From Candidatus Falkowbacteria bacterium (GTDB lineage Bacteria > Patescibacteriota > Patescibacteriia > Patescibacteriales > GWE2-39-37): a DNA stretch of 64,000 nt. The DNA is taken from the NCBI GenBank assembly GCA_013336275.1, contig JAAXUA010000001.1, positions 142,167-206,166 on the forward strand. Direction: 5' to 3'. Made by a program: the position numbers and the translations under genes. Positions 1 through 64,000 of this stretch are shown here, piece after piece (position 1 is the stretch's first letter; every line of letters starts with the position of its first letter). The notes beneath the pieces were generated by a model. The model did not search any database. It was not told where the DNA came from and saw nothing but the letters and a program-made list of their open reading frames with translations.

Positions 1-140
1 CGGAGCAAGAGCAAACCATCCGCTTTAGGGCGGATGATGAAAAGTGGCTCGCTTGAGGGTGTCGGCAACGGCACACCCAGATAGATAATTGCCTCCCGCG
101 AAGCGGCAGACAGAATCCGGCTTACAGCTTGCCTTGGAAT
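1..140 (+). ncRNA. rnpB: RNase P RNA (bacterial type A), 3' portion only; gene begins upstream of the window
   Basis: nt ~50-135 read GCUUGAG-[hairpin GGGUGUCGGCAACGGCACACCC]-AGAUAGAUAAUUGCCUCCCGCGAAGCGGCAGACAGAAUCCGGCUUACAGC. This is colinear with the conserved 3' core of bacterial RNase P RNA (E. coli M1 ...GCUUGAGCC...CCUAGAUGAAUGACUGUCCACGACAGAACCCGGCUUAUCGG). The 3' end is approximate. Confidence 0.75.
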
Positions 141-162
141 TATTGAGTTTTAATTTCCAATT

Positions 163-1578
163 ATGAAACGATCGGAGCTGGTGTTCTCATTTTTGTTGGT
201 GCCGCTGGATTTCCTAATGATCGTCCTGGCCGGCATCTCGGCCTACAACTTGCGCTTCGCTCAGATTACCACCGAAATCCGGCCGGTAATTTTTAATTTG
301 CCTTTCGCGGAGTTCTTGCAGATCCTACTGGCCATCGCCATGGCCTGGCTGATGATTTTCGCTTTTGCCGGCCTTTACCGCATCAAGGGCACAAAGAGCT
401 TGGTTGAGGAGCTCTACAGTATCGTGCAGGCCTGTTCTACCGGTCTGGTCCTGGTGGTGATCATTCTGTTCTTCTCCCGTGAGTTATTTTCCTCTCGTTT
501 CATCGTATTGGCGGCCTGGCTCTTGGCCATATTGTATATCGTCATCGCCCGCTCGCTTATCCGCCTGATACAACGGGTGCTTTTCAGCTACGACATCGGC
601 GTGCATAAGGTCGTGGTAGTCGGCAATAGTAAGACAGCCGACATTCTGATCAACCGCTTTTCCAGCCAGAAGGCTAGCGGTTATGAGGTGATGAAGCGCC
701 TGCGCGATTTCAGCATCGAAACTTCCCAGGAACTGGAAGAGTTTCTTAAAAACAAGGAAATTGATGAGATTATCCAGGCTGACCCCAACCTTTCCAAAGC
801 TGAAATATTGCGCTTGTTTGATTTTGCTGATGAACATCATCTGACTTTCAAATACGCCGCCGATCTGCTTGATGCCAAGGTTTTGAAGACCGAGGTCGAC
901 GAGATCGCCGGCATCCCGATCGTCGAGGTCCAGCGAACTTCTCTGGAGGGCTGGGGCCGGATCATCAAGCGCTTCTTCGATATCGTCAGTTCGGTGGTCC
1001 TGATTATCTTGACCAGCCCGATCACGATTGTGACGGCAATCATCATCAAGATGGATTCGCGCGGACCGGTCTTCTTTTCCCAGCGCGATGACGGCTCGCC
1101 CGTCTTCCGTGTCGGCCAAGGCGGCAGGTTGTTCCGCTATTTCAAATTCCGCTCAATGCGTCCAGGTACCGACAGTATGCGCTATACCGACCTTGCCGAC
1201 CGCGACTTGCGCTCTGGTTCACCCCTGGTCAAGATCAAGGATGACCCGCGCGTCACTCGGATCGGCCGCTTCATTAGGCGTTACAGCATCGACGAGCTGG
1301 CTGAGCTTTTCCTGGTTTTTCGAGGAGACATGAGTCTCGTGGGACCGAGGCCGCATCTGCCGGAAGAGGTTGCCAAGTACGAGCAGTCGCACAAGAAAGT
1401 GCTGACCATCAAGCCGGGTATCACCGGCTTGGCCCAGGTCTCCGGAAGGAGCGATCTTTCATTCGAGGAAGAAGTGAAGCTCGATACCTATTATATTGAG
1501 AATTGGTCGTTACTGCTCGACCTCTCGATCTTGCTCAAGACGCCATGGGCAGTGCTCAAGAGCCGCAAGGCAGAATAA
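163..1578 (+). CDS. Polyprenyl-phosphate sugar phosphotransferase (bacterial sugar transferase, WbaP-type priming enzyme)
   Basis: 471 aa. Several N-terminal TM helices. C-terminal PRPHLPEE...KPGITGLAQVSGRSDLSFEEEVKLDTYYIENWSLLLDLSILLKT is typical of the family. Confidence 0.85.
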   Translation: MKRSELVFSFLLVPLDFLMIVLAGISAYNLRFAQITTEIRPVIFNLPFAEFLQILLAIAMAWLMIFAFAGLYRIKGTKSLVEELYSIVQACSTGLVLVVIILFFSRELFSSRFIVLAAWLLAILYIVIARSLIRLIQRVLFSYDIGVHKVVVVGNSKTADILINRFSSQKASGYEVMKRLRDFSIETSQELEEFLKNKEIDEIIQADPNLSKAEILRLFDFADEHHLTFKYAADLLDAKVLKTEVDEIAGIPIVEVQRTSLEGWGRIIKRFFDIVSSVVLIILTSPITIVTAIIIKMDSRGPVFFSQRDDGSPVFRVGQGGRLFRYFKFRSMRPGTDSMRYTDLADRDLRSGSPLVKIKDDPRVTRIGRFIRRYSIDELAELFLVFRGDMSLVGPRPHLPEEVAKYEQSHKKVLTIKPGITGLAQVSGRSDLSFEEEVKLDTYYIENWSLLLDLSILLKTPWAVLKSRKAE

Positions 1579-1608
1579 TTCGGAAATTTTAGAAACACAT
1601 AGAAACAT

Positions 1609-2727
1609 ATGCGCGTCGCCTTAGTACATGATCACTTGGCACAGGACGGAGGAGCTGAAAAAGTTCTGAAGGTTTTTACCGAACTTTTTCCGACCGCCCC
1701 TATCTACACTTTGCTTTACGAGAAGAATAATGCGGACAAGAACTTTAAGGACAAGCGGATCGAAACCTCGATCATTCAGAAGCTTCCTGGCGGAGTAAAG
1801 CATTATAAATGGTATTTGCCGTTCATGCCGATGGCGGTGGAGTTCTTTGATCTTTCCGGCTATGACTTGGTAATTTCTGACGCCAGCGCTTTCGCCAAGG
1901 GCGTCATCACTTCGACCGAGACCTTGCACATCTGCTATTGCCACACCCCAACTAGGTACCTCTGGAGCGACACGCATCAATACATCAAGGAACTCAGATA
2001 TAACAAATATCTCAAGAAAGTCATCTCCTACATGCTGAGTTCGCTCAGGCTGTGGGATCGCTTGGCGGCCGATCGCGTTGATTCGTATATCGCCAACTCT
2101 CAGTTTATCGCCCAGCGGATCAAGAAATATTATCATCGCGATTCGACCGTCATCTATCCGCCGGTCGAGACGGGCAGTTTTGACATTAGCCAGGAAGTCG
2201 GCGACTATTATCTGATTGGCGGTCGCTTGGCGCCTTATAAACGGGTGGACATAGTTATCGAGGCTTTTATGAAGACGGGGAAGAAGCTTAAGGTTTTCGG
2301 TGATGGGATCGATATGGCCCGCCTCAAGAAGATGGCCGAGGGCCATGAAAATATCGAATTCGTCGGCCGCGTCGACGACCAGGAGAAGGCGGCTTTGTAT
2401 AGCCGATGCTTGGCTTTTATCAACCCTCAGGAGGAGGACTTCGGCATCACGGCTGTCGAAGCCATGGCATCAGGCCGCCCGGTCATTGCCTTGTGCCGCG
2501 GTGGAGCCAAGGAGACCATCATCGGCCGCGAGACGGGAGAATTCTTCTATGAGCAGACTGCTTCGGCCATCGTGGCCGTCCTGAACCGTTTCGACCCGTC
2601 CAAATATGACCCGCAAATGATCAGGCAGCACGCACTGAAATTTTCAAGGGAGCGTTTCGTTCGTGAAATCAAGCAATTCATAGAGAAGGAGTACGAGAAT
2701 TTTTCGGACAAAGTCTGCAAGCTTTAA
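1609..2727 (+). CDS. Glycosyltransferase family 4 (GT-B, group 1)
   Basis: 372 aa. C-terminal EDFGITAVEAMASGRPVIA (E-x7-E motif). Sits in the glycan locus. Confidence 0.8.
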   Translation: MRVALVHDHLAQDGGAEKVLKVFTELFPTAPIYTLLYEKNNADKNFKDKRIETSIIQKLPGGVKHYKWYLPFMPMAVEFFDLSGYDLVISDASAFAKGVITSTETLHICYCHTPTRYLWSDTHQYIKELRYNKYLKKVISYMLSSLRLWDRLAADRVDSYIANSQFIAQRIKKYYHRDSTVIYPPVETGSFDISQEVGDYYLIGGRLAPYKRVDIVIEAFMKTGKKLKVFGDGIDMARLKKMAEGHENIEFVGRVDDQEKAALYSRCLAFINPQEEDFGITAVEAMASGRPVIALCRGGAKETIIGRETGEFFYEQTASAIVAVLNRFDPSKYDPQMIRQHALKFSRERFVREIKQFIEKEYENFSDKVCKL

Positions 2728-2730
2728 GAT

Positions 2731-3879
2731 ATGAAAATCGGCTTCGACATCCGACCGCTGATGGACTCGAGCTATAGCGGAGTTTCAGAGTTTACTAAAG
2801 AAATACTCTTGGGCATGCTGGCGCTCGACCAAGAAGATGATTTCCGTCTGTATTACAATTCATTCAGGCAGGTTGAGCACCGTTTCCCGGAATTCAAACA
2901 GGGGAATGTCCATGTCACCTCGACACATTATCCGAATAAGCTTTTCAACTACATATTTCAAAAGCATTTGCATTGGCCCAAGCTTGATCGTTCGGCCGAA
3001 GCAGATGTTTTTTTTGCTCCTCACATAAATTTTTATGCCCTATCCCGATCATGCCCGAGCATTCTGGTCGTGCATGACCTGTCGTTTTTGCGATATCCGC
3101 ATTTCTTTTCTTGGCGCAAAAATGTCTGGCATTCGCAACTGGCAGCCAAGAAACTGGTACATGAGTTTACGAAGGTTGTGGCTATCAGCGAGAACACTAA
3201 GACTGACTTAGTCGAACTTTGCGGGGTAAAGCCTGAAAAAATAGAGGTCATACACTCCGGAATCGCTTCGTCATATGCTCCGGTGGAACGCCGCAGCCAG
3301 GCAGTTCTTGAAGCCAGAAAAAAATACGGATTGGCTGGTAGATTCATCATGACCCTTGGAACGGTCGAGCCAAGAAAGAATATCGAGGGGCTGATCAAGG
3401 CGTTTGAAATCATGCTTGATAACAATCAGGGTTTGGGCGATCTGGAGCTTGTCATTGCCGGCGGTCGCGGCTGGAAGAGCGAGGCGATTATAAAGACGTG
3501 GCAGACTTCCAGATACCGTGACAAGATCAAGTTCATCGGTTACGTAGACAATCGTGACAAATCGTCGTTGTACAGTTCGGCCGAGCTATTCGTCTTCCCG
3601 TCTTTTTACGAAGGTTTCGGCTTTCCGCCGCTCGAAGCCATGGCTTGCGGCACCCCCGTCGTTTCCAGCTTCGCCTCAAGCCTTCCGGAGGTGCTCGGTA
3701 CGGCTGCAGCTTATGCCGACCCGTTTGATGCAGCTGATATGGCCAAGGCCATGGCGTCCGTACTGGCAGATGAAGAGGCCTCGGCTGATTTGAGAAAGAA
3801 GGGTTTGGCGCAGGCTGCAAGATTCACCTGGCCGGCCGCATCTGAAAAATATTTGAAATTGATAAGAAGCGTAAGGTGA
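2731..3879 (+). CDS. Glycosyltransferase family 4 (GT-B, group 1)
   Basis: 382 aa. Motif FPSFYEGFGFPPLEAMACGTPVVSS. Tightly coupled to the upstream GT4. Confidence 0.8.
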   Translation: MKIGFDIRPLMDSSYSGVSEFTKEILLGMLALDQEDDFRLYYNSFRQVEHRFPEFKQGNVHVTSTHYPNKLFNYIFQKHLHWPKLDRSAEADVFFAPHINFYALSRSCPSILVVHDLSFLRYPHFFSWRKNVWHSQLAAKKLVHEFTKVVAISENTKTDLVELCGVKPEKIEVIHSGIASSYAPVERRSQAVLEARKKYGLAGRFIMTLGTVEPRKNIEGLIKAFEIMLDNNQGLGDLELVIAGGRGWKSEAIIKTWQTSRYRDKIKFIGYVDNRDKSSLYSSAELFVFPSFYEGFGFPPLEAMACGTPVVSSFASSLPEVLGTAAAYADPFDAADMAKAMASVLADEEASADLRKKGLAQAARFTWPAASEKYLKLIRSVR

Positions 3880-3927
3880 ATAACCATTCCGGTTGATTTA
3901 CCCCAACGAAAATTTATTTAGGAGAAT

Positions 3928-3958
3928 AAGAAAAACGGCCGAGCAGGCCGTTTTTCTT
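3928..3958. terminator. Bidirectional intrinsic terminator
   Basis: AAGAAAAACGGCC-GAGCA-GGCCGTTTTTCTT hairpin with A-run and T-run flanks, between convergent genes. Confidence 0.7.
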
Positions 3959-4640
3959 ATCTGATGGTAGTGCCTTTGAATTTTTTTTCTTGGAGACAGA
4001 GTTTGAGGTTTTTCAAGTCCTTGCCGTCGAGAATATCAACTTCCATTCCTAGCCTTTCTGCAAGCTTGCTAGCAATCGGGTCGAAAGGAGAGTTCGAACC
4101 AGGGGACCATTTTTCAGGAAGCAGTTTGCGGAAATCTTGCCAGTTGGACATTTCGATTTTTTTGGCATCCTTGAATTTCTTCGGATCACGGTCGTAAACG
4201 TATTCGATATTGGATAAGTTGATCAGTCTTTTGGCGCCAAGCTGTTCGGCGATCAAGACGGCATCATAATCGGTCGACCAGCCTGGCTTCCAGCCAGCGG
4301 CAATCAGCACGCTTTCTTTGAAGTCGATCTTCTCGGTCGGGTCTTTGATAATTGCGGGATGGGCGGTTTGGTAGAAGATGGTGCGCATCAGATGGCTGTT
4401 GATCCGGGTGGCGTGGATGCCCAGCCAATCGATATCTTCGTCAGTCAGTTTGATTACGCTTTTGGCGGCTGACTGGTAAACCCTGGCGGTTCTGCCGCCG
4501 CCGCAGATGATAACGAAACGCTGGCCCTTGGCGGTCAGGCCGTCGATCAACCGCTTGAAGCCTTTAAGGAATGCCGTGTCTATGCCATCAGGCACGATCA
4601 GGGAGCCGCCGAGAGAAATTATGGTGATATTTTTGTCCAT
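3957..4640 (-). CDS. pyrH: Archaeal-type UMP (uridylate) kinase-like amino-acid-kinase family protein
   Basis: Start moved to internal MDKNITIISLGGS (ATG at 4640). Motifs GGSLIVP, ICGGGRTARVY, GIHATRIN, GWKPGWSTDYDAVLIAE and NIEYVYDRDP are colinear with archaeal PyrH. Confidence 0.6.
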   Translation of the reverse strand: MDKNITIISLGGSLIVPDGIDTAFLKGFKRLIDGLTAKGQRFVIICGGGRTARVYQSAAKSVIKLTDEDIDWLGIHATRINSHLMRTIFYQTAHPAIIKDPTEKIDFKESVLIAAGWKPGWSTDYDAVLIAEQLGAKRLINLSNIEYVYDRDPKKFKDAKKIEMSNWQDFRKLLPEKWSPGSNSPFDPIASKLAERLGMEVDILDGKDLKNLKLCLQEKKFKGTTIR

Positions 4641-4683
4641 AAGCAAGAAAAAAAGAGGGAGCGATGCTCCCTCGGAATAATAA

Positions 4684-5262
4684 TTATAATCTGGCGGCAA
4701 CGGCCTCCCAATCGATGACCTTCATGACTGCATCGATGTAATCAGCCCGCTTCAAGCCGTAGTCGATCATGAAGGCATGTTCGAAGACATCAATGACGAG
4801 CAATGGCTTAGCACCGGCCAGGTGGGCTTGGTCGTGCTCGTTGACCCAAGAGATAAGCAGCTGGTCGGCGGCTGGGTCGTGATAGAGGACTGCCCAGCCG
4901 ATGCCGCGCATCGAAGCGACGGAACGCAGCTCCGCTTCGAAGTTTTCCATCGAGATGAAATCGGCGGTTATTTTCTGGATCAAGGCGGAATTGAAATCAT
5001 AAGGAGCCGGCTTGTTTGTCAGATTGGCGAAGTAGAGCTCATGCAAGCGCATGCCGTTCCATTCCCAGCCCATCCTCCGGCGCAACTCGGCAGCCTGAGG
5101 CGAAGATTGTTGGCCGGCGGCGAGGAGGCTCTTGAGTTCCTCAAGTACCTTGTTGGTATTGGTGACGTAGCCTTGGTAAAGGGTAAAATGATTCGTAAGC
5201 AATTGGTCGGAAATGCCTGGTATGCCCAGAAGATTATCAAAGTTTTTTGCGGCGTAAGCCAT
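4684..5262 (-). CDS. Fe/Mn superoxide dismutase
   Basis: 192 aa. Motifs NHFTLYQGYV..., HELYF and the C-terminal DVFEHAFMIDYG...YIDAVMKVIDWEAV. Confidence 0.85.
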   Translation of the reverse strand: MAYAAKNFDNLLGIPGISDQLLTNHFTLYQGYVTNTNKVLEELKSLLAAGQQSSPQAAELRRRMGWEWNGMRLHELYFANLTNKPAPYDFNSALIQKITADFISMENFEAELRSVASMRGIGWAVLYHDPAADQLLISWVNEHDQAHLAGAKPLLVIDVFEHAFMIDYGLKRADYIDAVMKVIDWEAVAARL

Positions 5263-5284
5263 ATGTTTGATTTATGATTATTTA

Positions 5285-5755
5285 TTAGACTGGCAGTTGT
5301 CCTTGGGCATCAAGCAAGTCTTTGATCTTGTGAGCATGAAGGTTAGTTGCGTCTTCAAGCTCGGAAAAAACCTTTTTCAATTCAGGGGAATCGGTCTGAA
5401 AAACGATAAAGAATTTCTGTTCAATCATGCTATTTTCCAAGTCGCGCGATATCGAGAGCGCTTTCAAGACCGGAATATCTTCCAATCGCGCCTCTGTGAC
5501 TTTTTGGGAAAGATATTGCAAGGAAGTCGTGATGGCGGGCAGCTTGAACAGGTGCTCGTCGAAAGACAATTCACCCCGGTTAGCCCTTTTGTTGAGGGCG
5601 TGCAACCAGCGGGCATGATCTATCTCTTCCGAGGCGATATCTTGCCAAAAGGCCTGATAATAGTCGTATTTCTGGCTATAAATCTGGTAAAGTTGGCTCA
5701 AGGTCTCCTCATGGGTGGCCATGAGCTCGATAAGGCTATCTTTTTGGTTGGTCAT
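5285..5755 (-). CDS. Hypothetical helical protein, possibly ferritin/rubrerythrin-like four-helix bundle
   Basis: 156 aa. All-helical composition with E..H-type pairs (SEEIDHARWLH, LEDATNLHAHK). No search was run. Confidence 0.35.
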   Translation of the reverse strand: MTNQKDSLIELMATHEETLSQLYQIYSQKYDYYQAFWQDIASEEIDHARWLHALNKRANRGELSFDEHLFKLPAITTSLQYLSQKVTEARLEDIPVLKALSISRDLENSMIEQKFFIVFQTDSPELKKVFSELEDATNLHAHKIKDLLDAQGQLPV

Positions 5756-5823
5756 ATATTGATTTATTGGCTTAACTTGCTTAAATTATAGCATAATGCC
5801 AAGGTTAGGGCTATAATTATATT

Positions 5824-7257
5824 ATGTCACCCAACATTAAGATAAGGTTAATTTTATGGTCAGCTTTAGCCCTGGTTACGGGGTGGCTTTTGTATATGGG
5901 GGTGGTGCCAAGCGGGCGGATTACCTATAAAATCGACTTTAAAAATCCTGGGTACTTCATTCGCAAGCTCACGCCCGAGGAGCGCGTTTTGCCTCCAAGC
6001 GGCGGGGAACAGTCGATTGTCGGCGATCCGGCATATTTCGCCGTGCGCACGCCTCGAGCCTTCGCTCGAGCCAAGGTTACTGTCAAGTATAAAGCCCCGG
6101 ATGATATCAAAGTAATCGAAGCGGGGGTACTTACTGACAAAAGGGTCTGGCGCTACCAGACCAAGCCATTGGAAAATCGCAATCTGGATGAGCTGTCGGA
6201 TAGTTGGTCCTCCATACGCCAGGGGCAGACTCTGCTTTTGCAGAAGGAGAAAAAGTTCGCGAATCTCGATGATTTTTTCCGCAACCTGCCAGAGCCGCGC
6301 CGGGTGGCTGTTTATAATTTCGGCTTAGCGGCGCCCTTCAAGCTTTTCGATTATCAACCGGGCACATCGACCAATCAGTTCGCCTATCCTATACGGGGGA
6401 GTTACCAGTTTCATACCTACATTAAGGACGAGAAGTTATCTTTCCATCTCGCGATCCGTGACCTTAATCTTAATCGAGATTCGGATCCTGTCGAGCTGAA
6501 GCTTTGGCAAGGTTCAAGATTGCTGCAGAGCGTTAAGCTTCAAGATGACGGAGTCGCCGGCGATACGGGCAAAGCAGCACAGCCCCGCGAGCTCAAATTG
6601 GAGGCTTCTAGGCTGCCAGAAGCCGCTTATCGGCTTGAGCTGGCAGGGAACGATGATATCGTGACAGACAGCATCGAGACACCACAATCAAAGCTGGCTT
6701 TCATTAATAAAGTCTGGTTCGCCGAGGGCGCTAAGAAACCGATAGTCTTGGACACGGATAGCCAAGAGGTCAATGTTCAGACTTTGAATCCCTCCAAGCT
6801 CTCGACGGTGACGGTCGGCCAAAACAAATTGGCCGTAACCGAAACTTATCGGCAATACAGCGTCACGACGAAAGACAGACTGACAAGAGTAGTCTTGCCT
6901 CAAGACGATATGATCGTTTCGGGTGACGGCGTCTTTTCCTTGGTTGGCAGTTTCGTTGACCCGGGCTTTCTGAAAGTAGGCCCGAATTTCTTTCCTGGCC
7001 AGCGCGGCGTCGAATTCGTAGTAGCTGATTACACCCCGCCAAAAACGGATAAGGATGGCTGGCGGACGGCTGAAGCCGAATTCGAGCTGGGCCAGTCAGC
7101 TTACCGGGAATTTTACAAATACAGCTTCATGATATCTATACCTGGGCTGAAAGCGGAGGAGGAGCCTCAACGCAAACTGGTCTTGAAGGAAATAGCTATC
7201 GAATTCAGCGGCAGCAGCTGGTGGGGCAAATTTAAAAATATTTTTTATGAGAAATAA
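5824..7257 (+). CDS. Hypothetical membrane-anchored extracytoplasmic protein
   Basis: 477 aa. One N-terminal TM (IRLILWSALALVTGWLLYMGVV) followed by a beta-rich body. No motif recognised. Confidence 0.6.
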   Translation: MSPNIKIRLILWSALALVTGWLLYMGVVPSGRITYKIDFKNPGYFIRKLTPEERVLPPSGGEQSIVGDPAYFAVRTPRAFARAKVTVKYKAPDDIKVIEAGVLTDKRVWRYQTKPLENRNLDELSDSWSSIRQGQTLLLQKEKKFANLDDFFRNLPEPRRVAVYNFGLAAPFKLFDYQPGTSTNQFAYPIRGSYQFHTYIKDEKLSFHLAIRDLNLNRDSDPVELKLWQGSRLLQSVKLQDDGVAGDTGKAAQPRELKLEASRLPEAAYRLELAGNDDIVTDSIETPQSKLAFINKVWFAEGAKKPIVLDTDSQEVNVQTLNPSKLSTVTVGQNKLAVTETYRQYSVTTKDRLTRVVLPQDDMIVSGDGVFSLVGSFVDPGFLKVGPNFFPGQRGVEFVVADYTPPKTDKDGWRTAEAEFELGQSAYREFYKYSFMISIPGLKAEEEPQRKLVLKEIAIEFSGSSWWGKFKNIFYEK

Positions 7258-7435
7258 GGAAGTGATCATAACCGAGGCATTTTATGCTTTAACAGGTGCG
7301 CTGGCGGTTTTTACCGCGCTTGAGTTGGCCTGGCCGGGAGTTGTTTTGGCTTATATTAACATAAATGCAGTCTTGCTTTTTTGGCTGGTTTTTGGTATCC
7401 TAAAACTTAGAAAAGGCTCAGAAAAAGGGCTTTAA
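7247..7435 (+). CDS. Small two-TM membrane protein (hypothetical)
   Basis: 62 aa. Overlaps the upstream stop by 11 nt. Two hydrophobic helices. Confidence 0.4.
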   Translation: MRNKEVIITEAFYALTGALAVFTALELAWPGVVLAYININAVLLFWLVFGILKLRKGSEKGL

Positions 7436-7458
7436 TTTGTTTAATTTTAGCAATTATT

Positions 7459-7908
7459 ATGATTGAAGGAGTCGTGATCAAAACGCTGGCCCAGTACAAA
7501 GATGACCGCGGTTGGCTGGCTGAAATCTATCGCAACGACGAAACCGATTACCGCAGCGTCATGGGTTACGTCAGTTTGACTAACGAAGGCATAGTCCGTG
7601 GACCGCATGAGCACGTCTCGCAGGCCGACTGTTTTTATTTCGTCGGACCAGGCACCTTTTCTTTACACCTGTGGGATCGCCGCGAAGGCAGCCCGACCAA
7701 TGGCGAATACGTCAACGTCGAGGTGGGAGAGAACAATCCGGCCATGGCAATCGTGCCGCCTGGGGTGGTGCATGGCTATAAGTGCATCAAGGGCCCGGCG
7801 TATTCCATCAACCTGCCGGACAAGCTTTACAAGGGAGAGAATAAGCAGGAGGAAATAGACGAGATTCGCTGGGAGGAAAAGCCGGACTCGCCATACCATA
7901 TCGTTTAA
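7459..7908 (+). CDS. rfbC: dTDP-4-dehydrorhamnose 3,5-epimerase-like cupin (short form)
   Basis: 149 aa. Motifs KDDRGWLAEIYR, VRGPHEH..Q, D.REGSPTNGEY and PPGVVHGY. Lies near rfbB/rfbD/rfbA. Confidence 0.55.
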   Translation: MIEGVVIKTLAQYKDDRGWLAEIYRNDETDYRSVMGYVSLTNEGIVRGPHEHVSQADCFYFVGPGTFSLHLWDRREGSPTNGEYVNVEVGENNPAMAIVPPGVVHGYKCIKGPAYSINLPDKLYKGENKQEEIDEIRWEEKPDSPYHIV

Positions 7909-7924
7909 TAATGATTTGAAAAAT

Positions 7925-8314
7925 ATGAGCGACTGCATCTTCTGCAAAATCGTCAAAGGCGAGATCCCCTCGGCTAAAATTTATGAGGATGATAAAGTTT
8001 TCGCATTTTTGGATATTAACCCGGTTAATTATGGTCACACCTTGGTCATTCCCAAAGAACATCACCAGATGATGCAGGACGTGCCCGATGACTTATTGGC
8101 CTATTGCTATGTCCAAGCCAAAAAACTCATGATCAAGATCAAGGCGGGGCTTGAGGCCGATTACGTTTCCGTGTCCGTCGTCGGGCTCGACGTGCCGCAT
8201 TTCCATATCCACCTGATTCCTCGATTTTATGATGACGGCTTGGCCGGGTTCTGGCCGACCAAGAAATACGGCGAGGGCGAGATGCAGCAAATTCTGAGTA
8301 GGTTAGCCGAATAA
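7925..8314 (+). CDS. HIT (histidine triad) family protein
   Basis: The first ATG gives MSDCIFCKI...; histidine triad HFHIHLIP. The ORF-track start at 7916 is TTG. Confidence 0.85.
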   Translation: MSDCIFCKIVKGEIPSAKIYEDDKVFAFLDINPVNYGHTLVIPKEHHQMMQDVPDDLLAYCYVQAKKLMIKIKAGLEADYVSVSVVGLDVPHFHIHLIPRFYDDGLAGFWPTKKYGEGEMQQILSRLAE

Positions 8315-8315
8315 T

Positions 8316-8690
8316 ATGACGCTGATAGAACCGGGAATAAAGAAATTGATAGAGAACAACGCAGTGGCGTTTACGACGATCAGTCCTGACGGCTCGCCGC
8401 ATTCGATTGCCGTTGCATATTGCAAAGTTTTCGGTGACCAGGTCATCATCACTAACTCCCACATGGAAGAGTCTGTCGGAAATCTCAAGGCCGATGACCG
8501 CGTCGCTATGGCGGTTTGGAACAAGGAGTGGGAGGAGGCTTGCGTGGGCTTCGAGCTTCGAGGCACGGCTGAAAGCCAGACCGAAGGCAAGTGGTTCGAG
8601 TTCGTCAAAGAGATGCCGGACAATGAAGGTTATGACGTCAGGAGCGCCATCGTAGTCAAGGTTACTAATGTTAAAAAGTTATTATCATAA
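8316..8690 (+). CDS. Pyridoxamine 5'-phosphate oxidase-like FMN-binding split-barrel protein
   Basis: 124 aa. The pattern NNAVAFTTISPDGSPHSIAVAY...VIITNSHM...NLKADDRVAMAVW is typical of the family. Confidence 0.55.
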   Translation: MTLIEPGIKKLIENNAVAFTTISPDGSPHSIAVAYCKVFGDQVIITNSHMEESVGNLKADDRVAMAVWNKEWEEACVGFELRGTAESQTEGKWFEFVKEMPDNEGYDVRSAIVVKVTNVKKLLS

Positions 8691-8691
8691 T

Positions 8692-9672
8692 ATGAAACTA
8701 CTCGTTACCGGCGGCGCCGGCTTCATCGGTTCCAATTTCATCCGTTACTGGCTCAAGAATCATCCTGACGATTATATCGTCAATCTTGACTTGCTGACTT
8801 ATGCCGGCAACGCCGACAACCTCAAAGATATCGAGGAGAAGAACTATAATTACGAATTGGTCGAAGGTGATATCTGTGATGCAGGATTGGTGCACGATCT
8901 AGTCCAGGGCGTCAGCTTGATCGTCCACTTCGCGGCCGAGTCGCACGTCGACCGCTCGATCAGCGATTCGAGTCCGTTTGTCAGGACCAATGTCCTTGGC
9001 ACGCAAGTATTGCTTGACGCCGCCAAAAATAATGGCAATATCCGTTTCCATCACGTTTCGACCGATGAGGTTTTCGGCTCACTGGAGCTGGATGGGGACA
9101 AGTTCCGCGAGACCACGCCTTACGACCCAAGGAGCCCCTACAGCGCCTCCAAGGCGGCCTCTGACCATTTGGTGCGGGCTTATTGGCATACGCATAAGCT
9201 GCCGGTAACCATTTCCAACTGCACTAACAATTACGGCCCTTACCAATTCCCGGAAAAATTGATTCCGTTATTCGTCACCAATCTTATGGAGGGCAAAAAA
9301 GTCCCGGTTTATGGACGCGGCTCCAACATCCGTGATTGGATTTATGTCGATGACCATAATGCTGGCGTCGAGGCGATAATCGAACGCGGCAAAATCGGCG
9401 AAACCTATTGTTTGGGAGGAGAGAATGAGCTTTCAAATTTGGAAATCACTAACGATATCCTCAAGATGATGGGTGTCGGCGATGAGATGGTTGAATATGT
9501 CGAGGACCGTAAGGGTCATGACTTCCGTTATGCTATGGATATTTCTAAAGCTAAACAAGAGCTCGAGTGGTACCCGAAGATAGATTTTAAGACAGGTCTC
9601 GAGAAAACCGTGGCTTGGTACAAGGAAAATCCTGAATGGTGGCAGAAACTTAAGTCTAGGCACCACGGTTAA
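8692..9672 (+). CDS. rfbB: dTDP-glucose 4,6-dehydratase
   Basis: Start at MKLLVTGGAGFIGSNF. Also has HFAAESHVDRS, the YSASKAASDHLV catalytic YxxxK, and DFRYAMD. Confidence 0.9.
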   Translation: MKLLVTGGAGFIGSNFIRYWLKNHPDDYIVNLDLLTYAGNADNLKDIEEKNYNYELVEGDICDAGLVHDLVQGVSLIVHFAAESHVDRSISDSSPFVRTNVLGTQVLLDAAKNNGNIRFHHVSTDEVFGSLELDGDKFRETTPYDPRSPYSASKAASDHLVRAYWHTHKLPVTISNCTNNYGPYQFPEKLIPLFVTNLMEGKKVPVYGRGSNIRDWIYVDDHNAGVEAIIERGKIGETYCLGGENELSNLEITNDILKMMGVGDEMVEYVEDRKGHDFRYAMDISKAKQELEWYPKIDFKTGLEKTVAWYKENPEWWQKLKSRHHG

Positions 9673-9717
9673 GAAAATACTACTTGGCTTGACGACGACC
9701 CACAAAGTCGGAAATTT

Positions 9718-10584
9718 ATGAAAATATTAGTTTTGGGCGCCCAGGGTAATCTGGGTCAACAATTAGTGAAGGTTTTCAGCGCCGACCCGATGTGTTCGGT
9801 GATAGGTTGGGACCGGAGCGAGATCGACGTGACCGACAAGGGCTTGATCAAAAAGAAGATCGATGACCTCAAGCCATCGGTAATCATCAACGCCGTAGCC
9901 TATAACGCTGTTGACCACATGGAGACTGACGAAGGCTGGGCTGTGGCCAAGAAGCTTAATGTCGAGGCTGTGGCCAATCTGGCTAAAGAGGCCCTTTCTA
10001 TCGGAGCGATCTTGGTTCATTTTTCGACTGACTACGTCTTTGCCGGCGACAACGAAGCCGGATACAAGGAGGACGATGAGCCCAGACCGATCAGCAAATA
10101 TGGCGAAAGCAAGCTGCAGGGCGAACAGGAGATCATCCGCTTGTCTGGCAGGGGGTTGAAGTGGTATGTCATCCGTACGTCAAAACTGTTCGGTCCGCAG
10201 GGCGCCAGCGAATTGGCCAAGCCGAGTTTCTTCGATGTGATGCTCAAATTAGCCCGCGAGAAGAAAGAGCTGGAGATAGTCAATGAGGAAGTTAGCTGCT
10301 TCACCTATACGCCGGATTTAGCCCAAAGGACCAAGGATATCATTGACGGAGATTACGGTTATGGCATCTACCATGTCACTAACGCCAAGCCTGTCACCTG
10401 GTACCATGCAGCAAAGGAACTATTCAAACAGGCAGGTTTGAAAATCAAGATAATCCCGGTGACTTCGGATAAGTTTCCGCGTCCAGCCAAGCGCCCGAAA
10501 TATTCAGCGCTGCTCAATACCAAGCTCAAGAAGATGCGCAGCTGGCAGGATGCTTTGAAGGAATATTTAGCTATTAAGAAATAA
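9718..10584 (+). CDS. rfbD: dTDP-4-dehydrorhamnose reductase
   Basis: 288 aa. Motifs MKILVLGAQGNLG, FSTDYVF, YGESKLQGE and PRPAKRPKYSAL. Confidence 0.85.
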   Translation: MKILVLGAQGNLGQQLVKVFSADPMCSVIGWDRSEIDVTDKGLIKKKIDDLKPSVIINAVAYNAVDHMETDEGWAVAKKLNVEAVANLAKEALSIGAILVHFSTDYVFAGDNEAGYKEDDEPRPISKYGESKLQGEQEIIRLSGRGLKWYVIRTSKLFGPQGASELAKPSFFDVMLKLAREKKELEIVNEEVSCFTYTPDLAQRTKDIIDGDYGYGIYHVTNAKPVTWYHAAKELFKQAGLKIKIIPVTSDKFPRPAKRPKYSALLNTKLKKMRSWQDALKEYLAIKK

Positions 10585-10586
10585 CT

Positions 10587-11312
10587 ATGAAAGGAATCAT
10601 CTTATCAGGAGGGTCGGGAACACGGTTGAGGCCGCTGACCAAAATCACGTCGAAGCAGTTGCTGCCGGTCTATAATAAGCCGATGATCTATTATCCCTTG
10701 AATACCCTTATCAAGGCGGGTATCAAGGAAATCCTGATCATCGTCGCGCCGGAGCGGGCCGGCGACTACCTCAATCTTCTAGGGTCAGGCAAAGAATTCG
10801 GGGTCAAATTTACCTACGAAATCCAGGATAAGCCGGCCGGTTTGCCGGAAGCTTTCGTCATCGGCGAGTCGTTCATCGGCTGCGACGACGTAACCATGAT
10901 CTTGGGCGATAATATATTTGAGGACGACTTTTCTAGCGATATCAAAAATTTCAAGTCAGGTGCCAAGGTTTTTGCTAAGAAAGTCTCTGATCCTGAGCGC
11001 TTCGGCGTCGTCAAGTTTGATGACCAGATGCATGCGGTGCAAGTCGAAGAGAAGCCGCAGGATTGGATTAGCGATTACGCGCTGACAGGATTGTACGTTT
11101 ACGACAATCGCGTGGTCGAAGTGGCTAAGAACTGCAAGCCGAGCGCTCGCGGCGAGTATGAAATAGTCGATCTTCACCGCTGGTATTTGGAAAGGGGTGA
11201 ATTAGACGTCGCCATGGTCAATGGCGAGTGGCTTGATGCCGGTACTTTCGAAAGCCTCCTGCACGCCCAGAATTTTGCCAAAGAAAAGATGCAGGACAAG
11301 ATGGTAATCTAA
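10587..11312 (+). CDS. rfbA: Glucose-1-phosphate thymidylyltransferase (short form)
   Basis: 241 aa. Begins MKGIILSGGSGTRLRPLTKITSKQLLPVYNKPMIYYPL; also LGDNIF. Confidence 0.8.
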   Translation: MKGIILSGGSGTRLRPLTKITSKQLLPVYNKPMIYYPLNTLIKAGIKEILIIVAPERAGDYLNLLGSGKEFGVKFTYEIQDKPAGLPEAFVIGESFIGCDDVTMILGDNIFEDDFSSDIKNFKSGAKVFAKKVSDPERFGVVKFDDQMHAVQVEEKPQDWISDYALTGLYVYDNRVVEVAKNCKPSARGEYEIVDLHRWYLERGELDVAMVNGEWLDAGTFESLLHAQNFAKEKMQDKMVI

Positions 11313-12269
11313 ATGACTGACCATAAAGAGAAAATTTGGGTGGGTTTCATCGCTTACGGCGAGTCGACTTTAAAGTACCTCCCGTATTTTCTTGATTCGC
11401 TAGCCGGGCAAACTGGCGTCGAACTGAAGGTCGTGGCCTTTGATAATACCGAGACCGACAGCGCCAATTTTGACTATCTGCACTCCCGCTCTGAGGTCGA
11501 GGTTTTGTCAGCCGGGAGGAATCTCGGCTTCGGCAAAGCATATAATTTAATGATCGCTCGTGCAGTTTCTGACGGGGCAAGATATTTTTTCGTAGTGAAT
11601 CCCGATATTATCCTGGAAGCGTCAGCGATAAGCGTGTTGGCTGGGGTGCTGGATGCCGACAGCTCATTGTCATCAGCTTGCCCTAAGCTGAGGCGCTGGA
11701 ATTTTGAAAAATCTGAAAAGACCGACATGATCGATAGTTGCGGCATCGTGCTGCGGCCGAGCTTGCAATTTTTTGACTTAGGGCAGGGTGAAAATGATGA
11801 CGGGCAGTATGATAAGGCTGACATCCTCGGACCATCGGGTGCAGCAGGGCTTTTCCGCCTCGAATCCTTGGAGGGAATAAAGGAGGAGGGGCAATATTTC
11901 GATGAGCACTTCTTCATGTATAAGGAAGACTGCGATCTTGCTATGCGTTTAGTACTTAGAGGAAGCAAATCTCGGCTCGTGGCCAGTGCGGTCGGCTATC
12001 ACGATCGCACCGCAGCAGGTAAGGGCGAAGGATTGCTTTCGCGCATCAGCAGCCGCAGCGGGAAATCGAGGCTGGTCAGAAGTTGGTCGTTCGTCAATCA
12101 GCAGCTGATATATTGCAAATATTGGCGAACGCTCGGTTTTATTGAAAAATTGAGGCTAGTCAGGCAGCAATGCTATCTTCTGGCGTATGTCTGCCTATTC
12201 GAACCCTATCTCTTACTTGAATTGAGGCAGATTGCCATAAAGAGGCGAGGGCTGAAATACTATGAATAA
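11313..12269 (+). CDS. Glycosyltransferase family 2
   Basis: 318 aa. Motifs AFDNTETD, GRNLGFGKAYN and FMYKEDCDLAMRL. Confidence 0.75.
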   Translation: MTDHKEKIWVGFIAYGESTLKYLPYFLDSLAGQTGVELKVVAFDNTETDSANFDYLHSRSEVEVLSAGRNLGFGKAYNLMIARAVSDGARYFFVVNPDIILEASAISVLAGVLDADSSLSSACPKLRRWNFEKSEKTDMIDSCGIVLRPSLQFFDLGQGENDDGQYDKADILGPSGAAGLFRLESLEGIKEEGQYFDEHFFMYKEDCDLAMRLVLRGSKSRLVASAVGYHDRTAAGKGEGLLSRISSRSGKSRLVRSWSFVNQQLIYCKYWRTLGFIEKLRLVRQQCYLLAYVCLFEPYLLLELRQIAIKRRGLKYYE

Positions 12270-13131
12270 AGTCGATCTATCAATCATTATCGTTTCGTGG
12301 AATGTAAAGGACAAGCTCAGGGAAAACCTGCAGGCCTTGCATGCTAGCACCGGCGAGTTGAACTTCGAGATTTTTGTCGTGGACAATGATTCGGCCGATG
12401 GCACTGCCGAAATGGTCGCAAGCGAGTTTCCTTGGATTAATCTGATTGCCAACAAGGAAAATCTCGGCTTTGCCAAGGCCAATAATCAGGCGATCGTTTC
12501 GGCCAGAGGTGACTACATTTTATTGCTCAATCCGGACATGAAACCCGCACCTGACACCATGGTCAAGATGGTTGATTGGATGAGAATCAATCCTCAGGCG
12601 GCCATTGCCGGGTGCCATCTCATCAATGAAACAGGTATTACCGTAAAGCATGTGCGCCGTTTTCCGGCTTTTGCCGACCAGCTGGCGATCGTTCTGAAGC
12701 TGCCCCATCTTTTCAGCGGCATTCTTGGTCGCTATCTGAGAGAAGATTTTGATTACACCCAGCCAGCACGTGTCGATTCGGTCCGTGGCGGATTTTTCAT
12801 GCTCCGTAAAGAGACTGTCCGCGACATCGGCTTGTTGGACGAAGATTATTTTATCTGGTTCGAAGAAGTCGATTATTGCCGTCGGGCAGAGAAGAAGGGT
12901 TTAGAGGTCTGGTATACGCCCGTATCAGAGTGTGTGGATTATGTCGGACAAAGCTTCAAGCAAGTCAAGCGCGGCACGACTCAGAAATATTTTCAGGACA
13001 GCATGCTCAAATATTTCAAAAAATGGCACCCGGGTTGGCAGTATTGGATATTGAAATCGGCTTGGCCGATCGGCAGGACCGCTGCCGTCTTGGCAGAGAA
13101 GATTAAAGTCAGACCTACCGCCAAAACTTAA
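12262..13131 (+). CDS. Glycosyltransferase family 2
   Basis: 289 aa. Motifs LSIIIVSWN, VVDNDSADGT, ENLGFAKANN and FIWFEEVDYCRR. Confidence 0.8.
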   Translation: MNKVDLSIIIVSWNVKDKLRENLQALHASTGELNFEIFVVDNDSADGTAEMVASEFPWINLIANKENLGFAKANNQAIVSARGDYILLLNPDMKPAPDTMVKMVDWMRINPQAAIAGCHLINETGITVKHVRRFPAFADQLAIVLKLPHLFSGILGRYLREDFDYTQPARVDSVRGGFFMLRKETVRDIGLLDEDYFIWFEEVDYCRRAEKKGLEVWYTPVSECVDYVGQSFKQVKRGTTQKYFQDSMLKYFKKWHPGWQYWILKSAWPIGRTAAVLAEKIKVRPTAKT

Positions 13132-13158
13132 AAGACCATCCTTGTCGGATGGTCTTTT
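13130..13158. terminator. Bidirectional intrinsic terminator
   Basis: AAAAGACCATCC-TTGTC-GGATGGTCTTTT between convergent genes. Confidence 0.75.
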
Positions 13159-13161
13159 AAG

Positions 13162-14649
13162 TTATAGCGCTTGCTGGTGATAGTACTCCACGGGGGAGAA
13201 ATCGTCAGTCAAAATCGGCATGTCGTCTTCTATAGGTTTGACCCATCTGGCGTCGAGCATGGTCTGCAATTGTTTGTCGTCGGTTTTGAAATCGAATCGT
13301 GATGGGTTCTTCGAGGCGACCAGCATTACGTTCTGGGTCGTTTGACTGTCTTTGCCTGGCTTTACCGGGAAGAGGTAAACCTGAGGAAACACAGATTTGA
13401 AAGTCGCAATTTCAGCTCGCAGAAATTTGCCCCGCTTGCCTTCGATGCCCGATATGATATTGAGCATAACTACGCCGTTTTCGTTCAGGATGGAACTCAT
13501 CTGCTTGGCAGTCTCGACGGTCGTCATTTGGTGGGGGATATTGGTTGAAGCGAAAACATCGCTGTAAATGGCATCGTATTTTTCAGTAGTGTTGTTCATA
13601 TAGATTCTGGCGTCTTCATGGAAGATGCGCAAGCGGGGATTGGCGGCATCGAGATGAAAATATTTCTTCGCCACCTCGGTCATGCCTGGATCGATTTCCG
13701 CGACATCGATACTCGACTTGGGATAGTGTTCAAGAAAATAGGAGGGGTAGGTGTAGGCTGCACCGCCCAGCATCAGCGACTTCGTGGATTTCGGATTGAA
13801 GTACTCTGCCAGCTGGTAATATTTCATATAATCGAAAACCGGCTCATTAGAATCAAGAAAGCGCCCGGATTGGGCGCCTTTAAAATCCGTTTGCATTAGC
13901 AGTACAGGCTTTCCCGTCTCTTCATCCGTTATCTGGTGCAGCCAAAGCCGGTTATACCTGGTATCGATATCTATGATGTCCGCTCGGACATAGGGCTTAG
14001 TTATGGGAGTTGGGACCAAAATCAACAGTGCGAAAGCGGCGATGGCTATTGATTTCTGAATGACCGAGTCCTGCCGGTAGGCCACGAGAGACAAGATAAT
14101 CAGCGTTATGGCCAGGCCAAAGACGATGTTGCTTGTGCCAAAAGTGGGAATTAGGAAAAACCCGGCAAAGAAAGTTCCGGCGATGCTGCCGATTGTCGAT
14201 ATGGCGTAAAGATTGCCGACAGTCTTGCCAGAGGTGCCGACACTATCGATCTTGAGTCTGACGGCATAAGGCGAGACGAGGCCGGCCAAGATGCTGGCTG
14301 GCGCAAAAAGAATCAATGAGGAAACGATGGCAAACACCGAAGTGAAGTGCCTCATCACCGGAAAAGCCGCAGTCAGGAGCGGGTCTTTTATGATTCCAGC
14401 CAGCCCGATGCACAAACCGTTGAAAAAAATTATTAAAGAAAGCTGCTTAAGGCTGGGGTTCTTGTCGGCTAATTTTCCACCGAGCCAATAGCCGATGCTT
14501 AAGCTGCCGAGGATTATACCGATGATCGAAGTCCAAACATAAAGCGAGGTGCCAAGGTAGGGGGCTAGAATCCTTGATCCAGCCAATTCGAAAATCATGA
14601 CGACCGCGCCGCTGACAAAGACGGCAATTTCTAGCAGGTTATTTTTCAT
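13162..14649 (-). CDS. Membrane-fused spermidine synthase-like (class I SAM/aminopropyl transferase fold) protein
   Basis: 495 aa. About 7 N-terminal TM helices, then LMLGGAAYTYPSYF...VAEIDPGMTEVAKKYF...YDAIYSDVF, typical of spermidine-synthase-like domains. Confidence 0.7.
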   Translation of the reverse strand: MKNNLLEIAVFVSGAVVMIFELAGSRILAPYLGTSLYVWTSIIGIILGSLSIGYWLGGKLADKNPSLKQLSLIIFFNGLCIGLAGIIKDPLLTAAFPVMRHFTSVFAIVSSLILFAPASILAGLVSPYAVRLKIDSVGTSGKTVGNLYAISTIGSIAGTFFAGFFLIPTFGTSNIVFGLAITLIILSLVAYRQDSVIQKSIAIAAFALLILVPTPITKPYVRADIIDIDTRYNRLWLHQITDEETGKPVLLMQTDFKGAQSGRFLDSNEPVFDYMKYYQLAEYFNPKSTKSLMLGGAAYTYPSYFLEHYPKSSIDVAEIDPGMTEVAKKYFHLDAANPRLRIFHEDARIYMNNTTEKYDAIYSDVFASTNIPHQMTTVETAKQMSSILNENGVVMLNIISGIEGKRGKFLRAEIATFKSVFPQVYLFPVKPGKDSQTTQNVMLVASKNPSRFDFKTDDKQLQTMLDARWVKPIEDDMPILTDDFSPVEYYHQQAL

Positions 14650-14725
14650 GAGTTGAGTATTATGGGTTAATGAAGTAAAATTAAGATATTGATATTATAT
14701 AATTTTAGCTATTTTTTGTAAAACC

Positions 14726-15391
14726 ATGAAAAAAATATACCTATTTGCGCTTTTAGCTTTCCTCTTGGCAGGTTGCGCCGCCGAAACGGAAGGCCCGGCA
14801 AAAAAGACTTACAGCCAGACTCTGGTCGGTGCCTTGAACCAAGGCAAGGAAATTACGGAGTATAACAACCAGAGGGTCAAAACTATAAATGAAGAAGCGG
14901 AGCTCCTCCCCACGGCACCCAAGACTACGGCAGAACAGGACCCCATCAAGGTTGAAAAGACTTATTATAAAGTCGTTAAGGTAATCGATGGTGATACGAT
15001 CGATGTGGAGATAGAGGGCAAAGCCCAGCGTCTAAGATTGATCGGCATCAATACGCCCGAAACTGTCGACCCGCGCCGCCCGGTGGAATGTTTCGGCAAA
15101 GAGGCCTCCGTCAAAGCGAAGGAGTTTCTGAACGGTCAGGAGGTCGAGCTTGAGAGCGACCCGACCCAGACAGACCGCGATAAGTACGGCCGCTTGCTAC
15201 GCTATGTCAGGACTAAAGAGGGGCTATTTTATAACTTAGAAATAATCAAGCAGGGGTACGCTTACGAGTATACTTATGATAACCCCTACAAGTATCAGAA
15301 AGAGTTCAAGTCCGCCCAGCTTGAGGCTAAAAACAGCGGGCGCGGCTTATGGGCCGACGGGGCTTGCGGTCTGACCAACGTTGCTCAATGA
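14726..15391 (+). CDS. Thermonuclease (staphylococcal nuclease homologue) lipoprotein
   Basis: Lipobox LLAGC. Motifs DGDTIDV, RLRLIGINTPE, DRDKYGRLLRYV and RGLWA. Confidence 0.8.
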   Translation: MKKIYLFALLAFLLAGCAAETEGPAKKTYSQTLVGALNQGKEITEYNNQRVKTINEEAELLPTAPKTTAEQDPIKVEKTYYKVVKVIDGDTIDVEIEGKAQRLRLIGINTPETVDPRRPVECFGKEASVKAKEFLNGQEVELESDPTQTDRDKYGRLLRYVRTKEGLFYNLEIIKQGYAYEYTYDNPYKYQKEFKSAQLEAKNSGRGLWADGACGLTNVAQ

Positions 15392-15444
15392 TATTGATTT
15401 ATCATCTAAGATAAGCTAAAATATAATCTGAATTAAGCTATATT

Positions 15445-16509
15445 ATGGCGAAAAAAGTCGCTATCATAATCAGCCCGAATTGGCGTGATTATGCCAAAAA
15501 ATACTTAACCGACTGCCTGGTCGGTGTCAGAACGCAAGATTGGACCGGTGAGTCCAAGCTTTTTTTAGTTGATAATGAGACTAGTGAGGAAAGTTACGCA
15601 TACCTCAAGAGCCAAGCTCCTGAGGCTGAAATTATTCGGAACGTCGACAATGCAGGTTTCGCCAAGGGCAACAATGTCGCCATGCGTAGCGCGATGGAGC
15701 AAGGTTTTGATTATGTCCTGCTTCTGAACATGGATACTATCGCCCACCAAAGCGCCGTATCGGAATTGGTCAAGGCGGTTGAGCGCGATGAGTCTATTGG
15801 CGCAGTGCAAGCACGCCTGATGCTTTGGCCGGATAAGGAGAAGGTTAACAGCCTGGGCAATGCTACCCATTTCATGGGCTTCGGTTATTGCGAGGGTTAC
15901 GGTAATGACGGCGCGAAACTTGATTTGAAAAGCATGGAGGACAAGGCGATCTTTTATCCTTCAGGGGCGGCTGTCATGTTTACAGCCGAGGCCTTGCGCA
16001 CCATCGGATTATTTGATGAGGTGCTTTGGATGTATAACGAAGATCAGGATTTAGGCTGGCGAATTTGGCTGGCTGGTCTCCGCTGCCACTTAGCACCGCA
16101 GGCGGTGGTTTTTCATAAATATGAGTTCAGCCGCAGCATCAGTAAATATTATTGGATGGACCGTAACCGCCTAGTCGTAATTTTCAAGAATTATAAGCTG
16201 GCGACTATTATCCTGATCCTGCCGGCTATGTTGATTATGGAGGTGGGACAACTTCTGTTCGCGGCCAAGGGCGGTTGGTTTAAGGAGAAACTTCGAGTAT
16301 ATGCGTACTTTTTGTACCCCGGCAGCTGGCGCTATATCCTAGCCGGCCGTCGCGGAGTCAAAAACTTGCGCAAAGTGCCTGACAGGGCGATAATTAATAT
16401 GCTTGCCTCGAGGATCGAATTCCAGGAACTGGAATCGTTGCCTTTGCGGATTGCCAATATCATCTTCACCGTTTATTGGCGTGCAATCAAGCGCTTAATA
16501 GTTTGGTAA
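15445..16509 (+). CDS. Glycosyltransferase family 2 with C-terminal membrane segment
   Basis: 354 aa. Motifs LVDNETSEES, NAGFAKGNN and WMYNEDQDLGWR, plus a C-terminal TM helix. Confidence 0.75.
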   Translation: MAKKVAIIISPNWRDYAKKYLTDCLVGVRTQDWTGESKLFLVDNETSEESYAYLKSQAPEAEIIRNVDNAGFAKGNNVAMRSAMEQGFDYVLLLNMDTIAHQSAVSELVKAVERDESIGAVQARLMLWPDKEKVNSLGNATHFMGFGYCEGYGNDGAKLDLKSMEDKAIFYPSGAAVMFTAEALRTIGLFDEVLWMYNEDQDLGWRIWLAGLRCHLAPQAVVFHKYEFSRSISKYYWMDRNRLVVIFKNYKLATIILILPAMLIMEVGQLLFAAKGGWFKEKLRVYAYFLYPGSWRYILAGRRGVKNLRKVPDRAIINMLASRIEFQELESLPLRIANIIFTVYWRAIKRLIVW

Positions 16510-16513
16510 CAAG

Positions 16514-17302
16514 ATGGACCTAAGCATCATCATCGTAAATTATAATACCCGCGACAAGACTTTGGCTTGTCTGGCTTCGCTCGCTCGTGCTGATTTTTTC
16601 GGCTTAGAGAAGGAGGTTATTTTGGTTGACAACGATTCTTCGGAACCGATAGAACAGGATGCTAAAAGGGCGCTTGAAGGCTTGGTTTTTATCAAAAACA
16701 GCGCGAATGTCGGCATGGGTGCGGGCAACAATGTCGGTATCAGGCAGTCGCGCGGCGAGTTCGTGCTAGTGCTTAATCCGGACACGGAAGTCGAGCCTAA
16801 GGCGATTGCGACGATGGTCTATTATCTCAGGCAAAACCCGGGCACAGGCCTGGTCGGACCGGAGCTGGTCTATCCTGACGGCACCCCGCAGGACTCATGC
16901 TACCGTTACCCCAATCTGGTCTTGCCGCTAGTCAGGCGGACTTTCTTGGGCGGTTTTGCTAAAGATTATCTGGATTATTATCTATTAAAAAATCTTGACC
17001 TTAAGAAACCCCAGGCCGTCGATTGGATCATGGGGTCATGCCTTTTGATCCGTCGGAAAGTTTTGGATCAGGTCGGGCTTTTTGATGAGCGTTTTTTCAT
17101 GTATTTCGAGGACACCGACCTTTGCCGCCGCATCAATCTTGCCGGCTTCAAAGTGGTCTACCTGCCATCGGCGCGAGTAGTCCATCACCATAGCCGGGCC
17201 AGCGCCAAGAAGCATTGGCTCGTAGCGCTGTTTGCCAACAAGATGTCCAGAGTCCATCTTTGTTCCTTGCTCAAATATTCTCTCAAATGGAAATTTAAAT
17301 AA
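16514..17302 (+). CDS. Glycosyltransferase family 2
   Basis: 262 aa. Motifs LSIIIVNYN, LVDNDSSE, NVGMGAGNN and FMYFEDTDLCRR. Confidence 0.8.
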   Translation: MDLSIIIVNYNTRDKTLACLASLARADFFGLEKEVILVDNDSSEPIEQDAKRALEGLVFIKNSANVGMGAGNNVGIRQSRGEFVLVLNPDTEVEPKAIATMVYYLRQNPGTGLVGPELVYPDGTPQDSCYRYPNLVLPLVRRTFLGGFAKDYLDYYLLKNLDLKKPQAVDWIMGSCLLIRRKVLDQVGLFDERFFMYFEDTDLCRRINLAGFKVVYLPSARVVHHHSRASAKKHWLVALFANKMSRVHLCSLLKYSLKWKFK

Positions 17303-17307
17303 AAATT

Positions 17308-18174
17308 ATGAAAATCAAGAAAGCCATCGTGGCGGTTGCCGGTTCAGGAACGCGCCTATTGCCAGCCACAAAGTCGATGCCCAAGGAAATGCTCCCGATC
17401 GTCGATAAGCCCATCATCCAGCTGGTTGTCGAAGAACTGGTTGAAGCCGGCATCCAGGACATTATCCTGGTCACCAAGTGGGATAAGAAGCCTTTGGAAG
17501 ATCATTTTGATTATAACTGGGCTTTGACCCATGAATTGAAGCAGGCAGGGAAGGAGCATCTTTTGGATGAGGTCAAAAAGATCGCCGATATGGCTAATTT
17601 TATCTACGTCAGGCAGAAAGGTCCTTACGGCAACGGCACACCGATCCTGTCAGCAGCCAGCTTGGTTGAGGACGAGCCGTTCGTTTTTTGCTTCGGAGAT
17701 GATCTGGTGAAATCGAAAGTATCATTCACCAAGCAGATGGTCAAGGATTATGAAAAACATGGCAATCCCATAATCGCCGTCCAAGAAGTCCCGAAAAGCC
17801 AGGTGAATCGCTATGGCATAGTCAAGCTAAGGAGCAAGACCATGGAAATCGAGGACATCATCGAGAAGCCATCAATCGAGGAGGCGCCTTCACGGCTGGC
17901 TGATTTCGGCCGCATGGTCCTCAATCAGGAAATAGTGGACATCCTCAAAAAGACCGCCCTGGGAAAAGGGAACGAGCTCTGGATAGTCGATGCCATCAGG
18001 ACTTATGTCAAAAATGGGGGCAAATTCATGGCCAAGACAGTCGAAGACGGCGAATGGCTGACTACTGGCGATCCGCTGAATTATATCACTACGATTATGA
18101 AATATGCCTTCGACCGCAAAGATATAGGCAAGGAGGTTAGAAAATTCGCTAAAGATTTGTTGGAAAAGAAATAG
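17308..18174 (+). CDS. galU: UTP--glucose-1-phosphate uridylyltransferase
   Basis: 288 aa. Begins AIVAVAGSGTRLLPATKSMPKEMLPIVDKPIIQ; also RYGIV. Confidence 0.85.
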   Translation: MKIKKAIVAVAGSGTRLLPATKSMPKEMLPIVDKPIIQLVVEELVEAGIQDIILVTKWDKKPLEDHFDYNWALTHELKQAGKEHLLDEVKKIADMANFIYVRQKGPYGNGTPILSAASLVEDEPFVFCFGDDLVKSKVSFTKQMVKDYEKHGNPIIAVQEVPKSQVNRYGIVKLRSKTMEIEDIIEKPSIEEAPSRLADFGRMVLNQEIVDILKKTALGKGNELWIVDAIRTYVKNGGKFMAKTVEDGEWLTTGDPLNYITTIMKYAFDRKDIGKEVRKFAKDLLEKK

Positions 18175-18215
18175 CCATAAAAAAACGCGCCCTTCGTGGG
18201 CGCGTTTTTTTATGG
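18175..18215. terminator. Bidirectional intrinsic terminator
   Basis: CCATAAAAAAACGCGCCC-TTCG-TGGGCGCGTTTTTTTATGG. Confidence 0.8.
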
Positions 18216-19598
18216 CTAGAGCTCGAGACTAAAGAGTCCTGGCTGGCCTTGTATTTTTCCGATGATATAAAGCATGGTCGATTTCTTGTCTAGGGCGATG
18301 CTCTTGATGTTTTCACCTTCGGCTAGAACGATCGTATTGTGCCTGTCGCGATCATCAAGTTCGAAACTGGTAATCTCGTTGTCAGTCGCATAGATGACAT
18401 AATTATTGCTGGAGTGCCACAGAACCTGGCGGACAGGACGGGCGACGCGGGTCAGGAGGTTTTTCTGCTTGATATTCTTTTCGTAAATGAAAATCTCGGA
18501 CTCATTCCAACCTAGCAGTCGATCTTCCGAGGCCCAATAGCCATTAGTGATATTGCTGATAGTATCTTCAAGCGGGTAGTAGTTATCAAAATTCAACAGG
18601 TGCAAGTTGCCGCTGGCCCGGTCTAATAGGTTCACATGCCCTTGGTCGTAGTTGATGAAGGCGACTTCTTTCGACGACGGTATGGCCGTCTCCCGTATCG
18701 CGGCTCCGCTCCCGAGGTCGTATTGGACTACGATAGATTTAGCTTGGCGATAAAAGGATAAATAGAGCTTGTCGCCGATGTGGACGAAATCCAAGAGCGG
18801 CAGGCCCTTGAGGGTTTGTGGAATGGCTGATTCAGAAAAGAGCGTCACGCTTTTCTGCTCGTTGATATCGTATTGGAAGACTTGGTTGCCGATATGATAG
18901 AACAAAATCGACCCGTTAGAACCCGACCATTTGGCATTCGAGATATTCTTGCCCAATATTTTTTCGATATTGATATCTTGGGTGTCTTGGCCAGGGCGGA
19001 TCAGCGTCTCGCCAGCCAGGGCAAGCTTGCCATCGCTTGACCATATGGCCTTGGCTGAGCTGCTGGCCGAACTGCTGGCGACGACCGTTTGCATCTCGCC
19101 ATCGAACACCTCAGCGGTTTTGTGTCCCGTAGCTAGAAAAAGTTTCGCATCGGGCGAAGCAGCCAGCGCGGTCTTTTCGCCAGCAGACAGCAGTCTTGGC
19201 TGCACCTGCCTGAAAAGGGTAACATCTTCGGCGTATGTCGATTCGCCTGGCTTGATCTGCAGCATCTTCTTCCAGGTCCAGTAACCAGGCAAGCTGAACT
19301 GGACGGCATATTCTCCAGGTATCAGATTCTTTACTTTTGCCGGTGTCGCGATTCTGTCATTCAAGCTCAACAACCTGTTGATGAGGCTGGTTTGCGACTG
19401 CAGATCAAGCTTGATTTCCGCATTCTGCGGGTAGGTGTCGACAATCAGCATTCCTGTTTTGACAAGAGCTTTCTTGCTGAAGCTCAGCTGGTAGCCATTG
19501 GCGTAAAGTATCACCAATGGGGTGATGATGCAGAAAGCGCCGATAAATATGAAATATAGCAATCTTCGTTTGGCTAAGGTCATGGACTGGTTATTCAA
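18216..19598 (-). CDS. PEGA-domain membrane-anchored protein with beta-propeller-like C-terminal region
   Basis: 460 aa. N-terminal TM, then the PEGA-like segment IVDTYPQNAEIKLD...IPGEYAVQFSLPGYWTWKKMLQIKPGEST. Overlaps murA by 8 nt. Confidence 0.6.
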   Translation of the reverse strand: MNNQSMTLAKRRLLYFIFIGAFCIITPLVILYANGYQLSFSKKALVKTGMLIVDTYPQNAEIKLDLQSQTSLINRLLSLNDRIATPAKVKNLIPGEYAVQFSLPGYWTWKKMLQIKPGESTYAEDVTLFRQVQPRLLSAGEKTALAASPDAKLFLATGHKTAEVFDGEMQTVVASSSASSSAKAIWSSDGKLALAGETLIRPGQDTQDINIEKILGKNISNAKWSGSNGSILFYHIGNQVFQYDINEQKSVTLFSESAIPQTLKGLPLLDFVHIGDKLYLSFYRQAKSIVVQYDLGSGAAIRETAIPSSKEVAFINYDQGHVNLLDRASGNLHLLNFDNYYPLEDTISNITNGYWASEDRLLGWNESEIFIYEKNIKQKNLLTRVARPVRQVLWHSSNNYVIYATDNEITSFELDDRDRHNTIVLAEGENIKSIALDKKSTMLYIIGKIQGQPGLFSLEL

Positions 19599-20850
19599 CT
19601 TTATTAATCTTGGCTCCGAGCGAGCTCAGTCGTGAATCGATCATCTCATAACCTCGCTCGATCTGGTAGATATTATCGATTTCGGTTTTGCCTTGGGCGA
19701 TCAGTCCGGCGATGATCATGGCGATGCCGGCGCGGAGGTCAGGGCTAGTCAGCTTGCGCCCGGCCAATGGCGTCGGACCATTGACCACCACTCGATGCGG
19801 GTCGCACATGATGATGTCGGCCCCCATCTGCGTGAGCATGTCCGTAAAGAGCAGGCGGCGGTCATAGATGGTCTCGTGGATGATGGAGCTGCCCTTGGTC
19901 TGGGTGGCTAGAACGGTGTATGGAGATTGCAGATCGGTGGGGAAGCCTGGATATTCATGAGTCTTAATACTGTAAGCCTTGAGTTTGCTGCTAGGGAAGA
20001 TTTCCAAGAAATCATTGCCGGTCTTGAATTTGACTCCGATTTTTTCAAAGATGCTAAGCAGTATCTCGATGTGCTCCGGGACGCAGTCGGTGACCTTCAG
20101 GTGCGCCTGCGCAGCAGCGGCCAAGATGGCGAAAGTGCCGGTTTCAATGCGGTCAGGAACAATGCGGAAATCCCCGGCCGAAAGCTTATCAACGCCGTCG
20201 ATGACCATGGTCGGAGTCCCGGCGCCTGCGATTTTGGCACCTTGCGAATTCAGATAGTCGGCCAGGGCCTTTATTTCCGGTTCGCAAGCACAGTTTTTGA
20301 GTACGGTTTTTCCTTTGGCTAGCGTGGCGGCCATCATGAGGGTCTCCGTGCCGGTTACGCTGATGGTGGTAAAGAAATAGGAACAGCCCTTGAGGCGCTT
20401 GGCTTCAAGGTGGTAGTAGCCATCCTTGACTGATAGCTTGGCCCCGAATTCTACGAAGCCTTCGAGAAACAAGTCGATCGGCCTCTTGCCGGCGCCGATA
20501 ACGCAACCGCCGGGATGAGGGAAGCGGACTTCTCCGGTGCGAGCTAAAAGCGGCCCGACAAAAACGATCGAAGCGCGGAGCTTGTTGGCAAATTGCGGCT
20601 TAAGTTCGTTGGTCGCGACCTCGGGTACGTGGATGCGGCATTTATCGCCCTCAAGCGTCACTTCAGCACCAAGGTCCTTGATCAGGTCAAGCGCTTGGTG
20701 CACGTCCTCGATCTGAGGCAGGTTGCTTATGGAGATCGGCTGGGCTGAGAGGAGGGCGGCCGGAATAATCTTAAGGGCAGCGTTTTTTGCACCCTTTACG
20801 GAGATTTCTCCCCCGAGCTCATGTCCTCCTTCGATGATATATTTTGGCAT
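19591..20850 (-). CDS. murA: UDP-N-acetylglucosamine 1-carboxyvinyltransferase
   Basis: 419 aa. Begins IEGGHELGGEISVKGAKNAALKIIPAALL. Full-length EPSP-synthase-fold pattern including FPHPGGCVIG. Confidence 0.9.
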   Translation of the reverse strand: MPKYIIEGGHELGGEISVKGAKNAALKIIPAALLSAQPISISNLPQIEDVHQALDLIKDLGAEVTLEGDKCRIHVPEVATNELKPQFANKLRASIVFVGPLLARTGEVRFPHPGGCVIGAGKRPIDLFLEGFVEFGAKLSVKDGYYHLEAKRLKGCSYFFTTISVTGTETLMMAATLAKGKTVLKNCACEPEIKALADYLNSQGAKIAGAGTPTMVIDGVDKLSAGDFRIVPDRIETGTFAILAAAAQAHLKVTDCVPEHIEILLSIFEKIGVKFKTGNDFLEIFPSSKLKAYSIKTHEYPGFPTDLQSPYTVLATQTKGSSIIHETIYDRRLLFTDMLTQMGADIIMCDPHRVVVNGPTPLAGRKLTSPDLRAGIAMIIAGLIAQGKTEIDNIYQIERGYEMIDSRLSSLGAKINKVE

Positions 20851-20965
20851 ATTTTGATTATTAATTATTCTCTACTATTTTATACCAAATTTAGCCTAAA
20901 TTCAAGGTTGGCCGTTTGCCCAAAAATAAGATGATTGTTATAATTAAAAAAAATAACCCAACACT

Positions 20966-22246
20966 ATGAACTATAACCAAGAAGGCCGCGGGCCTGTGAG
21001 GCGGCTAGTTTTTATTACTTTAAGCCTGGTCCTTTTAGTGATCGTTTTTCAAGTCGGATTCGTGGCCGGAAAAATAAATGTCAGGCAAGACCAGATACTG
21101 TCATCAGAACAGTCGAAGTCCAAGGTCATCGAAAAGATATTGGGCATCAATCAGGCCACGCCTGAATCGAATGCCCGGAATGTGGATTTTCAGCTTTTTT
21201 GGGATGTCTGGGATACATTGAAGCAGAAATACGTCAAAAAGGACAGCCTGAAGGAAGAAGACCTGTTTTATGGCGCTATTAGGGGCATGGTCGCCGCCGC
21301 TGGCGATCCTTACACTGTATTTCTCGACCCCAAAGAGTCCAAGGTTTTTGCCGATGATTTGGCAGGCACTTTCGAGGGGATAGGCGCTGAAATCGGCATC
21401 AAGAAAGAGCGGTTACTGATTATCGCTCCGCTTCCCGATTCTCCAGCCGAGAAAGCTGGCCTGCGGGCAGGTGACCGCATCTTGGCAATCAATGGCAGCA
21501 CGACCCTGGGCATGAACGTCGACGAAGCTGTGAGCAAGATTCGTGGTGCCAGGGATACGGTCGTGACTTTGACTATCAATCACAACGGAGAAGATTCAGT
21601 GAAGGAAATCAAGATAACCCGAGGCGTTATCGTCGTCAAAAGCGTAAAGACCTCGATGGGCAAAAATGGCATATATACGGTGGCAGTTACCAGTTTTAAT
21701 GATGATACTGAAGTATTATTCAACCAGGCGGTCGATGATATCGTCGCCAAAAAGCCTAAAGGCATCATTTTGGACTTGAGAAATAATCCTGGTGGCTATC
21801 TGAATGTCGCTGTTAGCATGGCGGGTAATTGGCTCGATAAGGGTACTGTAGTCGTCAGCGAACGGTTCGGTGATGGCAAAAGCGATGAGTATCCCGCTGC
21901 CGGACTGGCGAGGCTCAAGGGCATTCCGACAGTTGTACTCGTGAACCAGGGCAGTGCCTCTGCTTCGGAAATCGTTTCTGGCGCTTTGCAGGATCTTGGC
22001 GTGGCCAAACTTGTCGGTAAGCAGACTTTCGGCAAGGGTTCGGTCCAGGTTTTGGATAAGCTGAAGGATGGTTCTTCGCTTAAGGTCACGATCGCCCAGT
22101 GGTTAACGCCTAAGGGTAATAATATAAGCGAGAAGGGCATAACGCCTGATGTGGTCGTGGAATTCAAGAGTGAAGACTATGAGAACAACAAGGATCCTCA
22201 GATGGACAAGGCGATAGAGCTTCTGACCAAGCCCCAATCCAAGTAA
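20966..22246 (+). CDS. S41 carboxyl-terminal processing peptidase with PDZ domain
   Basis: 426 aa. N-terminal TM; PDZ segment (SPAEKAGLRAGDRILAING); LDLRNNPGGYL; VLVNQGSASASEIVSGAL; GKGSVQ. Confidence 0.85.
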   Translation: MNYNQEGRGPVRRLVFITLSLVLLVIVFQVGFVAGKINVRQDQILSSEQSKSKVIEKILGINQATPESNARNVDFQLFWDVWDTLKQKYVKKDSLKEEDLFYGAIRGMVAAAGDPYTVFLDPKESKVFADDLAGTFEGIGAEIGIKKERLLIIAPLPDSPAEKAGLRAGDRILAINGSTTLGMNVDEAVSKIRGARDTVVTLTINHNGEDSVKEIKITRGVIVVKSVKTSMGKNGIYTVAVTSFNDDTEVLFNQAVDDIVAKKPKGIILDLRNNPGGYLNVAVSMAGNWLDKGTVVVSERFGDGKSDEYPAAGLARLKGIPTVVLVNQGSASASEIVSGALQDLGVAKLVGKQTFGKGSVQVLDKLKDGSSLKVTIAQWLTPKGNNISEKGITPDVVVEFKSEDYENNKDPQMDKAIELLTKPQSK

Positions 22247-22261
22247 AGAAGACCCGATAAT

Positions 22262-22299
22262 AAATAAAAGAGCGGTTCGTACGAACCGCTCTTTTATTT
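22262..22299. terminator. Bidirectional intrinsic terminator
   Basis: AAATAAAAGAGCGGTTCG-TACG-AACCGCTCTTTTATTT palindrome between convergent genes. Confidence 0.8.
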
Positions 22300-22313
22300 A
22301 TTTTGAGATGAGA

Positions 22314-22595
22314 CTATTTGGCTGAAACGACATTGACGATCTTGATCTGACGAAGCTTATTGTTGAACCCAATGATTTTTTTGGTTGAAAACTTCACGAC
22401 GCCGATCGCAGTGGCGAACAAAGTGTCATCCTTGCCGATGCGGACATTGGCACCTGGATGGAATTTGCTGCCGCGCTGCCTGACGATGATTGCGCCTGGC
22501 TTAGCCTGTTCACCTCCATAAAGTTTGACGCCGAGACGTTGACTGTTCGAATCTCGGCCGTTGGATGTGGAGCCACCCGATTTCTTTGTAGACAT
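22314..22595 (-). CDS. rpmA: 50S ribosomal protein L27
   Basis: 93 aa. Reads [26 protein letters not shown]...[26 protein letters not shown]. Confidence 0.95.
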
Positions 22596-22825
22596 AGGAA
22601 CCGCCCGTTAATTGTTGCCAAGCCACGACTTGAGCTTAACGAGTAATTATTACTAGTATTAAACAAAAAAATAAGATCCCGTAGGGCTTATTTAATAATG
22701 AATTTAGTTTAACATTTAATTACTCATATGTCAACATTTCGACGGCGGGTGAGTACTCGGTTCTTAACAGCCCCGAAGGAGTGAAAAAGAACTGCTTAAT
22801 AAATCTAGCCATTTCTTGTCTTGAC

Positions 22826-22853
22826 TTGACAAGGGCAAATAATCTGATATATT
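22826..22853 (+). promoter_or_regulatory. Sigma70-like promoter of the Rrf2 gene, overlapped by an inverted repeat
   Basis: TTGACA (22826-31), 16-nt spacer, TATATT (22848-53). The inverted repeat CTTGTC-N7-GACAAG (22815-22833) overlaps the -35. Confidence 0.5.
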
Positions 22854-22880
22854 TCTAATACCAAGTAATTTAGTAGGATT

Positions 22881-23285
22881 ATGAAATTTTCAACCAAGAC
22901 CACCTATGGCCTTCGTGCGATGATTTGCCTTGGCCGTAATTGGCAGCAGGGAGATTTGTCATTGACGGAGATCGCCCAAAAGGAAAAGATGTCCTTGTCT
23001 TACTTGGAACAACTATTCGCCAAAATGAGACAGGCGAAGTTGGTAGTCGGTAGCCGCGGGTCAGGTGGCGGTTATCAGTTATCTCGTGAGCCGAAGGCCG
23101 TTTCGGTCTTTGAAATCATCTCTGCCCTTGAGGGCGAGACGGAGTTATTTTATTGTTTGGCTGAAAATGGTAAAATTCATTGTAGTGCGGATTGCCATTG
23201 CGGAGTGAATCTGGTTTTCAAAAAAACCAATGATGCGCTCAAGAACGCATTGACTGATCTGACGCTAGATAAGCTTTTATCATAA
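22881..23285 (+). CDS. Rrf2 family transcriptional regulator (IscR-like)
   Basis: 134 aa. N-terminal wHTH (MKFSTKTTYGLRAMICL...LTEIA) and a C-terminal Cys cluster (CSADCHC). Confidence 0.8.
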   Translation: MKFSTKTTYGLRAMICLGRNWQQGDLSLTEIAQKEKMSLSYLEQLFAKMRQAKLVVGSRGSGGGYQLSREPKAVSVFEIISALEGETELFYCLAENGKIHCSADCHCGVNLVFKKTNDALKNALTDLTLDKLLS

Positions 23286-23340
23286 ACATATCAAACACAA
23301 AAAACTCTCGAAGTTAGCGGTATTCGCTATTTTAGTTGTT

Positions 23341-24051
23341 ATGTTCGGTTTTAAGGCCGTTCAAGCCGATTCGTCTCTGGATTCCGACCATGACAAGGTG
23401 TCTGATCAGGATGAAATCCTGGTTTACCACACTGATCCGCAGAATGCAGACACGGACAATGACGGCTTTACCGATGGCGATGAACTCAAGAACGGCTATT
23501 CGCCATATGATGGCAAAAAAGCGCTTAGGCTTGAGGATGGTGACGCCGATAAAGACGGCTTATCCGACCGAATGGAACTTAATTTCCGTTCCAACCCGGT
23601 AGCGGTCGACACAGACGGCGATGGCTTCGGAGACAACGAAGAAGTCAAGAACGGCTTTGACCCGACCAAGCCGAACGAGAAGCTGGCCAAAAGGATCGAG
23701 GTCAATCTGGCCAAACAGGAGCTCGCGTACTTCCTGGGTAGTGTCAGGCTCGGCACCTCAACCGTTTCTACCGGCCGCCCATCGATGCCGACCCCGAAGG
23801 GCACCTTTAAAATAGCCAACAAGAACCGCCGCGCCTGGTCGAAAAGTTACGGCCTCTGGATGCCTTATTGGATGGGCATTTCCGGCGGACGAGTCGGTTT
23901 CCATGAATTGCCAGAGTGGCCCAACGGTTACAAAGAAGGGGCGAATCATCTGGGCAAGCCTGTGTCTCATGGCTGCATCCGTTTGGGCGTCGGTCCAGCG
24001 GAAAAGCTTTATAAGTGGGCCGAGGTAGGCACTGCTGTAATAATTTATTAA
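23341..24051 (+). CDS. L,D-transpeptidase (YkuD) with N-terminal thrombospondin-type-3-like Ca-binding repeats
   Basis: Four D-x-D-x-D-G-x-x-D repeats (DTDNDGFTDGDE etc.). Catalytic HGCIRL. The true start is probably upstream (see findings). Confidence 0.8.
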   Translation: MFGFKAVQADSSLDSDHDKVSDQDEILVYHTDPQNADTDNDGFTDGDELKNGYSPYDGKKALRLEDGDADKDGLSDRMELNFRSNPVAVDTDGDGFGDNEEVKNGFDPTKPNEKLAKRIEVNLAKQELAYFLGSVRLGTSTVSTGRPSMPTPKGTFKIANKNRRAWSKSYGLWMPYWMGISGGRVGFHELPEWPNGYKEGANHLGKPVSHGCIRLGVGPAEKLYKWAEVGTAVIIY

Positions 24052-24070
24052 TAAGCGATCAAAAGACAAT

Positions 24071-24460
24071 ATGATATATACCAAGCAAGTGATCAAGCAT
24101 TTCAAGAACCCCCACAATCAGGGCGTGATAAAGAATGCTGATGCTGTCGGCCAAAAGGGCAATGCCGCTTGCGGCGATGTGATGAAGATCTATCTGAAGA
24201 TAGATTCGAAGGGGACCAAGTCCAAGCCCGGACCGGTAATCAAGGATATTAAGTTCGAAACTTTGGGCTGTGCCGCAGCAATCGCTGTTTCCTCGGCCCT
24301 GACTGACAGGGTCAAGGGCAAAGGAATCGATGAGGCCTTGGCCATAACCAAGGACGATGTCGTTAAGGATTTAGGAGGGCTTCCAGCGCCGAAAATCCAC
24401 TGTTCCATGCTTGGTCTCGAGGCTTTGCATGAAGCGATCAAACAATATAATTCAAAATAG
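24071..24460 (+). CDS. Fe-S cluster scaffold, NifU N-terminal/IscU-like
   Basis: 129 aa. Three conserved Cys contexts: NAACGD, LGCAAAIA and IHCSMLG. Confidence 0.85.
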   Translation: MIYTKQVIKHFKNPHNQGVIKNADAVGQKGNAACGDVMKIYLKIDSKGTKSKPGPVIKDIKFETLGCAAAIAVSSALTDRVKGKGIDEALAITKDDVVKDLGGLPAPKIHCSMLGLEALHEAIKQYNSK

Positions 24461-24467
24461 CAAAAAT

Positions 24468-24692
24468 ATGAAAGCTAAGATTGAGAAACAACTCGAAAAG
24501 ATCCGTCCAGCCTTGCAAATGGATGGCGGCGATGTCGAATTCGTCAACTTTGATGAGGCTACCGGCAAACTCGAAGTCCGCCTGCTTGGCCACTGCGCGC
24601 ATTGCCCGATGTCGCAAATCACCTTGAAGCAGGGAATCGAGGCGACAATCCGCGAGAATATCCCTGAAGTCAAAAGCGTTGAAGCTGCCTGA
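24468..24692 (+). CDS. NifU C-terminal (Nfu-like) domain protein
   Basis: ATG at 24468. Reads LQMDGGDVEFV...GHCAHCPMSQITLK (CxxC). Confidence 0.8.
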   Translation: MKAKIEKQLEKIRPALQMDGGDVEFVNFDEATGKLEVRLLGHCAHCPMSQITLKQGIEATIRENIPEVKSVEAA

Positions 24693-24693
24693 T

Positions 24694-25935
24694 ATGAAAA
24701 AAGAAAAAGCCATATATTTTGACCATAGCGCCACAACCCCGGTCGATGCCGATGTCCTTAAAGCCATGTTGCCATATTTCTCTGAGAATTATGGCAACCC
24801 TTCTTCAGTGCATCAGTTCGGCCAGCGAGCTATGGCGGGAGTTGACCAAGCCAGGACCGAGGCGGCTAATTTCCTGAACTGCGCCACAGATGAAGTCGTC
24901 TTCACCTCAGGGGCCACCGAGGCCAATAACTTGGCGCTGAAAGGCGTCATTGCGGCCTTGCGCAAGAAAGAGCCGGGCAAGAAACTGCACATCATAACTT
25001 CTGTGGTCGAACACGACTCCGTCCTTGAACCGATCGCCGAATTGGAGCGTTCAGGTGTCGAGGTTACCCATGTTCCAGTAGACAAGAACGGCGTAGTCAA
25101 CTTGAAAAAGATCGAAGCCTCTATCAAGGAAAACACAGCCTTGGTTTCGATCATGTATGTCAACAGCGAAGTCGGAAGTATCCAGCCGATCAAGGCCATA
25201 GGAAAGTCGATTTCTAAAATCAATGACCGAAGATTGAAGGATTGGAATAATCTTAAGCCGGAACTCCGCGCGGAAAAGCCACGACCTATCTATTTCCATA
25301 CTGACGCCACTCAGGCGGCCAACTTTTTTTCTTGCAACACCCAGGCCTTATATGTCGACCTTCTTTCCTTGTCGGCACACAAGATTTACGGTCCCAAGGG
25401 AGTGGGCCTGCTTTATGTAAACAAAAGGGTTGCACTTCTGGCCCAGCAGCTTGGTGGCCACCATGAGAATAACCGCCGCAGCGGTACTATAAACTCCGCC
25501 GGCATAGTCGGCCTGGGGCGAGCCTTGCGTAATCTGACGCCGGAAAACCAAGAAAAGCATAGCCGCAAGATTTATAAGCTGCGTGACTTGCTGGCAGAGG
25601 GGCTTTTGAAAAATATTCCTGGGGCCATACTTAATACCGATCGCCAGAATGCCACGCCAGCCCACGCGCATTTTTCATTTCCCGGCGTGGAGGGCGAGAC
25701 GACCCTTATCGCCCTTGATTTGGAGGGTATTGCCGTCTCTACGGGCTCGGCCTGTGCTTCGAATAGCTTGAAGGCCTCGCATGTGCTTATAGCTATGGGA
25801 ATTAAGGTGGAAGTTGCCCACACTTCGATCCGTTTTACCCTGGGTAAACACAGTGCACCGGCCGACGTTAAGAAGCTGATCACTGTCCTGCCACCGATAA
25901 TCAAGCGATTCAGGGACATGTCACCATTGAAATAG
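24694..25935 (+). CDS. Cysteine desulfurase (NifS/IscS class)
   Basis: ATG at 24694, 1 nt after the upstream stop. PLP lysine SAHKIYGPKGVGLLY and catalytic STGSACAS. Confidence 0.9.
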   Translation: MKKEKAIYFDHSATTPVDADVLKAMLPYFSENYGNPSSVHQFGQRAMAGVDQARTEAANFLNCATDEVVFTSGATEANNLALKGVIAALRKKEPGKKLHIITSVVEHDSVLEPIAELERSGVEVTHVPVDKNGVVNLKKIEASIKENTALVSIMYVNSEVGSIQPIKAIGKSISKINDRRLKDWNNLKPELRAEKPRPIYFHTDATQAANFFSCNTQALYVDLLSLSAHKIYGPKGVGLLYVNKRVALLAQQLGGHHENNRRSGTINSAGIVGLGRALRNLTPENQEKHSRKIYKLRDLLAEGLLKNIPGAILNTDRQNATPAHAHFSFPGVEGETTLIALDLEGIAVSTGSACASNSLKASHVLIAMGIKVEVAHTSIRFTLGKHSAPADVKKLITVLPPIIKRFRDMSPLK

Positions 25936-25981
25936 TCCATAACAAAAACGCCCCCAAGCTGGGGGGCGTTTTTGTTATGGA
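25936..25981. terminator. Bidirectional intrinsic terminator
   Basis: TCCATAACAAAAACGCCCCC-AAGCT-GGGGGCGTTTTTGTTATGGA. Confidence 0.8.
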
Positions 25982-26254
25982 CTAATCAAAAATGTCGTGG
26001 GTACGATCGGGTTCGGGCAGTTCTTTCTTGGCTTTGATGCGTCCAAGAATCTGGTCAAAACGCTTGACGTTGATCGAGTCGTTTGCGACCTTGCCTTTTA
26101 GGTCCAAAAGGCTAACGGAGGAAGTTAGCGTCTGGTAAAAGTTGGTATAAAGGAAGTTGACGGTATAGGCGGTGGCTAAAATACCCGAAATTGCTATCAG
26201 GATGTAGGCGTAAAAAATTATTTTTTTGTATGGGATCTTGTATTTCAGTTTCAT
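25982..26254 (-). CDS. Small membrane-anchored protein, last gene of the pilus operon (hypothetical)
   Basis: 90 aa with one TM (IIFYAYILIAISGILATAYTV). Same strand as, and adjacent to, the pilO-like gene. Confidence 0.5.
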   Translation of the reverse strand: MKLKYKIPYKKIIFYAYILIAISGILATAYTVNFLYTNFYQTLTSSVSLLDLKGKVANDSINVKRFDQILGRIKAKKELPEPDRTHDIFD

Positions 26255-26264
26255 AGATTTAGCA

Positions 26265-26837
26265 TTATTGCCAGTAGGTTTCGACCGACAAGTTCGCTGA
26301 AATATTGTTTCGCGTCATGCCGTTCTCATCGACATTGGTGGCTGAGGTACTGATAATATCAATGGATTTGACATTAACGTAACTGCCTAAGGTTTCAAGG
26401 TCATGGAGGTATGCCAGGAGAGTGCGGTATGAGCCTTCTAAGGAAATTTGCAACGGTATTTTTTTGAAGCTGCTTTTGGATTTCTGGGCCTTGCCTAGAG
26501 CAAGTTTCTGCTTAAGGTTATGCTTGGTCGCTAGCTCCTCCAAGCTGGTGATGAAGTTGACTTGCTCGGTTTCCTTGATGAAGACTTGGTCAAGCGTGGC
26601 GATATCCGGCTCGATTTTCTTAAGGTTGGCATTAAGCTTCTTGATGCTTTGCCCGCGCTGGTATTTTACTTCGAGATCGATCAGCTGCGTGTCGATTTCT
26701 TTCTTGATCCTGTTGATGTCGTCGATATTCGGCAGGATCAGGAAATAAATCAACGAGCCTGAAATCCCGATCAGGACCAGGTTGATCAACAGTATTTTTT
26801 CCTTGAGACCAAGTTTTTTTACGGAAGAAAGATTCAT
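26265..26837 (-). CDS. PilO-like type IV pilus assembly protein
   Basis: 190 aa. N-terminal TM followed by a coiled coil. Follows pilM/pilN with a 4-nt overlap. Confidence 0.5.
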   Translation of the reverse strand: MNLSSVKKLGLKEKILLINLVLIGISGSLIYFLILPNIDDINRIKKEIDTQLIDLEVKYQRGQSIKKLNANLKKIEPDIATLDQVFIKETEQVNFITSLEELATKHNLKQKLALGKAQKSKSSFKKIPLQISLEGSYRTLLAYLHDLETLGSYVNVKSIDIISTSATNVDENGMTRNNISANLSVETYWQ

Positions 26838-27370
26838 GGCTTTAACGACTCAACTTTGAATTTTGTAACTATCTCGAAATTGATATTTTCCTTTTGCAGC
26901 ATGTTGGAGAGGGGAAAATCGAATTTGTCGAACATGACGACGTCTTCGTAGGAATTTTTCAGGGCGATGAGGGCATCGCGGGTTTTGGCTACGCCGGTTA
27001 TGCGGATATTCTTGTCTGAGCTGGCCTTGACTGAAGTGAAAACGATATCATCCGGAGTCGAGGTTGCCAGCTGGTCCAGCAGTTTGGTCCAGACGATGAA
27101 ATCGGTCTGTACCTGGTCGACTGAGGTGATCTTGTTGTTGATGTCGCGGACCTTGGATGCTGAGCCCTGGGTATTCTTGGTGATGAGGGTGGTCTGGTCG
27201 ATGGTGGTATTGAAAGTGTTTTGCAATAAGATTTTTGCGACCAGGATGAGGATGGCGATAAGGCAGACGAAAATAATCACGACCAAGTCGATTTTCTTAA
27301 GGAGAAGATGCAGGTGCTTGATTTTTATCTCTTTCTTCTTTTGTTCAGAGATTAGGTTAAGGGTAATCAT
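26834..27370 (-). CDS. pilN: PilN-like type IV pilus assembly protein
   Basis: 178 aa. Short basic N-terminus (LISEQKKKEIKIK), then a TM, then a periplasmic domain. Lies directly after pilM. Confidence 0.6.
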   Translation of the reverse strand: MITLNLISEQKKKEIKIKHLHLLLKKIDLVVIIFVCLIAILILVAKILLQNTFNTTIDQTTLITKNTQGSASKVRDINNKITSVDQVQTDFIVWTKLLDQLATSTPDDIVFTSVKASSDKNIRITGVAKTRDALIALKNSYEDVVMFDKFDFPLSNMLQKENINFEIVTKFKVESLKP

Positions 27371-27375
27371 GCCGA

Positions 27376-28521
27376 CTATAATTCATCAATGAATAATCCG
27401 CGCAACCCGAGGCCGATAGCGGTGGCGAATGCTAGGCTCGAGTTTTGGGTATATGTAAGGTCGTCGCCGGAGTTATTTTTACCAGCATCAAGTGAAAGGC
27501 TGTAAGTCTCGGCAAAAAGGTGGTTTATTTTTTCGCGGTCATCCTTGATGTTCAATAGCGGATCACCGAGCAAAACCGGCAAACCGAGCGAATCGGCCAA
27601 TATCTTGTCGATGTTCTCGATATTCGAACCGCCTCCGCACAAAAAAACGCTGCCGATCGCGCCTTGCCCAGGGAAGTGCGTTTCATAATAGCTTAGGACC
27701 TCTTTTATTTTTTTGACCAATTCGCCGATCTGGCTTGCGAGTATCTCACGGATGACGCCTTCGGCCTTTTCCTCATCCAGCCCGCAGATTATCTTGGCGC
27801 GCTCGGCCTGGTCGCGGTCTATCTTCAGGTTGTCGGCGATGTTCTTGGTTACCGCCTCTCCGGAAATCGGCAAGCTGACCGTAAAAAGGATGGTCTTGTG
27901 CGCGTAAAAAATCATGCTAGTCCGCTTGGCTCCGATGTCGAGTATGGCATAGTTGTTGGTCTGGTCGCTTTTGATTCGGCTATTTTCTTCCGGTAGGAGG
28001 GCTCGGCAGATGGCACTGGACTCGATCTCGAGGGCAAAGACTGAAAGCCCCAGCTCATCAAAGATGTTGGAGTAGTCGTCGACAATCTGCTTCGGCGCTG
28101 CGCCAAGCAGGACGAGATTCTTGCCCTGATCCTTGCTGACGATCTGCCAGTCGAAGTATATTTCGTCGACAGGCAAGGGAATATGCTTTTCCATCTCGGC
28201 CAAGATCGTTTCTCTCAAGTCGTTCGGGCCGTTGTCAATCTCGATAAGTTTTACGAAGGTTTTGTTTTCTGGCAGGCAAGCGGTCACTTCATGGGAAGAG
28301 ACCTTGCCGAAGCGAGGAGTGTCTATCAGATTTTTCAGGTATTTAACCAGTTCGTCGCGGTTCTTTATTTCGCCGTCGTCAATAATGCCGGCCGGAAGGT
28401 CGATCTTGCTTATTGCTTGGATGGAAAATGATTCACCGGCCTTGTTCAGTTGGACGAGCTTGAGGGAAAAATCGGAAATGTCCAGGCCGATGGGAAATTC
28501 GGAAGTATTGCTGAGTAGCAT
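27376..28521 (-). CDS. pilM: Type IV pilus assembly protein PilM (actin-like ATPase fold)
   Basis: 381 aa. Motifs IGLDISDFSLKLVQL, ILDIGAKRTSMIF and FLCGGGSNI. Confidence 0.8.
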   Translation of the reverse strand: MLLSNTSEFPIGLDISDFSLKLVQLNKAGESFSIQAISKIDLPAGIIDDGEIKNRDELVKYLKNLIDTPRFGKVSSHEVTACLPENKTFVKLIEIDNGPNDLRETILAEMEKHIPLPVDEIYFDWQIVSKDQGKNLVLLGAAPKQIVDDYSNIFDELGLSVFALEIESSAICRALLPEENSRIKSDQTNNYAILDIGAKRTSMIFYAHKTILFTVSLPISGEAVTKNIADNLKIDRDQAERAKIICGLDEEKAEGVIREILASQIGELVKKIKEVLSYYETHFPGQGAIGSVFLCGGGSNIENIDKILADSLGLPVLLGDPLLNIKDDREKINHLFAETYSLSLDAGKNNSGDDLTYTQNSSLAFATAIGLGLRGLFIDEL

Positions 28522-28564
28522 AAAATATTTAGATGCGGAACCACATTTAAATTATAGCATATTT

Positions 28565-30019
28565 TTACTCTTCAGCCCAAGAGATTGAGGTGTATTCGCC
28601 TGTCGTGGGAAATGATGGCGGAGGTGAGAAAGTTGCCAGAGGATCGTAGATCGAGGTCGTGCTGGCATAGCCGTCAGTAACCTGTCCTGAGCCATTGACC
28701 CAGGTCCAGGTCCAGGTCTGGTTGGTTAAAATGCCGCCGTAGACTTCGATATTGTTGCGCACCCCGGCCGGATTGTACATGTTTCTGAAGACTCTTCCGT
28801 ATTGGGCTAATAAAAATCCATCAATGGTCAAATCGGTAGGTGCGTGTTTGGGGATTTTGACGTCCTTTTGAGCGATCAGACCGAGGATGTGGTTGCCATC
28901 ACGGGCAAAATAGGTGGTGTTGCTGTTTATTATGATGCTGCGGCGCTTGTTAACCTGGTCGGGCAAGGTCGCGGCCACCAATGTGACCCGACCGTTGACC
29001 GTACCTTCGACATAGGCGTCGCCATCCTCGATGAAGATTATGCCGTTAGCGGGGATGGCATAATCAGTGGCAGCGCCTTCAGTCTTGATACTCTCGGCGG
29101 TATTGACCCAGGAGCTCCAAGAATCATTGAGCTGCTGGATACCATTGTTCAGGGCACTTATCAGCTTGGCATCAAAGTGGCCGTTGCTTTTGAAGATGAT
29201 GTGATAGCCTTTGTTTGAGCCGTTAACTTTGAGATGGACTCCATCGTCTTCGGCCAAATCTAAGAGGTCGCCAAGATCGGCGGTGATGCTATTGAAGTCG
29301 ACGGTCGTGACAGGGTAGGTCCACAGGCTAGAGCCTGAACCGGCGCCCCAGATTCCCGGGCAGGTACACTTGGTGACGGCATTCCAGGTGCAGGGCGCGT
29401 TGCAGGTGGCCTGAGTATCGCAACCTTGTCCGGAAGGGCAGGTATAGGTCTGTCGTGCGGAGGTAATCAGGGCATCATTGGTGCCATCCATCCTGACTCC
29501 TCCGTTGGCATGCATCTCTCCGACCACGCTTTCAGAAGGGCCGAACCAGGTATCAGAGTTGGTTAAAAACGAAAACTTGGCCAGTGACGGTATGCCATAA
29601 CGGACATCGATCGTACGTTTTATATTAGGGTTAGAATTGACCCAGCCAGTCGAACGGATATTCACGATCGTCGAACCGGTCGGTGGCGGAGTGATTTCCA
29701 GGACATAGGTGCCAGTCATGGCGTTGCCTGGCGAATTGAAAGTGTGGGTATACGGGCCGTAGGGCGTGCCGCCGCCTCCGGGATCGCTGCCAGTGCCGTC
29801 CATAAAATCATTTTGGGCGTGCGCCAGGTGCCAGCGGTAGTAGTTGACGCCTGCCTCAGCCACGTGCAATGCCGTATGTCGAGCCACTTGCTGGCTGTTC
29901 AGCTTTTTTTGCAGCAGGGCGATTCCGGTCAAGGCTCCGGCCATGACTATGAATATCGTGGTCATGGCCATGACGGTGACCAGGACCATACCTTGTTCTG
30001 ACTGGATTTTTGGTCTCAT
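28565..30019 (-). CDS. PilX-N-like minor-pilin/pilus-tip candidate with Cys-rich globular domain
   Basis: 484 aa. Hydrophobic N-terminus MVLVTVMAMTTIFIVMAGALTGIALL, typical of PilX N-terminal domains. Cys cluster TYTCPSGQGCDTQATCNAPCTWNAVTKCTCPG. Confidence 0.55.
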   Translation of the reverse strand: MRPKIQSEQGMVLVTVMAMTTIFIVMAGALTGIALLQKKLNSQQVARHTALHVAEAGVNYYRWHLAHAQNDFMDGTGSDPGGGGTPYGPYTHTFNSPGNAMTGTYVLEITPPPTGSTIVNIRSTGWVNSNPNIKRTIDVRYGIPSLAKFSFLTNSDTWFGPSESVVGEMHANGGVRMDGTNDALITSARQTYTCPSGQGCDTQATCNAPCTWNAVTKCTCPGIWGAGSGSSLWTYPVTTVDFNSITADLGDLLDLAEDDGVHLKVNGSNKGYHIIFKSNGHFDAKLISALNNGIQQLNDSWSSWVNTAESIKTEGAATDYAIPANGIIFIEDGDAYVEGTVNGRVTLVAATLPDQVNKRRSIIINSNTTYFARDGNHILGLIAQKDVKIPKHAPTDLTIDGFLLAQYGRVFRNMYNPAGVRNNIEVYGGILTNQTWTWTWVNGSGQVTDGYASTTSIYDPLATFSPPPSFPTTGEYTSISWAEE

Positions 30020-30020
30020 G

Positions 30021-30629
30021 CTATAGGTTATCTTTTAGATTGCGGATTTGGATGTCCGCACTGTAGAAATAATCAGCTGGAGCCCGCTCCGGGGTTACAT
30101 TTATTTTTAACGTAGTACGGATGAGCCGGATCTTAGTTTTGTTCGCTGTCGGGTTGACTATCTGGGCGTTATTCGTATCGAAATAGCTGAAAATCGACAT
30201 CGACTGATTGTTTAAGTAGATGGCGAAAGTCGAAATCTTCTCGTCGGCCGGATTATAGACCAAGGGGGTCCCGGTCGGAGCGATAGAACCTTTTTTCAAG
30301 TTGATACCATCTGCAAAGTAGCGAATCTTTTCAGTCAGGCCATCATCGTCGGTGTCGGCATAAAAAACAATCGTGCCAGTAGCGACGGTTTCAAAAAGAT
30401 AGTCGCCAGTTGCCCCATTGGCGGCGCGGCGCAACTCTTCGACCATGACTCCGGCGGCGCGGCGCGCATTTGAAATGGCGTCTTCCTGTTCGTAGCCGAA
30501 GACGTTGCTTTGCAAGCCGCGGATGATGAATTCAGAAGCGGCAATCATAAAAACCATGAAAATGCTGATGGAAATCATCAGTTCGACAATCGTCAATCCA
30601 CGGTTGTTTTTGTAATCGAGACGTATCAT
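30021..30629 (-). CDS. Prepilin-type N-terminal cleavage/methylation domain protein (pseudopilin)
   Basis: 202 aa. Class III signal ...NNRG|LTIVELMISISIFMVF. Confidence 0.8.
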   Translation of the reverse strand: MIRLDYKNNRGLTIVELMISISIFMVFMIAASEFIIRGLQSNVFGYEQEDAISNARRAAGVMVEELRRAANGATGDYLFETVATGTIVFYADTDDDGLTEKIRYFADGINLKKGSIAPTGTPLVYNPADEKISTFAIYLNNQSMSIFSYFDTNNAQIVNPTANKTKIRLIRTTLKINVTPERAPADYFYSADIQIRNLKDNL

Positions 30630-32839
30630 GGTCCGGTAAGGTAAATGTTCACATCGAGTGTGGTATTTGGCGAGAGGCTGATCGGACTAGCCGGCTGAGT
30701 TAAGATGATCGCGTAGGTAGTCGAGGGTCCGATGGCGAGGGTGTAGTTATCCCATTCGATGCTGCCAGTGTCTATCAAGCCGTTGGCATCGGAAACGAAG
30801 TTGCGGGAGTATTTATAGATAATGGGGTTTTCGCCGATTCTTTTGGCTCCGGTGACCAATATTGGAATGTTTGCCAGAGTCGAAGAGGCGCCCCAGGCAT
30901 CAAAGCTGGTGGCAAAGATGTCGAAATTGCCATCGCGGTCGTCTTGCCAGACAGCATACGGTTTGCCGTCGGCGACATTGTAGGCGATGCGGGGGTTGAA
31001 TTGGGCCGAGCTTCCGGGATTGATATTGACGCGAACATCAGGCGACCACAAGGCAGTCCCGCTGGCTAGAAGCTTCTGAGCGTAAATGTCTTGGTTGCCG
31101 TTGCGCTCGTCTCCCCAGGCGATGTAGATGACATCGGCGCCGATGGCGACGCTGGGGCTGTATTGGGCGGAGGTGCCGCCATCAGTATTGACCAGCAGAT
31201 CACTTGCCCAGAGTTTGGTTCCGGTAGCGCTGACCCTTTGCGCATAGACATCGAGGTTGCTGTTGCGCTCATCGGTCCAAGAGACATAAAAGGTGCTTGA
31301 GCTGACGGCGACGCTCGGGGCATATTGGTTGGTCGAGCCGCCGTCGGAGTTTATCAGAAGGTCGGCTCCCCAAAGCTTGGTGCCGGCTGGGTCATATTTC
31401 TGCGCGTAAATATCCTGATTGGCGTTGCGGTCATCGGCCCAGAAAACGAAGATATCATTCGAGTTGTCATCGCTGGAAATCGGGGTGGTCTGGTTGGTGC
31501 CGCCGCTTACGGTCGTGCTATCGATGCGTATTTCCGGATCCCAGAGCGCATCGTGGGTAACTGCATCCAATGCTTGCATAAAGATATCGGCATCGCCGTT
31601 GCGGTCGTCCTGCCAAGTGACATAGACTCTGGAATAGTCGTTGCTAAGGTCGATTTTGCATTTCATTTGATCCTTGTTATCGGCATCTGTCTGCACCTGC
31701 TTTGAGCCGCTCCAAAGGTCGGACCCGTCGTTGGAAGCGCGTTTGACCAAGAAGACGTCCTGGTTGCCGTTGGAATCATCATTCCAGCAGATGTAAAGAT
31801 GGCCGGAATTATCGACAGCGATTTCTGGAAGGATCTGGTTGTTGGCGGGGCTGATTACAACATCGTCGCTCCATTGCTTCTGCCCGTTATTGTCGTATTT
31901 TTGAGCATAAATTTTGCCGGCAGAACCCTGACGGAAATCTTGCCAAACCATATAGATGAAGCCGTTCGGATCAATGGCCATGTGCGGATTGGTCTGATTT
32001 TCATCGCCGGAGTCGGTGTTGACGCGCCAATTAGTCTGCATCGGCTGGCGTACCGTATGCAGATGCAGGGTGCTTAATTGATCGATGGACAATGTAATTG
32101 TGGTTTTCTGGTCGACAAAAACGCTTTGATTCACAAGAGTCGGATTAGGGTTGGCGGCCGTGCGTGCGGTCGTGGAACTGAGGCTATAGTTTGCTTTGGT
32201 GGCGATGACCTCGTAGTTCTCGATTGATGGTTTGGCGCCATAAAGCAGGAGCATACCGTTGGAGTCTGTTTGGGCGGTAAAATTTACTGGCGGCGTAGTA
32301 CTGGCGTTCTTAACCGTGACATCAGCATCGCTGACCGGCTGGCCGTTGGCGTTTATCACCTCAACCTCCAGCGTGCCACCGCCGACGCTGGTCTCAATCG
32401 CTTTCGGCGCGATCTTAGTGAAGGTTTCGACCCGCTTGTAGCCGAAAGGGCCGTTGTATTGGACGCGGATGCGTATTTCTTTATAGTCAGTGGGCAGGGT
32501 GTCGGCCGGTTGGAGTCCGTCGAACGGGTCATCGCGGTAAAGTACTAGCGTGTTGACATAAAACGTACCGTTACTGGTGCTGGCCGTCTCGTTGTCTGGT
32601 ACGACTCCCGTGACTATGCCCGCCAGGGTGCCGACATCGGTGTAGGGAAGATTGCGGATCTGCTCCAGTTTCTGGTCGGCTAGGGAAATCGAGATCATCC
32701 GGAGCTTGTTGTCCTGAGATATTTTCAATGCCTGAAGGATCAGGTCGTAGACGCTTATGGTTATGACGGTCAAAACGGCTAAGGAGATGACGGTCTCGAT
32801 AATCGTGAATCCTGATTGTTTCTTGAAATCTAATCTCAT
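30626..32839 (-). CDS. Giant pseudopilin: prepilin-type N-terminus plus beta-sandwich plus seven propeller-like repeats
   Basis: 737 aa. Signal KKQSG|FTIIETVISLAVL. CarboxypepD_reg-like GGGTLEVEVINANGQPVSDADVTVKN...TDSNGMLLLYG. Seven repeats of W-x-D-[DE]-R-N-x-N-x-D-[IV]-[YF]-A-Q...G...LW. Confidence 0.8.
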   Translation of the reverse strand: MRLDFKKQSGFTIIETVISLAVLTVITISVYDLILQALKISQDNKLRMISISLADQKLEQIRNLPYTDVGTLAGIVTGVVPDNETASTSNGTFYVNTLVLYRDDPFDGLQPADTLPTDYKEIRIRVQYNGPFGYKRVETFTKIAPKAIETSVGGGTLEVEVINANGQPVSDADVTVKNASTTPPVNFTAQTDSNGMLLLYGAKPSIENYEVIATKANYSLSSTTARTAANPNPTLVNQSVFVDQKTTITLSIDQLSTLHLHTVRQPMQTNWRVNTDSGDENQTNPHMAIDPNGFIYMVWQDFRQGSAGKIYAQKYDNNGQKQWSDDVVISPANNQILPEIAVDNSGHLYICWNDDSNGNQDVFLVKRASNDGSDLWSGSKQVQTDADNKDQMKCKIDLSNDYSRVYVTWQDDRNGDADIFMQALDAVTHDALWDPEIRIDSTTVSGGTNQTTPISSDDNSNDIFVFWADDRNANQDIYAQKYDPAGTKLWGADLLINSDGGSTNQYAPSVAVSSSTFYVSWTDERNSNLDVYAQRVSATGTKLWASDLLVNTDGGTSAQYSPSVAIGADVIYIAWGDERNGNQDIYAQKLLASGTALWSPDVRVNINPGSSAQFNPRIAYNVADGKPYAVWQDDRDGNFDIFATSFDAWGASSTLANIPILVTGAKRIGENPIIYKYSRNFVSDANGLIDTGSIEWDNYTLAIGPSTTYAIILTQPASPISLSPNTTLDVNIYLTGP
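30890..31993 (-). repeat. Seven tandem ~50-55-aa coding repeats (aa ~283-650 of the 737-aa pseudopilin)
   Basis: Repeats: WQDFRQGSAGKIYAQKY / WNDDSNGNQDVFLVK / WQDDRNGDADIFMQAL / WADDRNANQDIYAQKY / WTDERNSNLDVYAQRV / WGDERNGNQDIYAQKL / WQDDRDGNFDIFATSF. Copies are diverged at the DNA level. Confidence 0.8.
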
Positions 32840-32841
32840 AT

Positions 32842-33981
32842 TTATACAGAAGTTGTAATCGAATACATCGGCATGACGATGGCGACGGCCATGACACCGA
32901 CAGCTGAGCCCAGAACCAGGATCAAGACAGGCTCAATGATCGAGGGCAGGCTTTCCATAATCGTGTCGACCTCTTCTTCATAAAACTCGGCTAATTCCTG
33001 CAAAATGCTGTCCAGTTCGCCGGTCTGCTCGCCGATAGCGATCATTTGGGTGACGATCGGTGGAAAAAGTTTGGGGTAGGTGGCGACCACCTCGTTGATC
33101 GGAGTACCTTTTTTAATCTTATCGCCGATATCGTTAATGGCCGCCCGATAGTGGATATTGCCCAAGACATTAGCCGTGATCTGGAATGATTTTATGATCA
33201 TGATGTCAGTTTTCAGAAGCGAGCTGACAGTACGGGCGAACTTGGCGAGGTTGACCTTCTTGATGATCTTGCCAAAAATCGGCATCTTTATCATCAGGAG
33301 GTCGAAGTAGTAGCGGCCGGTCGTGGTCTTGTATATGCGGATGAATACATAGATAGCGGCGACGATCAGGATTAAAGCCAGGGTGGTGTTTTTGGCCAGG
33401 AAGTCGCTGACGCCGATAATGATCTTGGTGGCCAGCGGCAGCTCGGTGTTGAAATCCTTAAGCATGGAAGTGATCTGAGGAACGACCACGAGCATCATGA
33501 AGATGCCGATGCCGCCCATGGCAAAAAGGACGACTGCCGGGTAAGTCAAGGCACCCTTGATCTTGGAAATAAGCTCGTGGTGCTTCTTCATCTGGATATA
33601 TAGCTGGTCCAGCACGTTTTCGAGCTTGCCGGAGACTTCGCCGGCCTCTACCATGTTGATAAAGAGCTCGCCGAAGACATCGGGGTTGAGCTTGAGCGCC
33701 TCGGTGAAGCTTTTGCCTTTCTCGACTGCTTTTGAAGTATCGGTGATGACTTGGATGAAGTGCTTGTTGACGCTTTGCTTGCACAGGGTCTGAAGTGCGG
33801 ACAGCAACGGTACGCCCGCCTTAAGCATGACGCAAAGATTCCTGACGAAAAAAAGCTTTTCGTCAGCCGGAATAGGCGACATCTTGATCAGCGCATTGTT
33901 GATCTTGGCGATCAGCGACTGCGCTACCGGTTGTTCCGCCGCTTGCGGAGCGATAATGTCTGATTTGAGGTTTACGACCAT
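32842..33981 (-). CDS. pilC: Type IV pilus platform protein PilC (T2SS-F family)
   Basis: 379 aa. Duplicated T2SSF pattern (GELFINMVEAGEVSG / VTQMIAIGEQTGELD) and TM helices. Confidence 0.85.
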   Translation of the reverse strand: MVVNLKSDIIAPQAAEQPVAQSLIAKINNALIKMSPIPADEKLFFVRNLCVMLKAGVPLLSALQTLCKQSVNKHFIQVITDTSKAVEKGKSFTEALKLNPDVFGELFINMVEAGEVSGKLENVLDQLYIQMKKHHELISKIKGALTYPAVVLFAMGGIGIFMMLVVVPQITSMLKDFNTELPLATKIIIGVSDFLAKNTTLALILIVAAIYVFIRIYKTTTGRYYFDLLMIKMPIFGKIIKKVNLAKFARTVSSLLKTDIMIIKSFQITANVLGNIHYRAAINDIGDKIKKGTPINEVVATYPKLFPPIVTQMIAIGEQTGELDSILQELAEFYEEEVDTIMESLPSIIEPVLILVLGSAVGVMAVAIVMPMYSITTSV

Positions 33982-34000
33982 AAGACCTGTCTTATGCTAA

Positions 34001-35737
34001 CTATTCTTTGGTTACGCGCATTATTTCTTCTATGGTGGTGATGCCATTCTTGGCTTTGATGAAACCGTCCTCGATGATGGTGATCATCTTCTGATCGATC
34101 GCCTCCTGCTTGATTTCGACCTCGGATGCTTTCTTGAGAATCAAGTTGGATATCGGAGGCGTGATGTCCAAGACTTCATAAATGCCCATGCGTCCTTTAT
34201 AGCCGGTGTCGTTGCATTGCTTGCAGCCCTTGCCGCGGTAAAAAAGCAGCGATTCAAGGCCTTTGTTCGAGGTGATTATCTTTTCTCGGATCATCGTCTT
34301 GATTATCGCGTCCATATCGAAATGCTTGCGCATATCTTCCACGGTTTTCTTGTCGAGACTGAAGCTCTGTATGCAGTTGGGGCAGATCTTGCGGACCAAG
34401 CGCTGAGCGATGATGACGTTGGCGGTGGTGGCCAAAAGAAAGGATGGCACGCCCATGTCGGAAAGGCGGGGCAGGGTATTGATGGCGTCGTTGGTATGCA
34501 GAGTGGAAAGCACGAGATGACCGGTCATGGCGGCGTGGATGGCGATTTCGGCCGTCTCCTCGTCGCGGATTTCGCCGACCATGATGATGTTCGGATCCTG
34601 GCGCAAGAAAGCGCGCAAGCCGGCGGCGAAGGTGAAGCCGATCTTGGAATTCACTTGCGACTGGTTGACGTGCGGCATGCGGTATTCGATCGGGTCTTCG
34701 ATAGTTGAAATATTGACCTCAGGGGTATTGAGGATGTTGAGCACTGTGTACAGTGTTGTGGATTTGCCTGATCCGGTCGGACCGGTGACTAGGATCAAAC
34801 CGTGCGGCTTGTCGATATTGCGCTTGATAGCCTCGAGGGCGGAGGCTTGGAAACCGAGCTGTTCCAGTGTCAGGACCTGGGCTTTTTCGCGCAAAAGGCG
34901 CATAACGATCTTTTCGCCGTCGAAAGTCGGAAGTATCGAGACGCGGAAAGAGACCTTGTATTCCTTATTGCTGATTTTGAAGCGTCCGTCCTGGGGCAGG
35001 CGGTGTTCGTCGACCTTAAGGTTGGCCAATATCTTAATGCGGGCGGTGATGCCGGATTGGATATTCTTGGGCAGGGTCATGACATGGCGCAAGATGCCGT
35101 CGATGCGGTAACGGACGTTGACCTCACGTTCTTCAGGCTCGATGTGGATATCGCTGGCATCTTCGAAGATGGCATATTCGAGCAGAGTATCGACGACGCG
35201 GACAACCGGAAGATTGGTAGCCAGCTTCTTCAAGTCTTCGTCCGATCCGGTGCCCTCGGACATCGGGGCGTCTTCAAGGCTGTCGAATTCGGCTTTAAGG
35301 CTCTTGTGATACTGCTTGATGCCATATTGGATGCCTTCGGGGGTGGTGAGGTGGACTCGCGGCTCAAGGCCAGTCTTCTTCTTGATAAACTCAAAGATTT
35401 CAAGGTCGGCCGGGTCGAGCGTTGCCAGGAAGATTTCCTTGGCGTTGCTGTCGAAGGCGATCAGCTCGTGGGTCGAGGCGATCGCTTCAGGCACCGTTAA
35501 AAGGACGTCCTTGCGGATATTCTGCTCCTTGAGGTTTATGAAAGGCAGATCGTGGAAGCTGGCAGCCTTTTCGTAAAGGGCGTTGGTGCTGATTATTTTC
35601 TTTTCCGCCAGATAGTCTTCGAGATTTTTGCCGATATCCTGGGCTTCTTTGGCTATTTTGTCGAAATTTTCCTTCGGCAGTATGTTGGCCGAGGCCAGGA
35701 TTTCCTTTATTTGTTCGGCTTGAAGCATGGGGTTCAA
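34001..35737 (-). CDS. pilB: Type IV pilus assembly ATPase PilB (GspE family)
   Basis: 578 aa. Walker A GPTGSGKSTT, MVGEIRDEETA, His box LSTLHTND, tetracysteine CPNC...CKQC. Confidence 0.9.
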   Translation of the reverse strand: MNPMLQAEQIKEILASANILPKENFDKIAKEAQDIGKNLEDYLAEKKIISTNALYEKAASFHDLPFINLKEQNIRKDVLLTVPEAIASTHELIAFDSNAKEIFLATLDPADLEIFEFIKKKTGLEPRVHLTTPEGIQYGIKQYHKSLKAEFDSLEDAPMSEGTGSDEDLKKLATNLPVVRVVDTLLEYAIFEDASDIHIEPEEREVNVRYRIDGILRHVMTLPKNIQSGITARIKILANLKVDEHRLPQDGRFKISNKEYKVSFRVSILPTFDGEKIVMRLLREKAQVLTLEQLGFQASALEAIKRNIDKPHGLILVTGPTGSGKSTTLYTVLNILNTPEVNISTIEDPIEYRMPHVNQSQVNSKIGFTFAAGLRAFLRQDPNIIMVGEIRDEETAEIAIHAAMTGHLVLSTLHTNDAINTLPRLSDMGVPSFLLATTANVIIAQRLVRKICPNCIQSFSLDKKTVEDMRKHFDMDAIIKTMIREKIITSNKGLESLLFYRGKGCKQCNDTGYKGRMGIYEVLDITPPISNLILKKASEVEIKQEAIDQKMITIIEDGFIKAKNGITTIEEIMRVTKE

Positions 35738-35862
35738 GAGTTGTTAATAAGATGTGTTTTATTATACCATGAATTGTTATTACACCCAAATAGTGTCATG
35801 ACATTTTTAAATATCCAGGGATATTTATTTTTTTTGTTGTTCGTGCTATTTTATATTATAGA

Positions 35863-36282
35863 ATGAGCATGAAAATCGATTGGCATTTGGTGCGGCAATC
35901 TCCGCAAGAAGCAAAAAACAAGATAACAGCCATAGCAAAATCGCTTTGGAGTTTTTTTTATATCAGAGTCTACTTGGTACTGATTGTCATTTTGAATATC
36001 CTTAACTGGTCGATCACGACGTTTCTGCAGTACCGGGTCAAGCTTGACCAGGTGGTCCTGCATTATAACGTCGATTTCGGCGTCGATCTTTACGGTGAGA
36101 CCTCAAGACTCTTCATTATTCCGCTGATCGGCTTGCTCGTGCTTTTTGTCAACCTTTCTGTGGTCGCCAACACCGACCGTCAAAGCCGGTTCATCAGCCA
36201 CTGCCTATTGGCCACCGCCGCCGCGACTAACTTCCTGCTGTTAGTCGCGCAGCTAGCATTATATTTCTATAATTTAAGATAA
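35863..36282 (+). CDS. Hypothetical polytopic membrane protein
   Basis: 139 aa with 3-4 hydrophobic helices. Immediately upstream of mraY. Confidence 0.5.
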   Translation: MSMKIDWHLVRQSPQEAKNKITAIAKSLWSFFYIRVYLVLIVILNILNWSITTFLQYRVKLDQVVLHYNVDFGVDLYGETSRLFIIPLIGLLVLFVNLSVVANTDRQSRFISHCLLATAAATNFLLLVAQLALYFYNLR

Positions 36283-36285
36283 ACT

Positions 36286-37347
36286 ATGGAGCCGCAAAGT
36301 TTTTATTTGATCAGGATACTTTTCTTGACTGCCGTCGCCTTTCTTTTTGCCGTCGCCTGGACCCCGCTTTTGACTCACTTCTTGTTCAAGTACAAGATGG
36401 GCAAATCGATCCGCAATAGCGGCAGTACGCCGATATTCTCGAAGCTTCATGCTGCCAAGGCCGGTACTCCGACGATGGGCGGGATCTTGATCTGGGTTAC
36501 TGTCCTGATCATCGCGCTGTCGCTTTACTATCTGGCAACGCTGACGGATATCGCTTTGTTCAAAAATCTGAATTTCCTTTCGCGCAAAGAGACCTTGCTG
36601 CCGCTCGGCGCCTTGGTAGCGACGGCCTTGGTCGGCCTGTTCGATGATTGGCTCGATGTCCGGGGCAGGGGGGTTTTCGGCGGCGGCGGCCTCAAGATCT
36701 GGCACCGGCTGCTGATTTACGCCTTGATTGCCTTGGTCGGAGCCTGGTGGTTCTATTTCAAGCTTGATTGGGATACTTTCCATGTGCCGTTCTACGGCGA
36801 TGTCCAGCTCGGCTGGTCCTATCTCTTGATATTCGTCTTCGTCATCGTAGCGACTTCTTTTTCCGTCAACGAGACGGATGGACTCGATGGTCTGGCTGGC
36901 GGCGTGCTGATGACCAGCTTCGCCGCCTATGGCGTGATCGCTTTCGCGGAGCAGCGCTATGACCTGGCCACTTTCTGCGGCGTCATCGTCGGCGCCCTCC
37001 TAGCTTTCTTGTGGTTCAATATCAATCCTGCCCGTTTTTTCATGGGTGATACCGGGGCAATGAGCCTCGGCGTGACGCTGGGCGTAATCGCAATGCTGAC
37101 CAATAGCGCTTTGATCCTGCCGATAATCGGCTTCGTCTTCGTCATGGAATCGATGTCGGTCATCATCCAGATGACCTCCAAGAAGCTCCGCGGAGGCAAG
37201 AAGATATTCCTTTCCTCGCCGATCCACCACCATTTCGAAGCGCTGGGCTGGTCCGAGCCGAAGATCGTCATGCGTTTTTGGGTCATCGCCCAAGTCTCGG
37301 CCGCTATCGGCTTGGTGGTCCTGTTGCTGGACAAGAGCTTAATCTGA
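36286..37347 (+). CDS. mraY: Phospho-N-acetylmuramoyl-pentapeptide transferase
   Basis: 353 aa. Motifs KAGTPTMGG, NETDGLDGLAGG, FMGDTGAMSLG and PIHHHFE. Confidence 0.9.
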   Translation: MEPQSFYLIRILFLTAVAFLFAVAWTPLLTHFLFKYKMGKSIRNSGSTPIFSKLHAAKAGTPTMGGILIWVTVLIIALSLYYLATLTDIALFKNLNFLSRKETLLPLGALVATALVGLFDDWLDVRGRGVFGGGGLKIWHRLLIYALIALVGAWWFYFKLDWDTFHVPFYGDVQLGWSYLLIFVFVIVATSFSVNETDGLDGLAGGVLMTSFAAYGVIAFAEQRYDLATFCGVIVGALLAFLWFNINPARFFMGDTGAMSLGVTLGVIAMLTNSALILPIIGFVFVMESMSVIIQMTSKKLRGGKKIFLSSPIHHHFEALGWSEPKIVMRFWVIAQVSAAIGLVVLLLDKSLI

Positions 37348-37352
37348 AACCA

Positions 37353-38498
37353 ATGGCCAAAGTAGTCCAAAAAATCAAGCAGACCGCTGCCGCCGCCGCT
37401 CGTTTGGGCGAGCCGGATTGGCCGCTCTTGGCCATCGCCTCGGCAATCATCCTTTTCGGGCTGATCATGCTGACCAGCGCTTCAGGCACCTTGGCCTACT
37501 CCCGCTATAACGACGGCTATTATTTCATCAAGCATCAGATTTACGCCCTGGTCATCGGCATCGGTCTCTTTTTCTTTTTTTACAAGAACGACTATCATCG
37601 CTGGCAGAAATATGCCTTCTATCTGCTGTTGTTTTCGATCGCTCTCCTGATCCTGGTTTTCATACCAGGGCTGGCCTCTTCAGCTAATTTCAAAGCCCAT
37701 AGCTGGATCAATATTTTCGGTTTTTCCTTGCAGCCCTCGGAATTCGTCAAGCTTTTTTTCTTGATTTACCTGGCGGCCTGGCTTGAATCGGTCGGCAAGA
37801 AGATGGATGATTTTTCCCAAGGGACCGGTCCTTTTCTGGCGGTTCTCGCCGTCATCGCTTTCCTGATGCTGATGCAGCCGGATTTCGGCACCCTATCCAT
37901 AATCATCGTCACCTCTTTTGCGGCTTGGTTCGTCGGCGGCGGCAAGATCAGCCATATTGTCGCCCTGGTCGCTATTGGGATCTTGGCCGTGGTGTTGATG
38001 GTCAAGTCATCAGACTATCAGGCCGACCGCATCCAGTGCTATCTCAACCCGGAAAGCGATTCGCAAGCCTCCTGCTATCAGCTCAATCAGTCGCTGATCG
38101 CCGTCGGTTCCGGCGGTTTATTCGGCCGCGGCTTCGGTGCTAGCCGCCAGAAGCTGATGTATCTGCCTGAAGTTTCGGGTGACGCTATTTTCCCGGTCAT
38201 CGGCGAAGAGCTCGGGTTCGTCTTTTCCGTCGGCTTGATCCTGCTTTTCCTGGGCTTCTTCTACCGCGGCTACATCATTGCCAAGAAAGCGCCGGACCAA
38301 TTCGGGCGGGTGATCGCCATCGGCATCGCCTGCTGGCTGACCTTTCAGGCTTTCATTAATATCGGCGGGATGATCAATCTGATTCCGATGACCGGCGTGC
38401 CGCTGCCGTTCATCTCAAGCGGCGGCACGGCCATCATGGCCGGGTTAGCTGCCCTGGGGCTACTTCTGAATATCAGCCGCCAGACCAAAGCCAGATAG
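37353..38498 (+). CDS. ftsW: SEDS-family peptidoglycan polymerase FtsW/RodA
   Basis: ATG at 37353 (MAKVVQ...). Motifs FSLQPSEFVKL, PDFGT and LPFISSGGT. Position mraY-ftsW-murG. Confidence 0.8.
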   Translation: MAKVVQKIKQTAAAAARLGEPDWPLLAIASAIILFGLIMLTSASGTLAYSRYNDGYYFIKHQIYALVIGIGLFFFFYKNDYHRWQKYAFYLLLFSIALLILVFIPGLASSANFKAHSWINIFGFSLQPSEFVKLFFLIYLAAWLESVGKKMDDFSQGTGPFLAVLAVIAFLMLMQPDFGTLSIIIVTSFAAWFVGGGKISHIVALVAIGILAVVLMVKSSDYQADRIQCYLNPESDSQASCYQLNQSLIAVGSGGLFGRGFGASRQKLMYLPEVSGDAIFPVIGEELGFVFSVGLILLFLGFFYRGYIIAKKAPDQFGRVIAIGIACWLTFQAFINIGGMINLIPMTGVPLPFISSGGTAIMAGLAALGLLLNISRQTKAR

Positions 38499-38502
38499 TT
38501 TT

Positions 38503-39585
38503 ATGCCAAAGAATAATTATAAAATATTGCTTGCAGGCGGTGGGACGGGCGGTTCAGTCAGTCCGCTTTTAGCTATCGCCGAGACTTTGCGCAAGTCGGG
38601 CGATGAGTTCGAATTCATCTGGCTGGGCGGGCGCGGCGGCATCGAGGAGACCATGGTCAAGCGCGCCGGAATCGGTTTCCAACCGATCCGTAACGGCAAG
38701 CTGCGGCGTTATTGGTCGTGGCACAATGTCGTCGACCCTTGGCTCATCCTTTTCGGCCTAGTCGAGTCGTTTCTTTTCATGAAAAAGTGGCGCCCAGGAC
38801 TGATCGTCACCGCCGGGAGCTATATCAGCGTTCCGGTCGTCTGGGCAGGCAGCCTTTTGAAAATACCGATCATCGTGCACCAGCAGGATCTGCGCCCAGG
38901 ATTGGCCAATCGCCTGATGTCGCCTTTTGCCGCAGTCATTACTGTAACTTTTGAGAAATCACTTGCCGACTTCAAGGAGAAGGCCCAATGGTTCGGCAAT
39001 CCGCTTCGGCAATCATTCATCTCTGCGGGCAAGAATGCTCCGTCAAAGGTACCGGCGAAGTCCGGACTGCCTTCACTCTTGGTCTTGGGCGGCGGTACCG
39101 GAGCGGAAGCCTTGAATGTCTTGATCGAGGAGTCGGCCCCGTTGCTAGCGGAGTTCTGCCAAGTGCTGCACGTCACGGGACCGAACAAGAATACCGCCAC
39201 GACCGCGGCGCGCAAGCACTACCGCTCCGTACCGTTCCTTAACGAGAAGGAAATGGCCGAGGCCTGTGCTTCGGCTGATCTGGTCCTGACCCGTGCCGGA
39301 ATCGGGACCCTTTCCGAATTAGCCTATCTTGGCAAGCCGGCTCTGATCGTGCCGATGCCAGGCACTCACCAGGAGGATAATGCGGAATTTTTCCGCGACG
39401 CTCACGCCGGAGCCGTCCTGGACCAGCGGCAGTTGACGCCGGAGCTCCTAGCGACCATAATCAAAGAATCGATCAACGACCAAGACCTGCTCCAGGAGCT
39501 TGGCGGCAACATCAGCCGCTTAGCCAAGAGGGACGCTAACGAAACGTTCGCCAAAGCGGTCAAGTCGCTGGCAATAAGGACTTAA
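38503..39585 (+). CDS. murG: UDP-GlcNAc:lipid I N-acetylglucosaminyltransferase
   Basis: 360 aa. Motifs AGGGTGGSVSPLLAIA, VLGGGTGAEALN and TRAGIGTLSELA. Confidence 0.9.
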   Translation: MPKNNYKILLAGGGTGGSVSPLLAIAETLRKSGDEFEFIWLGGRGGIEETMVKRAGIGFQPIRNGKLRRYWSWHNVVDPWLILFGLVESFLFMKKWRPGLIVTAGSYISVPVVWAGSLLKIPIIVHQQDLRPGLANRLMSPFAAVITVTFEKSLADFKEKAQWFGNPLRQSFISAGKNAPSKVPAKSGLPSLLVLGGGTGAEALNVLIEESAPLLAEFCQVLHVTGPNKNTATTAARKHYRSVPFLNEKEMAEACASADLVLTRAGIGTLSELAYLGKPALIVPMPGTHQEDNAEFFRDAHAGAVLDQRQLTPELLATIIKESINDQDLLQELGGNISRLAKRDANETFAKAVKSLAIRT

Positions 39586-39593
39586 TCCGATAT

Positions 39594-41039
39594 ATGGATC
39601 TGGCAAGAATCAAAAAAGCATACCTGATCGGGATCAAGGGCGTCGGCATGACGATGCTCGCTCAGTTTTTGGCTGAGCAGGGAATCGAGGTTTCTGGCAG
39701 CGACGTCAAGGAGACGTTCATGACAGACGCCATTTTAGGGCGTCTGGGCATCCGGGTGCATGAAGGCTTCAGCGAAGCGAACGTGCCGGCGGATGCTGAC
39801 CTGATCATCTATTCGACAGCTTACAATAGCAAGACCAACCCCGAATTGGCCAAGGCGGTCATCGGCAAGACGAGATCGATTCCGTACGCAGTGGCACTTG
39901 GAGAAATTTTCAACCAGAAATACGGCATCGCAGTGGCCGGTTCGGCCGGCAAGACCACGACCACAGCCTGGCTGGGGTATCTCCTTAATCGGAGCGGCTT
40001 TGAGCCGAACGTATTAGTCGGAGCTAATGTGCCGCAATTCAACGGCGCCAGCTTGGTCAGCCGTTCCGATCTCATGCTGATCGAAGCCGATGAATACCAG
40101 AACAAGCTTCAATACTTCCAGCCCAAGGCGGTGCTTTTGAACAATATCGATTACGATCATCCCGATTATTTTCCGACATTGGAATCATATCAGCGAGTCT
40201 TTCTTGACTTCATCCAGAAGATTCCGCGCAAGGGCTTTCTGGTGGCTAATTTCGATGACGACTTCATCCGCCGGACAGCTCGTGTCAATTGCCACGGCCG
40301 GGTTATCGGCTACGCCATCGATCAGCCAGCCGACTATGTCGCCTACGACATTCGCTCGGCCGGCGGCCGGCAATATTTCAAAGTCCGTATGGCGGCACGC
40401 GAAGATGATCCGACTTTCGCCGATCCGTCCCATAACCATGATCACGCCGAAGCCGCTTCGGAGCTGGGTGATTTCAGAATCTCTTTGGCTGGCCGCCACA
40501 ACATCAGCAACGCCTTGGCGGTCATCGCTGCCGCCATCGAGCTGGAGGTGCCGCTTCTGGACATCCGCCGCTACATCGGCGAATTCACCAGCACCAGCCG
40601 ACGCATGGAATTGATGGGGGAGTATCGCGGCGTCCCGATCGTGGATGATTATGCGCACCATCCGGCCAAAGTAAAGGCCGCCCTCGATGGTATCCGCCAG
40701 CTTTATCCCAAGGAGCGTTTGGTCGTCGTCTTTCATCCGCATACTTTTACTAGGACCAAGGCCCTGATTGACGAATTTGCCGCCAGCTTCGCGCCAGTAG
40801 ACGAGCTGGTGGTCCTGGATATCTACGGCAGCGCCCGCGAAGAACAGGGTGGTGTGTCGAGTCTCGACCTCATAGCCAAGATCAAGGATCTGCCCGAGCA
40901 GCCCAAGGCGGTCGTGCATCAGCCGAGATTGGAAGATGCCGAGCAGTATCTGCGCCAGACCGTCAAGAAAGGCGATGTCGTCCTCTTGATGGGGGCCGGC
41001 GACGTCTTCCGTGTCGGCGAGAAATTGGTGGGAAAATAA
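39594..41039 (+). CDS. murC: UDP-N-acetylmuramate--L-alanine ligase
   Basis: 481 aa. Motifs GIKGVGMTMLAQ, VAGSAGKTTTTAW and DDYAHHPAKV. Confidence 0.85.
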   Translation: MDLARIKKAYLIGIKGVGMTMLAQFLAEQGIEVSGSDVKETFMTDAILGRLGIRVHEGFSEANVPADADLIIYSTAYNSKTNPELAKAVIGKTRSIPYAVALGEIFNQKYGIAVAGSAGKTTTTAWLGYLLNRSGFEPNVLVGANVPQFNGASLVSRSDLMLIEADEYQNKLQYFQPKAVLLNNIDYDHPDYFPTLESYQRVFLDFIQKIPRKGFLVANFDDDFIRRTARVNCHGRVIGYAIDQPADYVAYDIRSAGGRQYFKVRMAAREDDPTFADPSHNHDHAEAASELGDFRISLAGRHNISNALAVIAAAIELEVPLLDIRRYIGEFTSTSRRMELMGEYRGVPIVDDYAHHPAKVKAALDGIRQLYPKERLVVVFHPHTFTRTKALIDEFAASFAPVDELVVLDIYGSAREEQGGVSSLDLIAKIKDLPEQPKAVVHQPRLEDAEQYLRQTVKKGDVVLLMGAGDVFRVGEKLVGK

Positions 41040-41067
41040 AAAAAGAGGGCGATATGGTATCGCCCTC
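41036..41067 (-). terminator. Intrinsic terminator (T-run on the minus strand, after the Crp/Fnr gene)
   Basis: GAGGGCGATA-TGG-TATCGCCCTC preceded on the plus strand by an A-run. Confidence 0.6.
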
Positions 41068-41088
41068 CTGAAGTCGCCATGGTTTTTC

Positions 41089-41739
41089 TTAAACGCATGG
41101 GATAATTCTCCGGCCGTCGAATTTGATCTGGCCGGTTTTTTTCAATGCCCCAAGTACCCTGGTGACGGTTTCGCGAGCCATGCCGCAGAGTTCGCCGATT
41201 TCCTCGTGCGTCAGGTTGATAGGGAGGTAAGTCGGGAGCTGCTTGTAGAAGTAGACCAGGAACTGGATGATGCGTTCTTTGGCATCGGCTTGGCTGAGAA
41301 TTCCCAGCTTGCGGTTAAGCTCCAGCTTTTCCGTGGCCTGCTGCTGCAGGAATTTCCAGAAGAGGTCGAGATTGCTTTCCAAGATCTGCCTGAAGTCGGC
41401 GGTTTTGATCCTGAGCATGATCGAGTATTCTCTGGTTTCCAGATCGAACGGCAGCGGCTTGCCTTCAAGGCTTGATTCGGCGAAAAAGTCGCCGGGCAGG
41501 TAGATGACGTTAATCAGTCTTTTCACTTCGCCATCGACGGGATAGGAGGTGGCTTTGACTGAGCCGCAGGTGAGGAAAGTGAGACAATCAGGGTTGTCGC
41601 CTTCGATGTAAAGCACTACCTTTTTCTCCTTCTTGATGAGGGTGAAATGTTTGGAAATCTCTTCCAGCTTTTCTTCGGATAGGCCGTTGAAGAGTGGGAC
41701 TTGCTTTAACGTCGGGACAATCGAGGTTGTTTTAGACAT
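41089..41739 (-). CDS. Crp/Fnr family transcriptional regulator
   Basis: 216 aa. N-terminal cNMP-binding-like barrel. C-terminal HTH THEEIGELCGMARETVTRVLGALKKTG. Confidence 0.8.
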   Translation of the reverse strand: MSKTTSIVPTLKQVPLFNGLSEEKLEEISKHFTLIKKEKKVVLYIEGDNPDCLTFLTCGSVKATSYPVDGEVKRLINVIYLPGDFFAESSLEGKPLPFDLETREYSIMLRIKTADFRQILESNLDLFWKFLQQQATEKLELNRKLGILSQADAKERIIQFLVYFYKQLPTYLPINLTHEEIGELCGMARETVTRVLGALKKTGQIKFDGRRIIPCV

Positions 41740-41961
41740 GGCGTCTCTCCTTTTTGTGGTAAGGAAGCGTTAGCCTCCTCTTTACAAATACAAAAGGAGG
41801 CCGCCCTCGTTACCGATGGGGTTGGGGTTGAAGTTTCAATGTCCGATGAAACACCTAAACTTAGCATATTTTAAAGAAAAAGTCAAGGCACCGATGAAGA
41901 GCTTTATTAATTTGCCGGATTAAGCTAGAATTAATCTATTATTACCTAATAATCGCGCAAA

Positions 41962-42906
41962 ATGAATATCGAGGAAAAAATCGATCGAAATATCACCCTA
42001 GCGCCTTTCACCACTTTCCGCATCGGCGGACAGGCCAAACTGTTCGTCCAGGCCGATTCGCCCGAGGAAATTGTCGAGGCGATCCGTTGGGCCAAAGCCA
42101 ATAATGAGAAGTTTTTCGTGCTCGGAGGCGGCAGTAACCTGCTTATCAGCGATAACGGGTTCGATGGCTTGATCATAAAATATAACTTTCAATACCTTTT
42201 TCGGGAAAATAATATCATCGAGTGCGGCGGCGGGCTGCCTTTAGCCAGGGCCTGCCTGAGCGCCCAGCGTCACAGCTTTTCCGGGTTAGAGTGGGCTGTC
42301 GGCGTCCCAGGAACGGTCGGTGGGGCCGTTCGGGGCAATGCCGCCTGTTTCGGCTCAGAAATGGCAGCATTAGTGACGGAAGTCAGCGCTTTTGACCCGG
42401 AAACAGACAAGATATACCAGTTGACCAAGGATGAGTGCGGTTTCAGCTACCGCAGCAGCATTTTTAAGGAGAAGGGCATCGTCATATTAAGCTGCAAGCT
42501 GCAGTTGGCGGCCGGAGATGCGGAGCAGATAAGGCAGAAGATCGAGGATGTGGTCAAACGGCGGTCGGAGCAGCAGCCTAAATACTTCAGTGCCGGCAGC
42601 GTCTTCAAAAATGTCCCATTGTCGGAGGTTAATAACCCGGAATTGATCGAGGAGGCTAAAAAAGAGAACAAAATCTCCGGTGCCGGTCCAGGCGGCCTGC
42701 CTGCTGCCTGGCTGATCGAGAAACTCCACTTCAAAGGTAAAGAAGTCGGCGGCGCTCGGGTCAGCGACCTCCATGCCAACTTCATTATCAATAAGCAGGG
42801 AAAGGCGACGGCTGAAGATGTGATCGTTTTGATGAGCTTGATCAAGCAGAAAGTGCGTGTGGAATTCGAAGTGCAGCTCAAAGAAGAAATCACCTATCTC
42901 AATTAA
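41962..42906 (+). CDS. murB: UDP-N-acetylenolpyruvoylglucosamine reductase
   Basis: 314 aa. Motifs FTTFRIGGQAKLF, VLGGGSNLL, GVPGTVGGAVRGNA and SAGSVFKN. Confidence 0.9.
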   Translation: MNIEEKIDRNITLAPFTTFRIGGQAKLFVQADSPEEIVEAIRWAKANNEKFFVLGGGSNLLISDNGFDGLIIKYNFQYLFRENNIIECGGGLPLARACLSAQRHSFSGLEWAVGVPGTVGGAVRGNAACFGSEMAALVTEVSAFDPETDKIYQLTKDECGFSYRSSIFKEKGIVILSCKLQLAAGDAEQIRQKIEDVVKRRSEQQPKYFSAGSVFKNVPLSEVNNPELIEEAKKENKISGAGPGGLPAAWLIEKLHFKGKEVGGARVSDLHANFIINKQGKATAEDVIVLMSLIKQKVRVEFEVQLKEEITYLN

Positions 42907-42961
42907 AAAAACTTTTAATATTAGTAAAAAACAGCACCACTATTCGGGGCTGTTTTTACTA

Positions 42962-42990
42962 TTGACTAATGTGAAATAATGTGCTATATT
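42962..42990 (+). promoter_or_regulatory. Sigma70-like promoter with extended -10
   Basis: TTGACT (42962-67), 17-nt spacer, TGcTATATT (42982-90). About 110 nt upstream of the 43100 ATG. Confidence 0.5.
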
Positions 42991-43099
42991 ATGAAAACTA
43001 AAATAATAACTGACGATTTAGTCAAATGTTTTGGTTTTCTTTTTTGTTTAAATAATCACAAGAAGAAAGATTGAGCTTGTCCGATTTTTCTAAGCTAAT

Positions 43100-44341
43100 A
43101 TGGAAAATAATCCCAACCAGAGCGCATCTCTCGACGGAAAATCTATTCTCGACCAGATTCTCACCAACAACCAGGCCGAACAAGTGGCGCGGTTGGATGC
43201 TATTGAGATTACGGAGAACCTTCTCTCCCAGCTTAACGATCGCGAACGCGACGTTCTGTCCCGCCGTTTCGGTCTCCATGGCAGCGAAAAGGAAACCTTG
43301 GAGAACATCGGTGCTGTGCACAAGCTGACCCGCGAGCGTATCCGCCAGATCGAGACTTCCAGCGTCAAAAAGCTCCGTGCTTTGAAAAATTTGGAAGAGT
43401 TCATCATCAGCCTGCGCCGCACGATCAATCAGCTTTTGGAAGAGCATGGCGGCTTGATGGAAAAAGAATACCTTCTCAACAATCTCGTCAACTTTTCGGC
43501 TGGCGGGTTCCGCAACAAGCCTGAAGAGGCTGGTCTGCACAAGAATCACCTCGATTTTCTGATCTCACGTCTGCTCCATGATCATTTCGAGGAAGTCAAA
43601 AGCTCGAAGCAGTTCAAGGAAGCCTTCAAGCTTAAACACCAAACTTTGGATCATTTAGAGGAATTGGCCCAGGATTTAGTGCTTAAAATCAAGGAGGCGA
43701 AGCGTTTGTTCGCTACTGACGAACTGATCGGCACCATCAAGGATCTCGATTCGTTCCAGAAATATCAGGACAAATTCAATCTTATCTATAATCTGGATAT
43801 CTCCAATGTCCTTGGCGGCGACCTGTTTCAGGAAAATGCCGAGGTGGTCAACGCCAATAAGGCTCTCTATTCCTTGCTGCAGGCATCGAAGCAGATCGAG
43901 CAGAACAAGTTCGGCCAGTGGGGCATCGCTGATTGGCGCGAAATCAAGCCTAAGACCATCAATGACAAGATTTACCTCATATTGAAGAACGAAGGCAAAC
44001 CGTTGCATTTCGTCGATATCACCACCAGGATTAACCAGATCAACTTCGACGACAAGCCAGCCAATGCTGCCACTGTCCATAACGAGCTGATCCTTGATGA
44101 CAAGTACGTCCTGGTCGGCCGCGGCCTCTATTCCTTGAAGGAGTGGGGTTATAAGCAAGGGACCGTCCTTGATGTGATCAAGGAAATCCTGGCCCAGAAC
44201 CCGGAAGGCCTGACCCGCGACGAGATCATCGAAAAGGTCCTGTCTCAGAGGTTGGTCAAGAAGGCTACTATCATCCTGGCGCTGATGGATAAGAATATTT
44301 TCGATAAGGTGGATAACCGTTACATTTTGAAACAAGCATAA
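43100..44341 (+). CDS. Sigma-70 region-4-like HTH fused to a C-terminal HARE-HTH domain (no region 2 seen)
   Basis: 413 aa. N-terminal LNDRERDVLSRRFGLHGSEKETLENIGAVHKLTRERIRQIETSSVKKLR. C-terminal KIYLILKNEGKPLHFVDITTRI...YVLVGRGLYSLKEWGY resembles the RNAP-delta-type HARE-HTH. Confidence 0.65.
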   Translation: MENNPNQSASLDGKSILDQILTNNQAEQVARLDAIEITENLLSQLNDRERDVLSRRFGLHGSEKETLENIGAVHKLTRERIRQIETSSVKKLRALKNLEEFIISLRRTINQLLEEHGGLMEKEYLLNNLVNFSAGGFRNKPEEAGLHKNHLDFLISRLLHDHFEEVKSSKQFKEAFKLKHQTLDHLEELAQDLVLKIKEAKRLFATDELIGTIKDLDSFQKYQDKFNLIYNLDISNVLGGDLFQENAEVVNANKALYSLLQASKQIEQNKFGQWGIADWREIKPKTINDKIYLILKNEGKPLHFVDITTRINQINFDDKPANAATVHNELILDDKYVLVGRGLYSLKEWGYKQGTVLDVIKEILAQNPEGLTRDEIIEKVLSQRLVKKATIILALMDKNIFDKVDNRYILKQA

Positions 44342-44433
44342 GATACTTCCTGAAAAGAGCGCCAGAATCGGCGCTCTTTTCATTTGGCCTCAATTGAGGA
44401 ATCGTGGTAAAATAAAAACAAAGAACAAAGGAT

Positions 44434-45945
44434 ATGAATGGAGACATCGTATTGAATCTGCAACCGATTTACGACTTTCTGGCCCTGCCGCCCGATGAGA
44501 TGCTTTTGCGTTTCATGATCCTTTTCGGCTGGATCCCATTCGCCCTGACTTTCCTTTGGGGCATTCTGCAGGTTTGGGTCTATGAACGCCAGAATCAATT
44601 CGCCGCCAAGCAGAAGTTCATCTATCTGGCAATCGATGTTCCTCGAGGTAATGAGCAGTCGCCTAAGGCAGTTGAGAACCTCTTTACCTATCTGGCGGGC
44701 GCCCACGGCACCCTGAATCTGATAGATATTTTCTGGGAAGGCAAATACCAGCTCGGTTTCAGCTTCGAAATCGTCAGCATCGAGGGCTACACCCAATTCG
44801 TGGTCCGCACGCCCGAGGGCTTCCGTCATCTGGTCGAGACAGCTTTCTATTCCCAATATCCCGACGCGGAAATCACTGAAATCAATGATTATACGATCGG
44901 CATGCCTTCAGTTTTCCCGGATAATGAATACGATGTCTGGGGCGCTGAGTTCGTCCAGGTGAAACATTGGACCTATCCGATCAAGACCTACAAGGATTTC
45001 GAGCACCAATACGGACCGCCTGAGACGCATTTTCGCGATCCGATGGCCACCCTGATGGATCTCTGTTCCAGCTTGCACTCAGGCGAACAGCTCTGGTATC
45101 AGATCCTGGTCACTCCGACCGACTTCGAATGGGTCAAGAAGGGCGAGGAAGAGATATCGAAAATCATGAAGGAAAAGCCTAAATCCAAACCGTCGATTAC
45201 CAACAAGATTATCGATGAGGCATTGGGCTGGGTCGATGCCGGAGCCGGCACCACGCTGAAGCCAGGAGCGGCCGAGGTCAAGAAGGATGATGCCTTGAAG
45301 ATGATGGATCTGAAGCCGGCCCAGAAGAAGGCCGTCGAGGGTATCCAGGAAAAAATCAGCAAGATGGGCTTCAAGTTCAAGATGCGCATGGTCTACATCG
45401 CCAAGAAGGACGTTATGAACAAGCCCAAGGTCGTCAACGGCTTCGTCGGCTTCATCAAGCAGTTTTCATACAATGACATGAACAATCTTAAGCCGGACAT
45501 GGCAGTGACGGCTACTTCGACGGCGTACATGTTCAAGGATTCGCGGCTTCTGGCTAGAAAAAACCGCATCGTCAAGCGTTTCATGGGCCGCTCGGGCTAT
45601 GGCGCTCCGGCCGGGGTGATGAATTCCGAGGAACTGGCCACTTTGTGGCATTTCCCGATCGAGCATGTGGTCAAGGCGCCGCTCTTGCAGAAGGCGTCCG
45701 GCCGCAAAGCGGAGGCGCCGATCACCTTGCCGCTATCCGAACCGCCGACCGGCACGATCGTGCCGGATGAGATATTCCAAGTGATGGGTCGAGAAGCAGC
45801 AGCGGCACCCAAAGCTGAAGAGCGGGAAGCTGAAGGAGCAGAATTGAAGGAAGAAAACATATTTACCCTTGAACCTAACGAGCCGGAAAAATCGGTGGAG
45901 GTCGAAGACGATGACCAGCCGCCGATCAACCTGCCATTCGTATAA
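44434..45945 (+). CDS. Hypothetical membrane protein, partner of the downstream coupling-type ATPase
   Basis: 503 aa. N-terminal TM hairpin (LLRFMILFGWIPFALTFLWGILQVWVY). Large soluble body and an acidic tail. Stop lies 5 nt before the next start. Confidence 0.6.
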   Translation: MNGDIVLNLQPIYDFLALPPDEMLLRFMILFGWIPFALTFLWGILQVWVYERQNQFAAKQKFIYLAIDVPRGNEQSPKAVENLFTYLAGAHGTLNLIDIFWEGKYQLGFSFEIVSIEGYTQFVVRTPEGFRHLVETAFYSQYPDAEITEINDYTIGMPSVFPDNEYDVWGAEFVQVKHWTYPIKTYKDFEHQYGPPETHFRDPMATLMDLCSSLHSGEQLWYQILVTPTDFEWVKKGEEEISKIMKEKPKSKPSITNKIIDEALGWVDAGAGTTLKPGAAEVKKDDALKMMDLKPAQKKAVEGIQEKISKMGFKFKMRMVYIAKKDVMNKPKVVNGFVGFIKQFSYNDMNNLKPDMAVTATSTAYMFKDSRLLARKNRIVKRFMGRSGYGAPAGVMNSEELATLWHFPIEHVVKAPLLQKASGRKAEAPITLPLSEPPTGTIVPDEIFQVMGREAAAAPKAEEREAEGAELKEENIFTLEPNEPEKSVEVEDDDQPPINLPFV

Positions 45946-45950
45946 ACACT

Positions 45951-47690
45951 ATGAGCGAAATAAGCGAAATCACAGTCTTCGGCCAGACGACCTATCGCAA
46001 TGCCGCACGCAAGTTCGGCATCAAGACCGACGATCGCCGCCGCCACATGTACCTTATCGGTAAGACCGGCATGGGCAAATCGACGATTTTGGAGAATATG
46101 ATCGTCGAGGACATCCGCGCCGGCCGCGGCGTGGCCGTCGTCGACCCGCATGGCGATCTGGCCGAGAAAATAATGCAGTTCATCCCCTCGGACCGCATCA
46201 ATGATGTCATCTATTTCAATCCGGCGGATATCGAATATCCGATCGCTTTCAACGTGATCGAGCAAGTCGAGCCGCACTTGCGCCACTTGGTCGCCTCAGG
46301 CCTGATCGGCGTTTTCCAGAAATTGTGGGCTGATTCCTGGGGACCGCGTCTGGAGTACATCCTGCGTAATTCCATCCTAGCGATTCTTGATTACCCGAGT
46401 TCGACTTTGTTGGCCGTGACCCGCATGTTCGCGGATAAGAAATTCCGCAAGAACGTCATCGACAAGATCCAGGATCCGGTGGTCCGTTCGTTCTGGGTCA
46501 ACGAGTTCGCCAGCTATGCCGACAAGTTCGCCTCGGAGGCCGTGTCGCCGATCCAAAACAAGGTCGGCCAATTTCTCTCCAGCTCTTTGATGCGCAACAT
46601 CGTCGGCCAGGTCAAGTCGTCGATCAACATCCGTGAGATCATGGATGGTCAGAAAATACTGATCATGAACCTGTCCAAGGGCCGTATCGGCGAGGACAAC
46701 TCAGCCTTGCTCGGCGCTATGATGATTACCAAAATCCAGCTGGCGGCTATGAGCCGCGTAGATATTCCGGAGCACGACCGCAAGGACTTCTATCTTTATA
46801 TCGACGAATTCCAGAACTTCACCACGGATTCTTTCACCAACATCTTGTCCGAAGCCCGCAAATACCATCTGAACCTAATCATGGCCCATCAGTATATCGA
46901 ACAGCTGGGCGAGGTTGTCGAGGCGGCGGTTTTCGGAAACATCGGCACCATGGTCGTTTTCCGCATCGGTGCTGCTGACGCCGAAAAGCTGGTCAAGGAA
47001 TTCGAACCGGTTTTTACCGAAGAGGATCTGGTCAACCTGCCGAAATACGAATTTTATCTGAAGCTGATGATCGACGGCATCACCTCCAATCCTTTTTCGG
47101 CCCGCGGCCTGGCTCCTTTGACCGAGGCCGAAAAGACTGGAAATCTTGACAAGGTGATCCAGGTGACCCGCGAGCGCTACGCCAAAAGAAGGGAAGTCGT
47201 CGAGGATAGGATCCGCCGTTGGCACGAGAGCGATGATGAAGAGTCGGCGCCAGCCAATGTCTCGACGGCGCCAGCCACCTCTCCGGCGGCTGCGCCCGCT
47301 CCGGTTAGGCGCCCCGAACCGGCAGCCTATTCCGCGCCACAGCCAATCAGAGACAGGGAGACTCCTCCTAGCGCTAGGCGTCCCGAGCGCGGGGACGATG
47401 CCTCCCGCAACGAGGCTACCTGCAGCCGTTGCGGCAAGCGGACTAGGGTTGCCTTCGTTCCTGACGGGTTGCGGCCCATCTATTGCAAAGAATGCTTGCA
47501 GTCATTGAAAGAAGAGAAGAATAAGGAATCTTCGTTGCGCAAGCAGCAGAAGCTGTCGGAGCTGGCCAGCCTCGAATCCGACCCTGGCGCACCGGCTTTT
47601 CCTAAGCCTATGTCAATCAAGGAAGCTTTTGAGAAAGCCCAGGCCGAAAAGGCAAGAGCGGAAGCTGAAAATAAGCAAGACCAGTCATGA
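45951..47690 (+). CDS. TrwB/TraD/VirD4-like (type IV coupling protein-type) P-loop ATPase, TM-less, with C-terminal CxxC-x17-CxxC zinc ribbon
   Basis: 579 aa. Walker A RHMYLIGKTGMGKST, Walker B FYLYIDEFQNF, then LIMAHQY. Pro/Arg-rich linker followed by CSRC-17 aa-CKEC. Confidence 0.7.
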   Translation: MSEISEITVFGQTTYRNAARKFGIKTDDRRRHMYLIGKTGMGKSTILENMIVEDIRAGRGVAVVDPHGDLAEKIMQFIPSDRINDVIYFNPADIEYPIAFNVIEQVEPHLRHLVASGLIGVFQKLWADSWGPRLEYILRNSILAILDYPSSTLLAVTRMFADKKFRKNVIDKIQDPVVRSFWVNEFASYADKFASEAVSPIQNKVGQFLSSSLMRNIVGQVKSSINIREIMDGQKILIMNLSKGRIGEDNSALLGAMMITKIQLAAMSRVDIPEHDRKDFYLYIDEFQNFTTDSFTNILSEARKYHLNLIMAHQYIEQLGEVVEAAVFGNIGTMVVFRIGAADAEKLVKEFEPVFTEEDLVNLPKYEFYLKLMIDGITSNPFSARGLAPLTEAEKTGNLDKVIQVTRERYAKRREVVEDRIRRWHESDDEESAPANVSTAPATSPAAAPAPVRRPEPAAYSAPQPIRDRETPPSARRPERGDDASRNEATCSRCGKRTRVAFVPDGLRPIYCKECLQSLKEEKNKESSLRKQQKLSELASLESDPGAPAFPKPMSIKEAFEKAQAEKARAEAENKQDQS

Positions 47691-48367
47691 TCGAGTTCAA
47701 CCGCTACATCCACCAATCCTGGACCAGTGTCGATTCCTTTTTCAAGAGCGATAACTGGCTATACCGTATCAGGGTGAACGATTACCAGCTGGTCACCATA
47801 TTCTGGAATCTTTTTTTGGTCATAATCCCTTGGTTCATTGGCCTGGTCATAATCAGACTGGGTCGCCAGACCGGGCTGGCATCGTTCGCTTCAAGGCTGG
47901 GCTTTTTTGCGTTGGCTTTCGTTTGGCTGCTTTTCATCCCGAATACGATTTATATCGTCAGCGATGTACGCCATCTTCTGAATTATTGCCCTATCGATTC
48001 GCCTTTCCAAGTCTGCGAAAAAAATGCCTGGATGATCCTCTTTTTCTTCACCTACGCCGCTATCGGTTGGTGGTCTTTCGTCTTCTTGCTCAACCAGATG
48101 AAGGGTTTTATCTCCGAAACCTATGGCCGGATCATGGCTGAACTCTGGCTTCTGCTGCTGATCCCGGTCGTCGCTCTCGGCTTTCTTTTCGGCCTGGTCC
48201 ATCGTTGGAATAGCTGGGAATTCTTCATATATCCGGGGGAAATATTCCGGAATTTCCTGATTTATCTGAACGACCCCAAAAGCTTTACAAATTGGCTAAT
48301 TTTTACTATATTTCTTTATATTTTGTATTGGGGAGGGAATATCGCATTTAAGAAAAAGGAGTATTAA
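47687..48367 (+). CDS. DUF1361-like polytopic membrane protein
   Basis: 226 aa with about 6 TM helices. Motifs IFWNLFLVIIPW and PNTIYIVSD. Start overlaps the upstream stop (ATGA). Confidence 0.5.
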   Translation: MIEFNRYIHQSWTSVDSFFKSDNWLYRIRVNDYQLVTIFWNLFLVIIPWFIGLVIIRLGRQTGLASFASRLGFFALAFVWLLFIPNTIYIVSDVRHLLNYCPIDSPFQVCEKNAWMILFFFTYAAIGWWSFVFLLNQMKGFISETYGRIMAELWLLLLIPVVALGFLFGLVHRWNSWEFFIYPGEIFRNFLIYLNDPKSFTNWLIFTIFLYILYWGGNIAFKKKEY

Positions 48368-48373
48368 AAACAC

Positions 48374-49915
48374 ATGATTGATTTTTTGAAGATCGGCAAA
48401 GCGACTGATTTAGAGGGCGCTGATTATAGGCTTTATCGTTTACTGGAGATGCTTCCAGGTTTTTTGTCTTGGGGCACTTTGATCGGCTTGGTAATCCTGT
48501 CATATTTCTTGCCGGTCTGGGTAGCCTATTTTCTTCTAGCCTTCGACGTCTATTGGCTGCTTTTGGTCCTGTATTTGGGTATCCATCTGATTGCCAGTTA
48601 CCGTAAGCTCAAAGAAAATATCGTCATCGATTGGAATAATGTCCTGCGTGAGCAGCCGGCCTTGCTTGGCCGACCAGCCTGGCAGGAGATTTGGCACCTG
48701 GTCATTCTGCCGACATACAACGAAAGCCTCGAGGTTATCCGACCGAGCTTCAACGCCCTGGTCAAAGACGGTTATCCGACCGAGCGCATGATCGTGGTCT
48801 TGGCCACCGAAGAGCGGGGCGGTGCCGAAGCGCAGGCTCGCGCGCAGCAGGTCAAGCAAGAGTTCGCCCATCACTTCGGACATTTCCTGATTACGGTCCA
48901 TCCTGACAATATCGAAGGCGAGCTCAAAGGCAAAGGTGCCAATCAGGCGTATGCTGGCAAGATAGTCAAAGAGCAGATTATCGACAAGCTTGCCTTGAAC
49001 TACGACCATATCGTGGTCAGCGTGTTGGACATCGACACCGTAGTCTATCCTGGTTACTTCGCCAATCTGACCCACAAGTTCTTGACGGTGCCGAATCAGT
49101 ATCGGGCCAGCTATCAGCCGATTCCGGTCTATTTCAACAACATTTGGGAAGCGCCGTTCTTTTCTCGCGTCGCCGCATCTTCCAATACTTTCTGGCAGAT
49201 GATGCAGCAGATCAGGCAAGAGAAGCTCGCCACCTACTCGTCGCACTCGATGACTTGGCGGACTCTGGTTGACATCGGCTTCTGGTCGACCAAGATGGTC
49301 AGCGAGGATTCCCGCATCTTTTGGCATAGTTATTGCTTTTACCGCGGCGATTACCGGGTTGAGCCGTTATATTTCCCGGTATCCATGGACGCCACGATGG
49401 ATGAGAATTTCATCAAGACCGCTCGCAGCCTGTACAAGCAGCAACGCCGCTGGGGCTGGGGGGTCGAGAATACGCCATATCTGATTTTCAACTTCATCAA
49501 GAAATACAAAGAGATGCCCAAAGGCCGCACCATGGAGCTGATTTTTGTCCAGCTTTATGGTTTTCACTCTTGGGCGACTAACGCCTTGATTATCGCGGTC
49601 ATCGGATGGATGCCGATGCTTTTGGGCGGTGATCGCTTCAATGCCACTGTTTTGTCGGGCAATCTCCCGACCGTCACCAGAACCTTGATGACCGTGGCGA
49701 TGTTCGGCCTGGTCTTATCGGCGATCTTGTCGACCCTGCTCCTGCCTAAGCGGCCGAAGCATTACGGTTTCGGCAAGAGCATGTCGATGGTGCTCCAGTG
49801 GCTGATCCTGCCGATCAGCATTATCGTCTTCGGGGCGATTCCTGGCTTGGCCGCGCAGACCAGGCTTATGTTCGGGAGGTATATGGGTTTTTGGGTCACG
49901 CCCAAATCGCGCTAA
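48374..49915 (+). CDS. Membrane-embedded processive family-2 glycosyltransferase (cellulose/chitin-synthase-like)
   Basis: 513 aa. 2 N-terminal and about 4 C-terminal TM helices. Motifs PTYNES, VLDIDT, SEDSR and the Q-x-x-R-W motif (QQRRWGWG). Confidence 0.7.
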   Translation: MIDFLKIGKATDLEGADYRLYRLLEMLPGFLSWGTLIGLVILSYFLPVWVAYFLLAFDVYWLLLVLYLGIHLIASYRKLKENIVIDWNNVLREQPALLGRPAWQEIWHLVILPTYNESLEVIRPSFNALVKDGYPTERMIVVLATEERGGAEAQARAQQVKQEFAHHFGHFLITVHPDNIEGELKGKGANQAYAGKIVKEQIIDKLALNYDHIVVSVLDIDTVVYPGYFANLTHKFLTVPNQYRASYQPIPVYFNNIWEAPFFSRVAASSNTFWQMMQQIRQEKLATYSSHSMTWRTLVDIGFWSTKMVSEDSRIFWHSYCFYRGDYRVEPLYFPVSMDATMDENFIKTARSLYKQQRRWGWGVENTPYLIFNFIKKYKEMPKGRTMELIFVQLYGFHSWATNALIIAVIGWMPMLLGGDRFNATVLSGNLPTVTRTLMTVAMFGLVLSAILSTLLLPKRPKHYGFGKSMSMVLQWLILPISIIVFGAIPGLAAQTRLMFGRYMGFWVTPKSR

Positions 49916-49928
49916 CTTTCCTAGAATA

Positions 49929-49953
49929 ACGCCGCGTGAAGCGGTGTTTTTTT
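49929..49953 (+). terminator. Intrinsic terminator
   Basis: ACGCCGC-GTGAA-GCGGTGT followed by TTTTTTT. Confidence 0.65.
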
Positions 49954-49999
49954 ATTTCGGGGTTTTTGTGTTATAATTACTCCATTGTACTACTTGAAT

Positions 50000-50425
50000 A
50001 TGCGCGAACAAAACAAACAATTCTGGTTGCGACGGATTTTTAATAGTCCGCACACTCTTTTGGTTTTGCTGATCGTTTTTATCTTTCTTATCAGCATACC
50101 TTTGGCCAAGAATGTCCAGCAACGCCATGGGGTCAGCGGTGAAATCAAGCTCTTACAGCAGGAAATCGCTGATAATGAGGTAAAAAAATCCAAGCTGCTG
50201 GATTCGATCGCCTATCTTGATTCCAAGGAATTCGCTGAAGAGCAGGCTAGGCTCAATCTGGACCTGAAAAAACCAGGCGAACAAGTTGTGGTGGTCAGGA
50301 ACAACGATAAAGGAGCGGTTATCGGCAATAAAGTCACCGAACTCCTATCCAAGCCGTCCTTGCGCGATGAGACACCGGCTAAGGAATCGAACCCCGGACT
50401 CTGGTATAAATATTTTTTCTACTAA
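50000..50425 (+). CDS. Septum formation initiator (FtsB/DivIC-like)
   Basis: ATG at 50000. Single TM then a coiled coil (IKLLQQEIADNEVKKSKLLDSIAYLDSKEFAEEQAR). Confidence 0.55.
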   Translation: MREQNKQFWLRRIFNSPHTLLVLLIVFIFLISIPLAKNVQQRHGVSGEIKLLQQEIADNEVKKSKLLDSIAYLDSKEFAEEQARLNLDLKKPGEQVVVVRNNDKGAVIGNKVTELLSKPSLRDETPAKESNPGLWYKYFFY

Positions 50426-50431
50426 TTCATT

Positions 50432-51685
50432 ATGCCTAAATCCTTGCCAGGAGGCATCAATTATAGCGAGGAACAGCTGGCCAAGAAAAGGGCGGTAGTT
50501 TTGGAGTTCTTGGAAAAGCAGAAGACCGGCCGGTCGGAAAAGAAAAAATCAGTGGCAGCCAAGCCGGCCGTGGTGCTTCCGGCCAAGCCGGTGGCAGCAT
50601 CAGTCATAAATTTTCCCAAGACGGAAAAGACCGTGCTTAACACCACTCCCGTCCCGGCTGCAGCGCCAGCCAAACTGCCAACTGCAGCAGCGCCGCACGT
50701 CGAGCCGATCAGTCAATTCTTGGGAGTGAAAAACCAACCGGCGCCGCTTGAGGTGGATTTTTTGGAGGACGTCAAAAAGGAGAAGCTGGCTAAGCCTGAA
50801 GCGCCGATAACGAAGCAGCCGAAGAAAAACAAGAAGCCGATGCGCGATGACAAGCCGCTTGCGACAGAGAAAGGCCCTAAGATCATTCAGCCTCGTGCCG
50901 TCGCGGAACCAAAAATCGCCACCCCGCCTAGGGTGGATCTGCTTGAGGACATAAAAAATGAAACTGCCAAGAAGTCCGGCTTATTCCAGATGGCTGAACT
51001 ATTCGCGATTCTCATGATGATTTCTTTAGCCTTTTATTTATTGATCAGTTTATACTTCTTTACCTTTAAACCAAATTCGGCATTTTTCCGATCCGTGGCC
51101 AGGGTCGTGCCGGTGCCAGGCCTGGTCAGTTCTTATGGCTTCGTCGAATTCTATCAATATCTCGACCTGAAAGCGGGACTTCAGGGCAAAGGTGCTCCCG
51201 AGGATAGTCTGGCTGACATCGCCACATCGGCGAGCGTCGAGTGGCAGATATTGGAGCAGCTGGCCAAATATTATCAGTTGCCGCCCACGGACAGTGCGGC
51301 AACCCTGCTTAATGAGCTCGGCAAAGCTGTAGTGTCCGACAAGGAGATAAACGCCGCCGCTTTCAGTACTATACGCAAAATCAAGCAGGAAATAGCGACT
51401 GGAATAAATTTCGAGACCGCTGCCGCGAAGCACGGCGCCAAGTCAGCCAAAGAGCTGTTCGCTCCTGATGACGCGGTGAAAAAATTCGGTCCGGGGTTCG
51501 CTTCCTTGAGTGACGGCGCCATGAGCAGCATCATTGTTTCTTCCGATGGTTTCTATATCGTGCAAAAGGTCGGATCAAGCGGAGAGGCCATCGAAGCCAG
51601 CTATGTATTGGTAAAGCCGAAAACCCTCTCGGATATCGTTGACGAACGTCTGCTCAAGGCCAGGGCGATCAACTTCGTGCAATAG
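50432..51685 (+). CDS. Membrane-anchored PpiC/SurA-like peptidyl-prolyl isomerase domain protein with Pro/Lys-rich N-terminal region
   Basis: 417 aa. Central TM. The C-terminal IRKIKQEIATGINFETAAAKHG...SSDGFYIVQKV resembles parvulin-type domains. Confidence 0.5.
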   Translation: MPKSLPGGINYSEEQLAKKRAVVLEFLEKQKTGRSEKKKSVAAKPAVVLPAKPVAASVINFPKTEKTVLNTTPVPAAAPAKLPTAAAPHVEPISQFLGVKNQPAPLEVDFLEDVKKEKLAKPEAPITKQPKKNKKPMRDDKPLATEKGPKIIQPRAVAEPKIATPPRVDLLEDIKNETAKKSGLFQMAELFAILMMISLAFYLLISLYFFTFKPNSAFFRSVARVVPVPGLVSSYGFVEFYQYLDLKAGLQGKGAPEDSLADIATSASVEWQILEQLAKYYQLPPTDSAATLLNELGKAVVSDKEINAAAFSTIRKIKQEIATGINFETAAAKHGAKSAKELFAPDDAVKKFGPGFASLSDGAMSSIIVSSDGFYIVQKVGSSGEAIEASYVLVKPKTLSDIVDERLLKARAINFVQ

Positions 51686-51688
51686 CGT

Positions 51689-52099
51689 ATGCGCAAAGTG
51701 CTGGTTTTTGGTACGTTCGACCTTTTTCACCCCGGCCATCGGAGCTTTTTGCGCCAGGCGCGGCGCTACGGCGATAAGCTCTACGCAGTGATCGCTCGCG
51801 ACCGAACGGTCCTGGCAGTCAAGAAGGCGCTGCCGCTTCAGGATGAGCTAAGCCGCTTGGCCGCGGTCAGAGATAGCGGATTGGTGGATGAAGCCGTGCT
51901 AGGCAGTTTGCGAGACAAATATTTGGCAATCAAAAAGGTTAGGCCTGATGTCATCTGCCTTGGTTACGATCAGATTTATCTGACGGACACCTTGGCAAGC
52001 AAGCTTGAACAACTTGGAATAGCGACGAGAATAGTCAAGCTGAAATCGTATCGGCCCGACATTTACAAATCATCGAAACTCAAAGCGAAGCAGATATGA
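51689..52099 (+). CDS. Cytidylyltransferase-like nucleotidyltransferase (RibL/TagD-like fold)
   Basis: 136 aa. Begins VLVFGTFDLFHPGH (HxGH motif). Confidence 0.65.
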   Translation: MRKVLVFGTFDLFHPGHRSFLRQARRYGDKLYAVIARDRTVLAVKKALPLQDELSRLAAVRDSGLVDEAVLGSLRDKYLAIKKVRPDVICLGYDQIYLTDTLASKLEQLGIATRIVKLKSYRPDIYKSSKLKAKQI

Positions 52100-52129
52100 A
52101 AAAACTGCCACGAAATGAGGCAGTTTTTT
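52099..52129. terminator. Bidirectional intrinsic terminator
   Basis: AAAAAACTGCC-ACGAAATGA-GGCAGTTTTTT, between the plus-strand CDS and the minus-strand tRNA operon. Confidence 0.7.
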
Positions 52130-52140
52130 CATTAAAGTTT

Positions 52141-52231
52141 GAGCCGAGAATGGGGATCCCCGCCCAAGGCGGGCAGGGAACCCATGGTCTACGTGTGGAG
52201 TTTATCCGCCTCGGGCGGAAGTGCGTCGCTT
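52141..52231 (-). pseudogene. Degenerate 3' partial copy of tRNA-Thr carrying two GC-hairpin insertions
   Basis: GAGCCGAGAATGGGGATC (52141-58) is identical to 52241-58 of tRNA-Thr. Similarity resumes after the inserts CCCGCC-CAAG-GCGGG and TCCGCC-TCG-GGCGGA and ends at GTGCGTCGCT. The D-arm and 5' acceptor strand are absent. Confidence 0.7.
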
Positions 52232-52238
52232 TATTTGC

Positions 52239-52314
52239 TGGAGCCGAGAATGGGGATCGAACCCACGACCTACGCGTTACGAGTGCGTCGCTCTGCCAAC
52301 TGAGCTATCTCGGC
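52239..52314 (-). tRNA. tRNA-Thr (anticodon CGU), CCA encoded
   Basis: Reverse complement is GCCGAGATAGCTCAGTTGGCAGAGCGACGCACTCGTAACGCGTAGGTCGTGGGTTCGATCCCCATTCTCGGCTCCA. It folds as a cloverleaf with one A31-C39 mismatch. Confidence 0.9.
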
Positions 52315-52326
52315 TTAAGAGTCCTG

Positions 52327-52397
52327 AGCGGGTGATGGGAATCGAACCCACGACTCGACCTTGGGAAGGTCATGTATTACCATTATACTACACCCGC
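52327..52397 (-). tRNA. tRNA-Gly (anticodon CCC)
   Basis: Reverse complement is GCGGGTGTAGTATAATGGTAATACATGACCTTCCCAAGGTCGAGTCGTGGGTTCGATTCCCATCACCCGCT. Canonical cloverleaf. CCA is not encoded. Confidence 0.9.
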
Positions 52398-52491
52398 AAA
52401 TAAACAAAAATCAGCCAATGTTCCCGAAAAACAAGCGATTCAAGGTTATTCCGGGGTTGGCTAATGTCATTAATATTGATATAATTATAAA

Positions 52492-54117
52492 GTGAGACAG
52501 AAAAATAGTCAAAAAATCATATCCTGCGCAATATCACTAGTTTTTTTCACAACTAGTGCTTTTGTTAATGTGGCAGCAGCCCAGGAGACGTCCGTCTCCG
52601 CTACTTCGACCCCAGCCGCCACTTTGGCCGTCCCCGTTGCCACAAGTACTGCATTCAGGGTTGCTGCTGGCGAGGTAATCAAGAAGAGTTTGGCCAAGCT
52701 CACCGTAGCCTCCACTGAAAAAACATTCATCGGCAATTCAGCTGCGGTACTGACAGAGCTTGAAGCGCCGGCCAGCGAACCTTGGCAGATCAACCGCCTG
52801 AGCAGCGTCTATCAGGTAGACTTCCAAAATCCCAAGGCATTTTCAACGTCAAGCCAGCTTCTGATAGAGATCGGAGGAATCAAGACTACCAACAATCTCA
52901 AACAGCTATTCTACTATGACAAGCGCAAAGATGCCTGGAAGCCGCTGCCATCCGCCGAAGTGTCGTCACGCAAGGCCGTTACGGCCAAACTGCCTTTCCC
53001 TTATGCTAAAGTCGCAGTCTTCGAGGTGCCGGGATTTTTAACGGTCGGCAAGGCCAGTTGGTATAAATACAAGGGCGGCCTTTTCGCCGCATCACCGGAC
53101 TTTCCTAAAGGCTCGCGCTTGAGGGTATTCAACCTGGACAACCCTAAGAAATTCGTGGATGTCGTCGTTAATGACTTCGGCCCTGACCGCGACCGCCACC
53201 CTGATCGGGTGATCGACCTGGACAAGGTCGCTTTCGGCCGCATCGCACCGACCGGGCAGGGCATGGCGCGTGTGCGCGTCGAGCCTTTGTCCATTGCCGC
53301 ACCGACGGGGCAGTGGCTCGGCCAGCCAGCTGAAGGCTACCCGGCTAGTATGCGCATCGCTACCAAAGCTGGAACGGTCATCGATGCCAAGACCGGCAAG
53401 ACGCTTTGGAGTAAGAATCCCACCAGCTCAATGCCGATTGCCAGCTTGACTAAGCTTGTCAGCGCATACGTTTTCCTTGAAACCAAGCCTTCGTTCAATC
53501 GCGTCGTTCCGTACAGCATCGCTGATGAGAATTATAATTACAAGTTCGCCAATAAATGGGAGGTGGCGCGGCTCAAGGTTTCCGATGGTGAGACCATGAC
53601 GATCAAAGACCTGTTCTATTCCGCTCTGGTCGGGTCAGCCAATAACGCCGTCGAGAGCCTCGTCCGCGTGAGCGGCCTGAAGCGCGATGATTTCATCAAA
53701 AGAATGAACCAGGTGGCCCATGAGTGGGGCGCCTCAAGTGCCCATTTTATCGAGCCGACAGGCCTTTCACCGGAAAACGTGAGTTCTGCCGAGGATTATG
53801 CTATAATAAGCACTAAGACATTGTCACATCCGATAATCGAGGAGGCCAGCAAGGTGAAGAGCTATAAATTCACTACTCTCAACAAGAAAATACCCCACAC
53901 GATCAAGAATTCGAACCAGCTTATCACTTTCTCCCGCCTGAACGTCAGCGGCAGCAAGACCGGATATCTGGACGAAGCAGGTTATTGTCTCCTGACGCGG
54001 GCGGATGACCGCCGGGGCAAGAGCGTAATCGTCGTGACGCTAGGCAGTCCGAATCGCTCGACCAGTTTCAGCGAAACCGAGTCTTTGGCCCGATACGGCC
54101 TGAGTCTCATCAAATAA
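52492..54117 (+). CDS. Fusion protein: RlpA-like double-psi beta-barrel domain plus S11 D-alanyl-D-alanine carboxypeptidase (PBP5-like)
   Basis: 541 aa, GTG start, signal/TM. RlpA-like segment GKASWYKYKGG...VVVNDFGPDR...VIDLDKVAF. S11 motifs SLTK, SANN and KTG. Confidence 0.75.
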   Translation: MRQKNSQKIISCAISLVFFTTSAFVNVAAAQETSVSATSTPAATLAVPVATSTAFRVAAGEVIKKSLAKLTVASTEKTFIGNSAAVLTELEAPASEPWQINRLSSVYQVDFQNPKAFSTSSQLLIEIGGIKTTNNLKQLFYYDKRKDAWKPLPSAEVSSRKAVTAKLPFPYAKVAVFEVPGFLTVGKASWYKYKGGLFAASPDFPKGSRLRVFNLDNPKKFVDVVVNDFGPDRDRHPDRVIDLDKVAFGRIAPTGQGMARVRVEPLSIAAPTGQWLGQPAEGYPASMRIATKAGTVIDAKTGKTLWSKNPTSSMPIASLTKLVSAYVFLETKPSFNRVVPYSIADENYNYKFANKWEVARLKVSDGETMTIKDLFYSALVGSANNAVESLVRVSGLKRDDFIKRMNQVAHEWGASSAHFIEPTGLSPENVSSAEDYAIISTKTLSHPIIEEASKVKSYKFTTLNKKIPHTIKNSNQLITFSRLNVSGSKTGYLDEAGYCLLTRADDRRGKSVIVVTLGSPNRSTSFSETESLARYGLSLIK

Positions 54118-54121
54118 TCCC

Positions 54122-54802
54122 ATGATCAAATTCGAGGAGGTCAAAAAAACTTATCAGCCGGACGTCAAAGCGTTGGCCGGCGTGAGCCTATTCATTAAGC
54201 CGGGCGAGTTCGTCTCGATCGTCGGCCAGTCGGGCTCAGGCAAGACGACATTGATCAAATCCTTGATCTGCGAGGAGCGCGTCGACGAAGGCAAGATCAT
54301 CGTCGGCGATTGGGACATTACCCACATCAGCAAGAGCGCGATTCCGACATTGCGCCGCCAGATCGGCGTCATCTTCCAGGATTTCAAATTGTTGCCGACC
54401 AAGACCTTGAAGGAGAATGTCGCTTTCGCCCTGCAGGTCTGCGGCCAGCCGCCGAAAAAGATCAGGGCTATCGTGCCCCAGGTCTTGAAGATCGTCGGGC
54501 TTGAAGGCAAGATGGACCGCTATCCACATGAAGTTTCCGGCGGCGAGCAGCAGCGCGCTGCTATCGCCCGCGCGCTAGTTCATCGCCCGAAGATACTTCT
54601 GGCCGATGAACCGACAGGCAATCTCGACTCCATAAATGCCGATGAGATTATCGAGTTGCTTTTGCGTATCAATAAATTCGGCACTACCGTCGTATTGGTC
54701 ACTCACAACCGCGAGATCGTCAATCGCCTCAAGCGGCGCGTCATCACCATTGAGAACGGCCTAGTGGTCAGCGATCAAGAAGTCGGGAAATATATCTTAT
54801 AA
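54122..54802 (+). CDS. ftsE: Cell-division ABC transporter ATP-binding protein FtsE
   Basis: 226 aa. Motifs GQSGSGKTT, SGGEQQR and LLADEPTGNLD. Followed by ftsX. Confidence 0.85.
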   Translation: MIKFEEVKKTYQPDVKALAGVSLFIKPGEFVSIVGQSGSGKTTLIKSLICEERVDEGKIIVGDWDITHISKSAIPTLRRQIGVIFQDFKLLPTKTLKENVAFALQVCGQPPKKIRAIVPQVLKIVGLEGKMDRYPHEVSGGEQQRAAIARALVHRPKILLADEPTGNLDSINADEIIELLLRINKFGTTVVLVTHNREIVNRLKRRVITIENGLVVSDQEVGKYIL

Positions 54803-54803
54803 T

Positions 54804-55718
54804 ATGCCTATTATCGCCTTTTTTCGGGCTATCAAATTCAGCATCCAGGATATTGCCAGGAATTTCTGGCTGTCATTGGTAACTATCATCATCTTGGTCC
54901 TCGCCTTGTCCTTGGTCAATATCCTCTTGACCGTCCAAGTGGTCACCCAATCAGCCATCAACTCACTGAAGGAGAAGATCGATGTCACGCTCGACTTGAA
55001 GGCTCAAGCGCAGGAAGGTGAAATCCTGGCCTTGAAAAGCCAAGTCAGCAACCTGGACAAGGTGCGTTCAGTCGAATATATCTCCAAGGGTCAGGCAATC
55101 GAGACCTTCAGGAAAGAGCATGAGAACGACCCTGATATCCTCCAGGCTCTGCGCGAACTGAATACCAATCCCTTGACTGCTTCGCTTATCATCAAGCCGA
55201 AAGACATCGACCAGTACGACGCCCTTATCACTGACCTTAATAAGATCGACAGCCCCATTATCGACAGCCGCAACTTCGACAATCCCAAGACCATGCTCGA
55301 CAAAATCAACGTCGTGACTGACAAGATAAACCAAATCGGCGTTGCGGTCAGCTTGCTGTTCGTGCTGATCACCATCTTGGTCGTTTATAATTCCATCCGG
55401 GTGACGATTTATACCCACCAAAAAGAAATCCGGGTAATGCGCCTGGTCGGGGCCTCGAATTGGTTCATTCGCGCACCTTTCCTGATTTCTAGCATAGTCT
55501 ATACCGCCATCGGCCTGTTGCTTACACTCCTGCTTTTCTATCCTTTGCTCAACCTGATGCAGCCCTATTTGGAATATTTCTTCAACGGCTACAAGCTGAA
55601 TCTCATCACTTATTTCCAGGCTAATTTCATCATGATTTTCGGTACCCAGTTCGTCGTTGCCAGTTTGGTCAATCTTCTGGCCAGCTTCATCGCGGTCAGG
55701 AAATACTCACGCATATAA
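54804..55718 (+). CDS. ftsX: Cell-division permease-like protein FtsX
   Basis: 304 aa. TM1, large extracytoplasmic loop, then 3 C-terminal TM helices with MRLVGASNWFIR. Confidence 0.8.
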   Translation: MPIIAFFRAIKFSIQDIARNFWLSLVTIIILVLALSLVNILLTVQVVTQSAINSLKEKIDVTLDLKAQAQEGEILALKSQVSNLDKVRSVEYISKGQAIETFRKEHENDPDILQALRELNTNPLTASLIIKPKDIDQYDALITDLNKIDSPIIDSRNFDNPKTMLDKINVVTDKINQIGVAVSLLFVLITILVVYNSIRVTIYTHQKEIRVMRLVGASNWFIRAPFLISSIVYTAIGLLLTLLLFYPLLNLMQPYLEYFFNGYKLNLITYFQANFIMIFGTQFVVASLVNLLASFIAVRKYSRI

Positions 55719-55728
55719 GAATTACGAT

Positions 55729-55762
55729 AAAAAAACACCCGGATTACTCCGGGTGTTTTTTT
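55729..55762. terminator. Bidirectional intrinsic terminator
   Basis: AAAAAAACACCCGGA-TTAC-TCCGGGTGTTTTTTT. Confidence 0.8.
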
Positions 55763-55766
55763 GTTT

Positions 55767-55961
55767 CTAAAGGTCCCTGCTTTTTGAGATCTTAAAATCG
55801 TCCTGGCTGCTTTGCTCCGGCTCATCGAAAAAGCCGAGCCGGTTGATGAGTTTGATGCGATTGCGTCCGCGTAGCCGCTCCGCGCGCGAGCGGCCCTCTT
55901 TGTTCAAGTAGTAATAGGCGACCCCCAGCAAGGGAATGGCGAGGTAAATGCTTATTTCCAT
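55767..55961 (-). CDS. Small single-TM protein (hypothetical)
   Basis: 64 aa. N-terminal TM then a basic/acidic tail. No clear SD. Confidence 0.3.
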   Translation of the reverse strand: MEISIYLAIPLLGVAYYYLNKEGRSRAERLRGRNRIKLINRLGFFDEPEQSSQDDFKISKSRDL

Positions 55962-56085
55962 AGGGTAGGATTAGTTATTATCATTTTAACACATCTGTGA
56001 CTAGGAGGAAACAGCGGCTTAATATTTATTTAACATTGCCGTCATAAGGTAACCTCGGTTCATTATCAAGCCGCCTAACGGCAAA

Positions 56086-56517
56086 ATGGAGGGAGAGATG
56101 AAGGAGATGATTGAAATAGGGGTCAGGCCCAATATGATGATCGGATTGTTTTCAATAAATAGCCAGCTTCTTGATCAGCTGTGTCGGGGAGTTGAGGGCG
56201 TCAGAGTCACCCACGCCCATTGGAATGTAGCTGGAGGCGAATTGGGCTTTGTTGACCTGGTAAGGCTATGTGACGAGTTCAAGGATAAGCAGTGCGAAGT
56301 TATATTCCTTGACTGCTCCGGGATGCATATGGTCAATTTATTCGCGTGGGGTTTGCTGATGTCGCAAGCGGATAGCGCTTGGATGAAGGGCTTTGCCTTG
56401 ATTAACGCGGGGTGGCCGATTATTTCCTTTGCCAGAATGCTTAAGCTACGCGCGAATCTATCTTTCTTTTCCAGACTTAGAATTTTCACGTCTTGGCCAC
56501 CTTGCTTTGAGCAATGA
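56086..56517 (+). CDS. Hypothetical protein with weak STAS/anti-sigma-antagonist-like pattern
   Basis: 143 aa. VIFLDCSGMHMVNLFAWGLL...GFALINAGWPIISFARML loosely resembles STAS domains. The exact start is ambiguous (three ATGs at 56086-56107). Confidence 0.3.
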   Translation: MEGEMKEMIEIGVRPNMMIGLFSINSQLLDQLCRGVEGVRVTHAHWNVAGGELGFVDLVRLCDEFKDKQCEVIFLDCSGMHMVNLFAWGLLMSQADSAWMKGFALINAGWPIISFARMLKLRANLSFFSRLRIFTSWPPCFEQ

Positions 56518-56551
56518 GCGAACGGCCAGACATGGAATGCTCATTTTAATC

Positions 56552-56580
56552 AGGAGCGCACCAAGTGATGCTCCTTTTTT
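56552..56580 (+). terminator. Intrinsic terminator
   Basis: AGGAGC-12 nt-GCTCCT followed by TTTTTT. Confidence 0.55.
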
Positions 56581-56593
56581 ATTATTCAAGGCG

Positions 56594-57496
56594 TCATTTT
56601 TTGGTGAGTGCTGAGTATTTCTCTCTGAGTTTTAGTAATTTAGGGTTAATGACGGCTTGGCAGTACGGATTCTGGTCTTTGTTCTTGGCAAAGTAATCCT
56701 GGTGGTAATCCTCCGCCGCATAAAACCGATAGAGCGGAACGACTTCAGTGACGATCTTATCAGAGTAGATTCCAGAAGCGTCCAACTCCTTGATTTTGGC
56801 CAGCGCTTCGTCACGGTGCTCCAAGGTCTTGTAGAGAATGATAGAACGGTACTGCGTACCCGCATCATGGCCTTGCCGGTCCTTCGTCGTCGGATCATGA
56901 GTGGCGAAGAAGACATCCAAAAGATCGCCATAAGATATTTCATTGGGTTCAAATGCGACCTTGACCGTTTCGGCGTGGCCGGAGCCGCCGTCGCTAACCT
57001 GCTCGTATGTCGGGTTAGCAGTTTCGCCGCCGGCATAGCCTGAAATGACCCATGAGACGCCTTTGAGACTTTTGAAAATCGCCTCAGTGCACCAGAAGCA
57101 GCCGCCGCCGAAAACAGCGAACCGTTCTTCGTGCTCTTCGAACTTCCGAGGAATGAAAAACATGGACAGGGAATTGACGCAATGGCGGGCGTCCTTAGCT
57201 GTCATCCGTTCTCCCGAAAAGACATGGCCCAAGTGTGCGCCGCAGCTGGAACAGGAGATTTCGGTGCATTGGCCATCAGTGTCCAGCGTCCGTTTGACCG
57301 AACCTGGAATCTCATCATCGAACGCTGGCCAGCCGCAATGCGCATCGAACTTGCTTCCAGAATCGTAGAGCGCCGCGCCGCAGTTTCGGCACACGTAAAG
57401 GCCATCGCGATAGAAATCATCGTATTGGCCTGAAAATGGGGCTTCGGTGCCGTGGTCCACTATAACGCGCTTTTCTTCGGGAGTTAATCTTTGCAT
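56594..57496 (-). CDS. msrBA: Bifunctional methionine sulfoxide reductase MsrB-MsrA fusion
   Basis: Start at MQRLTPEE (ATG 57496). MsrB part: CRNCGAALY...HCGWPAF...CSSCGAHLGHVF. MsrA part: AVFGGGCFWCTEAIF...GHAETV. Confidence 0.85.
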   Translation of the reverse strand: MQRLTPEEKRVIVDHGTEAPFSGQYDDFYRDGLYVCRNCGAALYDSGSKFDAHCGWPAFDDEIPGSVKRTLDTDGQCTEISCSSCGAHLGHVFSGERMTAKDARHCVNSLSMFFIPRKFEEHEERFAVFGGGCFWCTEAIFKSLKGVSWVISGYAGGETANPTYEQVSDGGSGHAETVKVAFEPNEISYGDLLDVFFATHDPTTKDRQGHDAGTQYRSIILYKTLEHRDEALAKIKELDASGIYSDKIVTEVVPLYRFYAAEDYHQDYFAKNKDQNPYCQAVINPKLLKLREKYSALTKK

Positions 57497-57556
57497 ATGT
57501 TTGGCTTGATTTTTATTATAAATATAGTGCAAAAATATGAATATAAGATTAAGCGT

Positions 57557-57587
57557 AAAAAAATCCCCCGACTCGTAAATCGGGGGG
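57557..57587 (-). terminator. Intrinsic terminator (T-run on the minus strand)
   Basis: Plus strand AAAAAAATCCCCCGA-CTCGTAAA-TCGGGGGG. Lies downstream of the 57687-57938 gene. Confidence 0.7.
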
Positions 57588-57686
57588 CTTTTGTGAATCA
57601 GGCGTCCGTGACGGTCAGCCTCTTCAGCTCCTGGTCGAGCAGCTGCAGAAGCATATCATGCGGCTCCTTGAGCGATGAATAAAGTA

Positions 57687-57938
57687 CTATCGTCCTCCCA
57701 TCAAGGTGGTGGGCACGAATTCGGTTCGGCCTGACTTGTTGATTTTCAGGCTTGTCGGAATCAGGCCGGATTGGCGCAGCTTGCGAGTGACCTCAGTAAA
57801 GGTCGAGCCGTTTTCGACCCGGATTTCTTCCTCCTTGCCACTGATCAGGCCTATGATTTTGCCGACTTTCTTGCTGCCATTCTTGCTTCCTTTTCTGGTC
57901 TTGATTTCGACTCGGTACTTGATCGGCTGGTCTGTCAT
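57687..57938 (-). CDS. Hypothetical Lys-rich small protein
   Basis: 83 aa from MTDQPIKYRVEIK. AGGAGG lies 6 nt upstream of this ATG, inside the longer ORF-track version. Confidence 0.55.
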   Translation of the reverse strand: MTDQPIKYRVEIKTRKGSKNGSKKVGKIIGLISGKEEEIRVENGSTFTEVTRKLRQSGLIPTSLKINKSGRTEFVPTTLMGGR

Positions 57939-58007
57939 GGTCAACCTCCTGGACATGGGTTAAAAAATGAGCCTATTTTACCTAAAATTAGCATGTAAAT
58001 GCTTATA

Positions 58008-58038
58008 TTGTCAATCTGGCAGGGGTAAATATTGACAA
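58008..58038. promoter_or_regulatory. Divergent promoter/operator: 8-bp inverted repeat, each arm containing TTGACA
   Basis: TTGTCAAT (58008-15), 15 nt, ATTGACAA (58031-38). Candidate -10 elements TAATTT (minus) and TACTTT (plus) lie at 16-18 nt. Confidence 0.45.
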
Positions 58039-58104
58039 AACAAGATAAAAATGTTACTTTGAAGACCATTTGATCTTTTACTCTATCAGCAAAGGAGATG
58101 CGTG

Positions 58105-58437
58105 ATGAAGAAAATCATATTGCTTGTCGTATCATTTTTCGAACGTCTTGAGTGGCCTCAGACCGATTTGGATTTTTCCTCGGATTGGCAGGATCTCTTG
58201 AGGTCATTGCTGACCTCAGTCTTGGGATGGTCCATTATCATCGGTGCGGCGCTATCATGCGAGGCTCGATGGCTTCCGGAATATTTCAAGTCTGATCCCG
58301 GAAACGCAGTTGTTTTCGTTCTTGCCATCTGTTTCGGCGTCATCGGCATTCCGTTCATTCTGATCGGCATGCTCAACCTCATTTTCGGTATAGCCCTGGG
58401 ACTTCAGAACAAGTGGAGGATTTATGTCGGCAAATGA
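58105..58437 (+). CDS. Hypothetical three-TM membrane protein
   Basis: 110 aa. AAAGGAG lies 7 nt upstream of the ATG at 58105. Overlaps the next ORF by 14 nt. Confidence 0.55.
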   Translation: MKKIILLVVSFFERLEWPQTDLDFSSDWQDLLRSLLTSVLGWSIIIGAALSCEARWLPEYFKSDPGNAVVFVLAICFGVIGIPFILIGMLNLIFGIALGLQNKWRIYVGK

Positions 58438-58732
58438 TGAATTGAAAAGAGTGCTGGAAAACGTCAACAGTCTTTGCGGGCACAGCCACCCGTCTGTCGA
58501 AAATCAGCCCGGACAAGAGCAGGAGTCAAAAGACCTGAGTTCATTATCAATCGATGAGATCATCAAGATCCTTAGCGGGATCCACAAAGGCGAGTCGATC
58601 GACCCGGAGACTTTGGCTGGAGACTCATTCCACCAGTTCAACAGACACCATGACCGATTCGAAGACATCTTCTCTCTGCAACCGCTGCTTTTCAGCAAGT
58701 GCAGGGAACGGGGCGATGCCTGGACCAAGTAA
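58424..58732 (+). CDS. Hypothetical acidic/His-containing soluble protein
   Basis: 102 aa. Translationally coupled to the upstream membrane protein. Followed by a terminator. Confidence 0.5.
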   Translation: MSANDELKRVLENVNSLCGHSHPSVENQPGQEQESKDLSSLSIDEIIKILSGIHKGESIDPETLAGDSFHQFNRHHDRFEDIFSLQPLLFSKCRERGDAWTK

Positions 58733-58777
58733 TCATAATCGTAACAATGGTCATTCCGCTTAGCCGCACATCCTAAC

Positions 58778-58807
58778 AGCCCCTTCTTTTCAGGAGGGGC
58801 TTTTTTA
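58778..58807 (+). terminator. Intrinsic terminator
   Basis: AGCCCCT-10 nt-AGGGGCT followed by TTTTTT. Confidence 0.7.
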
Positions 58808-58834
58808 TTCAGAACGAAAAACCTTGAGTGCTTG

Positions 58835-59479
58835 TTAAGCTGGCGGCGACCCTTCGCAAAGGGCGACTTCGGACCTGAGCCTGAAACGGAAGGATTTTTC
58901 CATAATGGCGGCCAGGGTAATTCCCAAGAAGTCGTATATGATATCGAATATCGTATCGATCGCTTTGAGTTGTCCATAAATGCCGAACTCCTTAGTTTGA
59001 AAAAACTTGTCAGAAGCGAACTCGCCCACTTCCCAGCCAAGCCCGCAAATTATCACGATTACGACTGATATTTTCAATGATTTCATCGGAACAAGGCCGT
59101 ACCGAGTGCGGCCATACGAGGCGAGGGCAAGGATGAACAAGAGCGAGTTGGCCAAGTGGGCGAACTTGTCGAATTGGAAGCCGAAGCGGTAGAGCTGGTA
59201 GAAATAAAGTTCACCAGCGGCATTTATGATTAGAGAAAGCATGATTACGAACCTTAGAAAATAGGCAGAGTTCATACGGCACCCATCTTCGGAGCGAAAG
59301 ACAGATTTCGATATCCAGATAACTAAGGAAGAAAGGATAAAGGCGCTGCCAAAAAATCGCGGGGAATAGAACGGCGGCCACCATTCACGATTACCAAGAA
59401 GAAGCAGGAGGCCGATCGATAGCAGTAAAGCTGCTGCCGAGGTGTATATTGATTCATTGTATATCAGTTTTCGGAACAT
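58835..59479 (-). CDS. Hypothetical polytopic membrane protein (YjdF/DUF2238- or VanZ-like pattern, uncertain)
   Basis: 214 aa with 5-6 TM helices. Motifs FDKFAHLANSLLF and GLGWEVGEFASD. Confidence 0.5.
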   Translation of the reverse strand: MFRKLIYNESIYTSAAALLLSIGLLLLLGNREWWPPFYSPRFFGSAFILSSLVIWISKSVFRSEDGCRMNSAYFLRFVIMLSLIINAAGELYFYQLYRFGFQFDKFAHLANSLLFILALASYGRTRYGLVPMKSLKISVVIVIICGLGWEVGEFASDKFFQTKEFGIYGQLKAIDTIFDIIYDFLGITLAAIMEKSFRFRLRSEVALCEGSPPA

Positions 59480-59608
59480 ATATTTGTTTCTTTGTTTCCA
59501 TAATTTAATCTAATATTAAAAGATTAAATTATGGTTAAGATTCTTAATCTTGTCTTAATCAGCCGAACCTATATTTAAGATATAATTTTAAAACAATAAT
59601 ACAATTGT

Positions 59609-60733
59609 ATGAGAAAGAGAATAATTTTAGCGCTAATCATGGCGCTACTCGTCGGTCTAAACCCTGTCTTTGTCCAGGCAAGGGAGGGTGAGTCCGGAGG
59701 CAATAGCGGATCGGGAAGTTCTGACTCCGGCAGCGGATCGGATGATTCTAGTTCTAGTGGTTCATCCAGTTCGAGCGGATCGGATGATTCTAGCGACTCT
59801 GGCCGCTCATCATCGAGCAGCAGCTCAGATGATTCTAACAGCGGCATGGAAGTCGAGACTGAGCATGGAGTCACTTTCCTCAAGCCTCATGGCGTTTCTG
59901 GCGGCGATGCTGCCAGGACACTGGGTCTTGGATCGGAAGGCATGGAAGTCGAGACTGAGCATGGAGTCACTTTCCTCAAGCCTCATGGCGGCAATCGCAA
60001 TGCCGCATTGGAAAACAATCTGTCAGGCCGGATCGTCTTGCAGGTACAATCCAGGGGCGAGGCCTGGTATGTCGATCCAGTGACCAAATCAAGAGTCTTT
60101 TTGGGACGTCCGGATGACGCTTTCAAAGTCATGCGCGAACACGCCCTGGGCATCACGGATGACAATCTGGCACAGATTGCCCGCAGTGACGAGAACCGCC
60201 AAAGCGGCACCATCGCTAGACGCCTGGCTGGACGCATCGTCTTGCAGGTAGAGGGAAGCGGTGAAGCCTGGTACATCAATCCATTGACTCTTAAGCGCCA
60301 TTTCCTTGGCCGTCCAGCCGACGCTTTCAAAGTCATGCGCGGTTTGGGCTTGGGCATTACGGATGACAATCTCAACCGTGTCAGGATGTTAGTTGGAAAC
60401 GTGGGGCAGAGAAAGTTAATCGTCTCCTTGTTAGCTGACAGCAGCTCTGGACAGAGCGGCTATGCTGAGATCAAAGAAGTTAACGGCAAGGCCAAAGTCG
60501 AAATCCGGCTCTCTGGTGCTCCGTTGAACTCAATCCAACCGGCACATATCCACGTCGGCAACCGTCCTAACCTCGGCGCAGTGAAATATCCGTTAAGCAA
60601 CGTGGTAAACGGCTTCTCGGAAACGACATTGAGCATCTCGTTTGACCAGCTGCTATCCGAGCGGCCATTGGGCATCAACGTCCATAAGTCAGCGACTGAG
60701 ATGGCAATTTCCGTAGCCAGCGGCAATCTATAG
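59609..60733 (+). CDS. Secreted modular repeat protein (Ser/Asp-rich linker, 2x17-aa repeat, 2x~55-aa repeat domain, C-terminal CHRD-like region)
   Basis: 374 aa. Signal peptide ...NPVFVQA|RE. GMEVETEHGVTFLKPHG occurs twice. GRIVLQV..GEAWY..P.....FLGRP.DAFKVMR..LGITDDNL occurs twice. C-terminal QPAHIHVG...NVHKS. Confidence 0.7.
   Translation: MRKRIILALIMALLVGLNPVFVQAREGESGGNSGSGSSDSGSGSDDSSSSGSSSSSGSDDSSDSGRSSSSSSSDDSNSGMEVETEHGVTFLKPHGVSGGDAARTLGLGSEGMEVETEHGVTFLKPHGGNRNAALENNLSGRIVLQVQSRGEAWYVDPVTKSRVFLGRPDDAFKVMREHALGITDDNLAQIARSDENRQSGTIARRLAGRIVLQVEGSGEAWYINPLTLKRHFLGRPADAFKVMRGLGLGITDDNLNRVRMLVGNVGQRKLIVSLLADSSSGQSGYAEIKEVNGKAKVEIRLSGAPLNSIQPAHIHVGNRPNLGAVKYPLSNVVNGFSETTLSISFDQLLSERPLGINVHKSATEMAISVASGNL
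59843..59990 (+). repeat. Perfect 52-bp direct repeat (59843-59894 and 59939-59990), period 96 bp, inside the CDS
   Basis: GGCATGGAAGTCGAGACTGAGCATGGAGTCACTTTCCTCAAGCCTCATGGCG occurs twice without a mismatch. Confidence 0.95.
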
Positions 60734-60751
60734 ACAACTGAATATAATAAT

Positions 60752-60780
60752 AAAAGACGGAGCTTTACGCTCCGTCTTTT
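60752..60780. terminator. Bidirectional intrinsic terminator
   Basis: AAAAGACGGAGC-TTTAC-GCTCCGTCTTTT. Confidence 0.8.
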
Positions 60781-60783
60781 ATA

Positions 60784-60997
60784 TTGCTCGGGGACAGGGA
60801 TTTTCGCCTCACCAGTCCGCCGTCGCAGACCGGTTCGTTGCCCCGGGCAGCGCAGAAGTGATTCCCATCACTTCTGCGGCGTTCGACTGCGATGTTGCTC
60901 TGGTGAGCAACATCTTGCTCGCTGCTGCCCGTTCGAATCCCACTCCAAAATAAATAATAAAATAGAGCACATCTGGTGAAGTGCTCTATTTTATTAT
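60784..60997. other. tRNA-Gln 3'-end duplicate (60784-60802) plus ~150-nt highly structured non-coding insert plus 15-bp hairpin (60956-60995)
   Basis: The 19-nt TTGCTCGGGGACAGGGATT is repeated perfectly at 60998-61016. Nested helices: 60808-15/60900-07, 60822-28/60887-93, and an 11-12-bp hairpin at 60852-77. An alternative 10-bp hairpin lies at 60891-60914. Confidence 0.7.
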
Positions 60998-61000
60998 TTG

Positions 61001-61071
61001 CTCGGGGACAGGGATTCGAACCCCGATTGACTGGACCAAAACCAGCTGTCCTACCATTAGACGATCCCCGA
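61001..61071 (-). tRNA. tRNA-Gln (anticodon UUG)
   Basis: Reverse complement is TCGGGGATCGTCTAATGGTAGGACAGCTGGTTTTGGTCCAGTCAATCGGGGTTCGAATCCCTGTCCCCGAG. Cloverleaf with a U1-A72 pair. CCA is not encoded. Confidence 0.9.
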
Positions 61072-61193
61072 ATGTTTCTATGATTCTATTGCATATTCGG
61101 GACAAGCCCCGAATATTTTTGTTTGGAAATGAAAAAACCACGAGGTGGTTCATTGCTATCTTACTATATCTTGCCTCTTCTTGTCAAAACAGG

Positions 61194-61221
61194 AAAAAGG
61201 GTTCGAAAATCGAACCCTTTT
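61194..61221. terminator. Bidirectional intrinsic terminator
   Basis: AAAAAGGGTTCGA-AAA-TCGAACCCTTTT, 2 nt after the stop of the 53-aa ORF. Confidence 0.75.
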
Positions 61222-61223
61222 AA

Positions 61224-61385
61224 TCAGATGGTCTGGCTAGAGGCCAGGCTATCCAAGGCGGCGTTGGCAAGGAGCAGGATTTTAGTAATCAGTTCGATTA
61301 CTTGAGTTGCCACGTCCGGAAGGGTAGCGCGTAAGACCAAGATGGATAAGAGGAGCGATAGCGCCCCAGACATTGCTTTAAACAT
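61224..61385 (-). CDS. Candidate 53-aa hydrophobic peptide (MFKAMSGALSLLLSILVLRATLPDVATQVIELITKILLLANAALDSLASSQTI)
   Basis: ATG-initiated ORF between a structured ~125-nt leader and a terminator. No SD. Coding status is uncertain. Confidence 0.3.
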   Translation of the reverse strand: MFKAMSGALSLLLSILVLRATLPDVATQVIELITKILLLANAALDSLASSQTI

Positions 61386-61519
61386 ATGTTTATTATGCTT
61401 AAGAAGGGGGACTATCGGTCGACTAACCGATTGGCGTATATATCCGCAAACCCTTCCAGTGACTGGCGCCTGAAGCGCCAAGCACCGAAAGGTTTGCGGC
61501 AATTTTTAAGGGACAAATC

Positions 61520-61548
61520 AGGATAGCATAAATTTGTCCTTTTGTCAA
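61520..61548 (-). promoter_or_regulatory. Sigma70-like promoter (minus strand) flanked by an inverted repeat
   Basis: On the minus strand: TTGACA (61548-43), 17-nt spacer, TATCCT (61525-20). AGGACAAAT...ATTTGTCC arms bracket the -10. Confidence 0.5.
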
Positions 61549-61566
61549 TCCTGGATGAATTTAGGT

Positions 61567-61599
61567 AAAAAAATGCCTCCAAGTGGTAAGCTTGGAGGC
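61567..61599 (-). terminator. Intrinsic terminator of the 255-aa gene
   Basis: GCCTCCAAG-TGGTAAG-CTTGGAGGC with an A-run on the plus strand (T-run on the minus strand). Confidence 0.7.
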
Positions 61600-61626
61600 G
61601 AAAGTGACCAACGGTGCGGAATCAGC

Positions 61627-62391
61627 TTAGATCTGCGCGGCAGCCGGGTTAGCGGCGGGGGCGAAGATCATCTTGGCGCCGGCGACGAAGACGTCGATAG
61701 CGTGATCGATGGTGCTGGACAGCTTGAAGTTGCCGAGATACTGCCCGACCTGAGTCGTGGTAACCGTCTCGTAGCTGCCGGTCTTGAAGCAGAAAGTGGC
61801 CGCTTTGGTGTTTGCGAGGCTGATTACCAGAGTTTCGTTCTTGGCCGAGATCCGCCCGATGGCCGTGATCTTGTGGGTAAAGGAAGCGGCGGGCACTGCC
61901 TTGGAGACCCAGTTGCGCTCGGTGCGCATGGTGGCAAGGGGGATGGAGAACAGCCGGTTCTGGTCGAGCTTCTTGACACAGTAGACCATGTCGTTATACA
62001 GGGTGGCGTCGGCGACCAAGGAGGGCGCTTGGACCATGTCCAGCTTGTTGTTGCCTACGTAGATGTCGGTGTCACTGGCAGATGCGTACCCGGGAAACAG
62101 GCTTTCGTCCAGCTTCTGCTTTCTCATCATCGCGATCAGGTCGGAAGCGATCTGTTTGACATCGCGAGACATCGTCCCCTGGATCTTGAGCATCACGCCG
62201 TCGCGGCAGGTGTGGATGGCCGTGATGATTGTCGCGTTTTTGGGCGCGGCAACGATCGCGACCGAGTCGGTCAGGTTGTTGGCGTCGAGGGTCAGGGTTT
62301 CGATAGTGCCGTCAGCCTTGATAGCCAGGCCGGCAAGGGTTAGCAGGTTGAGATTCTTCGCATCATTGGCAGTAACGATTTTCTTCAGCAT
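61627..62391 (-). CDS. Hypothetical 254-aa beta-rich protein, no signal peptide, no recognised motif
   Basis: ATG at 62391 preceded by AAGGAG (7-nt spacing). Has its own terminator. Normal amino-acid composition, unlike the G/D/R/V-rich antisense ORF. Confidence 0.65.
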   Translation of the reverse strand: MLKKIVTANDAKNLNLLTLAGLAIKADGTIETLTLDANNLTDSVAIVAAPKNATIITAIHTCRDGVMLKIQGTMSRDVKQIASDLIAMMRKQKLDESLFPGYASASDTDIYVGNNKLDMVQAPSLVADATLYNDMVYCVKKLDQNRLFSIPLATMRTERNWVSKAVPAASFTHKITAIGRISAKNETLVISLANTKAATFCFKTGSYETVTTTQVGQYLGNFKLSSTIDHAIDVFVAGAKMIFAPAANPAAAQI

Positions 62392-62513
62392 CAATTATCT
62401 CCTTTTCGTCTGTTGTGGTTGCGGTTTACCGTTGGTCAAAACATAAAAATGAGCAGACTGTGACTATAGCAAGTTATGAAGATACTGTCAAGAGTGTCTT
62501 GGGCTGGGCAATA

Positions 62514-62542
62514 TTGACCAGTTACCTAATATTGGCTATACT
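62514..62542 (+). promoter_or_regulatory. Sigma70-like promoter
   Basis: TTGACC (62514-19), 17-nt spacer, TATACT (62537-42). About 140 nt upstream of the 62684 ATG. Confidence 0.5.
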
Positions 62543-62683
62543 TTTTACATTGGCAGTTTTTCCGCTCTTTTTTCAACAACCGCTCGCGAGCCACGGCCCG
62601 GCTTTGAGAGCACCCCATGAAAGGAGGTGAAACAGATTTAGCCACACAAGAAGGGGCCTTATTTTACCGACGCAGGAGGGAAC

Positions 62684-63115
62684 ATGAAGCATTCAGCTTT
62701 TGCCGTTTTTCTCGGCATTCTTTTCCTCGGCATTTCCGCCGCCTTCGGCCTTCCCCCGCCGGCCTTTGCGCACCACCATCCGGTGGCGCACGTCCATAGC
62801 TTGACGGCGATCCAACCCGTCGTGCTCGCAGCCGAGTGGCCCACTGTTGCTCCGTCAACCTACGCCGCCATCCCGGTCCAGACCAGAGCCTCGCCCGTTA
62901 TCCTGGCAGCTCTCCGGCCCAACGGCGACGGCAACCATCCAGGAGGTGACCGCGACGCTATCGTCGCGTGCTCGAGACCCGAGCCCCTCTTGGCTCATGA
63001 GAAAGGTTTCGCTCAACCGGCAACCGCATCATCCGACGACCAAGGAGTCTTTCGCGACGTTATCGTCGCGTGCTTGAGACCTGGCTCCATCGACGCCCGT
63101 GAAATGCCGGTCTGA
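62684..63115 (+). CDS. Candidate secreted His/Pro/Ala-rich protein with an internal ~34-aa duplication
   Basis: 143 aa. AGGAGG lies 5 nt upstream of the ATG. Signal-peptide-like MKHSAFAVFLGILFLGISAAFG, then AHHHPVAHVH. Very GC-rich (~60-65% by hand count), so coding is not certain. Confidence 0.5.
   Translation: MKHSAFAVFLGILFLGISAAFGLPPPAFAHHHPVAHVHSLTAIQPVVLAAEWPTVAPSTYAAIPVQTRASPVILAALRPNGDGNHPGGDRDAIVACSRPEPLLAHEKGFAQPATASSDDQGVFRDVIVACLRPGSIDAREMPV
62951..63081 (+). repeat. Two copies of a 29-nt hairpin-containing repeat (62951-62979, 63053-63081), 2 mismatches
   Basis: CGCGACG[C/T]TATCGTCGCGTGCT[C/T]GAGACC. The first 18 nt form a 7-bp palindromic stem (CGCGACG/CGTCGCG). Confidence 0.85.
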
Positions 63116-63410
63116 AGACCCCTCTGGACGAAGTTCACACGTGTCGCCGAATACGGACTCCGCGATATGGGCAGGCACGAGCAGAGCACCACCGATTGTG
63201 GAATGTGCAACCTGCTCCAGCGCTGGACTCTGAAATCGGGACGCATTCCGCCCTGACGTAACTGTCGGGCGCACGACGCTTTACCGGCAAGACTCCGCCC
63301 CCGGAAGCAATTTTTCCGGCCTCACATCAACCTAGCCACCTGTAAACACTTCGGGCCAACCAGTCCCATGAATCAACGATCAGCGATAAGCCGATCGTCA
63401 ACCTCAACCG

Positions 63411-63445
63411 CCCCCGGAATATTCTTCCGGGGGTGCTTTATTTTT
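63411..63445 (+). terminator. Intrinsic terminator
   Basis: CCCCCGGAA-TATTC-TTCCGGGGG followed by TGCTTTATTTTT. Confidence 0.75.
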
Positions 63446-63451
63446 AAGGAT

Positions 63452-63478
63452 AAAAAAAGGCCAGCTGGGAAGCTGGCC
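63452..63478 (-). terminator. Intrinsic terminator of the DHOD-like gene
   Basis: Plus strand AAAAAAA-GGCCAGCT-GGGA-AGCTGGCC. Confidence 0.75.
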
Positions 63479-63501
63479 GGTGAAGGTGCTGGGGAATCCG
63501 G

Positions 63502-64000
63502 CTAAAGATGGCGATTGATCAGGGCGAGAGTTTCGTAGGGCAGGTAGGCCGCATCAGTACAGACGCTAATAGCGCTAGCGCCGATATCAAAGTAAGGCTT
63601 GGCCGCGTCGAAAGGCTCGACCGGGACGCCGCCACCCATGATGATGGGCAGATTAACGCGCTTGGCCACTTCCTGATTCTTGGTGAAGCAGAGCTCACGG
63701 ATCGGGCCGCCGGAAACGCCACCCAGACCGTTCTTCAGCGGTGAGCGCGTACCAGCGCCGAAGACCAGTTCGTAAGGAATGGTATTGAAGCAGTGCAGTG
63801 CGTCGGCCAGTTTTTTGGTGGCGATTTCCTCGAAGAATTCGATCGGGTGCATCCAGCTGACCTTGGCGATGATAATTACAAAGGGGAGTTCCTCTCGGAC
63901 TTTTGCCAGGCACTGGAGCACTTGCTGCATGTTTTTGGCAATCTCTTCCTCGGAGTTGGGGCAGCTGAAATTGAGTTCGACCGCCCAAAAGGCTTCGCCG
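63502..64000 (-). CDS. Dihydroorotate dehydrogenase/dihydropyrimidine dehydrogenase-like flavoenzyme, C-terminal part (5' end beyond the window)
   Basis: The reading frame stays open to the window edge and reads ...AVELNFSCPNSEEEIAKNMQQ.... Downstream motifs GGVSGGPIR and IIMGGGV. Confidence 0.65.
   Translation of the reverse strand, partial: GEAFWAVELNFSCPNSEEEIAKNMQQVLQCLAKVREELPFVIIIAKVSWMHPIEFFEEIATKKLADALHCFNTIPYELVFGAGTRSPLKNGLGGVSGGPIRELCFTKNQEVAKRVNLPIIMGGGVPVEPFDAAKPYFDIGASAISVCTDAAYLPYETLALINRHL

Follow-up and report, generated by a model that had tools for sequence, protein, structure and literature searches.

Williams is said to have described in 2002 a T-loop class of attachment sites in which an intact tRNA is followed by a displaced direct repeat running from the T loop to the end of the tRNA, and short repeats of tRNA ends are routinely taken as scars of prophages or islands. 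Folded single-stranded DNA serves as a recombination substrate in integron attC sites, in the folded attP of CTX phage and in hairpins of the REPIN/IS200 type. In Salmonella, template switching at short palindromes has been described as the source of tandem inversion duplications. At the locus reported here, a repeat of a tRNA end marks a conserved element. It belongs to an uncatalogued, widespread family, and we put at roughly 55% the probability that this is a family of small, non-autonomous elements that target tRNA genes and are transcribed together with the tRNA. Literature searches found no description of such a tRNA-trailing element.

The window, by which we mean the whole 64-kb stretch of DNA analysed, carries TTGCTCGGGGACAGGGATT twice, at 60784-60802 and 60998-61016, with 19/19 positions identical (BLAST E 1e-4 within the 64-kb window). 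As the original prediction held, this 19-bp duplication is the reverse complement of the 3′ part of tRNA-Gln(UUG), namely nt 58-76 plus three trailer bases, and both ARAGORN and Rfam (58.7 bits) bear out the identity of the tRNA. The tRNA gene is intact, does not encode CCA and ends in ...UCCCCGA-G73-C. Beyond these 19 positions the repeat goes on into two terminator hairpins, reaching their T-rich arms with 79% identity over 34 nt, and there is no room for a recombinase-sized ORF between its copies. The features of the locus are as follows.

61158 to 61187, minus strand: promoter-like site TTGACA-N18-TAAGAT (consensus scan, 10/12 matches).
61000 to 61071, minus strand: tRNA-Gln(UUG) (ARAGORN; Rfam RF00005, 58.7 bits).
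60952 to 60999, no strand assigned: terminator hairpin 1, with 22-nt arms, between tRNA-Gln and the element.
60784 to 60946, minus strand: the whole element, P1 plus core (cmsearch).
60931 to 60946, minus strand: 5′ arm GGAGUGGGAUUCGAAC, the 5′ strand of P1 (GGA / GGGAUU / CG).
60924 to 60930, minus strand: 5′ strand of P2, GGGCAGC, pairing with 60845-60851.
60884 to 60921, minus strand: P3, with its base CGA/UCG (60919-60921 with 60884-60886) and a hairpin.
60891 to 60914, minus strand: P3 hairpin GAUGUUGCUC-ACCA-GAGCAACAUC.
60852 to 60877, minus strand: P4 hairpin GCAGAAGUGAU-GGGA-AUCACUUCUGC, stacked on the 3′ strand of P2.
60845 to 60851, minus strand: 3′ strand of P2, GCUGCCC, followed by the conserved junction NGGRCAA at 60838-60844.
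60808 to 60837, minus strand: P5 module, in which C60837 pairs with G60808, with tandem GA/GA at 60835-60836 and 60809-60810.
60811 to 60834, minus strand: P5 hairpin ACCGGUCUGC-GACG-GCGGACUGGU.
60784 to 60802, minus strand: 3′ arm AAUCCCUGUCCCCGAGCAA, the left repeat of the original prediction.
60750 to 60782, minus strand: terminator hairpin 2 (terminator scan and inverted-repeat search).

The promoter-like site lies ~87 nt upstream of tRNA-Gln and, judged from its sequence, is a candidate promoter of a tRNA-element unit. The perfect 15-bp hairpin predicted at 60956-60995 is exact (60956-60970 with 60981-60995) and forms part of terminator hairpin 1, in which it grows to 22-nt arms of 95% complementarity over 60952-60999. 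The 5′ side of this larger hairpin is A-rich and its 3′ side U-rich, and it could be bidirectional; L001, L004 and L070 each have a homologous hairpin that shows compensatory changes. Terminator hairpin 2 closes the element on its minus strand and, from the other side, the convergent plus-strand ORF 59609-60733. What had been described as a single insert of ~195 bp is instead a functional insert of ~163 nt and a separate 48-nt terminator. In cmsearch the element is the only copy in the 64-kb window, where tRNA-Thr(CGU) is without one; the tRNA-Thr(CGU) of L077 has one. The window also holds a decayed partial tandem copy of tRNA-Thr (52141-52238).

Over 60781-60955, the window element scores 150.9 bits (E 1e-36) with covariance model R1 and 136.7 bits with R2. 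The dense structure first noticed in the sequence goes far beyond chance: the minus strand of 60784-60946 has a minimum free energy of -84.9 kcal/mol, against -57.4 +/- 3.9 in shuffles (z = -7.0), and its single-sequence fold is identical to the consensus fold. The segment at 60931-60946, read as GTTCGAATCCCACTCC, is indeed a 16-nt inverted copy of the T loop, T stem and acceptor 3′ strand (88% complementary), and it pairs with the left repeat as predicted. On the minus strand, this 5′ arm corresponds in reverse complement to tRNA nt 53 to ~68, matching tRNA-Gln exactly over its core-proximal 11 nt and then showing two mismatches. A suggestion that the arm betrays descent from a tRNA-Ser copy was dropped, since it turns on only two nucleotides that a subfamily-wide UUGGAAUGGGA motif explains equally well. 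The 3′ arm repeats nt 58-76 of tRNA-Gln and its trailer exactly and in direct orientation; nucleotides 60792-60802 of the arm form the 3′ strand of P1, which CG at 60805-60806 completes after an AA bulge. Within the core, the hairpin at 60852-60877 was correctly foreseen, with 11-12 bp and a GGGA loop on the minus strand. The 10-bp hairpin at 60891-60914 is likewise exact, but it is the conserved helix P3 and not a mere alternative to the nested helices proposed at 60808-60815/60900-60907 and 60822-60828/60887-60893. Those helices are complementary in this sequence and are missing from the consensus fold; in L001, the closest homologue read, the segments differ and do not look complementary by eye.

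Covariance models R1 and R2 and alignment A2 were built for the element family, which has at least 50 homologues (51-157 bits) in Patescibacteria and some other phyla; 46 matches have E ≤ 1e-10 in cmsearch, with weaker ones besides. Elements are 135-185 nt long across the family, and a reduced form of 99 nt also exists (seen in L030). Collections of genomes and metagenomes were scanned with patterns drawn from the core, so that part of the constancy of P2 and GAAC comes from the search itself, and ~17 of the 35 genome matches and 12 of the 44 metagenome matches were chance matches in coding DNA. A known RNA family that would account for the fold was not found in Rfam 15. The 64-kb window at the gathering threshold gave only three tRNAs; 60650-61250 at E ≤ 10 yielded nothing but spurious matches of hairpin type that scored far under this threshold, and ten other element loci at E ≤ 0.5 gave only tRNAs and spurious matches. 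Viral contigs scanned with three patterns yielded only chance or coding matches and phage tRNA-Gln genes, the core being absent, and a BLAST search with the core found no match in plasmids or phages.

The conserved core, of ~125 nt, consists of helices P2-P5 and the tandem G·A motif, and covariation, proposed at the outset as a check on the fold, is strong. Paired cells amount to 95.9% (77.1% in shuffles), both sides change in 21/30 pairs (242 cells), and the covariation score reaches 0.458, where shuffles give 0.137 and slid controls 0.05-0.11. P2 is paired in 99% of cells and four of its seven pairs never vary among 45 sequences, a constancy partly forced by the search patterns. The base pairs of P3 covary, with 14 U-G on the minus (tRNA) strand, and its hairpin differs in sequence while keeping its pairing in L001, L004 and L049. 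Both-side changes occur in all nine modelled pairs of P4, and all five modelled pairs of P5 covary, the outer pair being CG in 19 sequences and GC in 16. Extra covarying pairs flank the tandem GA, A·G is recurrent in the family fold, P1 has a conserved 2-nt bulge, and GAAC/GTTC borders the core. Part of the apparent compensatory change could come from quasi-palindrome correction at the DNA level, without selection on RNA.

Conservation at 50 or more loci across phyla, together with the compensatory changes, leads us to reject the reading of a decayed att scar. An integrase-mediated island or prophage in tRNA-Gln, since deleted down to inert att arms, would explain an intact tRNA with a displaced direct repeat from the T loop to the tRNA end. 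However, this history is very improbable given that the same core, with covariation, stands at 17 kinds of tRNA and more than 50 loci, that an integrase remnant is absent, and that the core was on no phage, plasmid or viral contig searched. It is scarcely credible that the insert is a pseudo-tRNA (a degenerate tandem duplicate) or a small protein gene. The former would have a parallel in the decayed tRNA-Thr copy of the same window, and a 53-codon ORF (60809-60970, minus strand) does span the element. Against the former, similarity to a D arm or an anticodon arm is absent, and 5′ arms such as GGGAAUCGAAC, for GTTCGATTCCC in the tRNA, are reverse complements of the T-loop region and not direct copies. 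Against the latter, the range of lengths (135-184 nt), the indels in hairpins and the compensatory stem substitutions point to a fold and not to a reading frame.

The position of the element is as regular as its fold. At all 35 loci with an adjacent tRNA it lies 13-64 nt (once 173 nt) downstream and on the tRNA strand. The original prediction had suggested seeking further copies next to other tRNAs; the adjacent tRNAs represent 17 anticodons and 11 amino acids. In its 3′ arm the element repeats the neighbouring tRNA exactly, from A58 to the 3′ end or farther; of 34 loci, 24 have the first copied nucleotide at A58 itself and 31 have it somewhere within nt 56-60. The exact match spans 9-30 nt and takes in CCA at tRNA genes that encode it, and the arms of L063 and L095 reach more than 50 nt into the trailer, the 3′ limit of the direct repeat varying from 9 to >54 nt. 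The 5′ arm corresponds in reverse complement to tRNA nt 53 to ~72, follows asymmetric T loops in this orientation (GGGAAUCGAAC for GTTCGATTCCC), and in L072 and L095 shows perfect complementarity to the tRNA over 20-23 nt. The arms are therefore inverted repeats of 8-23 nt whose sequence is that of the local tRNA and not that of the element family. Because one strand of P1 is a tRNA copy and the other a tRNA reverse complement, P1 reproduces the acceptor/T-stem stack of that very tRNA; it is an imitation of this stack, with the core in the place of the T loop. Such a locus contains the tRNA 3′ segment three times, direct in the tRNA, inverted, and direct again, the first junction being a terminator hairpin and the second the core, at the palindromic centre of the T loop (TTCG|AA).

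Cores that are 95-97% identical occur beside tRNA-Ala, tRNA-Leu and tRNA-Glu, and each set of arms matches its own tRNA. At these loci the arms and spacers are unrelated and the block of similarity is exactly GGGCAGC...GGCGG, which argues that the core moves between tRNA loci and that the arms are rebuilt. One genome carries copies at both tRNA-Ser and tRNA-Gln (L049, L050), and the family includes tandem arrays (L072, L047, L077), truncated relics (L048, L070, L075) and solo copies (L064, L076). The small non-autonomous tRNA-targeting element, one of the options raised originally, fits these near-identical cores, tRNA-specific arms, arrays, relics and solo copies. With one to four copies seen per contig and same-genome copies ~82% identical, mobility would be slow, or could be mimicked by concerted evolution. 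The comparison with empty sites that had been proposed gave no occupied/empty pair in close relatives when an empty tRNA-Gln site was sought via homologues of the L001 downstream membrane protein, because synteny was lost in all seven loci returned (judged in the last four from called genes only). An exact look-up of the protein neighbouring the window element returned no record; among its homologues, synteny with tRNA-Gln is retained only in the two closest, L001 and L004, and lost in L002, L003, L005 and L006.

In the reading that we prefer, the core would be a small non-autonomous mobile unit copied from one tRNA locus to another, and both arms would be re-templated from the new tRNA at each new locus. 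The re-templating would probably proceed by microhomology and template switching at the T loop, or through a trans-acting enzyme that nicks or recombines there. The tRNA would be left intact and the terminator retained. The element would be transcribed with the tRNA, via read-through or within tRNA operons, and its tRNA-like ends may let RNase P and the 3′-end machinery excise it, so that tRNA maturation would proceed undisturbed. The conserved fold would be needed for propagation or for some RNA function.

It is possible, though on the unlikely side, that the element is mobile as DNA only, with its fold in single-stranded DNA acting as the substrate of a trans-encoded enzyme and the RNA being irrelevant. 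Such a mechanism would suit arms that copy the gene and not the mature tRNA, trailer bases included (GCAA in the window against mature GCCA), as well as the fixing of one boundary in the T-loop palindrome, the conserved 2-nt bulge of P1, which recalls the extrahelical bases of attC, the terminator between tRNA and element at most loci, and the often perfect hairpins. However, some elements lie within tRNA operons, where transcription is obligatory, and folded RNA typically shows motifs such as the recurrent A·G and the tandem G·A with its flanking covarying pair. The 'loop' (the core) is conserved and the stem variable, the opposite of attC, and none of 48 copies has a recombinase or HUH gene in its neighbourhood. 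More broadly, the 48 loci showed no integrase, recombinase or HUH gene near the element and no recurring gene family that would make a conserved protein-gene neighbour (the largest neighbour cluster, an ECF-sigma-like protein, was found at 5/48), and Pfam revealed no recombinase among the neighbouring genes of the window.

Several observations connect the element with transcription. In L083 the order is tRNA-Met, element, tRNA-Met, with no strong terminator, and in L082 the element abuts tRNA-Thr. G-U outnumber A-C combinations by 44:17 on the tRNA strand, alifold gives -33.6 for sense and -29.2 for antisense, and the sense minimum free energy is the lower one in 27/45 sequences (p = 0.02), although this asymmetry is modest and comes from an alignment fitted to the sense-strand structure. 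Read-through into the element should be limited, since 28 of 34 spacers between tRNA and element hold a hairpin with dG ≤ -12 kcal/mol, many with a U tract after it. A non-coding RNA co-transcribed in the tRNA trailer, the other option raised originally, also agrees with a position always on the tRNA strand and sometimes inside a tRNA operon, with the RNA-type motifs and with the G-U bias.

Two further readings would give this RNA a function of its own. First, the element could be a host-beneficial, trans-acting small RNA for the neighbouring tRNA (a decoy, chaperone or guide), inherited vertically, with selection and gene conversion, and not mobility, keeping it matched to the tRNA. In its favour, both the fold and the junction sequence show strong conservation between phyla, solo copies (L076) that have no adjacent tRNA retain a perfect minihelix of 15 bp ending in ACCA, same-genome copies have diverged by compensated changes as paralogous RNA genes do, and in L072 and L095 the complementarity of the 5′ arm to the tRNA is perfect over 20-23 nt. 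We nevertheless consider this proposal unlikely: few tRNAs per genome carry the element and the carrier differs between lineages, cores are 96% identical at unrelated tRNAs, and identical copies in tandem, truncated relics and incomplete arms occur often. Moreover, the first acceptor pair is often missing and the tRNA-Ala arm would have A-U for G3·U70 (a canonical G3·U70 being assumed), which indicates that aminoacylation mimicry is not preserved. Second, and more doubtfully still, the core might be a ribozyme or the scaffold of a trans-encoded RNA-guided recombinase or nuclease, with the arms as programmable T-loop guides for both strands of a tRNA gene, or the element might form a tRNA-specific guide or decoy RNA system. 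If the RNA-machine version were true, this would be a self-propagating, RNA-programmed element that retargets itself by re-copying its arms.

If confirmed, the family would be new, a widespread class of structured RNAs or mobile elements of bacteria that is particularly frequent in Patescibacteria, whose small genomes are expected to hold little non-coding sequence. One core with two arms rewritten from the 3′ end of the neighbouring tRNA would imply an undescribed form of DNA copying or targeting at T loops; to our knowledge, no transposition or integration mechanism yields a direct and an inverted copy of its target.

Compared with T-loop-class att sites, the element shares the intact tRNA, the direct repeat from the T loop to or past the 3′ end, and an insert placed after the tRNA. 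Its cargo, however, is ~125-170 nt without an integrase, and one structured core stands at 17 tRNA types in place of unrelated or neutrally decaying cargo. The element adds an inverted copy of the tRNA end, and the 3′ limit of its repeat varies from 9 to >54 nt. Classical site-specific integration, as originally envisaged, is thus only partly apt: the T-loop-to-end repeat is there, but no integrase was found in 48 loci, the limit is variable, and att-site logic leaves the extra inverted copy unexplained.

Like attC, attP(+) of CTX phage, REPIN, the ends of IS200/IS605 and MITEs, the element is small, non-coding, structure-dependent, geneless and present in few copies per genome, with imperfect inverted repeats and a conserved bulge. 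It differs from these folded single-stranded sites and hairpin repeats in that its interior is conserved and its stems derive from the target, in its tie to tRNA genes and to one strand, in its RNA-type motifs, and in having no cognate integrase or transposase nearby. With regard to integron attC in particular, GAAC/GTTC and a 2-nt bulge are present; the R and L boxes (RYYYAAC / GTTRRRY) misfit the consensus and no integrase is nearby. MITEs have terminal inverted repeats too, but those of the element have the sequence of the local tRNA, its direct repeat is variable (9 to >54 nt) and overlaps one arm where a fixed-length target-site duplication would be expected, and it occurs in one to four copies per contig, ~82% identical, and not in many near-identical ones. 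Tandem inversion duplications share the direct-inverted-direct order and the siting of junctions in natural palindromes (here the terminator hairpin and TTCGAA of the T loop), whereas a conserved foreign core at one junction, recurring at many tRNAs in many phyla, sets the element apart. The 5′ arm resembles a group I intron guide in its complementarity to tRNA nt 58-72 and then 53-57, across the 57|58 junction of the T loop; here, however, the tRNA is uninterrupted, the core is only ~125 nt, and the group I intron core (RF00028) gave no match in the region 60650-61250 even at E ≤ 10. Analogies with IS91, IS605/TnpB, bridge RNA, casposons and retroviral primer-binding sites were considered, and each fails on at least one boundary or on a missing enzyme.

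The last comparison is with RNAs that mimic tRNA, namely tmRNA, Y RNA (YrlA), viral tRNA-like structures, mascRNA and plant mitochondrial t-elements. A resemblance to tmRNA itself was discarded, the GGAUUCGA motif being accounted for by the T-loop complement and ARAGORN and Rfam lending no support; neither program found a tmRNA in the window, and Rfam gave one sub-threshold permuted-tmRNA match of 26 bits in L095, spanning tRNA and spacer. In copies linked to tRNA-Ala, the arm would place A opposite U70, in contrast to the expected G3·U70. The element differs from the tRNA-mimicking RNAs in that a core replaces the T loop, D and anticodon arms are missing, and identity follows the adjacent tRNA. 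What they have in common with it are ends that pair as an acceptor/T-stem-like helix, a 3′ end of tRNA type (NCCA where encoded) and a helix that closes or adjoins a larger structured domain; by analogy with them, the element is plausibly a substrate for RNase P and the 3′-end enzymes.

The tRNA-Gln(UUG) gene in the window (61000-61071, minus strand) is intact according to both ARAGORN and Rfam, and the sequence TTGCTCGGGGACAGGGATT, the complement of tRNA-Gln nt 58-76 plus three trailer bases, occurs at 60998-61016 and again at 60784-60802 with 19 of 19 positions identical, which confirms the duplication of the tRNA 3' end noticed in the original prediction. The segment between the copies is not an intron, since the tRNA is intact. 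The locus is arranged as follows.

Features of the tRNA-Gln locus, in order along the tRNA (minus) strand
61187-61158, tRNA strand: promoter-like site, before the tRNA
60999-60952, tRNA strand: predicted terminator hairpin with 22-bp arms, between the tRNA and the structured segment
60946-60784, tRNA strand: structured segment (the element)
60782-60750, tRNA strand: second predicted terminator, after the structured segment

On the minus strand, 60784-60946 folds with an energy of -84.9 kcal/mol, compared with -57.4 +/- 3.9 for shuffled sequences (z = -7.0), and the minimum free energy fold of this single sequence is the consensus structure of the family described below. The hairpins first proposed at 60852-77 and 60891-60914 and the inverted T-arm-like segment at 60931-46 were exact. 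Two further "nested helices" are present in the window sequence but missing from the consensus fold, and their segments differ in L001, the closest homologue read, where the counterparts do not look complementary. The suggestion that the insert might be a decayed integration scar was not borne out, as it is a conserved element; the earlier interpretation as a whole is supported in part.

The insert matched no family in Rfam 15, even with the threshold relaxed to E <= 10. The first two relatives (L001 and L004), reached via the neighbouring gene, carry the same insert behind an identical tRNA-Gln; a 48-nt block is identical, and two hairpins have changed in sequence yet remain paired. A core 18-mer searched against one genome per species gave 35 loci, about 17 of them true homologues, and a looser two-block pattern searched against metagenomes gave 44 loci, 32 of them true, both scans being built on core-derived patterns that bias the apparent breadth and invariance of the family. 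The 18-mer homologues come nearly all from Patescibacteria MAGs (Parcubacteria, Uhrbacteria, Saccharibacteria), with one Binatia MAG and one Acidobacteriaceae MAG; no copy was found in the viral contigs, phages and plasmids searched. A covariance model trained on 15 sequences gave 46 matches at E <= 1e-10 and scored the window copy at 150.9 bits. The window copy belongs to this family, which is uncatalogued and phylogenetically wide; its structural support is strong and its modular design unusual. Our coverage of the literature is incomplete and an earlier description is possible.

Several records (CAYUCS010000001.1, CAZQTS010000002.1 and CAYOXM010000015.1, holding L001 and L048-L051) are MAGs titled "uncultured Gammaproteobacteria". 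For L001 this title is probably wrong, because L001 is syntenic with the window, whose PilB is nearest to Patescibacteria proteins (81% identical to a Falkowbacteria protein, the other named matches being Patescibacteria/Parcubacteria or plain "bacterium"). Upstream of tRNA-Gln, window 61120-61500 and L001 6120-6490 are by eye nearly identical in DNA, whereas the adjoining protein gene is just 78% identical between the two. Besides a small ORF (53 aa as called in L001), this region, which has no Rfam family, contains a long stretch resembling a hairpin, CCGCAAACCCTTCC...GAAAGGTTTGCGG, at about 61435-61500. Closer to the gene, 61093-61118 partially repeats the tRNA-Gln 5' end and leader over 18 nt at 83% (GACAAGCCCCGAATATTT versus GACGATCCCCGAATGTTT at 61060-77). 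This copy lies 41 nt upstream of the tRNA, forms a 9-bp hairpin (61093-61116) and occurs in L004 too, but not in L001.

The consensus fold comprises five helices. The two ends of the element pair as P1; P2 is the nearly invariant GGGCAGC/GCUGCCC; P3 has a base with a variable hairpin; P4, of 9 bp, stacks on P2; and the fifth helix is P5. In the window, P1 consists of GGA/UCC, a 2x2 mismatch, GGGAUU/AAUCCC, an AA bulge and CG/CG. Covariation among 45 distinct sequences was strong. Standard pairs filled 95.9% of cells, against 77.1% in shuffled and 30.9-48.4% in slid controls, and the covariation score was 0.458, against 0.137 and 0.05-0.11, respectively. Both sides had changed in 21 of 30 pairs (242 cells), including every pair of P4 and of P5; additional covarying pairs lengthen P3 and P5, and a conserved tandem GA/GA is enclosed by an outer C-G/G-C pair that covaries 19:16. 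The fold of the element is shown directly. A 53-codon ORF is unsupported, as the family carries indels and its stem substitutions are compensatory. Two Saccharibacteria loci (L030 6543-6641 and L041 228-326) have a reduced 99-nt form after tRNA-Gln that retains P1, P2 as a closed hairpin and one additional hairpin, and may represent a minimal functional core.

Wherever a tRNA is adjacent (35 loci), the element follows it on the same strand, 13-64 nt downstream (173 nt at one locus). The adjoining tRNAs represent 17 anticodons and 11 amino acids (Gln, Glu, Arg, Ser, His, Leu, Lys, Gly, Ala, Met, Thr). The 3' arm repeats the adjoining tRNA exactly through its 3' end, including CCA where this is gene-encoded. 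Its first nucleotide corresponds to A58 in 24 of 34 loci and falls within nt 56-60 in 31, and it often runs on into the trailer, in L063 and L095 for more than 50 nt. The 5' arm is the reverse complement of tRNA nt 53 to about 72, exact over 6-23 nt and always with the complement of G53 at its end. Asymmetric T loops demonstrate that it is inverted, the arm reading GGGAAUCGAAC against GTTCGATTCCC in the tRNA, and this orientation rules out a tRNA pseudogene. That the arms derive from the tRNA and that the element associates with many tRNAs are both shown directly. Since the arms are a copy and a reverse complement of the tRNA 3' part, P1 imitates the acceptor/T-stem stack, with the core in place of the T loop; in L032, L051, L076 and L095 P1 pairs perfectly over 14-15 bp as a minihelix, and NCCA follows.

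The core appears to move between tRNA loci, with its arms rebuilt at each. Cores (GGGCAGC to GGCGG) at tRNA-Ala (L095), tRNA-Leu (L094) and tRNA-Glu (L062) are 95-97% identical and still differ by a compensated P4 pair; outside this block, the arms, spacers and terminators are unrelated and matched to the local tRNA. Single contigs carry copies at tRNA-Ser and tRNA-Gln (L001) or at tRNA-Glu and tRNA-Arg. There are also tandem arrays (L072, with two identical units, L047, L077 and L038), truncated relics (L048, L070, L075) and solo copies without a tRNA (L064/L092, L076). Whether a given tRNA is occupied also varies between lineages: tRNA-Thr(CGU) carries the element in L077 but not in the window. 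No protein family recurred near the element among the 48 loci compared.

Behind canonical copies in tandem arrays lies a diverged sister form (L072 4243-4330 and 6032-6224; L077 1198-1364; L047 2513-2667) that begins GGGATGAGAACCGGTGGCAG or GGGAATCGAACGGGTTGG and scores only 26-40 bits. In L077 (870-945), the last 17 nt of tRNA-Gly(CCC), ATTCCGGTATCCCGCTC, recur downstream after an interval of only about 17 nt, which may be a minimal relic of a similar event. The window holds a second tRNA 3'-end duplication (52141-52258, minus strand) downstream of tRNA-Thr(CGU) (52239-52314): the 18-nt GATCCCCATTCTCGGCTC, at 52241-52258 within the tRNA, is repeated exactly 100 nt downstream at 52141-52158, with a terminator after it. 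The intervening stretch of about 82 nt resembles a tandem pseudo-copy of part of tRNA-Thr into which two hairpins are inserted, one replacing the anticodon loop and the other in the T loop between C56 and G57. Neither covariance model of the element (R1 or R2) matched this duplication.

Transcription of the element together with its tRNA is suggested by several features. In L083 two tRNA-Met genes flank it with no strong terminator, in L082 it abuts tRNA-Thr, and it contains a tandem G·A motif as well as a recurrent A·G pair. Helix G-U outnumbers A-C 44:17 on the tRNA strand, whose consensus fold is slightly the more stable (-33.6 versus -29.2 for the opposite strand), as it is in 27 of 45 single sequences (p = 0.02), these strand effects being modest and the alignment fitted to the sense structure. 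Against an RNA from this strand, the spacer forms a hairpin of dG <= -12 kcal/mol in 28 of 34 loci, and the arms copy the gene rather than the mature tRNA sequence. On our reading, the element is probably transcribed together with its tRNA and, through its tRNA-like ends, would be a substrate of tRNA-processing enzymes.

The mechanism of the apparent mobility we infer from anatomy. The part of the tRNA that runs from about nt 53 to the 3' end occurs in three places: in direct orientation within the tRNA itself, inverted as the 5' arm, and direct again as the 3' arm. The terminator hairpin forms the direct-to-inverted junction; the inverted-to-direct junction is the palindromic centre of the T loop, TTCG|AA, exactly where the core lies. 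The boundary at nt 57/58 is fixed and the other varies, and at some loci the two terminators are homologous, with about 92% over 53 nt for L095 and 79% over 34 nt for the window. This arrangement resembles neither conservative integrase recombination nor a fixed staggered cut. It looks instead like a replicative process in which copying is primed where there is T-loop homology, either through template switching or with both 3' ends of a core fragment being extended along the tRNA gene; alternatively, a trans-acting enzyme might nick the T-loop hairpin.

We therefore assign the element to no known family, given its mismatches with a pseudogene, an intron and an ORF and with three known systems. 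With tRNA att sites it shares the direct repeat from T loop to 3' end, but it has no integrase and its cargo is conserved. Its closing helix and 3' end resemble those of tRNA mimics (tmRNA, YrlA and viral tRNA-like structures), although it has no T loop and is undetected by Rfam and ARAGORN. Finally, its size and its dependence on structure recall attC-like or REPIN-like folded DNA sites, but its conserved and variable parts are swapped relative to theirs.
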